Source: Somniosus microcephalus (taxonomy: Eukaryota). From it: a stretch of DNA of 64,000 bases. This document shows positions 1 through 64,000 of the stretch, in pieces. The stretch covers positions 34,348,001 through 34,412,000 of the forward strand of contig CM126220.1 in the NCBI GenBank assembly GCA_052327205.1. The letters are read 5' to 3'. The notes beneath the pieces were generated by a model. That model saw nothing but the letters and a program-made list of their open reading frames with translations. It was not told where the DNA came from and did no database searches. Made by a program: the position numbers and the translations under genes. Numbering within the stretch: the stretch's first letter is position 1; each line of letters opens with the position of its first letter.

Positions 1-763
1 CATCGAGTTCTAGCCAACCCACGCGATTTTGACTTGATTGACCTTGCTGAGCCCACCCAGCGGGCTCAGCAGGCCAATTAAGGGCCACCCGGCAACAGGT
101 GACGTCACAGATTGATATTTCATCTGTCAAGACCTTTTGACAGATGAAATATCAGCGTTTCACAGCTGTTTGAAGCTGTCAAACATTGACAATCTGTATT
201 CTAAGTTAATTCCTTCCTCTCAGGATGATTTAGAGATCTCCCCGGAACAGAAAGCTGAATGCTGCAATTTTTGACAGCTCGCAGCCATTCTGCTTTCTGT
301 GCCAGTGAGATGAGGGACTCCCGCGACCTGAAGGAAGGAAGGCTGTAAAGGTATGTAAAATTATTTAAACACTTTAAACACACCAAACACACTTACCTCT
401 GCACTCATGCACCCATCACTCACCTGAACACCGGACATCTCGACCCCTCCAAGCCCTTCATCCCGACGGTCCGCCTCCTCTAACTTGGTGTGGTTTGGAG
501 CCGTCGGGAATCCCACACTTCAACATTAAAAATAGGGATTAGGCTAAAAACTGCCTGTTAACTACCTGTTAACAGGCAGTTAATTGGCACTAATCCCCTT
601 CCCGCCTCGGGGAGGCGGGTCCCAGTGCGGGCCGGGTACACGCCTCCTTTGAAACTGGCATGGAGGCGGGTTGGGGGTGGGATGGGTTCGTGCCCCCCGA
701 TTTCAGGATTTTAACCCCCACACGCCTCCAATCCCACCTCCATGGCCCAATGAAAATCTGCCC
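1..763. mobile_element. Non-autonomous DNA transposon (Harbinger-like MITE), right part
   Basis: Ends gaaaatctgccc at 763, a terminus type also seen on other elements here; GC-rich; several internal inverted repeats. Confidence 0.5.
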
Positions 764-3700
764 ATAATGTGAATAGGTGCGTCTTTTAAAAGAGGTTTTT
801 TTTCAGAACTCAGGCTTCTAAAAGGCAGCACCTGTCGTAAACAACTGATAAAAACTGTGCCTTCAGATTTTTGATGCTGGAAAGAAGTTACCTTTGGGTC
901 AATCATCAAAGTGCCACTATTTCAACTTAATAAAATGTTACTTTACATGGAGTGAGGGAAAGTTCCATTCTACAAAATTACAACTGGGCCCTGTAGTTGC
1001 ACCAAACAAATAGTCTGCATCAGAAGTTTTGACTAGAATATAGCTGAAATAGGTGAGGAAATTGCTATACTCAATGACGTTTGCTGAGCAATGTGTACCT
1101 ACCCCGCCCCCAACACAGTATCATAAAAAATCAGAATACTGTACAAGATGAAAACAAATGATTAACTACAGACACATATCTCTCGTGGACTACAGAGCAG
1201 AAGTTACGCTATTTTAATAAATCTACCAAAATAGCACACAATCTTCAAAATTATTATAAGCTATTACATCCTCTGACCAACCGGAAGGAAATGACCTCCA
1301 GGTTCACAAGCAAACACTACCAAACTTAAAGCCGCAGAAGCTGAAAGTATGAACTGAATGTTGCTAATCAGCTGACTGCACTAATAATCTCCCAGAAAAT
1401 TGCCACTTTTTAAATATATACCAGAGCGAGGGGTGGGTAGGAGCTTCTTTTGTTAGGCTTCTTTGCAATAAAAGTAAAGGGAAAATTATTGCAGAGCATT
1501 TTTCCGCTACGATTTTACACCTTAACTAATTTCAAAAAACACAGGGAGAGACGCAGAGAAATATATTAACTTTTGGTTGAGCAGATGAGGTTCAGATATG
1601 CACATTTGGTTAGCCAAGAGACTGCATTGCTTGCAGTCCAGCCTCAGATAATGAAAGCGGCCTTTCCCTGCTCTAGGGATCCCAGTGAATTGGTTTAGGC
1701 AGTAACAGCCCAGTTTCCAGTGCATACAGGTTCACGACGCAACAAAGATGCAGAAATCAGCCATCTTACTCAGAGAAGATGCAAGGATGGTTTACGTGGG
1801 TAGAGGGTACTCGACATGAACTTGGAATTAATCTTTATTACAGCAGAGTAGAAGGAGTTCCATTCTGCATTACGTCCGTGCTATGTCTATTGAGGTGTTC
1901 TCGCCAAACTATAGGTCACTACTAGTGAACTAACATGTAGTATAAATATCAGCATCCTGTTTATCATGCTTTAATCCTCAACTAGCTTGAAGAATATTGC
2001 TGTTGATGGTGATGTCAAAGACATTTATTAAAAAGGAACGTCACCTTTCATATGTACTAATGAAATTCAGCTAACCAAGATACAGAACATGCTAGATTTA
2101 GATATTTTTTCATCTGCAAATGTCATCAAGCATAAAACCTAAATTCAGAAATGCTTTATATACTTTCTTGACAACCGTATCCAACTCTATTGGCTCAAGT
2201 TTCTTCTGTAGACTACAGAAGCTAGATATAGGAGGCTCCAAGCTGACCTTTGTCCCCATTTTCCCTGACAATATGCTTCCGATAAGATCCAGAGAATGCA
2301 CAAGGCTCCATTCACACTTCAGTGATCAAAAACAAGGGGCCACCGGTGCTTTCTGCACCTAGTGAGAAAAATAAAAATTCCCTAAACAAGGAATTTACAG
2401 AGATAATTAAATCTTTCCATCTGTTAACATTCTAATAATGATCTAATTTGTAGAAAGCTCCATTTGGTACCTCAAAGCCTCGCAGACACTTGGCTGAAGT
2501 AAATTGATCCCTCCCAAGTTGTTCTCTCGTGTAACTCTCATTAAACAGCCAGTTTCACGTCCATCAACTTTGCTGTTCCGTATCTGGGAAGGCTAAGCAG
2601 ACATACAAGCCAAGTATGTCGGCTGGCTTAATTTGTAGCACAGATTGTCATGGTGCTCCCATACTACATTTTATTTTTGAAGATTTCAATAAGTTTGCCA
2701 CACTGTGTCACTAAGTATCACAAATGTTCAATTTTATTTGGAGTATGCCAAACCAAGACAGAAAATTGTTCTTGAATTATTCAATTGCCCTCATTGCACA
2801 AAGTACCCCATAGCATTTGTGTTTTTATTTATTTATTTATTTACAAAAAGGCTTGTGAGAAATGAAAGAGCATTTACTCAGTGAAGAGCCAATACTGAAC
2901 TATTGATCCTCAGTGAGTTCTTGATTCTATAATAATGGGACTATAAATGCACACTGGAAGATTTGAGTAACAGCCATTTGCTTTAGCAGTTTTATTTCTT
3001 TTCAGCATATAAGGAGAGTTAAGAGGCTGGTATTAACAGAACTCTCTGATCCTGAAAAGCAGATACAAAAGAACAGTTTCAGTATCAGATTACTGTTGTT
3101 TTACAGGGTATGTCTCATTAGAGAGTGCACCAAATCCACCAGAATTCCACTGGATTAGAGTTTAATTTTTGTTTTTAAAGCAAACAAATGGATTGATGCC
3201 TGCACAATTCTGATAATCGGTTTTATAATCTTCATTGCTTAAAAAGTGAATGACTAGCAATTACCACAGAACGTTAATATTCTGGTAGGTCTCACCATGT
3301 CTCTGTAACTACCATTACATATGCAATTTGTTATGGTCATTCAATCATGCCCACCACATGGGGAATTCAAACACCTATTTTCCCATACACAGCAATACTT
3401 AAAAGCATCATGTATGTAAACTGATATAATGGATTAATGGCTTTAGTTTTAGTATTCGCCACACAATCGAACAAAGAATTTGCAGGTTTATTATGACTCA
3501 CGCACACACAGAGAGCCTTCTGCTGCTCCTAATGTGGTACGTCTCCCTGGCCGAATCCCTCTCACACTCCACGTACTTCCAATTGCATTGCTCTGCTAAT
3601 TCTGCTTTGCCCTTAAAGTCTCACTGTCCACTCCAAATCTCTCTACTACTATCCCCTTTCCTCATTTACCTGGGTGGTTTCAGACCATTTGAATTTTAAA

Positions 3701-4419
3701 GTTTCTTTTCCCACTGTCTTTCCATTTCATTAGCTCGGAATCTTTACTCTTGGCTTTTGATTCTTCCTTTCCTTTCCTCGCCAACTTGTGGTGGCCGGGC
3801 CTAATCTGCAGTTAATATTCAATCTCTCCATCTTGTACCGAAGTTTAGCACTGGAGGACTACCAGCACATGTGGGAGGAGCAGGAGTCTGTGCCTTTTGA
3901 AAAAAGGGGGGTGAAAGGGGTTTGAATTGAGAAATAAAGTATTTAGGATTCTTTGAGTCTTAAACAAAACTGGCCTCCATCATCATTTCATCATGGAGTG
4001 AAGAGTGAGCTAAGGAAGCAAAATGTCCAATGACGTTTATTCAATAGGCTTGCATAACACAAATAAAAGGTTTATGGGCTCAGTTACAGATTGTAATGCA
4101 TTAACAATTTCATTGTAAAAGTAAACTAAAGCCTTTATTTTGGTTTTAAATTGGTAACTTAGAAATGTAGACAATCATGAGCGTACAAACCAACCCTTTC
4201 ATGAAACACAATGGGAATGGAGCCACACACTACAGTCTAAGGAAGCCATTGCTTTGAAGTTCCATTTTACAGGCTTGGACGAAACAAGATTGGGCACAAT
4301 AAGCTCATTGACAGATTTTGTCACCAAGGAAAGATTAGCTGCAAGTTATGAATTGAAATGGGTTAAAGGAGCAGTATTATTTTGATAGGAATAGAATGTG
4401 CCAGCGGTAGAATAGGGAA

Positions 4420-5435
4420 TCTTAAGATTCCACAACTAAATCTGCACAGAGCCAGGTGGAGCTGGTTAGGTGCAGAGCAGAGAGTACCCACTTCCTTTTT
4501 CTAATGCTTAAAGAAAGGGTAATACTGATTAGAGATGAAAAAGGAAATTTTCTTAAGGAGAATGAAGTAATGGCATCGATTCCAAATGAATACTTGCTTT
4601 TTGTTTTCACCAAAGAGTGTGGCAGTGGAAATGAAAGGGTACTAGAGGAGGAGGTCGAGCTATTAGAAAGGATAACTATAGATAAGGAATTAGTACAGAA
4701 AAAAACTGGTAGAATTCTAAGTGGAGAAGGAGCCGGGTCCTGATGGCACACATCCTAGAACGTTCAAGGAAATAGAAGAAGCTCTGACCACAATCTTTCA
4801 AACATGCTTGGATATGGAAGTTGTGCCAGAGGACTTGAGGGTTGCTGATTTAACACCGCAGATGAACAAAGGATTAAGGGATAAATCCAGTCAGGCTAAC
4901 ATCTGTAACGCTTAAGCTTCTAGAAGCCATAATACTGGGTAAAATTAATACTCACTTAGAAAGACATGGGTTAACTAAAGACAGCAAGTACAGATTTCTA
5001 AAAGGAACTATCATACCAGAGGTGTTGACAGACTGGAGAAATTGGGGCTCTTTTCATTAGAATAGAGAAGGTTAAGAGGAGATCTGAAAGAGCTGTTCAA
5101 AATGATGAAGGATTTTGATAAAGTAAATGGGGGAAATCGACTTCCACTGGTTGGTGAGTCAGAAACTAGAGGGCAAAAAGAATCATCATCAAAAGAACTA
5201 AGGGAGAGGCCAGGAAAATGTTTTTTGCAGAGGATTGTTAGGACCTGGACTGTCCCATCAGAAACAGTGGTGGAAGAGAATACATAATAGCTTTTAAGAG
5301 AAGTAGATCAATATTTGAAAAAGAAGCAATATAAAAGGGTATGGGAGAAAAAGGAAGACTAACGGGAATAAGTGGGTAGTTCTTTTAAAGCCTAAGCACA
5401 ATGGGCTGAATGGTGTCCTCTGTGCTGTAACATTC
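4420..5435 (+). mobile_element. Old decayed CR1 LINE (ORF2 fragments plus 3' UTR)
   Basis: PGPDGTHPR, VPEDLRVADLTP and FLQRIVRTW remnants homologous to the CR1 at 7461-9495; frameshifts and internal deletions. Confidence 0.85.
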
Positions 5436-5496
5436 TACATCCAGAAATTCTTGCTCCTGATTACAGAGAAAGCAACTATCAAGTCCTGCTCCATTA

Positions 5497-5630
5497 CATA
5501 GGAACAGGAGTAGGCCATTCAGCCCCTCAAGCCTGTCACATCATTCAATCAGACCATGGCGGATCTGTATCTTAACTCCATCTACCAGCCTTGGTTCCAT
5601 AACCCTTAATAACCTTGCCTAACAAAAACC
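5497..5630 (-). mobile_element. CR1 3'-end fragment
   Basis: cataggaacaggagtaggccattcagcccctc is the reverse complement of the CR1 tail. Confidence 0.8.
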
Positions 5631-7399
5631 ACTCAGGACAAAGCTCGAGCTCCTTTTGTTTTTAAAATGTTTTAATCAAATCAGCAGTGGCTGGTGGTTA
5701 CCACTAATCCGCAATTAAAATAAAATGCCAAAGGAGCATGAAGCCCTGTGGAGGCTGAACAGAAACTGGGATGACGCCTGTCTTAGTGCCTAGTGCAAAT
5801 GGGACAGTAAGTTCAGTGATCACTTCAATATCCAGGACAGATGACCCCCCTTCACAATCTAAAAGGCAACTATTACAAATTTAGCATGGACCGGACACTA
5901 TCCAAATTTCTGCTGAGCTGTTAATGGGAGACTGTGAGTGTAGGCCATATACTTCCCTACAGGCAGGGAAGATTTGTGGCAGAAGTCACCCTGAGCAACT
6001 CTGGCACCGATATTATTAACCAGTTCAAGTGGCATGTGCCTGGACAAAGGTTGGCTTTCTGCCCACATGGCAAGAGTGTGGCATGACATGGGGGGCGGTT
6101 AAATGAGTGAAAAACTGATCATGATAAAACAAAAGAAAAATATAAAACATTTGAGGCTTATTCCTCATATGAGCACAGCCAGATGTTGATTACAAGGTTA
6201 AAGGAGTCCATGAGTACGACTTAAACAAAGGTTTAAAGAATTATGATTAGCTGGAACATCTTCTTATTTTATCTACTACGTTGATTTATATTTGTTTAAA
6301 TAATGAGTAGTGTTGATGTAAACCCAGGGGGCTTGCTTGAGTTACTGAGCCAGGCTTTTGCAAAGGAGATGAATTAACACACAGAGCTGAAATGTTTTGA
6401 CAGCTGATGTATGTATCTTCTGATAATTCAGCTCTTTCACACTGCTCAGGCCCAGTAACTGCTCCGATCCACGAGCGTCACTAATATGACCATCCCTTGC
6501 TGTTTAAATAAAAACAGAACGAACAAAAATGATGCTAAATGTTTTTGTGGCTGATTTTCATGGGGGAGGGGCACTCACTCTTTTAAGGTAATACTATCTG
6601 ACACCAATAATCTGATAAGTCAGAAAGTATTTTTGTATAAAGATAGAAATTGCACAAGTATTATAGCCAGATGTACAGTTTTACAGACCTCAAGCTGACT
6701 ACTGCCAATAAATACTTAAATACCATGCAGTACAGTACTTAGCTGCATCATGCTATGACTTTCAATACAGATTTGTTTTCATGTAGACAGGAACCCTGTC
6801 TGGGAGGGAAATGTAGCATTGTTTCCCTCAAAAAAAACATTTCTCTGCAAGAAATGTAAACATAACATTTAACAAAAATCAACATGCATATAAAATAAAG
6901 ATTAAAACACAGGAAAGGGAACATTAGCAATTATATTGAAAGTTGGCTACTGTCCCAACCAACTAAATTAAGTTACTGTACTTGTGTCTTTAAAGAAACT
7001 AGTGTATGGATGGTAAGTAAACCAGCCAAGACACCAAAAGATCACGTACCCTTGAGACCGCAGATAATGCATTAATGGTTTAAACACCGGCATCTGTCTC
7101 TGGACTTAGAGCTCCTTTATTTCCAGACTGAAATACCACCATTCTTCAATAACTAAAAGTGTTTTATTCATGGATAATGGAACATTACTTTTTCAAATGC
7201 AAACATTTCTTTTACCAAAGCGTCCAGAGTAAACACATTATTCTTTATGTAACAGTAAAATTATACCTAAAAGAGCTTTACTATCACCCTGTTCTTTTTC
7301 CACTATTTTTTTCTGGCATTTAGTAATTTGCCTATAAATACACCCATTTGCTTAAATATGAAGAATTTTGGGAAAGGTTGTAAATTTTTGCATGCTTTT

Positions 7400-9826
7400 C
7401 ATAGAATCGAACAGCACAGAAGTAGACCAGTCGGCCCATTGTGTATGATCAGCTCTTTGAAGGTGACTCAACCGTGGCTAACAAGGAAAATTAGGGATAG
7501 CATAAGATTCAAGGAGAGGACATATAAATTGGCCAGAAAAAGCAGCAAACCTGAGGATTGGGAGCAGTTTAGGATTCAACAAAGGAGGACAAAGGGATTA
7601 ATTAAGAGGGGGAAAATAGAGTATGAGAGTAAGCTTGCAGAGAACATAAAAACTGACTGTAAAAGCTTCTATCGATATGTGAAGAGAAAAAGATTGGTGA
7701 AGTCAAGCGTAGGTCCCTTGCAGTCAGAATCAGGGGAATTTATAATGGGGAACATAGAAATGGCAGACCAATTAAATACATACTTTGGTTCTGTCTTCAC
7801 AAAGGAGGACACAAATAACCTCCCAGAGATGTCAGGGAACATAGGGTCTAATGAGAGGAAGGAACTGAATGAAATCAGTATTTGTAGTGAAATGGTGTTA
7901 AGGAAATTGACGGGATTGAAGGCCGATAAATCCCCAGGGCCTGATAATCTACATCTTAGGGTACTTAAGGAAGTGGCCCTAGAAATAGTAGATGCATTGC
8001 TGGTCATCTTCCAAAATTCTATAGACTCTGGAACAGTTCCCATGGATTGGAGGGTAGCTAATGTTACCCCTCTATTCAAAAAAGGTGGTAGAGAGAAAAT
8101 GGGGAATTATAGACCAGTAAGCCTGACATCGGTAGTGGGGAAAATGCTAGAGTCCATTATAAAAGATGTAATAGCAGAGCACTTGGAAAACAGTGACAGG
8201 ATCGGACAAAGTCAACATGGATTTACAAAAGGTAAATCGTGCTCGACTAATCTACTGGAATTTTTTGAGGATGTAACTGGTAGAATAGATAAGGGAGAAC
8301 CAGTGGATGTGGTGTATTTGGACTTTCAGAAGGCTTTCGATAAGGTCCCGCATAAGAGATTAGCGTGTAAAGTTAAAGCACATGGGATTGGGGGCAAGGT
8401 ACTGACTTGGATAGAGAACTGGCTGGCAGACAGGAAGCAAAGAGTTGGAATAAACGGGTCTTTTTCCGAGTGGCAGGCAGTGACTAGTGTGGTACCGCAG
8501 GGATCGGTGCTGGGACCCCAGCTATTCACAATATATATTAATGATCTAGACGAGGGAACTAGATGTAATATCTCCAAGTTTGCAGATGACACAAAGCTGG
8601 GTGGGCGTGTGTGCTGTGAGGAGGATGCCGAGAAACTCCAGTATGATTTGGACAGGTTGGGTGATTGGGCAGATGCAGTATAATGTGGATTAATGTGAGG
8701 TTATCCACTTGGTGGCAAAAACAGGAAGGCAGATTATCCGAATGGCAATAGATTGGGAGAAGGGGAAGTGCAACGAGACCTGGGTGTCCTTGTGTACCAG
8801 TCGCTGAAGGTAAGCATGCAGGTGCAGCAGGCAGTTAAGAAGGCAAATGGTATGCTGGCCTTCGTAGCGAGAGGGTCCGAGTACAGGAGCAAGGATGTCT
8901 TGCTGCAGATGTACAGGGCCTTGGTGAGACCACACCTTGAGTATTGTGTGCAGTTTTGGTCGCCTTATCTGAGGAAGGATGTTCTTGCCATGGAGGGAGT
9001 GCAGCGAAGATTCACCAGACTGATACCTGGGATGGCAGGAATGACGTACGAGGAGAGATTGGGACGATTGGGCTTATACTCGCTGGAGTTTAGAAGAATG
9101 AGAGGGGATCTCATTGAAACTTATAAAATTCTAACAGGACTAGACAGACTTGATGCAGGAAGGATGTTCCCGATGGCGGGGGAGTCCAGAACCAGGGGTC
9201 ACAGTCTAAAGATAAGGGGTAAGCCATTTAGGACAGAGATGAGGAGGAATTTCTTCACCCAGAGAGTGGTGAACCTGTGGAATTCTCTACCACCGAAGGC
9301 AGTTGAGGCCAATTCATTAAATATATTCAAGAAGGAATTCGATATATTTCTTAAGGCTAGAGGGATCAAGGGATATGGGGAGAAGGCAGAGACAGGGTAC
9401 TGAGTTTGGATGATCAGCCATGATCTCATTGAATGGCGGAGCAGGCTCGAGGGGCCGAATGGCCTACTCCTGCTCCTATCTTCTATGTTTCTATCCAATT
9501 ATGCCCACTCCCCTGCTCTTTGCCCATAACTCTGCAAATGTCACTTTTTCAAGTATATATCCAATTCCTTTTTAAAAGTGACTATTGAATCTGCTTCCAC
9601 ACCATAACAACTCGGCAAGTAAAAAATATTCTCATTGCCCCTCCTGAATTTTTTTGCCAATTATCTTAAATCGGTGTCCTCTGGTTACCGACCCTCTTGC
9701 CAGTGGAAACAGTTTCTCCCTATCAACTCTATGAAAACCCCTCATAATTTTGAGCACCTCTATCAAATCTCCCTTTAACCTGCTCTGCCCTAAGGAGAAC
9801 AATCCCAGCTTTTCTAGTCTCTCCAT
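7400..9826 (-). mobile_element. Older CR1 3' fragment split in two (7400-7460 and ~9491-9826) by the young CR1
   Basis: Left piece ...cagctctttgaa and right piece atccaattatgcccactcccc rejoin into the tail seen intact near 62770-62815; ORF 9632-9826 ERLEKLGLFSL...TRGHRFKI. Confidence 0.8.
7461..9495 (+). mobile_element. Young 5'-truncated CR1 LINE, ORF2 reverse transcriptase with premature stop
   Basis: [37 protein letters not shown] and KFADD motifs; C-terminal ORF 8753-9403; 3' tail ...ctcctatcttctatgtttct. Confidence 0.97.
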
Positions 9827-11129
9827 TTTTCTTTAAAGAAAATCAATCCAAATTAAAATGAAGCCTAGAATTAACTCTGAAGTGTACCTAGACACCAGCT
9901 TTTTTTTTTAAAGTCAATATTTAGCAATAAAATTGGAGGGAGAAATTTACCCTCATGATTTTTCCTAGAAACTTTTTTAAATGGTATCTGTGAAGGAATT
10001 AATCGGCACATTAGCTGCTGTGTAGTACGCATGCAAAGAGGCCTCGAGACATTACAGTCACCCCTGGTGATATACTGCACATGGACCTCCTCTGTTTCAG
10101 AAAATTATGTCAAGTATTATAGATTTGCAGAGGTACTTGCTGACCAGCAGCCCAGGGCACACACAACCAACTGCTCCAACAAGGGAAAGATGATGTGACT
10201 GTCATAACTCCCAAGCTAGATGCATCAGATTGAATCCGGGAGATCAGGTAGCTCAGCAAACACCAGACATCAAACATTAGACCATCTAGTCTGCATGACT
10301 TAGTACTAAACCAGGTGATACCTTTATCGACAAAGCCAATAGTTTTTTTCTAAACGTATGGGAGCAATGCTAATACAACAGATGACAACCTTGGGAAAAA
10401 CAATGAAAGACACATCATGTGGGAGCAACATATTTTGGGACATTAGAATGAAACTCTTTAGTTACAGAAAGAAATCTCTTAAAACAGACAAGTGGTTTCC
10501 TGATTTACCCATTGTTGTGAAGAATAACAAATGGAGAATGTGAAAGTTTTTGTGAATGCTCAAACAAAAGCAGCACTGTTCATTTTTGTCAATACTGAGC
10601 AAACCAATACCCCAGTCTGCAAGCTTTACAAAAGCATGCAAGTACATGGAATTCATGCCCGTGGGCTTTGAAACATTGGATCGTGAACCTAAATCCAATA
10701 ATGAAATGGGACTGTGGCAGTTTCTGTGCCAATTCAAATCAAAGTAAACTTACTACTGCAGAAACAGGCTTGGAGCATTAATGGAAAAAAACTGGGAATT
10801 TATTTTATAGAAAAACAAAAAACAACACATTTTTGCTTTTAAAGTGATAAGTTAACATGTAAATGTTTCTTCTGTGTTATTTATGCCACTACATTCATCA
10901 GATAGGACAAATGTACAAGGAATTTTTATGGTTATCCTTTTAATTACTTACAAGAAAGCGGGTCTATGTGAAGCGTTTGGGTTGTATTCATTTTGAAGAT
11001 ATTTAACACGTGTCAAATAGTATCAATTTTCTTAAACATTCTAGTGTAAGACAGTAATATTACAAGAAGAAGTTAAAATCCACAGTAGGGGGCTTCTCTC
11101 CTTAAGCTGCTTCTTCCCCATACATTAAA

Positions 11130-12950
11130 TTATAGGTGAATGTCCTTCCTCTCAACAAAGACCAAAATCAAAGACAAGTAACCTATGGTTGTCATCAAAT
11201 GATACTGGAAATGATGCAGACTGTGACCAGGCGGAGAAAGTTCCAGCTGATCATCTCATTCCTAAGCAAAATACAACATATAAAATCGACCATATCTCAA
11301 TGGGCTGCACAACGCAAGAGTGCGTCGGTAGATGCCTCTGCACATACTCACAACTTTTCTGATACAGGTCATGAAGACAAAACACAGATTATAGAAGGAG
11401 GTTTGTCTAACATCTTGTGCAGCTGAGCTCTGGAGACAAAGCACACCTTAGATGAACTTTTAAAACCAGCCCGCGCACTTGATCTAGCTGAATGTCATGC
11501 AACAGATGTGGACACGAAGCAAGAAGTCTCCATCAAGCAGATAAATGCCAAGCACAATCCACTTCATGCCAAGGTGAAACTACAGTCAAGCCAGGTCAAC
11601 TTTAATCATATGTTATTACTGCCGTGCAAATTACTCCCATACTGGTGCTTGTCCAGCAAAGGGGCAAAGAATGTTGTGCACGCAGGAAACAAAATCACTC
11701 CTCCCAGAGCTGTCAGTTATCCAATTGCAGGTCTCTACAAAAACATACAATGAAATGTACTGGCTCAGGTAGATATCCACAAAAATATAGCCAGTCAAAA
11801 TAGCACAATGTGCAGCAAGTTACTGAAACAGAATCTACTGTATGGAACTCTGGCGACGGTGAGGCTTATTTATTTGCTATATATTGGAACAGCACTCTAT
11901 CGATTTGGCAAGTGGTAGCTTTCTCTCAAGTAGTCATTGCAAGATACCATTTCCTCTATGGAAGAAAATTGAAGTAAAGCTAAAAGAGTTGGAGGATAGT
12001 GAACATAAGACGTAGGAGCAGGAGTAGGCCATTCGGCCCCTCAAGCCTGCTCCACCATTTAATAAGATCATGGCTGATCTGATCTTGGCCTCAACTCCAC
12101 TTCCCTGCCCGCTCCCCGCTCCCCTAGTGATATAATAGAAGACTCAAATGGTCCTACACCTTGGGTGTTACCTTTAGTAATTGTCCCGGAGCCAAGAAAA
12201 TGTGCCAATATACAAGCAGAAAGCATAGCAATTGTGCATAAATGAAATAGTTCTCCAACTATGGGTGAAATTGTCACAGAAACAAATTAATTTTTTCAAA
12301 CGGTATACCTGAAACCTGAATATTATTAGCTAGAGCTCAATGAGGCGAGCACATTATAATGTTTGCAACCCACGTTGGTTTAAGGCGAAACAAAACATAA
12401 CGTGCAGTATACCTTCAGAAGCAGAGATATTTCAAGATATCACCCAACATGTTACTAAAGGAATTCCAGGCATTTTGAATGCAGATTATGATATTCGGAT
12501 ACACGTAGCCAATCATGCAGAGCGTGACACAGCCCTAGGCACTGTTTTTACAGGCTACAAGAATGCATTTGGTAGAGGACAAACAGACTATTTCGGACCA
12601 ATCTGGGCAAAGCAGAATGCCACCAGATCCCCAAAAAGTCAACACAACCCACAATGCACAGCTCCAAGTATCAAAAATCTGCAATCGTCCAGGCAGTTAC
12701 TTAATCTTCCCATTTTATTCCAATTTGGCTACAATTACAGAACCAGTGAGAACTAGCAACTAAACATATCATCTTCAAGTGGTAAGGCAAGCATGATCAT
12801 TACCTCCTTCAGATCAAGCAACCATTGTCTAATCATACAATGATGGCTTATTATACATTAATAGGCCAATGGAGATCAATGTTGATGCTAGTTAGAAATT
12901 AAGAGCCATACTTATGATGATCAATTATTTATGCTAGTTGATCAGTCAAT
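11130..12950 (+). mobile_element. Highly decayed Gypsy-type LTR retrotransposon internal region (gag-pol relics)
   Basis: Gag-like DTGND..DQA...DH..PKQNTTY near 11200-11280; RT-like AEIFQD...GIPGILN..YDI, PDPQKV and NLATITEPVR at 12410-12755; many frameshifts; no LTRs seen. Confidence 0.6.
12003..12128 (-). mobile_element. CR1 3'-tail fragment inserted in the Gypsy relic
   Basis: acataagacgtaggagcaggagtaggccattcggcccctcaagcc. Confidence 0.8.
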
Positions 12951-13611
12951 TCCGCAGAGCGGTGCTACAGCCAGATTAATCGGGAAGCATCGGCAATTAT
13001 TTGGCCCGTGCAACAATTTCACCGCATTCCAGACTTTTCGCATATTTATCAACTTCTGAGATACATGGTTGTTACAGATGTCCAGGTAGTTTTATAAAAT
13101 CAAAAAATTTCCTACTCATTGCTTTCACACTCAGCAGAAAAGCAAACATGGTTTCAAAGTTAGAGGCAAATAAGTTAACTTTCTGATTCGGCCAAGTTCA
13201 GAACCCCGAATGGAATGAAAATACTTTTTTAATATTTAGTTTGGGGGGGGGGGTGCGGAAATGAGTCATTTTATTTTCTTCTGGTTGTTTTCTCTTATTC
13301 TGGGCCCATTACTTGAAACCCAGAGAATAGCACCCAACAACAATGAGAGAATATGACACCTGTGCTTCTAAATGGTTCTTTGAAACCAAGCCCATGTCAG
13401 AAATTGTACTTTAAAAAAAAAGCCCAGACTTTTAGTAAGCCAAAAATGAATCAAGCCTTCTTCTCACTATACACCTGGCCATTTTCTTTGCCTTTTAAAA
13501 TATTTTTTCCCCCTCAAAAGGATAGAATTTAAAAATCAGGTTTTATTGGTTTAACCTGAAAAATAGAAATCGAAATCCTGAATATACAATAAGACGGTGA
13601 TATTTGTGAGC

Positions 13612-13968
13612 AATAAGTGCTGCACTGTCGGAGGTGCCGTCTTTCGGGTGAGACGTTAAACTGAGGCCCCGTCTGCTCTCTCAGGTGGACGTAAAAGATC
13701 CCATGGCACTATTTTGAAGAAGAGTGGGGGAGTTATCCCCGGTGTCCTGGCCAATATTTATCCCTCAACCAACATAACAAAAAACAGATTATCTGGTCAT
13801 TATCACGTTGCTGTTTGTGGGAGCTTGCAGTGCGCAAATTGGCTGCCGCGTTTCCCACATTACAACAATGACTCCACTTCAAAAAGTACTTCATTGGCTG
13901 TAAAGCGCTTTGAGTCGTCCAGTGGTCGTGAAAGGCACTATATAAATGCAAGTCTTTCTTTCTTTCAA
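13612..13968 (+). mobile_element. DeuSINE (SacSINE1-like), 5'-truncated
   Basis: Deu-domain gtcggaggtgccgtctttcgg...gtaaaagatcccatggcact...ggccaatatttatccctcaacc; tail tatataaatgcaagtctttctttctttc. Confidence 0.88.
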
Positions 13969-16334
13969 TAATCTACTATTATCAGTTTGACTTTTTTTGT
14001 ACTCCATTGCTGACCATCGTTTATCCATTACGTAGTGTGAATGTAATATCAAAGCGCTATGCAACATAGGACAGACACAGTAATGACTCAAAAATTCTTA
14101 ACGACAAGTAGTGACAGATAATGAGCAAGTTCAGCAAGTTTACTTTCGGAGTTCATTGCAGCTCGACATGATCTCCTCTACTCCATTCCCCATCATAACA
14201 TGCCCCCTACATCTATTAAGCAATTATACTTCTATAAACCTCTGGCGAAGGTTTGTGATTTACAATTAAATTTAACTGTTGCATATGGAACTGTCTATCA
14301 CAATAACTGCACACTCTAAACAGCGTGCACTAAAGTGAAACAAGTCCAGAATTGGGTAGCTTCAAACAATAAAGACGTTCTTCAGGAAAAAAAATCACTA
14401 GTACTTAAAAAAAATTAAAAGTATTCACTACAGAATTGATGGTTTTGCACCTTGAGAAATAAAGTAAAAATATGTGAACAGTAACGAGTTGGAATAAAAT
14501 TGAGCATGTCAAGATTGGCAGACATCCAAAAGCAATATATGGAAGTTCTCCAACTTTCCTCATGACCCCAGGTGTCTATGCCTGCAAATTTCTAATTCCC
14601 TGCTCCCAGATTAAACCGCATATCACTGGCTACTTACCAACTTTGTAGCTGTTGTAAGGTATGCTGGAAATTGAATATTAAAGAACCAGAAGAAGGGAAA
14701 AGGTGTCTGGTCAATTATTGCTTTGACTCTCATTTGTACATCTTCCCAATATTTGAAACACTCCAGAATTATTTCTTAGATTAGCTACTTACACAACTCA
14801 TTCATCACCCATTAGCCAATTATGTCGCACTGTGCTAACAGTCGGTCAGAGGTCATACTGAAATAATTCACATCAACTCTTGCAATTCTGGCAAACTCTC
14901 GCCCCACCTGCAAGATGTTGTGCCTGCAGCTGCTCTTGAAAGCACGTTACCTGACAGGTACAGTGTTTGCCAGACTCCCCGACAGAATGCCTCTTGATTC
15001 TCTCTCATCAGCACAGATATTGAGAAATTTGGCAGATGGATACTGGCAGTTTGCCCTCGTGTTAATAATTCCTGCTCCTGTTAAACCATGATATTGTGTG
15101 TGTCCAAATAGCATTTCTTTCAATTGATTTATCTAATAACATGCTTGTAGATGTCTTCCAAGGAAATAACGTCTCACTGTGTACTTTGTGTTAATACGGT
15201 TTGGCAATCAATAAAATGCTCTTAGAAGTTCTTTTTTGGCAAAATGTTTGGACAATTCGGCCATTTCAACACTTACTAGCTTCCAATTTACCAGGACACG
15301 TTAAATAGATACCTCAGCCAAAATATATTTTATCAGGGCCTTTATATAAGATCTTTCACATTTGGATCCTCTTATTTACTGTTCAACGTTCTACTCATGT
15401 TAGGCATAATATTTTGGTATCTTGCAGGATTAACTTTATCAATGCATTTTCAAACAACTAGCATTAATATACCAGTTTGACAGCAATCAACTTACAGGAA
15501 AATGTCAAAATAAATTAATAAAACAGGACATGGCATTGTTTAAAGATGGGATCTGTACAATGTTTTAAGGATTAAATTGCCGCCTTCAGTTTACTTGAAG
15601 TTTCAAATACAATGCAATAACTTTTCTCCAAATAGTTTATATCCCCTTCTATTGTATTTTAAAACATGAGAGTAATGGATGGCAACTAGTGATTACTAAT
15701 GAAATAAATCAAACAGCGAGTTCAACTGACAAAAATCACAAGGGGGAAAATAATTTCCTTAGTGATAATTACTTGTCCATCTTTTGAAATTGTTTACTGG
15801 AGTTTATTTTATTATATTTTTTCACCCTTTTTACTCTCTATTAGTAGTGATTGCCATCGGCGACAGATACTAAAAGATTACATTTGTGGCACCATTGAAA
15901 GATACAAGATTTTTTTTTACTAAAGTTGATTAATGGGAAATAAGATATTAATCATTTAATATCAACTTTCTTATCTCAGCAGCTTCACATCATGTCGCAA
16001 CGTTGCTTCCCTGACAGCAGATCCCGTTGTGTTGTTGAACAAAGCTTCACAAACCTATTATTGCAGATGACAAAACACAGCAATTGGCAATCTAGTGAGC
16101 TTTCTCTTCCCAGAGGTACAGAGGAAATATGCTTTCATCATGGGTAGTCTAGTCAGTTGTGGCTTGGAAGGGGAGAGCGATGAAACTTTGCAATAACAAT
16201 GTTTTTGTTCAACCTCTAGTAGTGGAGGGGGATGTGAACTCATTGGGCAATGCATCCAACCCAGGCCCCCTACTCAGAATGGTGACAGCAATTATCACAA
16301 GTTTATTTGCGTAGATGAAACCACCTAATTTTCT

Positions 16335-16565
16335 TTTTTTTTTTTTAATTCATTCATGGGATGTGGGTGTCACTGGCAAGGCCAGCATTTATTGCCCATC
16401 CCTAGTTGCCCTCAAGGAGGTGATGGTGAGCCACCTTCTTGAACTGCTGCAGTCCGGGTGGTGAAGGTACCCCCACAGTGCTGTTAGGGAGGGAGTTCCA
16501 GGATTGACACAGCAACGATGAAGGAACAGCGATATGCTTCCAAGTCAGGATGGTGTGCGACTTGG
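16335..16565 (-). mobile_element. LINE 3' end with poly(A), same family as 52110-52428 and 59735-60000
   Basis: poly(T) then aattcattcatgggatgtggg..., the reverse complement of 52230-52428. Confidence 0.8.
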
Positions 16566-16794
16566 TGTAGGTTTAACTTATTCCCCAGTCATTTGAATTA
16601 TGCTTCACCAAGCAATGCACTATTTCAATAGCAATGTGATTAAGAAGTTATGGTTATACTGCCTGCTCAAATTGCTGTTGAATTAGGAAGGGGGGCTCCA
16701 TGTATGCCTACTCAAACACATTCATTGAGTGCTGTTAATTAGTGTGACAGTGGACCTTTATCAGGTGGACTCATAAGACATGATTGGAGCAAGA

Positions 16795-17260
16795 ATCAGG
16801 TGGGTCGAGGCAAAGGTGAGAGGTCAAACCTGTCTGACCTCAGCAGCTTGAGGCCCGGGAGATTTTAACTCCTGGGCCTCATCTGCATGCCTCTGGTTAG
16901 TTGCCCGCCACAAATCCAGCGGGAAGTGGCAATGGTGAGTGGCAGGAGGCCATTGGCTGGGACCAAAGGAACGGCTTCCAGCACTCAGGTAAGTCACGAG
17001 GAGGGGGTTTAGAGAGAGTCTTGTGATCGAGGAGGGAGGGAGGAAGGGAGGAGGGAGGGAGGGAGGGGAGGGGGGGAGGGAGGGAGGGGAGGGGGGGGGG
17101 GGAGCTCGGGGCCTCAACTTTCCTGCACTCCTGACACCACAAGGAAAGTGAAAAAAAACTTAGCACTTTGGGCCTGTTCTGGCCCCGACTCCTCTTCCTG
17201 CTAAAATCACCTGACGGCTTCTCTGCTCAGGCCTTCAGTTAAAATAACAGCCGGGCCTCG
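16795..17260. mobile_element. GC-rich non-autonomous element fragment containing a (GGGA)n/poly-G tract at 17030-17102
   Basis: attttaac/gttaaaat motifs shared with other MITE-like elements in the window; pure purine run. Confidence 0.4.
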
Positions 17261-18611
17261 ATGATGTTTGTGTCAAGTGGGTAATGTTAAAGTCGCCCCT
17301 ATAGTCAATGATAAACTGCCAATGTTTGTGAAACCAGTAAGAGACTGCACCACACCAATGCAAATATGCAATAAAAGCCAAGGCAAGCAGAAAAGTTGCT
17401 TCATGTGGAGAAAAACCACTGGCACAGCCTTTATAGACTGAATGACCTGCTTCTGTGCTGTATAAGACGCAAAAGTAAGAACTAAGAACTATCAGCGTAT
17501 TAGCATTGGATCCAGTTATATCAATATTTGAAGTTCAGACTCTCTGAATACAAAATGGCATGCAAAGTCTTATTATAGCTTGCATCTCAGCTTTATTTGA
17601 TTGTCTAACTCGGTTTTAAGTGAAATAGTTTGATAAAAGATCATTCTTCTGTTGTCATTCTAAGTTAACCGAACTATTCAAAAAAATTCTTTAGCACAAA
17701 ATGTGCTGGTTATATGCATATCCTCGGTAACTGCAATGTTAAATGAAAAACATTACCCTTATAAATGGCTGAAGTCAGAATGAAAAGAAAAAAAAATCCA
17801 ATAATACTTTTTGAACCTTCTTAACAAGCTGCAAAGGGTCAAAAGATTACTGCACGGTGTCAAATTCTACATACATCTTCTATTTATCGTGATCCAATAA
17901 TTATGGTAAGTTAACTTGGAACAATGGTTTAAGCAATCGAGCCCCAATGTATATCAAATGTGCAGAACAGCAGATTTAACAGACTTCTTGCCAGCATGAC
18001 TATGGACAATACTGTCAATTTTACAGAGCCTGTAATTATCTAAGTTAGAAACAGATAGGGATCTCATCGACACTGCACTACAGATGGTATAAAGCTGTCT
18101 GATGGATAAAGACAATGAGGCAGTGTTTCCAAATTTTTAAAAAGGGAAAAATACATACACTAGTACAGTGTTTTCTTTGCCACTAAATTTGCTGTGGAAT
18201 ACCACAGCTGTTCAAAGTTTACTAACACAGTAAATAGTGTACAATTTTGAAGAGACTGTGAAACATGCAGTAAGCCCTTGCTTTATAATGACATTTTTAT
18301 TTTTAGTTTTATCAGTTCAAACAAATAACAGTGTAAGATGGCCCCTAATTACAGGAAATATACTGCTGGACTTTATTACTATCTGCTGCTAAGCCTACAG
18401 GCAGGTTGAGCAAGTACAGTTAGTGGTTGGAGGAAAAACATTCGCCATGACCAAAGTTAGTGGAGAAGGACGACGAGCTGCATGATCAGATCTGGCAGTA
18501 CTTTAGTCAGGATTTGTCATTATGCTTCTACTAATGGAGGACTGAAACAGGATTAGCCAATGTCAGCTTCTTTGCCTTTTTCTTACTTTCTGAACAACCA
18601 CAATTTTTTTT

Positions 18612-18768
18612 TATTGAGAAACTTTTGGACATTAAGGGAATTAAGGGATATGGGGATAGGGCAGGAAAGTGGAGTTGAGGTAGAAGATCAGCCATGATCT
18701 TAAATGAATGGTGGAGCAGGCTCGAGGGGCCGTATGGCCTACTCCTGCTCCTATTACTTATGCTCTTA
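18612..18768 (+). mobile_element. CR1 3' tail fragment
   Basis: aagggatatgggg...gatcagccatgatct...ggcctactcctgctccta. Confidence 0.85.
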
Positions 18769-18949
18769 ACTCAAGATGCAGTGCCAAGCCCTGTACCGCA
18801 TGATCCCACCAAGGGCGAGAAGAATAAAAAAGGGCAAGATAAAAATCAGGAAGTTCTCATGTCAAGAAGGAACAAGAAAGGGAAGTTGAGAAGAGAACTG
18901 ACCATAGCAGTGTCAACAAAATTGTAGATAGTTGCAAGAGAGAGAGCGT

Positions 18950-20460
18950 GAAATGGTGGAGACGGAAAGGGGGAGTGGGGGATAAGGAGGAAGTGTTTGG
19001 TAGAGAAAAAAAACCAATCTGCTTGAGATCAGCTTTCGTCATTGAGTTTTGGGAATTCCACTTGAGGTTAGAGAAGATAATGAGGGTATGAATATTGATT
19101 GAACAAATAGGATGACACAATTGAAAAAGGCGTTAGACTAGATTTGAGATACACAAAGAGAAATTCTGTCTTTGAAAAAATGAATGAAACAAACTTTCTT
19201 TGCTACATTAAAAGGACATGAAGGAGCATCAAGATACATCAATTCATCATTTCCAAGAGAGAGAACTAGAGGTTTTGTGCTCTGAGGGTGTACAGTCTGA
19301 GGGACACTGAGAAATGTAGAGTGGAATCATCAACAAAAGTATGGATAGGGTTGGATAATGAGTGAAGGAGGTCATCAATGTGAAACAGAGTAAGGCAAAG
19401 CCTTGGGGAATCCCAGAATTAATTGAAGGAGTCAGAGGATGAGCTCCTATCAATTACAGCACAGGGTGATTCAAGAGGAAAATGGATAGCTTTGGTGGGA
19501 GGTCAGACGATGGTAACTTGCTTAGAAGAGCATGATGCTAATCCCTTTGGAGATGGCCAGGGCGATGACAGGTGATTCATCAAAGGCATAATTCACAAAA
19601 ACTTACAAAACATAGGCAACAGAATTACCAGTGGGACAGTTATGCCTAAAGTTATACTTGTGGCCATTAATGAAGTCAGAATTTAAGATGATGAATAATG
19701 AGAATTAACAACAGCTTTCATAACTTTAGAATGTACTAATACAAGGGCAACAAGGGGATAGTTTTAAAGGCAAGAGACAACTTTCTTAGGATACTGTAAG
19801 CAAGCCAATTTCGAAGGAATAGGAAAGGTGGACTGGGAGTAAGAGAGATTGAACAGATAGCGTAGGACAGGAGTGAGTTTGGAGGGACATGCATAGAGAA
19901 CAGAAGGAAGCATCGAATCATGATCAGAGGTCTTACTGGAGTCCAGGGATAAACTTGATATTGATTATAATGGTAGACAGAATTGAGCTATGGAACAGGA
20001 TCAGAATTGGACAAAAAAAAAGGCAGTTGACAAGGCCAAATTTCTCAGTGAACAACAGGACAGAAAGGAACATTCACACAAATCTGAAGCACAGCTTTAT
20101 CAAAGAACAAAGACGGCGTGGATAGTGGAGCAGCAGGAAGACATCGGTTGACATGCCTTTTCAACAAACTTGCGTTAAAAGCTCTAATAGTTGATTTGGA
20201 GAGGTTACAAGCAGAAATAAAGTTGGCTCAGTATTTCGTGCGATCAGCAGAATTATTGAGAGACAATAAAAACAGCAGACATGATTAAACCAAGGTGGAG
20301 TACAGGATCTAGCAGAAGGGGAAGAGGAAGTTTTGAAGCCTTTCACACCAGCAAGAATATCAGTTACCTCATTAGCACAGATAGAACGATGGAGCGAGGA
20401 GCAGTAGTTGGATTAGGGAAAAGCAGCAAAGAATCCCCCAGGACTGGCTCAGCTAACTGA
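18950..20460 (-). mobile_element. Very old LINE RT relic
   Basis: ORF 19247-19453 contains INSGIPQG (compare RT SGVPQG); purine-skewed plus strand. Confidence 0.5.
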
Positions 20461-21779
20461 CCTGTGGTGCCAGATATCTGACGTATTCAAGTGGTGTTTT
20501 GGCCTGGTTTAAAAATTACAAGCATAACTGGGCAGCAAATCTCTCTCCTGTGTCTATTAACAGAATACAATAACTGTTCTGTATGTTATGTAATGAGATT
20601 CTATTGTAATCATGAATGCACAATTAAATTATTTATTTTTTAATCTTTGTAATTTCACTCCCTCGCCAGAAGACATACATAGAAATAAAAAAACAATTGT
20701 TTCGTGGCCAGGGGACATTTATTCTGCAAAGAAATAGCATAAAATCCAGCACATAATTTACACTTTCACGAAGGTTTTATGACTGGTGAGCGTGGTGTGA
20801 CTCTTGACCTTGTGCAAGGGATTATTCAGAGCTCAACTCCTGACCATGTACACAGGATTTATGGTGCATTGTGGGCTACCACCATCGCTTTTTCCAAAAA
20901 TGTTTCCATAGTTTGAGTTTAATTTGCTTTCTTGTTTTCTCTAGTCAAGTTATACTGGAGTCCCAAGTTCTGTGTTTCATGTTTATGCAATTTATTTTTT
21001 CATTCTTGCATTTTTCTTTCCTGACTTTCATTCCTTTACCCCCGCCCCCCTCTCATTTTAGTCCTTTTTTTGTTAGATTATACATCGGTTCTTCTTTGAT
21101 TTAATTGCCCCCAGTCGCATGTGTGTTCGTCCACTGCTTTAGCTTTTTAATTTCTTTGTTCTACACATTTTCTATTCCATCCGATTTCCTAATTGTTTTA
21201 TTTACTCGTTATCCCTCATTACTTTTAACGACAGGATTTGCCGGTGAAACTGCAGGAGTGAAATTTACTGTTACGAGAGCGATTCCATTTCTGACATGGT
21301 TATAGGACTGCCCACTAGATGATAGACTATTCATTAAAAAGTTCTGCTGCTGGAGTATTCAGCTTTTGTTAGTTTTAACCACATGTTTAAGTATAGCACA
21401 TTCTGAGCTGTAACGCCAGCAGATCTCAACAATGCCTGTGGAAAGGAAGAGGGGGAGGAAAAAATTGGACCAGGAGAAGATTAATTTGATTAATTTATAC
21501 ATTTTTTTTCACTACTGTCAAAAGCTGGTCTGAACACCAATTATCCAAACTGACTGGTGATCTGGGCCTCTCAGTATGTGTTGTGTGGATAATCATTTCA
21601 TTAAATTAATATTTAATGCAACATTGTATTAGCATCAATACACAGCCAGTTATATGAATGATTCGCTTATCTGAACTCTCTACATGACAGTGACTATACA
21701 TCAAGAAGAATTCATTGGCTGTGAAGCATTTTGTAAAGCACTCAGAACTAAAATGCAAACTGGCTCCGTTAATAAATCA

Positions 21780-22325
21780 GTGTGTAGCTGAGCCTTATAG
21801 ACCAGAGAGTCCCAGGTTCTACTCCCAGTCTGCGGTGAGTTAGCCAGAGTGGCAGCAGCGGGGTCGCTACAATTCCCTCAGCTATTATATTCAATATATT
21901 CAAGAAGGAGTTGGATATATTTCTTAGGGCTAAAGGGATCAAGGGATATGGGGAGAAGGCAGGGACAGGGTACTGAATTTGGATGATCAGCCATGATCTC
22001 ATTGAATGGCGGAGCAGGCTCAAGGGGCCAAATGGCCTACTCCTGCTCCTATCTTCTATGTTTCTAACCTCGCAAGGTAGGGAAATAGCAGGCAGGTATC
22101 CCATTCCCGATTGTTATCCAGCAACTCTTCTGGAAAGTGAACACGTACAGGTGTCATGCGAGTACAGGGTTGGGCTCCACTCTGATGCACATATGGTCTA
22201 ATAGCCACTCGACATCGAGGTTCACCTATGAATAATTGTCACTTGCGAGGGGGACCGGATGATACCCGATTAGTGGAACCATACCTCAGGGAGTCAACAC
22301 CTTTGGGGTGGGAGAAGGGGAAAGG
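21780..22325 (+). mobile_element. tRNA-head SINE-like family 'A', interrupted by a young CR1 tail
   Basis: gtgtagctgagc..agaccag..ccaggttc..gctacaatt.cctcagc | cctcgcaaggtagggaaa..tatccag..ctggaaagtg; homologous to 32836, 50140 and other copies. Confidence 0.7.
21893..22065 (+). mobile_element. Young CR1 3' end
   Basis: Near-identical to ~9320-9492. Confidence 0.92.
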
Positions 22326-22474
22326 ATTCTGCAAGCAGCATCAGCATTAGAAGCCACCGAATAAGAGTAAACGCTGTTCAAGGAAACAAAGAAAACAGAA
22401 ACTATAATGAAGATGCAATTAGCAATGAGACCAACAGCAACATTTTCAGGCACTCCAGATAAACATTGAGAATA

Positions 22475-22830
22475 ATTAAGCCATAGTCTTTGGCTCCCAC
22501 AACAAACTCCGTACCCTTGCCATTGATTCCTTCCCCTTCCCTGGCCACTGTCTCCGGTTGAAACAGACTATTTGTAATCTAAGCAGCCTAGATGACCTGG
22601 AGCTGAGTTTCCAACCTCCATATCCTCTCCATCGCTTTATGAGTTCACAACCTCTGTTCCTCTGATTGTGGATACTGCTCCTCTGCTGCCCGTTCACTCC
22701 ACCATCAGAAGCTAATCTTTCAGCGACTGTGCCCTAACTATGGAACACTCTTGCAAAGCCACTTCATCTTGTTACTTCTCTCCATGCCTTCAAAAGTCTC
22801 CTTAAATCCTATCTTTTAGATCTGGCCTGT
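22475..22830 (+). mobile_element. L2 LINE ORF2 3' fragment, decayed
   Basis: Similar to the reverse complement of L2 copies at 60005-60680 (ctggagctgagtttcc; ctatggaacactct; ccttcaaaagtctccttaaa). Confidence 0.6.
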
Positions 22831-22870
22831 GGTCTCGCCTCCCCCTAAATTTCATTACATCCCACTCTAT

Positions 22871-23232
22871 GGCTCGGATTTTGCGATGGGTAATGATGGC
22901 AAACTTTTTTTAAAAGTTTGTTCATGATATTTCAGCTTTTACCTTAAGCCCATGTGTATGTCCCAATCTTTATTTCACGCTCTAACATTTAAAAAAAGCG
23001 CAGATAATCAGTGCTTTTCATTTCCTGGTTTGCTGGCTGTGCGAATTCTTCAATGTGATTGGCTGCTTAGACAGCTTGATGACATCATTGCTGCTGTATG
23101 CTAGGAATCCCCTATTGACAGCGCAACAGTCATTTACACGTTGAGGAAGCTAAATTTTTGGTCACAGATTGCGAGATCTCTGTGGGCAGCTTTCTTTGAT
23201 TGCGCATCGCCAGTGATCGCAAATTATGGGCC
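22871..23232. mobile_element. MITE with Harbinger-like TIRs
   Basis: Left end ggctcggattttgcgat; right end reverse complement ggcccataatttgcgat. Confidence 0.6.
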
Positions 23233-23996
23233 AATGTTTACTTCCCACTCAATGTTTACAAGGAGGGGTTAGGAAATCCAAGACATAAGATGTGAGAAGC
23301 ATTATACATGTGTTAGCTTATGTGGTTAAAAGGGAAATTTTCCTTCATTCATTTACACAAAAGTCTGTTCTGTAAAGTAGAAAATCGGAGTAATCTATGT
23401 CAAGTGCAGTTTTACAGTTCACCTCCTCAATTCTATCAATTGCAAATCAATAATTAACAAAGCTGCATTACCAAGTGTAAACATAAGAGTTAAGCTTTCC
23501 AATTTTCTTTGGTTTCAATATTCATTTCAAGTGATTTTTAGGTTTCACCAATTCTACATGTAATTTGTCATTTCGTTAATAAATTGCTTTAATTTTTTCA
23601 TTTTAAAAATTTAACCAGGATCATAAAATCAGATTTTAAAAATTTAGCCATGACCCCAATACATTTATTTATCTTTTGGCATCAGTAAGTGGAAGCAATA
23701 GACACCCAATTCACCTTGTAAAAGAAAATATGTACATGGACCTCTTGGTAATATACGAGTTTCCTGGCACAATCAGGTAGCAGAGATAACTTCATTCATC
23801 CTGGTGAACTCACAGAAAGGTCCTGGTGAGAAGGTTTTGTTCTTTTGTTCCCATAAGTTTTGATAGTTTGATAACACTGATAAACTAAGATGAGCAAAAA
23901 TTGCATTTATGCATTTGGGATTATCATCAGTTAAACTCAAAATCTGAGAATCCCAACCATAAGTCTAAGCTTTGGAAGCAATATTGCTAAGGGACA

Positions 23997-24064
23997 AGAG
24001 AGGGAGGTGAGAGACACACAGAGAAAGACAGAAAGACAGAGAGAGAGAGAGAGAGAGACAGAGT
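23997..24064 (+). repeat. (GA)n / GACA microsatellite next to a DeuSINE tail relic
   Basis: gagagagagagagagagagagagaca. Confidence 0.85.
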
Positions 24065-24793
24065 CTTGCAGGATGTCCCAAAATACTTTACAGCCAATGA
24101 GGTACTTTTGAACTGGAGTCTTGTGAAGCAACAGATCCACTGTTTTGGTTTCAGCTCAGGCAGGAATGTTCTCCCACTTCCCCGAGAGAAATTCCAGCAA
24201 GGACAATGCTGAATTATTTCCTTACCGCCCAGTTTCAGGATGAAAGAATCAGATCACAAAATAAAAAGTTATTTGTAGTACAAAGCTCAAATTGAAAATT
24301 GCTCAGCATTGGTGAAAGATGCACAACAAAGGTTGGCACTGGCTAAAGAAATAAAGTGAAGTGAAGATATTGCTTTGTCTGTTGAGTCACAAATGTCTTG
24401 TGCTTTCCAGAACACAACTTCCATCTTTCCATTACATGTAAACATATATAAAATTAACACGACCGGCATTAAACTGTGAAATATCACTTTTATTTAATAA
24501 GGGCAGATAACACCATAACTCACCTCTTAAATTGTCAGTATATTACAAGTCATCCACACCAGTTTAATTTTATGGTTTAATCTACTTAGACTAAAATCCA
24601 GACCGCAAAATATTAGTAGTTTGCTGGTTCTGCCAAACACACAACCCATCCTCCTCCCACATTAAGAACTAAAAAGGAACACCAAAAGCTAAGTGGTCCT
24701 TTGAGCATTTTTTTTTACTAAAACTGTAATTTGAAAAGTAATTTGACTGATTGCTCCAGATCAGTGCCACCACATATTTCTTATTCCGCTATA

Positions 24794-25668
24794 CAGTAAT
24801 CCCTTCCCAACCGCGGGGGATACATCCTTGAAAATCCCCGTGGTTGGTAAAACCGCAGTTGGCAAATATAAGACCTTATGGGGAAAAATGGGGTTAGGGG
24901 GAAACGCAGCCGCACTTACACTCGTCAGAGCCTAAGTAAGTTGCTTTATTTTAAATAACACAATAAAAAAGATCATCAATCGAGGGGGGTGAATGCGGAG
25001 AAGCGACATCGTGGCTGGTTGGTGCAACTGGGTCATCAACTGGGCGGTTTCTTAAAGAATTCTGACTCATGATTGACTCATTTTTTTCTGAATATCTTTC
25101 TGGACCTGCTTGTATGGCCTCATTAAATCCTCCAAACCTCGCTTGAATTTTAAACTACGCTCCAAGAATGGGTCAATCTCCATAAAGAGGTCGGAGAGAT
25201 TAGTAGCAAGGAGCATTGCCTTGCTAAGGTTGGCACTTGTCATCTTCGACTTCTCCACCATATCCTCATCCTCAGACTCACTGGAATGCTGCATCAGCTC
25301 ATCAAGGTCCCCCTCCGTCAACTCCTCGCCGTGCGACTCAAGGAGCTCCTCGACGTCATCAGGCTGTATGTCGGCCAGCCCCTCGCCTCCCAAACATCGC
25401 GCAACCTTCACGTCAACTGTAGGGAAGCCTCGGAGACAATGTTCACACACACACACAGTATATCCACGAGTGGAGCGAGACCATGCCTGGTAGCAAGTAT
25501 GCTGAAAAGAGCGTCTCGTGTTTGGAAGCACGACCCATGAAACTTGAAAATTAAAAACCGCGTATATGCAAAGTTTACTGCCGCGGTTGGCAAAAATTGT
25601 CGCAGAGAGGAAACCGTGTATACTTGAAATCCGCGTATGGCAAAACCGCGGTTGGGGCGGGATTCCTG
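24794..25668 (-). mobile_element. Internally deleted Tigger/pogo (Tc1-mariner) DNA transposon
   Basis: TA|cagtaatcccttcccaaccgcg ... cgcggttggggcgggattcctg|TA (TIRs plus TA TSD); retains TIGD1-like C-terminus LGGEGLADIQPDDVEELLESHGEELT...DPFLERSLKFKRGL. Confidence 0.92.
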
Positions 25669-26394
25669 TACTTAGTACAGACTTAAAACAATCCACTTTC
25701 TACCAACTAAGGCTAATAAATTGCAGGATACTTTACTTGGCGAGCATAGAATCTCTTTTGTTTTCTCTCACCCCCGGCCCATTTTTTTCCCTAATTTCCC
25801 CTACAGGAAGGTCAGGCCAAACTGCTGCCAATTCTGGGCCATTGCCACTTTGAGCCAGTTTCTATGAGACGCACAAGTGTATTTTGGTAACAATGATCCC
25901 TTCAATTTTCCCTCTGCTAAGTACTGCTTTGCAAGAACACAGCAGAGATGAAATTCAAGAGTCTGGGAGATGAGGACAAGGAATCCATATCTACCAATAG
26001 GTGGCACTCTGCACTGGTACTCCACTGTGCTTTGCCACCATATTGCTTATTAATGACAAGTACTCTGATCTAGTACAATATTTCCCACTCACCTTATTTG
26101 TTTTGACATATTGGCAATTCCCTCTATAGTTTTAATATTTAAAAGCCGTTGGGAGTTAAAATATGGGGAGTATTTTGATAGAGAATATTTGAAGAACAGG
26201 TTATTACAGGGCCTACTCCTGCAGTATCCCTTTAACCCAGATTCAGACATTTTCCAATTCAAAAGAATGTACAGTTTCTAGTTATGAGCATGAACTAAAA
26301 CTGACTGCATTCTTTCCAAAACAATATTGTAGTCCCAAGCCCAACCTCCCTGCCCTTGAACCATAGCAACTGCTTTTTAAAACTTCAGCTTAGA

Positions 26395-26680
26395 GGGCAG
26401 TGGGTGTTGTAGTGGGTGGTGTAGCACAGCTCCCTTTCACCTCTGGGGCCTGTGTTTGAATCCAGTGCAGACTCGCGACGCGACAGTTTCTCTTTCTGCT
26501 GGCTCAAAGAGTCTTGTGTGAACGGAGTTGCAGCATTCCAAACCCAGCTACGAGTGGTGTAGCACGGGGCAAATCACAAAACTGCCCACAAATCAGCACA
26601 AATTGGCACTTTCAGTCAGAGAGGTCAAAAGAATGACTGGTGTGGGAAATGGAAAAGTTCATGGTGCAGTGGGAGAGAAT
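26395..26680 (+). mobile_element. LF-SINE-like element
   Basis: cctttcacctctggg..gtttgaatccag, tgtgaa..gagttg, atcacaaaac..cacaa..aattggcac and cagagaggtcaa occur in the order of the LF-SINE consensus as recalled. Confidence 0.65.
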
Positions 26681-26799
26681 GAGCTACAGCTCACAAAATG
26701 TTCAAGCTACTATTTATGTGCTAAATGACAAATAGCTAAATATCTCTTCAAATCCATCATTGGCTTCTGTACAGAAAGTAAATGCTGCTCTTAGTACTT

Positions 26800-27102
26800 C
26801 ATAGAAACATAGAAGATAGGAGCAGGAGTAGGCCATTTGGCCCCTCGAGCCTGCTCTGCCATTCAATGAGATCATGGCTGATCATCCAAATGCAGTACTT
26901 TGTCCCTGCTTTCTCCCCATATCCCTTGATCCCTTTAGCCTTAAGAAATATATCTAACTCCTTCTTGAATATATATTTAATAAATTGGCCTCAACTGCCT
27001 TCTGTGGTGGAGAATGCCACAGGTTCACCACTCTCTGGGTGAGGAAATTCCTCCTCATCTCTTCCTAAATGGCTTACCCCTTATCCTTAGACTGTGACCC
27101 CT
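26800..27102 (-). mobile_element. Young CR1 3' end
   Basis: catagaaacatagaagataggagcagg...gactgtgacccctg; reverse complement of ~9193-9495 with small indels. Confidence 0.92.
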
Positions 27103-27499
27103 GATTCACTTCCATACAGCTGACCATATGTGCAATACTACTGATAGGAAGCATCAGAATATGGCAGACGCACATTAGTAGTGGAGAGGAAACACAGTAA
27201 TTCTAGTCACTAGTCTAACTCAGAAACACACAAACCAACCTTCACACGCTACTCATCAGACAACCTGAATAAATCAACTTCAAAATATCAAAACATATAT
27301 AAAGTGCAAATATGAAAAACTCAAATAAAGAAATAATTATTGTAATAAGAATTGAATCATGTGTCAATGATCACATAAGTGCAGCATAGATTTAATTGTA
27401 CTTGCAGTAAGCACAGAATCTGAAATGGCACAATAATGTAGTTCTTGATAAAATAAAATAAACTTTATTCTGCTTTGCTAGTTCTAGAAGTTTTTGTTC

Positions 27500-27880
27500 C
27501 CCTTTTTCCAGCAACGTTTTCAATCCCCCACTCGTGAAGACTTTGACATCTTGCAGGGGGTTTGGTTCTCCAAGTACTGCGTGTCCTTTGGTACCTTATT
27601 TAGTTGCTCATTGTTCATGCATTAGCCTGGATAGCAGAAGCACCAAGCCTAAATCTGATCCCATCCAATGTCCAGCATCCATAAGCGGCACTGCATAGTG
27701 ACCAGGAGTGTGAAACCTACCCAATTTTTATCTCTGTAACCTAGGGATCCTCAGGTTAATTGTACCGCCCCTACTACCCCCAGCTAACTTAGCTGATTTC
27801 ATCCAAGGTGGCGAGTGAATGTTCCCGATTTGTACGATTCAGCTGTTTAAGACAGTGAGTAGCTGAGCTATTGGGGGAGT
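27500..27880 (-). mobile_element. SINE-like family 'A', diverged copy
   Basis: Reverse-complement similarity to 50140-50510 (aattgtaccgccc, cagctaacttagc). Confidence 0.55.
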
Positions 27881-28773
27881 CCTTTAAGTTTCTGTATGTA
27901 TTTTAAACACTAAACATGAGTCACAAATAGATCAAAACACACCCAGTCACTACTGGCTTGGTCAAATACACTGGGAGTTTGATACGGTTTATGGAACGCA
28001 GGATTAAAGTTCATGAAACTGTTCAACATTTAATACATGACCTAGTCTTGAGCTAATGCCTAGTTGAGTTCAGATCACAGAAATACATTAGACTTCAGGC
28101 AATGCATTTGTTTGGCAAAGTTTGCTGTTTATTTTGATAGCTTGCTGAACTCTATTTAATAAAGCAAACTGTGCAGATAAAGGGGAAATAATTGTTATAA
28201 AAACATACAGATTCACTATAGATAGGTCTGCTGCACAAATTTGTACTTAAGAAAACAGATATGTATCAAATAAATTTCAAAAACAGTTTCCAATGAACAT
28301 GCATGAATCCATGTAAATGCCTTTACTCATGACCCAGATTTAAGGCTCAGCTGTGAATACAGTGGCTCACATTGCAAAAACAAAACTGGTTTGCTACGTG
28401 TTTATCAAATGAGGAGACAAAAATTGAAATCGCCAAAATATGTTGTTTAATATCCTGGTACTGAATAAAAAATTATTGCAAACTGAAGCAATGACAGCCC
28501 AAAGAATGCAATTACACAACTATAAGAATGTAATTAAACTGCAGCTATATGGTGCAATTAAAAAATGTGGTGGAATTTTCCCTATTTAAGAACGAGAATT
28601 TTTTCAAAGCTTTAGAACAAATCATCTTTTGCAGGCTGTAGGAACAGATCAATTTTAGCCATTTAAATAACAGAGCCATTTAAATAACAAATAAAATACA
28701 TGGCCCCTGAAGGAACAATTGTGGCCAACTGGGGTGGGTGTCTGATTATGTGCATCTTGCAATAAAAGTAGAT

Positions 28774-29518
28774 GGGCTAGAAATTGCGGTCGGAGGTGAA
28801 CCTCCAGAGTACACCTCCAACTCGCGAAACAATTATGACAGTACCTCTTGGCGCCCAGGCTGCGGTCTCAGGGCTCGAGGCGGAGGGCAGCGTAATGGCC
28901 CACAGATCCCAGGGACGCAGGCGGTTCGGAAGCATACTTGGGATCACGTGTGCCCGGTCCTCCAATCAATAAGCAGAATTCCATTTCAATCATTTACAAA
29001 GGGAATCCCCCTAATGATATGCAATGGAATCACCAAATCTAATAATTATACAATGTACAGAATTGGAATTTTGTTCCTAATTACCTTCATTGTGCCAACC
29101 TCAATAAAAATTAAATTTTTTTGATAATTTTATAAATCATTAAAGCTGTAATCTGGGCCAATATTTGCATAAACTCATTTAATAGTGTTTGAGCATAATT
29201 TAGGATATGAAAAATGTTTAATTTAAGCCTTAGATATCTCCTTACGTTGATGTAAGCAGGCCCTGCACCTGCTTGCATCAACCGCAAGACTTACATCAGC
29301 AACTGCTGGCCAGTCGCTGGGCAAATAGCCCAACTCTGCGCCAGTGATTGGTTTTTCGGGGCCCCCGCCGATGGCCTGTCAATGTGTACATTGATAGGCC
29401 ACAGATTCTGGATTTCGCACATGCGCAAGCAGATATCCCAAACTTGTGAACCATTTCAAAGGGAATACGACAGCGTACTCTGAGAGTACGCCATCACAGA
29501 CACTGCAATTTCAGGGCC
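28774..29518. mobile_element. MITE with Harbinger-like TIRs and internal hairpins
   Basis: Left end gggctagaaattgcggt; right end reverse complement ggccctgaaattgcagt; AT-rich centre with GC-rich flanks. Confidence 0.65.
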
Positions 29519-29638
29519 GACATTGCAAACCAAATGAATAAAATGTGTAAACTAGACATCTGTATCACAAAAATGGAAGGTTCCAATTTCAAAGACAAAT
29601 ATAATTGAGAATGGTTGCAGGGTGGAACGACTTGAGGA

Positions 29639-29788
29639 AATTACAACGCATTACCATATATTAGACAAACATTTGATTTATGGAAGTAAAAGTATAGGAT
29701 TAATGTGTGTATATTATACTACATTTACTCTATACTTATACATTCATAAATCAAATGTTTGTCTAATATATTGTAATTCATTCTAATT
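29639..29788. repeat. Long AT-rich inverted repeat (palindrome)
   Basis: 29656-29682 atatattagacaaacatttgatttatg pairs perfectly with 29745-29771; imperfect pairing extends both inward and outward. Confidence 0.92.
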
Positions 29789-31375
29789 AGATCATCTTTT
29801 GACAAACAACTACAATTCAGGCAGTACCATGTTCTTCAAGACATGAAACAAAGGCTGGGACAAATGTTCTGAACCAAATTAAAAGAGGAAATCAAGATTA
29901 GAGAAAGAAGCCTTAAGGGGGAGTGCTTTCCCACTTATACAAATTTCAAAACATTGTGAAAATTCTGCTGTTTTATAGGAGATGGATTATAAAATTGAAA
30001 CTATTGCCTACATGATATGAACTAGTAATACGATTTATTTTAAGATACACAGATTTGTGGCGGGGTGGGGGGGTGGAGATATTTCCTATTGAAAAGTACT
30101 CCCACTTATGCATTGCTACTTTGCACTGAAATGGCACCTCATCTGTTTTTAAAAAGGAACACTCTGCTTTAATGCTTTCTAAATCAGGAATCTTGAAATA
30201 ACGGCACGGTATTTTCCTCAACAGTTTACTATCAAATAGGTGACACTGATACATAAACAATTTGAAACACTGGCCACTCATTTTTAACAGAACTTCTTAG
30301 TTTAAAAGGTAAGCAAAAGATGTGTAAGATTTGGTATAGGTTTATTTGCAGAAGCTCAGATTTCATGCATGGCCTCCGACAATCAAGTCGCTCCCACCTA
30401 AGCTTCACCCAACCCATTTGCCGTTATAGCCATAACCTGCAGGCCTTGGCACACCTACCAACTAACAAAAGGAGGCAAACTACCCCTAAAGGCTCCAGGT
30501 CAGTAGGGAAGCAGTTGCAGAGCATTGCCATCTGTTAGAAGGACCTTGCGGCCAACTTGCAACATAGGCCTGTGGCTATGCGGGTCATTTCTGCCATTAC
30601 CTTTCATGCTTCAGGCTTATTTCAAGCATGCTGCTCCACGGAGTGGGTACCCGGGAGTGCCAGAGAGGGCAACCCTTCACACACCCATCTAATGCAGCAC
30701 AACGTCCACTTAGTCAGCCAGTGAAATGAACACGGTTGCTGTATCACTCTGTCACTTGCCCCAGAATCCATATCGTGCCCCCACATTGGGTTTGCTTGCT
30801 GGGCACTTCTCTTTTCTTCAGCTTTGATAAAGGCTACCAACAAGTTGAAATGCCTTTTCAATCCTTCTTAAGGCAGTAAAACAAAATGGCGCCATACCTG
30901 CCAGGTGACAATTCATCTTTTAGGTGGCTGCATCCTTTTAAATTTCACCTAGACCACAGCTTCTCTTAGCTAGCTCCCTGTACAAGGCCAATGCATCCGA
31001 AGGAGCTGTGAAAGATTATGGAAATGAACTGACCCAGGAAACTAACTTGCAGTCAGTACACTACACGTCTGGCTAGATTTGCAACAGATCTGAGCCATTC
31101 TGGTCTGAACTTCACCAACACCCAAACATCCACCCGAATGTTTATAAGGAGGCAACATTTAAAAGCTTACCTTCATACAGCCCAGTTTTAAACTGAATGT
31201 GAATACATTCTTATTGTTTTGCTTAAGAACTAATTTATTTTGCTCACAATCCGGTACAGTATTAAAATGCCGCCTTTGGAAAGAAGTATTATCTTGGCTC
31301 ACTCAGTGGTAAGCAGTGCGCAAAGGCAGACGTTACTATGCAACATGTTCAGTGAGTGACATGGGTACTTCTCAC

Positions 31376-31479
31376 CTTCTTCACAGTTGCTCCCTCTGAA
31401 CCCAGCACAGCATTTCCATTCTATTGCCGACACTGTTTTGTACGTCAGTCTGTAAGTTGGTCGTATCACCGCCCTGTAA
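31376..31479 (-). CDS. EMID1: EMI-domain protein exon 3
   Basis: ttttccag|TTACAGG...GAAGAAG|gtgaga; 104 nt, phase 2-1; SYRAVIRPTYRLTYKTVSAIEWKCCAGFRGSNCEE, the EMI W.CC.G....C motif; 7 Cys across exons 2-3. Confidence 0.93.
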
Positions 31480-31679
31480 CTGGAAAATGTTTTAAAAAAA
31501 CACCTGTAAGTAAAGAAATAAAATGCTTCTCTGAAGCACAGTGGGGGGGGGGGGGGGGGGCGGGAAAGCGGGCACCCACACTCACCATCTTCCAGCCCTG
31601 CCCACACTCCCTTCCCTCCCCACAGCTGACCCGAGGCACGTGAGCAGCATCCGGCAGGTTCTAAAGCCCCGATTTTAAC

Positions 31680-31860
31680 TCAACAACTTGAATTTATATA
31701 GCGCCTTTAATGTAGTAAAACATCCCAAGGCGCTTCCCAGGAGTGTTATCAGACAAAGATTTACACCAAGCCGCATAAGGAGAGCTTGGTCACAGGTAGG
31801 TTTTAAGGAGCATCTTAAAAGGAGGAAAGAGAGGTGGAGAGGTTTAGGGAGGGAAATCAA
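31680..31860 (-). mobile_element. L2 LINE 3' end
   Basis: caacaacttgaatttatatagcgcctttaatgtagtaaaacatcccaagg; matches 42658 and 61015. Confidence 0.8.
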
Positions 31861-31984
31861 AACATCCTCAGGTTATGATAGGTGCTATATAAATGCAAGT
31901 TCATTCTTACTTTAGATAAATCAGTTTTGTTAGTTTACAATCAGCCTCTTTGTCAATTATCATTATCGATCAGCCTTACCATCC

Positions 31985-32160
31985 CCGAATCCCCCACCTT
32001 CAACAGCCTGGGGGTCGCCATTGACTCAACTGGACCAGCCACATAAATGCCATGGCGACGAAAGCAGGTCAGAGGTTGGGTACTCTGCAGCGAGTGCCTC
32101 ACCTCCTGACTCCCAAAGCCTCTCCACCACCTACAAGGCGCAAGTTAGGAGTGTGATGCA
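31985..32160 (+). mobile_element. LINE ORF2 fragment
   Basis: NWTSHINAMATKAGQRLGTLQRVPHLLTP..LSTTYKAQVRSVM. Confidence 0.7.
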
Positions 32161-32365
32161 ATCGTAGCATTGCTGAGGACACTGGCAGTTAGACTCATAC
32201 CAAAAGTGATGATAACTTTGATATTATTAATACAGACTTAGGGGAAATACACGCCAGCTGCAAGAGTGACCCTGGGCAGCTAGATTGCACAGCAGAGAGG
32301 CCAACGCCATTGAAGATGGTGCAGGGATCAGATTGAGATGTCTTAACATAGTAGTGTATTCGTAC

Positions 32366-32482
32366 CTGATACCACCGGGACAGCCCATTGGCCATCTGCA
32401 GCTCTGATAAACCCTCTGCACGTAGGTTCCATTCTGCACTTGGCAGGAGACTGTTTTCGTGACAGTGTATGGACACCAATTC
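32366..32482 (-). CDS. EMID1: EMI-domain protein exon 2
   Basis: ttttaaag|GAATTGG...ATCAG|gtacga; 117 nt, phase 2-2; NWCPYTVTKTVSCQVQNGTYVQRVYQSCRWPMGCPGGI, the N-terminal half of the EMI domain with an NGT glycosylation site. Confidence 0.92.
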
Positions 32483-32835
32483 CTTTAAAAGAAGTGAATA
32501 ATTTAACATGTATTGCAATGGTCAAAACTGAATGAGTAACCAATAATGAATAACCCAGATCTCTAAAGAATAAACTGGCACAGTTTACAAAAAAAAACAC
32601 AACTTATTGAGCAATCAAATGATAGAGTTCTGATTAAGGGACACACTCGAGGTGCTAACTTGTTTCTCACTAAACTGCTTTGCATTTACAGCCTTTTCCC
32701 ATTTTACTCTGAAATAACATTTTCCCCATCAGCTTTAAATGTACGGTGTCACAATCTTAATGTAACTTAATTTTAAGTTGACTTATGTTGATGTGATTAT
32801 GTAGGTAACAAATCCGTACATTAAAATAGCACACT

Positions 32836-33135
32836 TGGCTCCCCCAGTGGCTCAGTAGTAGAAGGATTGTGTATAACAGAATTACATGCATCAAAATGTC
32901 CTGGCTTAGATATCTAATCTGTCCTAGTAGCCTGGATGCCAATAGGGGCACTGCAATTGGCCTCAGCACCTTTGGGATAGGGAGGGGAAAATTAACCGTG
33001 GTTCCCCGCCAATTGCTATCCAGTGACCCCTGCTGGAAAGTACAGATATGTGCACATTGAATGAGAACAGGATTGGGCCCAGCTGTGATTTCTTCCAGCC
33101 CACGGTTGATGGCTTGCAATCACTCAAGTGTCTCA
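32836..33135 (+). mobile_element. SINE-like family 'A'
   Basis: A-box-like gtggctcagtag; core gcaattggcctcagcacc..gctatccagtgacccctgctggaaag. Confidence 0.7.
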
Positions 33136-33287
33136 GTAGAGACATGAAAGCCCCGATATTTACAGGGAGGCAAGGATGGTGTAAGAGGGGGGGATTGTAG
33201 CGACTGGAAATGCAGAGGTCCTGACGAATTTAACGGCAGGACCTCATTTGAATTTTTTCTCCATTTCCCAGCCGGCAGCTTGAGACG

Positions 33288-33420
33288 AAAGCAAAATACT
33301 GTGGGATGCTGGAAATCTGAAATAAGAACCATCAACCTGAAACGTTTACTGTGTGTTTCTCTCTCTCTCCCCATGGATGCTGCCTGACCAGCTGAGTATT
33401 TCCAGCATTTTCTGTTTTTA
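33288..33420. mobile_element. Penelope-associated terminal repeat fragment with inverted arrangement
   Basis: gcaaaatactg..gatgctggaaatctgaaat is inverted, and gatgctgcctgacc..gagtatttccagcattttctg is direct, relative to 42330-42655. Confidence 0.65.
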
Positions 33421-33699
33421 ATGACAGACTGAGAGACTGGCTGGCTGTCGGACCAGGAAGGCTGCAGCTGGGGAGTGGAGAGAAGGGAGGGAAAGATCAC
33501 GGGGAAAAGACATCGCGGGTCGGTGATCACAGGTTGGCCAGGAGATTGGGGATGCTTTGGATCCGGCCCGGGGGGTCAGCGAACCGCCAAGTCCCGCCCA
33601 TCCTGGGGGGGGAGGGTTAAAATTGCCAAGGAATCACCACTAGAGAGTGAGGCATTAGAATACCCTGGCACATTTGGTCCTTAACCCCAGCAAAGTCAC

Positions 33700-34110
33700 C
33701 TTCAGGAGATTTTTCCTTCCTTTCTCCTCCAGTCGTAAAGGTATTGACTCCTTGCTGGGTTGGATGGACTCTATGGTCATCAGTCACCCACTAGTACCTT
33801 GCTCAAGTTAACCTTCTTTATCTGAGAGCCTGGATAGTGATCTCAGCCTGTGGACTTATCTGTGTGGAGCATCATTTTTAAGCCAGAACCTGTTCTTTAT
33901 TGACATCTGCACATGTGCGTCCAGTCGAGGTTGCTGATAGCAATCAGGTCTGGGACCTTAATTGATTTTTCCTTCCCCAATACCGAGCATGGAAACCAAT
34001 TGTAACACCTTTATCATCAACCTGTGTGTGATCAGTTTCCTCAACACAAGCTGTAAATGAGACCTTTATGATCTGTAAGGCCCAGGTCTTACTGCTTTGA
34101 GCAACAAACC
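33700..34110 (-). mobile_element. SINE-like family 'A', diverged copy
   Basis: gactccttgctggg, gatagcaatcagg, ccaattgtaacacc. Confidence 0.6.
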
Positions 34111-34359
34111 ATTGAGCGATGTGTGAATGCTCTTGACCAATCTTTTATTGTTACTCAGATGAAGAGTCATGCCCTAAAGCTGAGCATTTTCTGCTTTTTA
34201 AAAAAAAAAATTCCAGCCTTTTTGGTTACTCCACTTATTATCTTTTAATGGTAGCTATTATACTGGCAATTTGGCATTGAATTCTTGTATTTTGGGTGTA
34301 AATCTAGCACCAAATGGTCATTAAACAAAAGTGAATGAAAAATAAGATGATCATCACAC

Positions 34360-35415
34360 CTTTAAGGAACTCTCAAAACACTTCACATAGAATGAATTGC
34401 TTTTAGGTGCTGTGACTTCACTGCAATTATTGTATACACAGCAGGATCCCACAAAATGAATGATCTGTTAGTCTATTTTTGGTTGGTGGTGTTGGAGGAG
34501 GAAATGTTGACCAGCGCACCAAAATACTGTACCGCACTGCTCTTCTACAAATACCGTACCGCGCTGCTCTTCTACAAATACCGTACCGCGCTGCTCTTCT
34601 ACAAATACCGTACCGCGCTGCTCTTCTACAAATACCGTACCGCGCTGCTCTTCTACAAATACCGTACCGCGCTGCTCTTCTACAAATACTGTACCGCGCA
34701 GCTCTTCTACAAATACTGTACCGCACCGCTCTTCTACAAATACTGTACCGCACTGCTCTTCTACAAATACTGTACCGCACCGCTCTTCTACAAATACTGT
34801 ACCGCACTGCTCTTCTACAAATACTGTACCGCACTGCTCTTCTACAAATACTGTACCGCACTGCTCTTCTACAAATACCGTACCGCACTGCTCTTCTACA
34901 AATACTGTACCGCACCGCTCTTCTACAAATACTGTACCGCACTGCTCTTCTACAAATACTGTACCGCACTGCTCTTCTACAAATACTGTACCGCACTGCT
35001 CGTCTACAAATACTGTACCGCACTGCTCTTCTACAAACTGTACCGCACTGCTCTTCTACAAATACTGTACCGCACTGCTCTTCTACAAATACTGTCCCGC
35101 ACTGCTCTTCTACAAATACTGTACCACGCTGCTCTTCTACAAATACTGTACCACGCTGCTCTTCTACAAATACTGTACCACGCTGCTCTTCTACAAATAC
35201 TGTACCACGCTGCTCTTCTACAAATACTGTACCGCACTGCTCTTCTACAAATACTGTACCACGCTGCTCTTCTACAAATACTGTACCGCACTGCTCTTCT
35301 ACAAATACTGTACCGCACTGCTCTTCTACAAATCTTTACCTGATTTGCTGAAATCCTGCAATGGGGTTGGACTCTGCAACCTTCTGACCCAGAGGTTACC
35401 AACTGAGCCAAGTTG
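34360..35415 (-). mobile_element. DeuSINE copy hosting an internal minisatellite
   Basis: SINE body at 34360-34515 (cagcaggatcccacaaa..ttggttggtggtgttggaggaggaaatgttgacc) and head at 35360-35415 (caaccttctgacccagagg..accaactgagcca). Confidence 0.7.
34521..35333 (+). repeat. 27-bp minisatellite, 30 copies
   Basis: Unit aaatactgtaccgcactgctcttctac; 19 + 11 nine-residue repeats in the ORF track around a 2-bp deletion near 35037. Confidence 0.98.
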
Positions 35416-36049
35416 ACACATGGCACCATCCTCTGGAATGACTACTCTTGCCTCACTGCAGGCTATACACTGCTAAAAGGTGAGAGTTCTTGCACATTGT
35501 GTCAGGCACTAGTACAACAGCAGGAGCTGACACAGTGTGAATGGAGTTTGGTCATGCTTGTTACTTGGAGAGAGTCCAACCCTCCTTGGGGCTGGTAGAC
35601 TGGCGCCAATAATGAATTTGATTTTTGTGTGGCCAGGGAAGGAAGCCACTTACACCAAGTTCTCTGATTTGCTCCAAAACTCAGACTTGCGGGCATGAGC
35701 ATGTGTGTGGATATTCTCATTTCCAGACAAAACTCAATAGCGTTCCATTTAAATGTTGCTTTATTCACACAATATTGTTATATTGGACCCCACCCAGTGT
35801 TACAGCAGCACTGAACTGGAAAAATAACATCCTTCATGTGTGTTAAGTACAAAAAGTATTATTTAGCTACCACATTTCCCAACAAAACAACCGTGCCAAC
35901 ACTTCAATGGTAATTATTTGGCTGTGAAGTGCTTTGGGATGTCCTGAGGATAGGAAATGCTATATTAAGGCAAGTTCTTTCTTTAAATGAATTCTATTTA
36001 TGTTGCCCATTTTTGGAATGAAGATCATTGTACAATAAATGTGGCCTTT

Positions 36050-36460
36050 GAGACCAGTGCCAATGGTTTATTGGCTTATCCTGTCCGTGAGCATTCACCA
36101 GAGCAACCCCCCCCCCCGCGCTTCCGCCTCTCCAGACTTGCTGAGACTCAAATGCATTGGCAGCCCTCCACCCAAGTGGTCAATCTTCATGCGAGAGATC
36201 CGGCAGCATCAGAAAGCTATTTGACTGTGGAGGGCATCACAATAAAGCCCAGCCCTGTCCCAACTGGACATCTACAAATGCATACTTCAGGGGTTGCTGG
36301 GTAGCAATAATGGGTGACCCACCTAGCTGAATATCCCATCTTCCTCGCTCAAGGGCGCTGAGGTAACTTAAATTGCCAATTGCTGCTGCGGCTGAGATCA
36401 GTTAACTCAACACAAGACCAGGAAAAGATCTTTGCTCCTTCTAATCTTCATGGCTTAGTC
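36050..36460 (-). mobile_element. SINE-like family 'A'
   Basis: cacccaagtggtcaatcttcat, gactgtggagggcatcac, gctgagatcagttaactcaacaca. Confidence 0.65.
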
Positions 36461-38024
36461 TTTAAGCAATAGGCCAACAGAACTCCAGAACATTTCCCCC
36501 TGACAGGCTGGCATCCCACAAATACACACAAAGCTGCTATCAGCGCATCAGCAATAACAACACTGACATCAGTAATGTTTCAAGTTGATGTGACAAAGCT
36601 ACAGTGATGATACCACATGCAACCACCCCCCCCCCCCCCAGTTAATCTTCCAATGTCCCTGTGCACTAGGTTCTATAGCATTACTTTCCCCTCACGCTCC
36701 AACCTTGGAGAGCTGCTGAAAAACTGTGCCTGACCACATTACCCAACCTCAGAAGGGCACCAGGCCACAGATCGAATGGGAAGTGAGCCAAAAAATGGCA
36801 CTTAACCACTTTAAACTTTTTTTTAAATTGGGAAATCGATTAAGACCAATAGCTTAAACAAATACTGAGACTAATAATATGTCACATATTATGTATCCAG
36901 TATATGAATAGAAGTTGGGAGTCGTGATTTTCAGAAAACACTAACATCCCAACTAACATAACACACAACTTTTCCTACAGTGACTACACTTCAAAAAATA
37001 CTTCATTGGCTGTAAAGCGCTTTGGGACGGGCTGAGGTGGTGAAAGGCGCTATAGAAATGCAAGTTTTGTGGTAATCGGGATATGCAGTCGGTGCCACTG
37101 GGTGATTTATTTCCACTTGTTCTCTTATGAAATTTGCAGCAATATTTTAGTATTGTCCCATTAAAGGAATGTAAAGTGTGAATTTACAGAAGTTAAGCGA
37201 ATTTCCAGTTAACAGATAATCATCAATTCGGCTTATCTTTTTTACAAGGCATCCTCCAACAGATGAGATGAATGGAGATACTGAGAGCCAGTCAAGGCTG
37301 TAAATACTGCTCCAGTAAGTCACCCCACCAGAAGTTCACGCTTTGACTTAGAGACCGACGATATTACGAGTACCATCAGCAACATAAACACGCCACTTTA
37401 AGCAAACTTTAAAGTCGAAACAAATTCAAGTCCCAAATGACTAAACTCCAGACTTGTTTGTGTCGAGTTCTCAGTGTCCTGTCGGACTGGATTGGGAATA
37501 AAACTTAGTTATTCTGCGCTCGACATTTCTTTGTCTTCTCCTTCAGTAAATCCCCATTGATGTTTGAAGAGGGAGAGCGCAGGGGCCGTTTTCACAGAAT
37601 ACCTTTGAACATCAGAATCGCATTAACATTCTCAGAGCCACGGCCGTTGTTAATGGACTTTAACCTACTATCCCATTCAGAAATAATTCAATCAAATGGA
37701 GCTTCCCAGTTAGAGTCTCCAAAGCAGAGGCACCGGGTGCTGGGGCGGAGAATCTGCAATGTTGTGATGCCCCGCGCCTGGCTCCAATCTCTGGACCGTC
37801 TCAGCCCAGCTGAAGCAGCGTCAGTGCTTCCATAATAACAGAGTGACAGTCAGGGGTTAGAGTGGTTGCGGAGAGTTGGTGGGCGGTTGGGACCAGGACC
37901 CGTTATCATTAGTATACACGGCCCGGAAACCTATCCGTTTATCAGTGGCCACAGGGAATGACCTGATGTCAATAAAGCCAACTCCCTACAGTGAGCACTG
38001 TTCTGGGATGCAGGGCTCTCCAAA

Positions 38025-38458
38025 AAAGACCTGCATTTATATATCGCCTTTCACGACCACCGGACCTCCCAAAGCGCATTACAGCCAATTAAGTGCTTTT
38101 AAAAAAAGTGTAGTCACTGTTGTAATGTGGGAAACGCGGCAGCCAATTTGCGCTCAGCAAACTCCCACAAACAGCAATATGATAATGACCAGATAATCTG
38201 TTTTAGTAATGTTGATTTAGGGATAAATATTGGCCCCAGGGATACCACTTTGACCACTCTTTGATACAGTGCCTGGGGATCTTTTACGTCCACCTTAGAG
38301 AGCAGGTGGGGCCACGGCTTAACGTCTCGTCCAAAAGACGGTACCTCCGACAGCACTGCAGTGTCAGCCTAGCTTTTTGCGTTCAAGTCTCTGGAGTGGA
38401 CTTGAACCCACAACCTTCTAACATGAGAGGTGAGTGTGCAACCCACTGAGCCACAGCG
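38025..38458 (-). mobile_element. Near full-length DeuSINE (SacSINE1-like) with tRNA head
   Basis: Reverse-complement head TGGCTCAGTGG (A box) ... GGTTCAAGTCC (B box), then Deu domain and tail matching 13612-13968. Confidence 0.9.
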
Positions 38459-40379
38459 GACAGGTCTAATAGACACTGCATCTTCTGCTTCCATCATTTG
38501 CGTTAAAGTGAGTTATCTTTTGAAAGTAGAAATTATAAGGTCATTAGACTGGGATTAGATACACAGCTATTTGATGAAGTGGTTTCTTGCAGTTTAATTT
38601 CACGCAACAGCACCGTGAAAAAGCCCATCTGTAGGAGGCCCCAGAAGAATTCATTAGCTCCCGCTCGGGCGAGATACATTCACTTCTAATTGCTGCTGGA
38701 AGGACATGTCAAAGACACCCGAATAGAACGAGCCTGGTATAACTGATGAGGAATTTATTTTAAACTGACCGTACCATGGTCTTGACTAATTTATGAAGTC
38801 TACCCCCACCACTTTCCTCGGTCCTCGGCAGTAGTAAGATGGGCCAGCTAGTTTGTCAGGACAAATCGAAACGCACGCCTTCCCACCCGGCCCAGACTCA
38901 TCCCACAGTTGATCTCGCAGACCTACTTTTAATCAGGCTCCGATCTGGCCCGTCTCAGTTCAACCCCGCCCGGGTTTTTGGGGAGGGGTTCCAGTCAAGT
39001 TGGTTGCTTAAGGCAAATGGAACGAATGGAAGTTCTGTACCTTTGAAAACTGACTACAATTTTGACTAATTGGCTAATAAAGTTTTAGTTGATCTTGATA
39101 TACAGAAACCAACCTATAACATTGCCCCAAGCAAGCACATAGAGATTATCAGCTGGACAATTTCGAATTTATCAAAAAGACCCGACAAAGTACATCAGAG
39201 AGAGAAGATTTAGTCACTATCTTAGTGAAGCTTTGAGCCCTGGAGCACAATGCCAGTTTACTGTTAGCTTTCTTTCATTAGACCCCCTGTCCTATACTAG
39301 TCACCGAGGGTGCTGAAATTTCACTCAACAGAGGCAGTGACTGAATGTGAATGCAGGATGAAGCTGAAACTGGTCTGAGCATTTGTTCTCTGGAGATTTC
39401 TTTGAACGGAGCAGGCGGCGTCTTGAATATTCACAGGAAGGATTGCCTTGGATTGCTGGAAGGGAGATTACCACAGCCCGTGTCAAACTTTCAAACCACA
39501 AGGGATTGCTCGGCTGTTCCGGGAGCGCTGCCCGAAGCATTTAGCTACCTCTTTTGTATGAAGGTTTTGTGTGGGAAAGCCAGCCATTGTCATTCTGCCC
39601 GACAAGGGTGATTCCCCATCCTGTCAAATGTAGGGAGGCTTCGCAAGGCAGCGAGCTAGTTAAGGAACGAGTTTGTCTACGTTAACAGTAGAACAAAAAA
39701 AAACTGTGGTTTTAAAGGTGTTGTATTCTCTGAATGGATGAGTTAAAGACACAAGCCCAATATTACAAACGGCCCAGGTTGCAACATATTTGCAGCCAAG
39801 TTATGGCAATGCGTAAAGCCGCGAGTCTCTGGACCCACACATGGACCCGGACCATGAGGGGCTTTTATTGTGTCGGTTCGCGTTATTATTTGGAACATGT
39901 GAAGCAGGGGCCGCCCGCACCACTCGGATCACACACCGGGCAAGGACACTGGCACCAGCCGGGGCTGCTCGGGAGGTCATTGTGAGAAAATCCCTTGACA
40001 GACTGTGTGAATATCCATTTCAAACAAACCCAACAACGAAAAAGCCTGTCGGACCAACATATCTGGATTTATGAAACCGGACCAAGACTTCTAATGGGAG
40101 GTTAAATGCTCCACTCCTTAAAAAAAAAAGTTTTGTCAATCAAAACACGTGTTCCCGGCAGCTATTGTCGGAAATGAAAGTTTTAAATGAGAAGAAACTC
40201 CTTCATGTTAGTTAACGCTTGTAAAATGATTAAAGAGTTGTGCAGACATCCACCTGGATGCTTGGACTGTTTAATGAGTCCTGAATCTCTGGTTCAGAAA
40301 ATATATCCAAATCAGGGGAATTAATAAGTGTTTATCCAGCATTCTGGCCGGCCAACTGTTACATTTCTATTAATCTTTC

Positions 40380-41660
40380 CCCGCAGTTTGCGTCCCCCAC
40401 ACCCGGACACATCAAACCACAAGCATTGACCCAGGGACCCGCCTGTAGCCATTCACAACCAGCCTTTTGTACCGGATCAGGACTCGGCTTTTACTCTCTA
40501 AGAAAAAGGCCACCAATTTTCTACTGTTTAAAAAAGGGAGTGAAGCAGAGCCAGGGTTACCTTCGAGTGTGAAAGCCATTGCTGACAACTCCGAGCTGAT
40601 CCTTGCTGCTCTGCAGTCCCGATGGGTACTTGTACTGAAATCCAGTTCCCCACGAAGCGCACACCAGAGGGATTAAGTGCAGCAGAAAGAAAGTTACTTG
40701 CAAGCCTCTCCACGATGCTGCGCACCCCTGGAGCTCCCTGAAGGTGCTAACATGCACACTCCCGGCCATTCCCTGTTACACTTTCAGTAGATGATGTTGG
40801 AATGATCCCTGTGCTTTCTCAAAAGCACCGCTCCGTCCGACCGACTCCCAGCGTGTCAATAGAGCGGATTCTCCTCACCGCACCCCCTCAGGTCCCGAGT
40901 GCTGCCGCAATCTCAGCTGCCCACGGTGCTCAGATTGGATGCAATAAGCCGAAATGCTGCAAATATCTGAGGGCTAAGGCTGCTTTGGTCATTACCGATT
41001 GGCGTTTTACTCTAACTGTCATTGAGGATGAAATCTGGGAAGGGTTTTTATGGGGGTTGCTTGGCTCAGTGTGTAAAGAGTCTCGACTGAGTGTTGTACC
41101 CTGGTGCCTCCACTCTTTTTTTGGTCAGGGCAGCGTGTGTTTTGTAGTTTTCCCCGGAGAAATCTCATTGACGTCTCGCTGATGGATTGCTGGCAGCGAG
41201 GAATCAGACGGGCTTTTTCTCCCCCACCCACACTGGATTAACGACGCGGCGCAATCAGGTCCTTGAAAAGATCTTGCACTCCCCGGCAGATCCCGCCCCT
41301 CCTATTCATCCACAAAAACGTGAATCGCCTTAAAATGCTTTGCCGAGACATGCTTATTTTTTCCCCGCTGGTAAATGGAAATATATTTCACGCCGGATAC
41401 TTGGCACAAAACAGCTAGCCATTAGCATTGGCCTCAAATTATCCACAAGTTGTGGTAGGCTTGGAAATACTTGCAAAAGTCCCTCGGCATCATAAAGCGG
41501 CCGCGAGAGGGCGGCGTTGTCAAGTTGCCGAGTCTCAGGCTGAGTGTGGCCGGCCTGCTCTTCACTGGCGAGCTCGCAGCTCGGTGGGACCGTGGGTTAC
41601 TGCAGGATTCCTTGCTGCCCAGTCTGCCCCCAGCGACCCACTGATGTGACCCCAGCTGTG
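40380..41660 (-). promoter_or_regulatory. CpG-rich promoter/5'UTR region of the EMI-domain gene
   Basis: Visibly raised GC/CpG content around exon 1; GC box cccgcccc near 41292; TSS cannot be determined. Confidence 0.55.
40561..40769 (-). CDS. EMID1: EMI-domain protein (EMID1/COL26A1 family), coding exon 1 with signal peptide
   Basis: gggaATGG Kozak; MAGSVH...VTFFLLHLIPLVCASWGTGFQYKYP...NGFHTR; hydrophobic signal core; phase-2 donor CGAAG|gtaacc joins exon 2 to give RRNWC; lies in a CpG-rich region. Symbol tentative (COL26A1 is the alternative). Confidence 0.8.
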
Positions 41661-41799
41661 TGCATTTTTAGTTTGGACAGGCTATCCGTTTTCTTAAAGC
41701 GGTGACCTCCTAAATTGAGGCGGGTGTTACTGGACACCAACCCAATGACGTGAAGAAATCACAGGTTCCTTGCCCGTGGACAATAAGAAACTGAAACCA

Positions 41800-42655
41800 G
41801 TCACCAAACGCAGATTGGGTGACCGCTTTGCGGAACACCTCCGTTCAGTCCGTAAGGGTGACCCCGAGCTTCCGGTCGCCTGTCATTTTAATGCACCGCT
41901 CCATTGCCACTCAGACCTCACCGTCCTTGGCCTCTTGTATTGTTCCACGGAAGCTCAACGTAAACTCGAGGAACAGCACCTCATCTTCTGATTAGGCACT
42001 CTGCAGCCCGGACTCAATATCGAGTTCAACAATTTCAGATCATAACCTCGACCCCCATTACATTTTTTCTTGTAATTTTTCCACTCCTTTCCCCCCCCCC
42101 TTTCCTTTTGTTTCTCTCTCACACCTGGCAGCTATCTCTTGCCCTGCCAGTACCCTTTACACCTAATCTCAGCCTATTACCAGCTCGTCTAGCTTCGAAT
42201 ACCTTTTATTGTCTCTTCTACTGCTTTTGTTTCTTTTACTTCTTTTGTCCGATCGCAGCCCTGCCTTCGATCTATTTTCTTTTCTTTCCAGTTTTGAAGG
42301 ACTCAACGCGAAACGTCAACTCAAATTTCTCTCCACGGATGTTGCCTGACCTGAGTTTTTCCAGCATTTTCTGTTGTTATTTCAGATTTCCAACATCACA
42401 GAAATCACAGAAACCCCACAGTGCAGATAGAGGCCATTTCGGCCCATCGAGCCTGCACCGACACATGTCCCACCCGATCCCCGTAACCCCTACACCAACA
42501 CATATCCCACCCTATCCCCGTAACCCCACGTATTTAATCCCCCTAACACTAAGGGTCAATTTATCATAGCCAATCAACCTAACCCGCACATCTTTGGACT
42601 GTGGGAGGAAACCGGAGCACCCGGAGAAAACCCACGCATCTGCAGTATTTTGCTA
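41800..42655 (+). mobile_element. Penelope-like element 3' end (GIY-YIG endonuclease C-terminus plus terminal repeat)
   Basis: TKRRLGDRFAEHLRSV...PVACHFN...RKLEEQHLIF*LGTLQP.GLNIEFNNF; pyrimidine-rich UTR; gaaacgtcaact..gatgttgcctgacc tail. Confidence 0.9.
42398..42636 (-). mobile_element. HE1-like V-SINE, 5'-truncated, inserted in the Penelope tail
   Basis: gcacatctttggactgtgggaggaaaccggagcacccggagaaaacccacgc (V-domain, reverse complement); flanked by a duplicated catc. Confidence 0.85.
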
Positions 42656-43006
42656 TCCAACTTGTATTTATATAGCACCTTTGACGTAGTATTACGTCCC
42701 AAGGCATTTCACAGGAGTGTTATAAAACAAAATTACACCGAGCCACATGAGATATAGGGCAGGTGACCAAAAGCTTGGTCAGCGAGGAAGGTTTTAAGGA
42801 GGAAAGAGAGGCACAAAAGAAAGACTTACATTTATATAGCACCTTTGACGACCACCGGACATCTCAAAGCGCTTTACAGCCAATGGAGTTCTATGAAGTG
42901 GAGTCACTGTTGTAATGTGGGAAAAGTAGAGAGATGGAGAGGTTTAGGCAGGGAATTCCAGAGTTTTGGGCCTTGCCATCTGAAGCCATGGTGGAGCAAT
43001 TAAAAT

Positions 43007-43346
43007 CAGGAAGGATGTTCCCGATGGCAGGGGAGTCCAGAACCAGGGGTCACAGTCTAAGGATAAGGGGTAAGCCATTTAGGACAGAGATGAGGAGGAA
43101 TTTCTTCACCCAGAGAGTGGTGAACCTGTGGAATTCTCTACCACCGAAGGCAGTTGAGGCCAATTCATTAAATATATTCAAGAAGGAGTTGGATATATTT
43201 CTTAAGGCTAAAGGGATCAAGGGATATGGGGAGAAGGCAGGAACAGGGTACTGAATTTGGATGATCAGCCATGATCTGATTGAATGGCGGAGTAGGCTCG
43301 AGGGGCCGAATGGCCTACTCCTGCTCCTATCTTCTATGTTTCTATG
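43007..43346 (+). mobile_element. Young CR1 3' end inserted in L2
   Basis: Near-identical to ~9156-9494. Confidence 0.95.
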
Positions 43347-43507
43347 AATGCTCAAGAGGCCAGAATTAGAGGAGCAGAGATATCTCGGAGGATTGTGGGG
43401 CTGGAGGAGATTACAGTGAGAGGGAGGGGCGAGGCCAGGGAGAGATTTGAAAACAAGGATGACAATTTGAAAATTGAGGCCTTGCTTAACCGGGAGCAAA
43501 TGTAGGT

Positions 43508-43831
43508 CAGCGAGCACAGGGGAGATGGGTGAACGGGACTTGGTGCGAGTTAGGACATGGGCAGCGAGCACAGGGGAGATGGGTGAACGGGACTTGGTGC
43601 GAGTTAGGACATGGGCAGCGAGCACAGGGGAGATGGGTGAACGGGACTTGGTGCGAGTTAGGACATGGGCAGCGAGCACAGGGGAGATAGGTGAACGGGA
43701 CTTGGTGTGAGTTAGGACACGGGCAGCGAGCACAGGGGAGATAGATGAAGCGGACTTGGTGCGAGTTAGGACACGGGCAGCGAGCACAGGGGAGATGGGT
43801 GAACGGGACTTGGTGCGAGTTAGGACACGGG
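43508..43831 (+). repeat. 54-bp tandem repeat, 6 copies
   Basis: Unit cagcgagcacaggggagatgggtgaacgggacttggtgcgagttaggacaYggg starting at 43508, 43562, 43616, 43670, 43724 and 43778. Confidence 0.97.
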
Positions 43832-46369
43832 CAGCCGAGTTTTGGATGAGCTCAAGTTTACCAATGGTAGAACGTGGGAGGCTGGTCAGGAGTGCGATAG
43901 AAGTCAAGTCTAGAGGTAACAAAGGCATGGATGAAGATTTCAGCAGCAGATTTTATCCAATAATTATACATAATATAAGTGATTACCTCATCAGTTTAGA
44001 TTTTTAAAAGTATAAAAGCTGAAAATCTAAAAGCACTTTCTGACCACTCATTGTAATCCTGGTTAAGCATGAACTTTTCTTAAACAATGTGCACGGAGCA
44101 AGTTTTAGGTACCTGTTGTACCCGCCCCAAATTAATTATTGGATGAGATCACTATTCCATTTTTTCCAATTAAATCCTGTCATTCAAAGTTAAGTCTACT
44201 GAGGCAACACTTGAACCGAACCCAACTTTTAATTCATTGACTAATTATTTCCCTCTCCACTTTCTGAATACTTCTAATCCAGGTAATACAGTCCACATGC
44301 CCACAATACTATGTGATCTCTTCTATTTCAGTTATCCTACTTGGTGTGCTCAAGCCCCACCCTGCCCTTCTGGTCTGAAATGCATCCAAGTGTAACCTCC
44401 CATCCACTTCACTTGGATCCATGAAATGGAGCTACTCCTTCTTGCTTTTGGATAAAGATTTTCAACAAATGACAGTGCATTCATACTCCACAAGCTTAGC
44501 ATCAATGCAAAGCCAAAACCTCATTGCACCAATGTTAACCTTGGAATGTAAATAGGGCGTGAAGGCCCAAATTGACTGTGAAGCAGAGTGAGACTCCATC
44601 TCCAGGGACTCTCACCCCGCTTTGTTCTGCTGTCTTCTCTGACTCCTTAGCTGCACGAGCAGGAAAGAGCAGGACCATTCCCCAGGTATTCAGAAGCACA
44701 TCATGTTGGCAAGAGGGAAGACTTGACTCACATTTGGGGTTGGCTAGCAATCAAGTGCACGAGATCCACATGGTCATATATCATTTGTTTAGGGTATGTA
44801 GCTAACTGCAACTGCCAAGTTCTGTTAACCCAATCATATTTTTTGTAAATATTTACTATCAAATACTTATTTTGATCACAGCATTCCCCCCCCCCCCACC
44901 CTTGCAGTAAAAATGTGGAGCACTCATTGATAATAGAGGTTACACAATGAAGAACAATTTGGTATGATTTAAATTCTATAAATTGACTGAGCTTTTAACT
45001 AAAGATGTTTTAATGGAATAGTTCCAATACAATTGGAAGCTGAGGGAGTGCTGGTTTGACTATTACATAACGCAGTATATGAATGTTTTATCAGTTTTCA
45101 GAGGTAGAAAATAGATCCAATAATTAGTTTCTATTGTCATCACATCAACAATGTTTAGTATGTGCTTGTTAAAACTTTCATATGCATACTGTACTGAAGA
45201 TTTTTCCAATAAAAGTCTGAGAATTTGTGGTGCTAAAATACCTGGTTGTCCTAAAAAGTGTATCTACTAAATGAGATTAAAACACTTTTGCAGACTTTTC
45301 GAAGTATTGTGTGCAGAATGTAAAACTACTGTAACTCTACTTTCTACAAATGTATACTAATCATCATGAATTAATCAAACAAAATGATTTTTACTTGGCT
45401 GTAGTTGCAGGAAAACCTAAAGCAGATCTTCCAATCCCAAAGGAAATTGTTTGGACTGGTTACAGTTGTTCACACAAAGATCAGAATAGTTAAGTTTTGG
45501 TTAATAATTATTTGGCTACATCTGGATTTTATTATACAGCTATGTCATGTTGTATCTTATTACTCAGGTAAAATTTATACCAGGCAAATCTTGTAAAAGA
45601 CATCCATTCTAATAAACCTCATAACCAATTACAATGCTAAAACAATCACTAACAGGTGTTGGCGTATCAATAACTAACAAATTGATTCAGGTACGAGAGA
45701 AACAATTCAACTAGTCCAAGGACTTGGCAAATGCAATTTAATAAAATTATTAATTTTCTACAATTGAATACTTGAAATCAGTTTTACGTTAATGTGCAAA
45801 AATACATTTTGGTAAACACAAAGTATTTTGCCAAAGAATGGGATTTATTTTTCTTATTCCTGTTCTGAAGTAATTTCTTTAAGCAGAAGTGTGGATTTTT
45901 AGTCTCAAACTTCATTGGTAAAGCCAATGTTCTTTTACAAACAAATTGTTTAGCAGACTAGGACTGTTGTTTAAATACCAAGAGTACCATTTTATTTTTT
46001 AACCCAGTTACACTGAAATATGTGTGTGTATTATCGAGCCAAATTTGTAACATTACCAATCTACCAGTGAATATTGCTGGATATGCAAACTATTGTCCAC
46101 AGGTCTGCAGAAATAGAAATTCAACGTTTTATTGGTGATATTTAATTAGTTTTAGATTCCATGCATTCCTGCCTGAGTCAGACATTCCAAATTTTTCTGT
46201 TTATATATGAACAAAGATTTATCAAATTAATGAATAAACACAAGTGTAAAAAGATTTTATTAAAAATACAAATTTTGATAGTTGTTCAAGAGAATAGTGC
46301 TGGGAAAATGAATGTTTTTCCTGTATGCGCTCAACAAAACAATTAAAAACTGCAAGTGTGTCAGAGGTT

Positions 46370-46750
46370 CATAGTCAATGTAGTCACAGTTGTAATGTAA
46401 GCAAAATATGGCAGCCAATTTGCACACAGCAAGGTCCCACAAATGGGAGTGAGATAATTGCTGAGAGAATCTGTTTTTATTGGTGTTGGTTGAAGGATAA
46501 GTGCTGGCCAGGACACGAGAGGCACACCCCGGCTCTTCGAATAGCACCAGGGGATCTTTTACGTCCATCTGAGAGGGCAGGTAGAGCTTTGGTTTAAGAT
46601 CTCATCTGAAAGACACGACCTCCAACAGTGCACCAGTCACTTAGTACTGCACTTAAGTGTAAGCCTAGATTAAGTGCTCAAGTGTCTCAGGGGGGTTTGA
46701 ACCCACAACCTTCTGATCTAGAGGCTATTTGCTACCACTGAGTCAAGCCT
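46370..46750 (-). mobile_element. DeuSINE (SacSINE1-like) with head
   Basis: Collinear with 38025-38458. Confidence 0.85.
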
Positions 46751-46959
46751 GGCACTAACTATAGCATAATTAATATTGTTTTTACCCTTTATTCCAACAA
46801 AAGAAATTTCTATAATGTTATTTTATTACTGATTATAGTGACCAGCACAGAAATACTGGTTAGCAGATCAAAGTAACAGGTATGGTCAAAACTATTGTCA
46901 ATCCACTTGTACACCTTGGCACCTTCTACATCAAGTACACTGTACAGCTGATAGACATT

Positions 46960-47150
46960 GAAGTAGACTATTTCAGGGATTTTGACACAAGATATCACAA
47001 ATTCAAACCATGACAGTAAGAACAAGTTTAAAGCAGCAGATGACAAATTTGGGAAAGATATCAGGAAGCTCCTCTTCATACAGAGTGATCAAGACATGCA
47101 ATAGACTTCTAAATAGGAAAATAGAGGCAAAAGCCCTGGAATTATTTAAT
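46960..47150 (+). mobile_element. Old CR1 ORF2 C-terminal relic
   Basis: RVIKTCNRL..KIEAKALELF resembles QRVVNLWNSLP..VEANSLNIF. Confidence 0.55.
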
Positions 47151-47299
47151 ACAGTCCCCACCACATATGGCGAGCACATTGGGGTCAACACAGCTCGGGA
47201 CAAGAATAAATTTAGCTGCACTGGAAGCGCGGAGGGAATCTTCATCCTCCGTCTCTCCATTTACTGTCCAAATGCCACAGTGCCCGTTTAACGGTTTAA

Positions 47300-47682
47300 A
47301 CATACATAGAAGATAGGAGCAGGAGTAGGCCATTTGACCCCTTGAGCCCGCTCCGCCATTTAATGAGATCATGGCTGATCATCCAAATTCAGTACCCTGT
47401 CCCTGCTTTCTCCCCACATCCCTTGATCCCTTTAGCCTTAAGAAATATATCTAACTCCTTCTTGAATATATTTAATGAATTGGCCTCAACTGCCCTGTGG
47501 TAGAGAATTCCACAGGTTCACCACTCTCTGGGTGAAGAAATTCCTCCTCATCTCAGTCCTAAATGGCTTACCCCTTATCCTTAGACTGTGACCCCTGGTT
47601 CTGGACTCCCGCGCCATCGGGAACATCCTTCCTGCATCTAGTCTGTCTAGTCCTGTTAGAATTTTATAAGTTTCAATGAGAT
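47300..47682 (-). mobile_element. Young CR1 3' end
   Basis: Reverse complement near-identical to ~9108-9488. Confidence 0.95.
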
Positions 47683-50139
47683 AAGCAGTGCCTTTGTAAT
47701 TGACACCTATAGTAATGGCAAATGGTTAGCGCTATTTGCCAGGTACAGGCAGCGGTCTGGGATAAGCGGGGACAGTGTAAGCGGTGGGGACTGTGGTCGG
47801 ATGGTGATGGAAGAGACTGATGTTTTTGCATTGAGGAGCTAAAATAGGGTGAAAGGCCTTCCTCATCCAGTTACCTTGTGATTTATTGAACATAATCACC
47901 AAAGAAGTTGGCATATTTGAAACATATTTTGTGATATTTATTTTGTAACAGAATAGTTAACATGTTATTAAGTGCACAAACATTAATGATAGTCACAGTA
48001 GCTTACATCTGAAAAATAACTAAACGTTGAAAAATACAAATCTCAGTAGTTAGAAATATGGCCCATAAGATATTGCACAATTTAAATGTTTTATGTTTCT
48101 GAATATAGACATATTGAAGAACCGATGATGTACAGAGCTGTATACCGTTTAGAGTTTAATTCCGATTTAATTAGTACACACGAGAGCCCAGTGTACAAGC
48201 CCAAAATTTAAAAAAGGTACCTCCCCAGCTTTGTAATTATCCGGTAATCTATGTTCCAGAATTCACGCACAATGTAGTTTTCTTCCTTCTTAGTGAACAA
48301 TCACCAGCAGTGCATCAAAATTACCACACAAGTGAAACAGCTACTGAGAACGAATAGGTGCAACATTATGGGTAACAGGCATTGTAGGTGTAAATAAAAT
48401 GGGAAATTCTTCATATTCCAATATAGAAACAATGTTCACAGAGATGCAATTTTCAGAAAATAAATGTTTAGTTATTAATATATTACTGGGTTTATTTCAC
48501 AAGTGTATAAGGATTACAGCTTGAAATAAGAGCTCACTTTTGCCTGTGAAATAAATCCAATGGTACACTACTGCTCAACGCAAAGGTCCTTAAAGTATGC
48601 AGAAAGATTTACTGTGATCTGCACAAGAATGGATTTGCTTGCAAGCAAGATGTGTATTTTCCTAATTGGGTAAGAAATGCCAGTAGTTTCTCTCCCCTGC
48701 CCCATAGACCCAGATAAATAGCCTCACTGAGTAGATATTTACTTAAGGAGGCGCTGAAAATTGAGGAGGGCGAGGAAGAGCCCAAATGTCCTGAATATGA
48801 CATGCATCTAGTTCCTATTGTCGGAGGGAAAAAAAGACAATGAATGGGGAACCTGCATAGAGGCAGGTAATGTTTGGATTCCCCCAGATACAGCCTTCTA
48901 GTTTAATTGTATATCCATAAAATACAGCTGTGTTAAAAGTAGAAATTTAGCACACTCTTAAATTTTTTGTTATATATATTTTAAAACACGAACAGCTGTG
49001 ACTCCCAGGACGATGAGCTTTCTTCCTATTGCCTTACCATCATTTTTGGGAGATGCTCAGCTTTATGAGGGTAGATGGTACGAGGAGCATTTAAGAGCAG
49101 CACCAGGCAAGGACTGCAAATTATTTTTGTGCTCGACATGTTGTGGCGATATCCGAGTTACAACTTTTGGGAGGGAGGGTGTGAAAACACTAAAGGATGT
49201 GTTATAAGGAGGAATAAAACATCTTGCATTTTAAGTATGTATGCCAAAAATACACTCGAGGTAACAAAAAAAGAATAAATGCAATCCTCTGGCATATTTA
49301 CACAATTAGTATCTAACAACTTTCTTCAAAATAGACACTATTTCAGTACCACAGTTTCTTACAAGTTTTGTACAAATTCAAATGATTTCACATTAATATT
49401 TTTTATAGTTAACAGAAAGAATAGTATTCATTTTGTGATAACAACTTTCTAATTCTGTTGCCATTAAATTCAAACAACTTATAACAAAGTTTCAAACAAC
49501 TTTGCAGCCATTTTATATAATTAGTGAAAATTTGGAACATTCAGTATGTGCATTTCAGTACTACAGATCTATGGTTACTTGTTTACCAACTTCAAATACT
49601 AAAATTTAAAACTAGCACCATACCAAACAGAATTAACAAGTACAATTTTGCATTTTGATATATAAAGTGCACATCATATAATCGCACACAATAGTCACCA
49701 TTTAACTTTTTAAAATTCTCGATTTAAATCTAAATTAAGACAAAATAAGATACCTGTCATGATGTGAGATTTGTTCCAATTTGTATAACTCTTGCTGACA
49801 AAGCTATGGAAACAGGCAATTTTTTGGCATATAATCAGCAGGAGGAAAATTCGACACAAAGGAGTGCAACTTGGTTAAGCCATTTCGGTGCTGACATTAT
49901 ATAAATAAACACGAAAGTTCATTTAGATGTCATGTACTCAATGCAATTTCTGCAGTTTCTTTTTACAATGTCTACTACTGAATTAAAAGGGGTAATTTAA
50001 TCAAATAAAAAAGCAAGTGCTGCTTACAAGGTTTTATATATTTTTATAAATAATTGACCCAATCCTTTAATTAGCCCAAACAGCTTTTATATTGGGAAGA
50101 CTGACAGTAACACGAAAACACTGCTACACTATAATGAAA

Positions 50140-50510
50140 ATGAGAGGTAGCTCAGTAAACCTATCGACCGAGGAGCTGAGCTGTACAGATCAGGTCGGTT
50201 GGTTCCTGGTTTTTTTGCATTTGGTTGATCTCTGTTGCGATAGTGATAGGAGTGCTACAATTGACCTCAGGTTTGGGACAATCGTGGTGGGAGGGGGGCG
50301 GTTTCAGCTCTTTATCACTATCCAGTGATCCCTGTTGCAAGTGTGGACAAGATCAGTTTACCCGTGATGCCCTTCATGGGTGAGTAGGCTGCTGACACTC
50401 ACTGTAAAAGCTCATGTATGTGAGGTGCCAGATGGTGGCTGGTGCCCGTGGATCGGAAACCCCAGTAGGGTTCAGTGGAGGAGGAAGAGGGAGAAAATTG
50501 GCAAGAAAAA
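50140..50510 (+). mobile_element. SINE-like family 'A'
   Basis: gtagctcagt head; gctacaattgacctcag; cactatccagtgatccctg; gaggaagagggagaaaattgg plus A-rich tail. Confidence 0.7.
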
Positions 50511-51269
50511 AAATTGACATAAAAAAAATCGTGTGATTTCAATGTTTCTTTAGGAGTATTAACCCAAGTCTTCAATTTTTCAACATGCTAGCTTCCTATT
50601 AAACAACAAAATGCAATTTATAAGCAATTCACAGGCAGTGCTTGCAAGTTCAGCAGAGCCAACAATGAGCATCACCACAGCGGCACAGCTACTTGCTGTT
50701 AGCAGCACTCTCTTACTCTGTTTATATCAAGATTACATCAAGATAACGAGAACAAACGTAGTGATCATGGCCTAGGTTCAGTTCTCATGCATAACACCCC
50801 TAAATTATCACAATACATGCATATTAATATAAAACAAGGAAGCGATTTACATTAAGCGGTTTGATGCAAATTAGAATTCCACAGAGGAATAATCTAAAGT
50901 TTCTTATTCTATTCTAGTGCACATTGCCATGAGGTGACTGACACAAGAGCATCAAGTATATGGGACAGAAATACTTTTCACTGGAGCATGGCATTAATGT
51001 GAATGTGGTTTGCTTAACTTAACTCCGATATCTAGTAGTTAAGAGTTTTTAATGACAGGCTTCCATGTTTTAGTTTTAACATATGAATAAATAACAAGCG
51101 TGTAATTTTACAATCAAATGAGCTGCACAGTTTACAGTTACAAATGGTGCTCGTCACATCAATTCCATTTGCTTTTTACTGATCAACACAAGACATAGTC
51201 AAAGCTTCCCAGTGTGTCCATTATAGTTTAAACGTTTCATTGTTCTCCCACATCAATACCTGCGTTGCT

Positions 51270-51470
51270 TTAATATTCTTTCTCTGAGTTTGTGGCATCT
51301 TCTGCTCGTGTACCATTCAAAGAGCCATCTCCCTGGAAATCATCACCTCCAGACTCTACTGAGCCTGCAGCCAATTGGTGGAGAACTAACTTCTTGTAGA
51401 TTCCTCCCTTCTCTAAAAGCTTCTTATGGGTACCGCATTCCACTATCCTTCCTTTGTCAACAACAATCAC
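51270..51470 (-). CDS. ABCB-family ABC transporter, last coding exon
   Basis: T-rich acceptor ...aaattaag|GTG in phase 0, matching the previous exon; VIVVDKGRIVECGTHKKLLEKGGIYKKLVLHQL...EKEY*; typical ABCB C-terminal GTH..LL..GG.Y..LV motif; intron 51471-63195 (11.7 kb). Confidence 0.93.
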   Translation of the reverse strand: MIVVDKGRIVECGTHKKLLEKGGIYKKLVLHQLAAGSVESGGDDFQGDGSLNGTRAEDATNSEKEY

Positions 51471-52109
51471 CTTAATTTAAAAAAAAACATGCCGTTAAAA
51501 TTACCTTTATGTAAATAGTTCACAAATACTTTTTAAAACAATATTATATTTTATAAAGAATGAATAAATAGCGTTATTTTATTGATTTTTCCACACCCAA
51601 ACCAGTCATATGAACATTGCTTCAAAGTTTCAGTAAAACCTTCCTGACTTTGTGGGATCAAGTGCATTGATAATTATTTTTTGATTAATCTTGTATTCTC
51701 CAGAATGAGGCACAATCTACAGCAACAAATCGGTTTGATGTATTTATGCTTAATAAAAAGAGACGTTCACTACATAAGCCAAGATATTATAGCTGGCATC
51801 TAACTCTGTACTGCATGTGTATATAATTTATTATGCACAGTTTCTTGTATCCATCCTTTTTCACATGAAAGAACATGAAGCATGATAGATTAAAAAAACA
51901 GTAGTACTCCCATATCCTTCTGCCGAACAGATGCAGAACAACCTAGAAAATAAAAGTATGAGGAGTTGCACAGGGACATTTTATAAATCACTTCCATCAT
52001 ATATTGCACTTGTTCAGCTAACTTAACATTTTTATTAATGGATTTCAAATATCCAATGAACTGAATATTATGCACTCTTCAAATATTTAGGGGGGCGGGG
52101 GCACTTATC

Positions 52110-52428
52110 AAGGCCAATTTTGACAGCACCTCCCAAACCTGTGACCTCTACCACCTAGAAGGACAAGGGCAGCAGGCGCATGGGAACACCACCCCCTCCA
52201 AGTCACATACCATCCTGACTTGGCAATATATCGGCGTTCCTTCATCGTCGCTGGGTCAAAACCCTGGAACTCCCTCCCTAACAGCACTGTGGAAGTACCT
52301 TCACCACACGGACTGCAGCGGTTCAAGGCGGCGGCTCACCACCACCTTCTCGAGGGCAACTAGGGATGGGCAATAAATGCTGGCCTTGCCAGCGAAGCCC
52401 ACATCCCATGAATGAATAAAAAAAAAAT
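52110..52428 (+). mobile_element. LINE 3' end with poly(A)
   Basis: ccctggaactccctccctaacagcactg...cacatcccatgaatgaataaaaaaaaaa. Confidence 0.85.
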
Positions 52429-52639
52429 TCATGAATTAATTCACTACAGGCCTTTTATGTGGCCACTCTTGTAGAATGAGGAACGACGTCAGCATCCAAA
52501 ATAACTAGCAAAGAATGAAATTCTTAGTTTGGCAGAAAAAAAATACCATACAGAAGGCAAACGAAGCGGCAATATGGCACATTGTATATCTCAACAACAT
52601 GCCTCTCAAGCAGAAGTGAAGAAAGGACACTACTAGCAA

Positions 52640-53130
52640 AGTACAATGGACGAGTTGGCAAATCTGACTCTTCCAACACTTCTCTCAATCTCCTATGCAG
52701 AATACAATGAAAGGCCTCTCAAGACAATCTTCTCTCACCTTTTGCTGCCAGCCACTCTTTCTCTGTCACAACTTTTCTTGTGCCTATTTGATCAGTGCTA
52801 CAGCGCTGCTCTGAACTTTCCTCTCTTGTTCTCCTAAACTGCTGCTACATCACCCAGCACATTCTCTCTCTTTCCTTCATCCTCAGCGTGAATTCAAAAT
52901 TCAGTATCCTACTTATCTAGCCTTTCCCAGGACCTCTAAACTGTGGAATGCCTTACTTCCCTCAGTCTTTGCTTCCTCTCCAATCTACAAGCTATTAAAA
53001 CCCAAACGTGGTTATCACCTAATCAACAGTTCCTGATTTACCTCACCTTCATTCCTACTCTGTTCAACCTTGTTGGTGTCCTGCACTAAGGGCCTTGACT
53101 CTTGAAATAGGTTCATCAATAAAAAAGTGA
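52640..53130 (+). mobile_element. Old LINE 3' relic
   Basis: FPRTSKLWNALLPSVF-like remnant near 52920-52970. Confidence 0.45.
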
Positions 53131-53489
53131 GTTAGAACCTTCAAGGCACAGACAAATAGTACTAAGATTGAGTAGCACAATGAACCAGGAATGCTCATGC
53201 TTTCACTTATCGATCCTGATTGAAAGAATTAAAGTTTCCCTCTCCGTCAGCAGGAAATGTCCTAAGTGAAATGGCTGATAACTTTCAATCCACTTCCTAG
53301 TGGGTGACTTCACAGGCCATAATTTGAAACACTCATTCAAAAGAACAACTGCTGTGGGAAATAGAATTGTTACATTGATGGGCTAGGAGATACCTTTCTG
53401 AGGTTGTAATTATGGCAGGTTGTTGAGGGATGGTCGAGCGAGCTTCGACCTTCATCTGATGTGCGCTATACCCAACGTTGCAGTGCTCT

Positions 53490-53760
53490 TTGAGGGGAAA
53501 AAAGTCTTTTCTCTTCGCTCTTCCCTGCTGGAGTCACCGTTCTCCAACTGCTGGTCCCTCGCCTCACTGGTTATTCATCAGGCACATAACTACTTGAAAA
53601 TACACACCTGCTCACACGTGCACACCAGTTCCAGCAGGACTTACTAAATAGCCATAAGGAGCAGCAACACTGGCTGATGTTTCCTTTCTCTATCCAGGAG
53701 CATGAAGTCAAACTGTCAATTTGATCTTCACCCTGGGTGAAATCAGCTAATTCAAGTGTT
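53490..53760 (-). mobile_element. SINE-like family 'A', diverged copy
   Basis: ttccagcagga..atagcc..aggagcag..ctggctgat. Confidence 0.55.
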
Positions 53761-56700
53761 CCATTTAAACTGAGTTCAAAGAGATGGAAGACATTTTGTT
53801 TCCCACCACAATAATCTCCATTTTGAAGAGCCCTAAAATTAATAAAATGTTAAGGAGCAAAAAGATAAGTTCAACTGCTCAAAGGCAATAAAGGTGTGCC
53901 TTAGAGCCAAGAGTCTCATAGACCTGGAAGGCAAGGTCACTTACCCTCTACAGAGAGATCAAGAGATTGCTCCGAGCACAACAGCTTGGAGAATGGGAAA
54001 CCCTGGCACAATGTAAGGATCTTTGCATTCTGGAAGGGAGGGAAGGTAGAGGTGTTCCACAAGTTCCCTGCGATCTTTGTGCATGGTAAGCCTTGCCCCA
54101 AGATAGCACTCACTATGGAACAGGCCCACCACATCCCAAAACCAGCAAATTCCAGGTGCCCCAGGGTTTTGTGGGGAATTGCAAAGAAAAAAAATCTAAC
54201 TACCAAGGTTCAGACCCAGGATAGTCATTGGTATATTAGAGAAAGGAATTTGCTTTTCATGCACAATCACTGCAAGTGGAGACTCAAGAGTACAGAATCA
54301 TAACAAAAAAACCCTGAAAAAATGTGAACTTAAAGCAGATCAACACAATGGTAAGAGCTGAATGAGAACAGATGGATAAAATAGAAAATAGTTGACAATG
54401 GTTCATAAGCTTCTAAGAACAGTCTAGATAATTCAGTTTGATAAACATGTGCAGTACAAGGAGTAATGCTGTACTTACACATTTGATACTGGTGCTGCAT
54501 CATAATTTTTGACATACTTGTGCAATATAGAGCTGACAGTTTGGACCAGTACTGGAGGTGATCTTGTTTCATATTCGTTTTGCACCAAAAGCAGTATAAC
54601 TGCAAGGTGCAAAGCCAGTTTTTTTTTAAAAACTTAATTAAAAAAAAAAAATCTAACAGTACAGCAATTTTTCTATAAATTAACTATCCTTTTAGCTTCT
54701 CTCAATCTAAAGAAAGAGACCCACAATGGAGGCTTTTCAGCAACATCTCATGCAGGCATTTTAGTGCAGGTGTAGGGAACTTTACTGCAATCCACTTCTA
54801 AAGGATACTAAACTAACCATTGCTAACTTTGACAGATACACCAAAACAGACATCAAAATTTTGGACTGAGGTAGTCAGAAGAAACCTAAAAGCAACCTGT
54901 AGTATGTTATCACAATACCTTACCAAATGCTATTTGCCAGCATGCTTAGTAGGTTGAAGTGAATCAGTTGGTGGTCTTTGCATTGTATTTGTGTGTGGAA
55001 AGAGACACTGATTGATGTCTGACAGTCAATGATATCATTAAATTAAAGCACAGAAATGGCCACTTCCAGTATGGAGCTAGGGACCGCTTGTGTTTAAAAC
55101 ACAGTTATTTTACATTCGAAATAACTTGAGATTATAGATAATTTTTAGTACTATACACAGTATTGGGAGTTTCCTTTGATTGCCCTTCCAACAGCCTACT
55201 GCTGCTACCTTCACCCCAGTTACAAGGTGGTTTTAATAGCAGTTAGGGTGTGAGAGGTGACAAAAAATCATGGCTGCCAGCAGGCCTAGTAGACCAAAAC
55301 ACTCCCCATCCCATCTATACCGTTAGTAGTTTTGTTACCACTCACCTCGGTATAGAGCTTCTCCAGCCATTGGTGGGGGGGGGGGGGGGGGGGCGCAGAG
55401 TTACAACGTGACAGTTTAAGGTCTTAAAACGATTAGCAGTGGCATGCAGCCATTTTGGAAAAAGTTTTTAATACTTTTTCTCACTGCAGTACTTTGCCCA
55501 ATGATTGGGGAAAGCTACAAACATATGCGTCAGGGTGCAACCCCATTATTTAGTGTCTGCACAGAGAGGAATAGATGCACTTCATCAGCTCAGTGTGGCA
55601 GGGGCTATGTTTATTTGCCACCTCTGCCTCTGGTGCAAGTGCTGTTGAGTTACACTGCAAGCAGAAATAGACCTGCTGTTTGATGTAGAACTGGAAACCA
55701 CCAGGATATGTGGTGCTTGTTGCCTCCATCCTCCAAAGCATCACTACTTTTACATTAAGAACTTGTTGCCAATTTCAGTAGTGCTGTCTACAGCAAGCCC
55801 GTAATAAAAATGGGGTATGAGGCCTTAAGAGTTTGGGTTAATAGTTGATTGAATGTATAATGGCCATCTGAATTCAATCACAGTATTATAAAATGCAGTA
55901 CTCTTACTAATTCAACACTGTTAACTCAAATTCAATTCCGAATAGACAGGCTTGACTAAGAACACCAAGAACAACCAATTACCTCCTTCATAGTTTTCTT
56001 GCCTGCTGTGTGAGCCTGATTTGAAGCTGCAAAGGACCAGAAACTGAAGGCAGTGTCTCCAACAGTAGCAGCAAATGCTATCAAATATTAATATATTTCA
56101 TCTGTACTGGAGATTTGAGGAAAGCAGGCTGTGGTCTCATTTTTTACATTGACCTGCTTCTGCTCATTTCCCAGTACAGTATGGTACAGTACAGTCATCC
56201 ATTACTATTTAAACAACAGATACCTGGTAGTGAGTCAAAGGCTGTAACTTAATTGCAGGGTTCAGATAACGTTTATAACTTCCTCTAATCCCCTCGATTA
56301 TGTTATTCTTATAACTCACTCCCAGGTATCATTATATCAGAACATTGCTAGGAATGTGTTTATATCAAGATTACAGATTATATATACAACTTTTTAAAAA
56401 TGTAATACATTTAAGGGCACTTGGAAGTTCTTGCTTTTACGTTGAAAGTGGTCTCAAAATGCTGTCCAGCTCAATAGAAACTATGAGGCATCAGATAAGA
56501 ACCACAAGGGCCCCATTAGTTGCCAGAATTTATAAAACATGCCGTTAGCTTGGAGACTCATTTTAAACACAGAATGCAGGCATCTGCTTCTACTAAGCAG
56601 AGAAATTAAACTTCATAGTTCAAGTACTGCTAGTAAATGTTTAACTTTTACACCTTCCAGTTTGAGCAGCACAGTTAAACACATACACAGTACCAGCCAT

Positions 56701-57699
56701 CTTCCTTCCAGATTGCTGCAGCAGAGCTAAACACATACACAGTACGAGCTATCTTCTTTCCTTTTTTGTGCATATATTTATGACTTCTGGGAAGTCCACA
56801 AGAATTTTCCTTCTTTGGCCAGACAAAGTTTAGATTTTGAAAACTGATAGTCTAGAAAGCTTAATTACTGAACCACAATTGCTACAGTGGAAAACAGTTA
56901 ATAGGCATGCGGTCATTGGGAACATGACTTTAGATGGGCTATTCAGGGATTATTTAATACCACATATTTTCTAAATAAAGGAGATTTGTTGGTTTGTCGA
57001 ACAGTTTAGTTTGGGCTTATAGCTTTATAATTACGATTGTTGGCTATCACTACAACTGATCAACTTTTGGGTTACCAGATGCAAGTATTTTAAACAAAAG
57101 CAACAGTCAGAATTTCATCTTTTGCAGTTCAAGTGCTGGGAGCTCTTGCAGTTAGTGCCCGTTAGGTTTTTCTTAAATGAATAACTTTGAACAATTAGGT
57201 CAGCAGATAATATACACAAGGTGATATTAATGCCACATTATAGATCCAATTCCCAAGAGCACAGTTGAGTTAGTTTTAATCCCTCTCACTATCCACTATT
57301 CTTAAGACACTTGCCTAACAGGTTGCTTCCAATTTGGATCAGTGCATATGCTTTTAATAGTGTTTAGTCAGCAGTAATAATTGGATAACTGGAACATTTT
57401 ACTGGCTAGGGATTGTTATGTTAGAAAAGAATTGTTTATTGGCACCAATTTTAAGCTAATCAAAATTGTATGGAATCAAGAGTTTGATGAGAGAACATCA
57501 CTCATTTAAGTTTAATGCTTGTGAAATGACATTGTGGTAACAGTTTGATATTGGAGTAGACTGCTTTAGACACTCAGTCTGGCACAGTCATGGCTTTAAT
57601 ATGTCTAAGATTTGGAAGAAACACAGAGTAAAAAAATATTGGTTGTGAAATATCCAATTAGCTCAATTATTGAGATCACGTAAATAAAGATTAAAAATA

Positions 57700-58010
57700 A
57701 TTTGCATTTATATAGCACCTTTCACTACCTCAGAATATCCTAAAGCTCTTCACAGCCAATGGAGGCCTTTTGAAGTGTTGTTACTGTTGTAATGTACTGA
57801 AAGGTGTCAGCCAATTCATGTGTAGCAACATCCCACCAACAGCAAAGAGATTAATGACCAGATAATCTGCTTTTAGGTGATGTTGGTTGAGGAATAAATG
57901 TTGGCCAGGACATCTGGCAAACTTTCTTACTTCTCTTCTAATAGTGCCATGAAATCTTTTCCATCCACCCCAGAAGGGGCCTTGGTTTAATGTCTCATCT
58001 GAAAGACAGA
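57700..58010 (-). mobile_element. DeuSINE (SacSINE1-like)
   Basis: Collinear with 38025-38340. Confidence 0.85.
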
Positions 58011-59528
58011 TGCTGTGCTTTGTAGATAGAGGTCATTTTGGAGCATGTTCATTTTCTAAAGCAATCTAGTGGTTAAGAGAGGACATGTATTCAGTTTGGT
58101 TCAAATCTGCTAAAGCATTTATGTTAAAACTGTTGTGTGATCCTTACTTATTCTGGAATTAGGAAAAAAACTTAATATTGCCTACATGAACACTAATCCT
58201 TACCAGCATCCTTTTATAAAAAGGCCACATTATGCTTATCAGCATGAGTAGCTCGACATAATTTCTGCAGAGCTATCCATTGAGGAAGTTTAATTAGGAA
58301 TTCTATGGCCCAACTCTCAAAGTACAGAGAAGCAGGAAATAGTACAATAGTAATCATTTCCAGCAAAGCAGGCAGTGTTTTCAGTATCTTTGGCAGTACT
58401 CAATTTGACTTGGGTTATTTTAGCTGAAAAAAAGATAAACACAATAGTAGCGTTAATTCCCACTAGACTTTAAGTCAAATTGGCATAGAACATTTTACAT
58501 TTACTTCACATTTTCATTTGATCTTCCTATACATGAGCTGTATTATTTGCATGTAAATTTCATAGGAAAACTGAGGTCCAACAATTAGGTATTCAGACTT
58601 TTTGCTGGATTTAAAATGAGTAATTTAACATTGTTTAACTTTTCCAGGACGGGTACTTTTTCAGACTTAAAATGCAGACATGCTTTCAAACAGCAAGAAT
58701 TTCTGCAAATCCACAATGTTGAACTTTATATAGTTGTTCAAGAAACATCGAATCAGAGTATTCTTGAAACTATAGTAAATTCAGATGTTTTGTTTAAATC
58801 ACAAAAGTAAAATTCCAGTCCTCAAATGGTCATGAAGTTTGAATTAAATAATCCATTTAACTGTATACCCATTTCTATGTTACTACAAACTTTAGAATTT
58901 CCAATTTATCTCTTGCCCTCGGTGAAACATTGGGAGATCATTAAAATGATTTTCATCTTAACCTCCAAGTAGCATCACTTAGCTCTGATTTAAGGATTTA
59001 TACTTTTACAGTATTGTTAATAGGTTAATTTAAGTCTTTTTGTCCCAAAGTGCAGTCTGCATGTCCTAAGGGACGGGGGACAGAGGAATCTTGCATCAGC
59101 TACCAAAGAAACATCTTTGATTGGACATCATGTTGCTATTAATAGACCATCTAAATCCTCTGGCTGCAGGAGGAGGCAATTCTGAGATGGGGGGGGATGA
59201 AAAAAGTTAGATCAGAGCAATTCCACAGCAGAACTATTTCTACAGATGACATTTTCTCCCTGTCTTGGACTGTTCACTTGTTTCTGTTTTTCTACAATTT
59301 TATACATGCGAACACAAGTTCAGTTGCACTCCCTCACAAGATTGGCTTGGATGAAGAAGTCCCTTCAGCCTATTTGACTTCATCCTTCCAGTACACCATC
59401 TCTACTATTTTCCTACTATAGCACCTGGCATTTTTTTTAAAAATGAGCCAAATGCCCTGGTTTCAACCACTCTTCCTGGCAATGCTCCAGCTGTTGGTCA
59501 CACTCTGTGTAAAGAAACACTTCCTGAC

Positions 59529-59702
59529 CAAAGCTCCCTCTAAGCTAAGTTTGTTGTGCATGGCCTGTTTATTTCAATGCGCGGTCCCTTTAACTTTCTG
59601 CACATGCACAGTATTTCCAATGGAAAAGCTCGTGAGCGGCCTGCGTGGAACCTTGCAGATTACTGCGCAGCCTTGCACGCGCGCAGCTTAGAGGGAACTT
59701 TG
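59529..59702. mobile_element. 174-bp hAT-like MITE
   Basis: TIRs caaagctccctctaagct / agcttagagggaactttg (17 of 18 match); degenerate 8-bp flanks ttcctgac / ttccaggt. Confidence 0.75.
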
Positions 59703-59734
59703 TTCCAGGTGTCTGCCCTGAACTTTAAAATAAA

Positions 59735-60000
59735 TTCATTCTGGGGATATGGGCATCGCTGGCAATTTATTGCCCATCCCTATTGCCCTCGTGAAGGTGG
59801 TGGTGAGCCACCTTCTTGAACTGCTGCAGTCCTTTTTGTGGTGAAGGTACTCCCATGATGCTGTTAGGCAGGGAGTTCCAGGAATTTGACCCTGCGATGA
59901 AGAAACCACGATACAATACACGTCCAAGTCAGGATGGTGTGTGATTTGGAGGGGAACTTGGAGGTGATGGTGCTCCCCTGCACCTGCTGCCCTTGTCCTC
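59735..60000 (-). mobile_element. LINE 3' end (family of 52110-52428)
   Basis: Reverse-complement similarity to 52140-52420. Confidence 0.85.
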
Positions 60001-60004
60001 ATAC

Positions 60005-60680
60005 AACAGCAACAAAGTAATAAAACATCCCAAGGCACTTCACAGGAGCGATCAAACAAAATTTGACACGGAGGGGCACAAAGAAATATTAGGGCAGGTG
60101 ACCAAAAGCTTGGTCAGAGGTAGTTTTAAGGAGCCTCTTAAAGGAGGAGAGAGCAGTAGAGAGGCGGAGTGGTTTAGGGAAGGAATTTCCAAGCTTAGGG
60201 CCTAGCCAGCTGTAGGCACGGCCGCCAATGGTGGAGCGAAGAAAACTGGGGATGCGCAAGAGGTCATAATTGGAGGAGCGCAGGACTTCGGAGGGTTGTA
60301 GGGCTGGAGGTCGTTACATAGATAGGAAGGGGCGAGGCCCTGGAGGAACTTAAGAACAAGCAAGAGAATTTTAAGATTGAGGAGTTGCCGGACCGGGAGC
60401 CAATGTAGGTCAGCGGGCACAGGGGTGATGGGTGAACGGGACCTGGTGCGAATTAGGATATGGGCAGCAGAGTTTTGGACAAGCTGAAGTTTAGGGAGGG
60501 TGCAAGGTGGGAGGCCATCCAGGAGAACATTGGAATAGTCGCATCTAGAGGTAACAAAGGCATGGATGAGAGTTTCAGCAGCAGATAAGCTGAGGCAGGG
60601 ACGGAGGTGGGTAATGTCATGGAGGTGGAAGTAGACGATCTTGGTGGTGATGGTAGAGGTCGCAGGTTTGGGATATTTCA
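60005..60680 (-). mobile_element. L2 LINE ORF2 C-terminus and 3' UTR
   Basis: AETLIHAFVTSRCDYSN..KLQLVQNSAAHIL..SPITPVPADLHWLPV. Confidence 0.9.
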
Positions 60681-60689
60681 AATGATTAT

Positions 60690-60900
60690 GCTACATTTGC
60701 TATCACCACCCTGGAGCTAGGGGGGAAAAAGTGCACCATGGTTCACATTCTTGATCACTATCAAGTGAACCTTGTTGGAAGTGCAAGTGTGGACATCAGG
60801 TGAGGACAGAATGCCCCCACAGTGAAATTACCAGCACCAAAAGAATTGCACCCCAGCAAGGAGTCAATGTCTTCAGGAAAGAAGGGGGTGAAGACAATGC
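60690..60900 (+). mobile_element. SINE-like family 'A', internally deleted
   Basis: gatcactatcaagtga..gtggacatcaggtgaggacag..ccccagcaaggagtca. Confidence 0.65.
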
Positions 60901-61014
60901 AGCAGAAAAAAATGATGGCTCTAAAAAGAAAGGGAAAGTAGCAGAAAGTGAGGGGATAATACAGCAGGAAAATTTAATTTGGCCCAGTTGCAATTGTGAT
61001 TTCCGCCTATTCAA

Positions 61015-61240
61015 CAACAACAACTTCTTGTATTAATATAGTGCCTTTAACGTAGTAAAACATCTCAAGGCGCTTCACAAGAGCGTTATAAAACAAAATT
61101 TGACACCGAGCCACATAAGGAGAAATTAGGGCAGATGATCAAAAGCTTGGTCAAAGAGGTAGGTTTTAAGGAGCATCTTAAAGGAGGAAAGTGAGGTAGA
61201 GAGGCAGGGAGGGAATTCCAGAGGTTAGGGATTCAAGGGA
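61015..61240 (-). mobile_element. L2 LINE 3' end
   Basis: Matches 31680, 42658 and 60005. Confidence 0.85.
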
Positions 61241-62269
61241 GCAACTATACCATTCAAGATCCAATAGAAACTGTGCAAATCCTTGCACAAACCATAAAGC
61301 CTTAGAGATACAGCTATTACTGACAGGCTGAAGTGTTGCTCGAGTTTCTTTGGTTGAATTCTTCTGTCCTCTTTGGAACCTAAGTTTGCAATGTGTAGTA
61401 TTAAAAAAAAGCACCTGCCAGCTTCAAGACACCTTTTTAATAACATGGCAGTGTAAGAAATCTTCCATTTCTTTTAATATCCAACACCGTGTAGTTATCT
61501 CCTTTGATATAACTGAAGGCACAATCAATATGATCCTTCAAAGTGAAAGACAATGTCCACAGTCCTTTTGATCTAAGCATCAGCTGTTATTTCCTCCCAG
61601 AGAGATGATATTTTAAGTCTGCCTCTGACAGAAATGTCTAGGTCTCGGGACATGGGCACTGGCAGAGCTGAAGCCCTGGTTTCAATATACAGAACAGACG
61701 GCTGCTGTTAGGCTCTTCTTGTGAGGACCCTGGAGACTGAATATTTAACACCCAACAATAAAGAACTCTTACTCAAAAGGACTATTTTGTACGAAAATCA
61801 AGAGCTGGTCATGGAATATACATTAGAGATAGAAAAATGGCTCAAGAACTGACCTCTAGATCTGCTTCTTGCAATAAAAAAAAATCCAGTCCTGTACAAA
61901 AGTAGGCATTAAATTTTAAGAACTCCCCCATTATAAAATCGTGCGTGCATACATTTACCCTGGTTAAAAAGTAAAGCAGCCACACTCTGGTGAATTAAAC
62001 CAAGAGGATCCCTGCGGAGTGCATATGCTTTCGATCATCAGCGCCAGTTTGTTTAGTCTGTTTCAAGATCAATTTTGTTTATTCAAAAAAAAAAATCATC
62101 TTTGCCAAGTTTATGTTGTGTTTTAGCAAAAGCAAAAAAATATATATAGTAGCAAAAGAATGTGCTGTGCTAGGATCAAATCTTCCACTGGGTAGCACTT
62201 ATGATCTTTCTCAGAGTCAACTGGTCTGTTTTACCTGAACTCTTTCTGTTCCTAAGATAACATTCAATG

Positions 62270-62945
62270 CAGCATTAAAGAGGAAGATGGTAGCTAGATG
62301 TCAGATGAAATCTAATGTGGAGTAATGTGAAGTGAGAGACAGAATAGGGCCATATACACTAGATGGTAACATTGTAAAAGGAGTAGAGGAACAGAGGCTT
62401 AGGGGTTCAGATACACAAATCTTTAAAAGTGGGTGGACAAGTTGTTAAAACTCTTTGTATAAAAAAAAGCCCATGAAATCCTAAGTTTTAAAAATAAAAA
62501 TAGCCTTAGAAAGCCAAGAGGTAGATAACGAAGAAGGTGCAGATAAGATTCACTATGATGATACCAGGGGTGAAGACTTCAGTTATTAGAATAGATAAGG
62601 GAAAGTGGAGGGGAGGGGAGCGGTGGGGTGGATGGTCTTTTATTAGAACAACGAATATTAATAGAAGATCTGACAGAGGTATTCAAAATTATTTCCACTG
62701 AGTCAGTAGCTAGAAGTGTAAATTTAAAATCACCAAAGAACAAAGGTTAGAATCATACAGCCTATGCCGGCTCTTCGACAGAGCTCTCCAATTAGTCCCA
62801 CTCCCCTGCTCTTTCCCCATAGTCCTGTAATTTTTTCCCTTTTCAAGTATAATAGGGTAGGGGAACGGGACTAAGCAGACAGCTCTTTCAGAAAGCTGGC
62901 ACAGGTTCAATAGGTCAAAAGGTCTCCTCCTGTGCTGTAACATTT
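62270..62945 (+). mobile_element. Old CR1 relic with an oppositely oriented CR1 tail (~62748-62848) inside it
   Basis: cagatgaaatctaatgtggag..tgtgaagtg, DLTEVFKII; plus-strand tail at 62850-62945. Confidence 0.7.
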
Positions 62946-63195
62946 TTGAATCAAAAATCATCTTAAGTAACTGTCACAACTCACCAACCAACACCTTTTA
63001 TCATTTAATAGTTTGGTTTCTCATAGGTTATCTTGCTTTACACAATACGCAGGCCACATTAAATTTCTCATGTGTGGGCTCAATTCACAGCAGTGAGGGG
63101 TTCCCCGACAGTGGACACTAATTTGACATGACTATAGCATTTTAAAGACATTTGGACATGCAATTCTCCCCCAAACCAAAATTCTCTCAACTTAC

Positions 63196-63318
63196 CTTTG
63201 AGGCATTTCTTACAGTTGAAAGCCTGTGCGCAATTACCAAAACCGTTCTCTCTTGCATAACCCGATCAATGGCCTCTTGTACTAGGTGCTCACTTTCTGC
63301 GTCCAAAGCACTTGTAGC
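63196..63318 (-). CDS. ABCB-family ABC transporter, penultimate coding exon (NBD D-loop/H-loop)
   Basis: Minus strand: ...tttactag|GCTACA...TCAAAG|gtaagt; 123 nt, phase 0-0; translates [41 protein letters not shown], containing the SALD D-loop and AHRLST H-switch of ABCB NBDs. Confidence 0.95.
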
Positions 63319-64000
63319 CTAGTAAACCAGAAAAATGTGTTGGAGAGAACCTTGCATGTTTCAGTAATCTACTCAACATTCAATCAAATCATTTCAATGT
63401 CCACCACAATACCATGGGAATTGGTAAATGCATATTATCAGGGTTAATGTAAACCAGAGTTAAATGGGGCACTTACGTCTGATTTGTATTATATCCATTA
63501 TCTATAGCAGCAGGAAACAACGGTTATTTCACTTTAGGGCAATAAATAATAGCCAACCAGAACTCTATTGTGCATATCCCCCCCCCCCCCCCACAAAACT
63601 CTACCATAATTGCAAACACAACTGTGTTCTCTACAAAAATCCACAGTAGGGGAAAAATTGTTCTAGCCACTATGTGTAATGACATCTTAAACATGATCTT
63701 TTTGAATGCATTTACAATGCCATTACATATAGTGACCAGAGCAATTCTTCTGACAACTCCCCCCCCATAATACTCCTATTAAAACCAAAAAAAAAATCAT
63801 TTTGATTAATTCAAATTTGGAACACAAAATCATTCTTGGTCTGATCCAATATGGGAAGAGTATTCTGAAGCAATGCGTAGCCAAGCAAACATCCATCTGG
63901 GGGGTGGAGGGGACAATTAGACCTGGCTTTTGAACTCCATGGCAAGTCTAGAAATTGATCTGAAATATAATTCAGATATAGTTCGGGTGAATAGGAAATA

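What the first reader, a model, noticed from the sequence alone, without database searches (positions are those of the whole stretch)
51270..63318. ABCB transporter that does not look like an ortholog of any mammalian ABCB gene
Seen: two cleanly spliced exons giving [74 protein letters not shown] plus a ~33-aa acidic/Gly tail, with phase-0 introns immediately before ATS and at K|VIV. Recalled knowledge: human ABCB9/TAP have an intron just after the D-loop ([10 protein letters not shown]|), ABCB10 has one inside ATS|ALD, and ABCB8 has one before AGTH; the sequence mixes ABCB8/9/10-like traits, and YKKLVLxQL recalls invertebrate and plant TAP-like half transporters. Inference: an ancient ABCB half-transporter lineage kept in cartilaginous fish but lost in mammals, with unknown substrate. 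A TAP/TAPL-like peptide transporter would be of immunological interest.
Basis: partly seen in the sequence, partly recalled or inferred. Interest (0 to 1): 0.7.

Follow-up and report, generated by a model that had tools for sequence, protein, structure and literature searches.

The report
Ancient ABCB pump bony vertebrates lost
This is the tail end of an intact shark gene for a membrane pump from its own ancient branch, shared with lampreys, invertebrates and single-celled relatives of animals but likely lost in bony fish and land vertebrates; its front part resembles the late-endosome anchor of the cholesterol carrier STARD3, so it likely works in lysosomes, possibly on lipids rather than immune peptides.

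Summary
The two exons are real. They are exons 18-19 of an intact 19-exon, 788-aa ABCB half transporter spanning 164 kb, and the splice is seen in relatives' RNA-like contigs. It is not ABCB8, 9, 10 or TAP: the genome holds those separately, only 1 of 18 introns is shared, and trees reject each orthology (AU p 0.0006-0.011). It forms its own clade with chondrichthyan, lamprey, invertebrate, choanoflagellate and amoebozoan proteins. No bony vertebrate appears among the 120 best hits, so the loss probably predates mammals. The lamprey copy was printed in 2015 as an unresolved 'ABCB10-like'. Its N-terminal four-helix domain is homologous to TAPL's TMD0 (modest scores) and to the MENTAL domain of STARD3 (library-wide E about 1e-5); I found that link in no paper. 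Both known carriers are endolysosomal, so this is probably a homodimeric lysosomal exporter. TAPL's peptide-anchoring residues are absent and the lamprey gene is silent in myeloid cells, so an immune role is unlikely. The substrate is untested. The scan's earlier notes held nothing related.

The parts
63196..63318 (-). Exon 18 of 19 (aa 682-722): D-loop and H-switch of the nucleotide-binding domain
   Evidence: splice seen
51471..63195 (-). Intron 18, GT-AG, phase 0, 11,725 nt, rich in interspersed repeats
51270..51470 (-). Exon 19, coding part (aa 723-788 and TAA): end of the NBD and a 33-aa acidic tail; the stop lies 11 codons earlier than in relatives
48160..51269 (-). Probable 3' UTR of about 3 kb. 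Covered by RNA-like contigs down to 50000; the end near 48160 is inferred from one contig's length and ATTAAA sites
63319..64000 (-). 3' end of intron 17 (17,756 nt). The gene continues beyond the window: exons 1-17 lie at G000:C19:34,429,075-34,563,019 and encode the four-helix TMD0/MENTAL-like domain (aa ~15-165), the six-helix TMD, Walker A, Q-loop, signature and Walker B

Best explanation
The window holds the last two exons of an intact shark ABCB half transporter from a separate ancient lineage, likely lost in bony vertebrates, which is predicted to work as a homodimeric ATP-driven exporter in late endosomes or lysosomes, probably moving a lipid or other amphipathic substrate rather than TAP-type peptides. 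Shown: gene structure, canonical ATPase motifs, a separate clade, and an N-terminal four-helix domain homologous to TAPL's TMD0 and STARD3's MENTAL domain. Inferred: absence from bony vertebrates (about 0.85), homodimer (0.75), endolysosomal targeting by the N-terminal domain (0.6), non-peptide hydrophobic substrate (0.4).
For: Gene model with 18 of 18 GT-AG introns and no internal stop. Separate ABCB9 (two copies), TAP1, TAP2, ABCB8 and ABCB10 loci. Family clade 100/99; 98/95 with an amoebozoan. AU rejects grouping the vertebrate genes with ABCB10 (p 0.0006), TAP/ABCB9 (0.002) or ABCB8 (0.011). No bony vertebrate named among 120 listed hits; 0 of 30 unnamed or poorly named hits fall in the shark+lamprey clade, though the collection holds turtle, bird and rabbit ABCBs. 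Catfish and human inventories list no extra half transporter (PMC3655950). Walker A, signature and Walker B Glu are canonical in nearly all of 63 members. The TMD0 profile finds three MENTAL-domain proteins at E 9e-6 to 1e-4 among 1.84 billion and shark ABCB9 TMD0s at 21 and 32 bits against at most 12 and 9 in 500 shuffles each. D27, D59, K67 and K119 are kept in 59, 63 (D/E), 60 (K/R) and 61 of 63 and align with D17, D49, R57 and K100 of mouse TAPL. TAPL's TMD0 is necessary and sufficient for lysosomal targeting (PMC5937356), and MENTAL anchors STARD3 in late endosomes (PMC8472075). TAPL peptide contacts Y405, Q298 and E456 (PMC9532399) are E418, V311 and G474 here.
Against: No localisation, dimer or transport data exist. 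TAP1 and TAP2 also carry a TMD0 yet stay in the ER (PMC5937356), so the domain does not force a lysosomal site. The TAPL match is weak alone (E 0.14 in PDB, next hit ninjurin-2 at 0.29; hhalign probability 54%). The chondrichthyan proteins (0 of 2) and shark ABCB9 TMD0s (0 of 2) do not hit Pfam MENTAL, and only 2 of 19 non-preselected members pass its cut-off. Shark ABCB9b and TAP2 also lack the Tyr at TAPL 405, so its absence does not exclude peptides. Absence from bony vertebrates rests on a word-seeded search showing 120 of 536 hits. The trees hold only shark and turtle paralogues, and the ABCB8 model is partial.
Confidence: 0.5

Rival explanations
1. A second TAPL-like lysosomal peptide importer that binds peptides with other residues, alone or paired with ABCB9.
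For: Homologous TMD0; one intron shared with ABCB9/TAP1/TAP2 at aa 538; a sister relation to TAP/TAPL is not rejected (p 0.45); plants have a vacuolar peptide-transport activity (PMC5937356, passage).
Against: Y405, Q298 and E456 equivalents missing and TM10 lacks TAPL's acidic residues; only 40-42% core identity to shark ABCB9/TAP; lamprey orthologue at 0 RPM in neutrophils and monocytes.
Confidence: 0.25
2. A detoxifying or ion-balance exporter (metals, xenobiotics, osmolytes) in vesicles or plasma membrane of gill and kidney.
For: The lamprey orthologue peaks in kidney (to 24 RPM), muscle (18) and gill (12-17); database names follow plant ABCB25/27, recalled as vacuolar aluminium-tolerance transporters; 45-46% core identity to plant half transporters.
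Against: Relation to the plant proteins is unresolved (p 0.38) and they start without a TMD0; the expression data come from one species.
Confidence: 0.17
3. A mitochondrial ABCB10-like duplicate, as the lamprey and rotifer names imply.
For: ABCB10 is the closest vertebrate paralogue by core identity (45%) and the top solved half transporter by sequence and fold.
Against: AU rejects the grouping; no shared intron; a true ABCB10 exists; the N-terminus is about 15 residues followed by four membrane helices, leaving no room for a long presequence.
Confidence: 0.05
4. The gene survives unnoticed in some bony vertebrates (gar, bichir, coelacanth, lungfish), so the loss is later or patchy.
For: No bony-vertebrate genome could be searched directly; only 120 of 536 hits were listed.
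Against: An orthologue should exceed the lamprey's 67% core identity, yet nothing lies between 67% and 88%.
Confidence: 0.12

Closest known systems
ABCB9 / TAPL (lysosomal peptide transporter and phosphatidylserine floppase)
   Same: TMD0 + TMD + NBD half-transporter layout; homologous four-helix TMD0 with aligned D17/D49/R57/K100; canonical ATP sites; one shared intron.
   Different: Separate clade and locus; 41-42% core identity; 17 of 18 introns differ; peptide anchors Y405/Q298/E456 absent.
STARD3 / STARD3NL MENTAL domain (PF10457)
   Same: The first two helices and the connecting S-x-F-D loop align; reciprocal profile hits.
   Different: Fused to an ABC core instead of FFAT and START; weak similarity in helices 3-4; cholesterol binding untested.
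Lamprey 'ABCB10-like' (Ren et al. 2015, PMC4458048); NCBI 'ABC transporter B family member 1/25/27-like'
   Same: The same gene: the paper's supplementary protein matches P0013, which is sister to the chondrichthyan genes.
   Different: Named by BLAST and called 'not well resolved'; no statement there on an ancient lineage, loss or N-terminal domain in the passages read.
ABCB10 and ABCB8 (mitochondrial)
   Same: Half transporters, 45% and 40% core identity.
   Different: Orthology rejected; no shared introns found; membrane TMD0 in place of a presequence.
Plant ABCB27/ALS1-type half transporters (label recalled; the records used are unnamed)
   Same: 45-46% core identity; a sister relation is not rejected.
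   Different: No TMD0; separate clade; relation unresolved.

Membership tests
ABCB half transporter | One ABC_membrane domain followed by one ABC_tran domain | tested here: met
   Pfam on the 93%-identical P0002; gene model ends after one NBD
ABCB half transporter | Intact Walker A, Q-loop, signature, Walker B Glu, D-loop, H-switch | tested here: met
ABCB9/TAPL orthologue | Clusters with ABCB9/TAP | tested here: not met
   AU p 0.002; two true ABCB9 genes elsewhere on C19
ABCB9/TAPL orthologue | Shared intron positions | tested here: not met
   1 of 18 shared
ABCB9/TAPL orthologue | Four-helix TMD0 | tested here: met
   AF2 pLDDT 91, four long helices; profile hits above 500 shuffles
ABCB9/TAPL orthologue | Peptide-anchoring Y405, Q298, E456 | tested here: not met
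   E418, V311, G474; shark ABCB9b also lacks the Tyr
ABCB9/TAPL orthologue | Lysosomal location and peptide transport | not testable with these tools
   needs cell and liposome assays
TAP1/TAP2 | Clusters with TAP; lies with the TAP pair | tested here: not met
   TAP1/TAP2 on C35 group with turtle TAPs; this gene is on C19 between a DTX1-like gene and an EMI-domain gene
ABCB10 orthologue | Clusters with ABCB10 and shares its introns | tested here: not met
   AU p 0.0006; no shared intron
ABCB8 orthologue | Clusters with ABCB8 and shares its introns | tested here: not met
   AU p 0.011; none shared with a partial model
Full-length ABCB1/4/5/11 | Two TMD-NBD halves in one chain | tested here: not met
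   788 aa, one half; orthologues about 790-800 aa
MENTAL domain (PF10457) | Score above the Pfam cut-off | tested here: inconclusive
   7 of 24 members pass (5 preselected), 15 of 24 hit at E<1; 0 of 2 chondrichthyan proteins; reverse search finds MENTAL proteins at E 9e-6 to 1e-4
MENTAL domain (PF10457) | Same fold as MENTAL or TAP-family TMD0 | tested here: inconclusive
   Only generic four-helix bundles returned
MENTAL domain (PF10457) | Cholesterol binding and late-endosome targeting | not testable with these tools
   needs photo-cholesterol labelling and imaging
Plant ABCB27 / Dictyostelium AbcB1 orthologue | Supported clustering | tested here: inconclusive
   Plant sister relation neither shown nor rejected; Dictyostelium AbcB1 itself was not in hand

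The most novel reading that the evidence does not exclude
A MENTAL-ABC fusion subfamily as old as the animal-amoeba split: an endolysosomal sterol or lipid pump whose N-terminal domain captures cholesterol, lost at the origin of bony vertebrates. It would show that the TMD0 of TAPL (and so of TAP) is a diverged MENTAL domain, giving the targeting module of the antigen-peptide transporter family a sterol-handling origin.
Probability: 0.3. Interest if true: 0.78.

Novelty: new variant of a known kind. Interest (0 to 1): 0.52.

Why it matters
The vertebrate ABCB set is treated as closed at ABCB1-11. This is a further, slowly evolving branch that is mislabelled ABCB10-like or 'B family member 1-like' in databases and seems to have vanished in bony vertebrates. 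It also bridges two domains studied apart: TAPL's TMD0, whose targeting mechanism a 2018 review calls unknown (PMC5937356), and STARD3's MENTAL domain, which a 2021 review says had no structure or homology model (PMC8472075). That makes cross tests possible: domain swaps, cholesterol labelling of TMD0, and mutation of the shared buried Asp and Lys.

Full report
Observation. The window is G000:C19:34,348,001-34,412,000 of a 6.4-Gb genome. Contigs from runs guessed to be RNA join the two exons: X7 and X8 (2 of 4 runs show both pieces in one listed record), X1 and X7 as loose ends. These runs are from other, related organisms. They read TGG where this genome has TAA, so the 33-aa tail is an 11-residue truncation peculiar to this genome's lineage; one DNA contig that may be the source agrees with TAA.

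The gene. With a catshark orthologue (P0002) I mapped 17 more exons upstream, at G000:C19:34,429,075-34,563,019. The model has 19 exons over 164 kb, 788 aa, all 18 introns GT-AG and no internal stop; identity is 92-95% to sharks, 89% to chimaera, 62% to lamprey and 57% to amphioxus. It has one TMD and one NBD behind an extra N-terminal domain of four helices (AF2 pLDDT 91). ATPase motifs are canonical in nearly all of 63 aligned members, unlike this genome's TAP1, which has Asp for the catalytic Glu; that favours a symmetric homodimer (inference). Neighbours are a DTX1-like gene about 100 kb upstream, head to head, and an EMI-domain gene downstream.

Not an orthologue of the known genes. The genome has separate ABCB9 (two tandem copies), TAP1, TAP2, ABCB8 and ABCB10 loci. 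The gene shares 1 of 18 introns with ABCB9/TAP (aa 538, phase 0) and none with ABCB10 or a partial ABCB8 model. In ML trees of the core the family is one clade (98 SH-aLRT, 43 rows, mixture model, quick search; 100/99, 26 rows), and AU tests reject joining the three vertebrate members to ABCB10 (p 0.0006), TAP/ABCB9 (0.002) or ABCB8 (0.011). An amoebozoan protein (Ceratiomyxa) and two unnamed ones join at 98/95; Thecamonas and Creolimax proteins are unplaced; sisterhood to TAP/TAPL (p 0.45) or to plant half transporters (p 0.38) cannot be decided. Paralogue sampling is thin: shark and turtle only.

Range. The 120 best of 536 hits are chondrichthyans, lamprey, amphioxus, echinoderms, a hemichordate, molluscs and other spiralians, a scorpion, a priapulid, cnidarians, a placozoan, sponges, a choanoflagellate, two plant full transporters and unnamed records. 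No bony vertebrate is named. In a tree of the 118 half-transporter hits plus the gene, the shark+lamprey clade holds 13 rows and 0 of the 30 unnamed or poorly named rows; core identity drops from 88% straight to 67%. The collection does hold tetrapod ABCBs, and a catfish survey lists 12 ABCBs against 11 human ones with no extra lineage (PMC3655950, passages). I put loss in bony vertebrates at about 0.85. An intron at aa 194 appears old: 44 of 74 library fragments that reach this point run into a Val-Ser/Arg read-through typical of a GT donor.

Prior description. Ren et al. 2015 (PMC4458048; passages and supplement hits) list a 790-aa lamprey 'ABCB10-like', named by BLAST and 'not well resolved'. 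Its printed protein matches P0013 by eye. Its expression is highest in kidney, muscle and gill and 0 RPM in neutrophils and monocytes. A fish ABC review (PMC8696203, passages) adds nothing on it.

The N-terminal domain. D27, D59, K67 and K119 are conserved across 63 members. A profile of 30 such domains ranks mouse TAPL first in the PDB, weakly (E 0.14), aligning those residues with D17, D49, R57 and K100. It scores the two shark ABCB9 TMD0s at 21 and 32 bits against maxima of 12 and 9 in 500 local shuffles each; hhalign gives 54%, E 1e-4. Pfam MENTAL hits this region in 15 of 24 members, 7 above cut-off, of which 5 were preselected for that label; the chondrichthyan proteins and shark ABCB9s themselves do not hit it. 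In reverse, the profile finds 171 proteins at E<=0.001 among 1.84 billion; the 150 listed include a coral STARD3-like protein (E 9e-6), a choanoflagellate MENTAL-START protein (6e-5), another MENTAL protein (1e-4) and two RhoGEF fusions. So this family sits between TAPL's TMD0 and MENTAL in sequence space. Fold searches could not test it. Searches found no paper stating the link, although precomputed Pfam labels already show it for 5 of the 120 hits.

Mechanism. TAPL's TMD0 is necessary and sufficient for lysosomal delivery, while TAP's binds tapasin through a TM1 Asp in the ER (PMC5937356, passages; PMC6199259, passages). MENTAL anchors STARD3 in late endosomes and binds cholesterol (PMC8472075, passages). 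An endolysosomal site is therefore the best guess (0.6). TAPL binds peptides through Y405, Q298 and E456 and also flops phosphatidylserine, with lipid and sterol densities in an upper cavity (PMC9532399; section 11 and passages). Here those positions are E418, V311 and G474, with V in 54 and A/G in 60 of 63 at the last two and no Tyr among the five commonest residues at the first. TM10 lacks TAPL's acidic residues. I therefore favour a lipid or amphipathic substrate moved from the cytosolic side (0.4) over peptides (0.25) or metals and xenobiotics (0.17). The caution is that shark ABCB9b and TAP2 lack the Tyr too.

Verdict. A real, intact gene of an unnamed ancient ABCB branch, catalogued once under a wrong name, with a probable loss in bony vertebrates and a domain link that I did not find in print. 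Function is inferred, not shown. Novelty: new variant of a known kind. Interest 0.52.

Noticed in passing
window 31376-31503 (-): Exon with an EMI domain (Pfam PF07546, E 2e-9), the downstream neighbour gene; EMID1 or COL26A1 by recall, not resolved.
   Followed up: partly
G000:C19:34,665,495-34,665,693 (+), L102: WWE exon matching human DTX1 (E 1.5e-41): upstream neighbour, head to head.
   Followed up: partly
G000:C19:5.24-5.28 Mb and 5.34-5.42 Mb: Tandem duplicate of ABCB9. Copy b has the longer branch, lacks the TAPL Tyr405 equivalent and its model is 7 aa short in TM9.
   Followed up: partly
G000:C35:79,101,400-79,101,600 and 79,860,200-79,860,400: The Walker A exon of TAP1 and TAP2 is almost identical in protein, which suggests gene conversion or exon exchange.
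   Followed up: no
P0384 (Pigoraptor), P0411 (Craspedida): The same four-helix domain fused to a RhoGEF domain in unicellular holozoans.
   Followed up: partly
window 51240-51272 (-): TAA replaces TGG, and the old 11-residue C-terminus still reads in frame behind it.
   Followed up: yes
window 7271-9403 (+): Broken LINE-type reverse transcriptase ORFs (recognised by eye).
   Followed up: no
window 34396-35441: Long tandem repeat with long open frames on both strands.
   Followed up: no
G000:C19:34,570,400-34,571,050; 34,652,600-34,653,050; 34,753,700-34,756,150: Transposase-like, RNase H-like and integrase-like remnants upstream of the gene, recognised by eye only.
   Followed up: no
P0182, P0155-P0157, P0159: Database records that fuse two neighbouring half transporters into one protein (turtle TAP1+TAP2; plant pairs), probably annotation artefacts.
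   Followed up: partly
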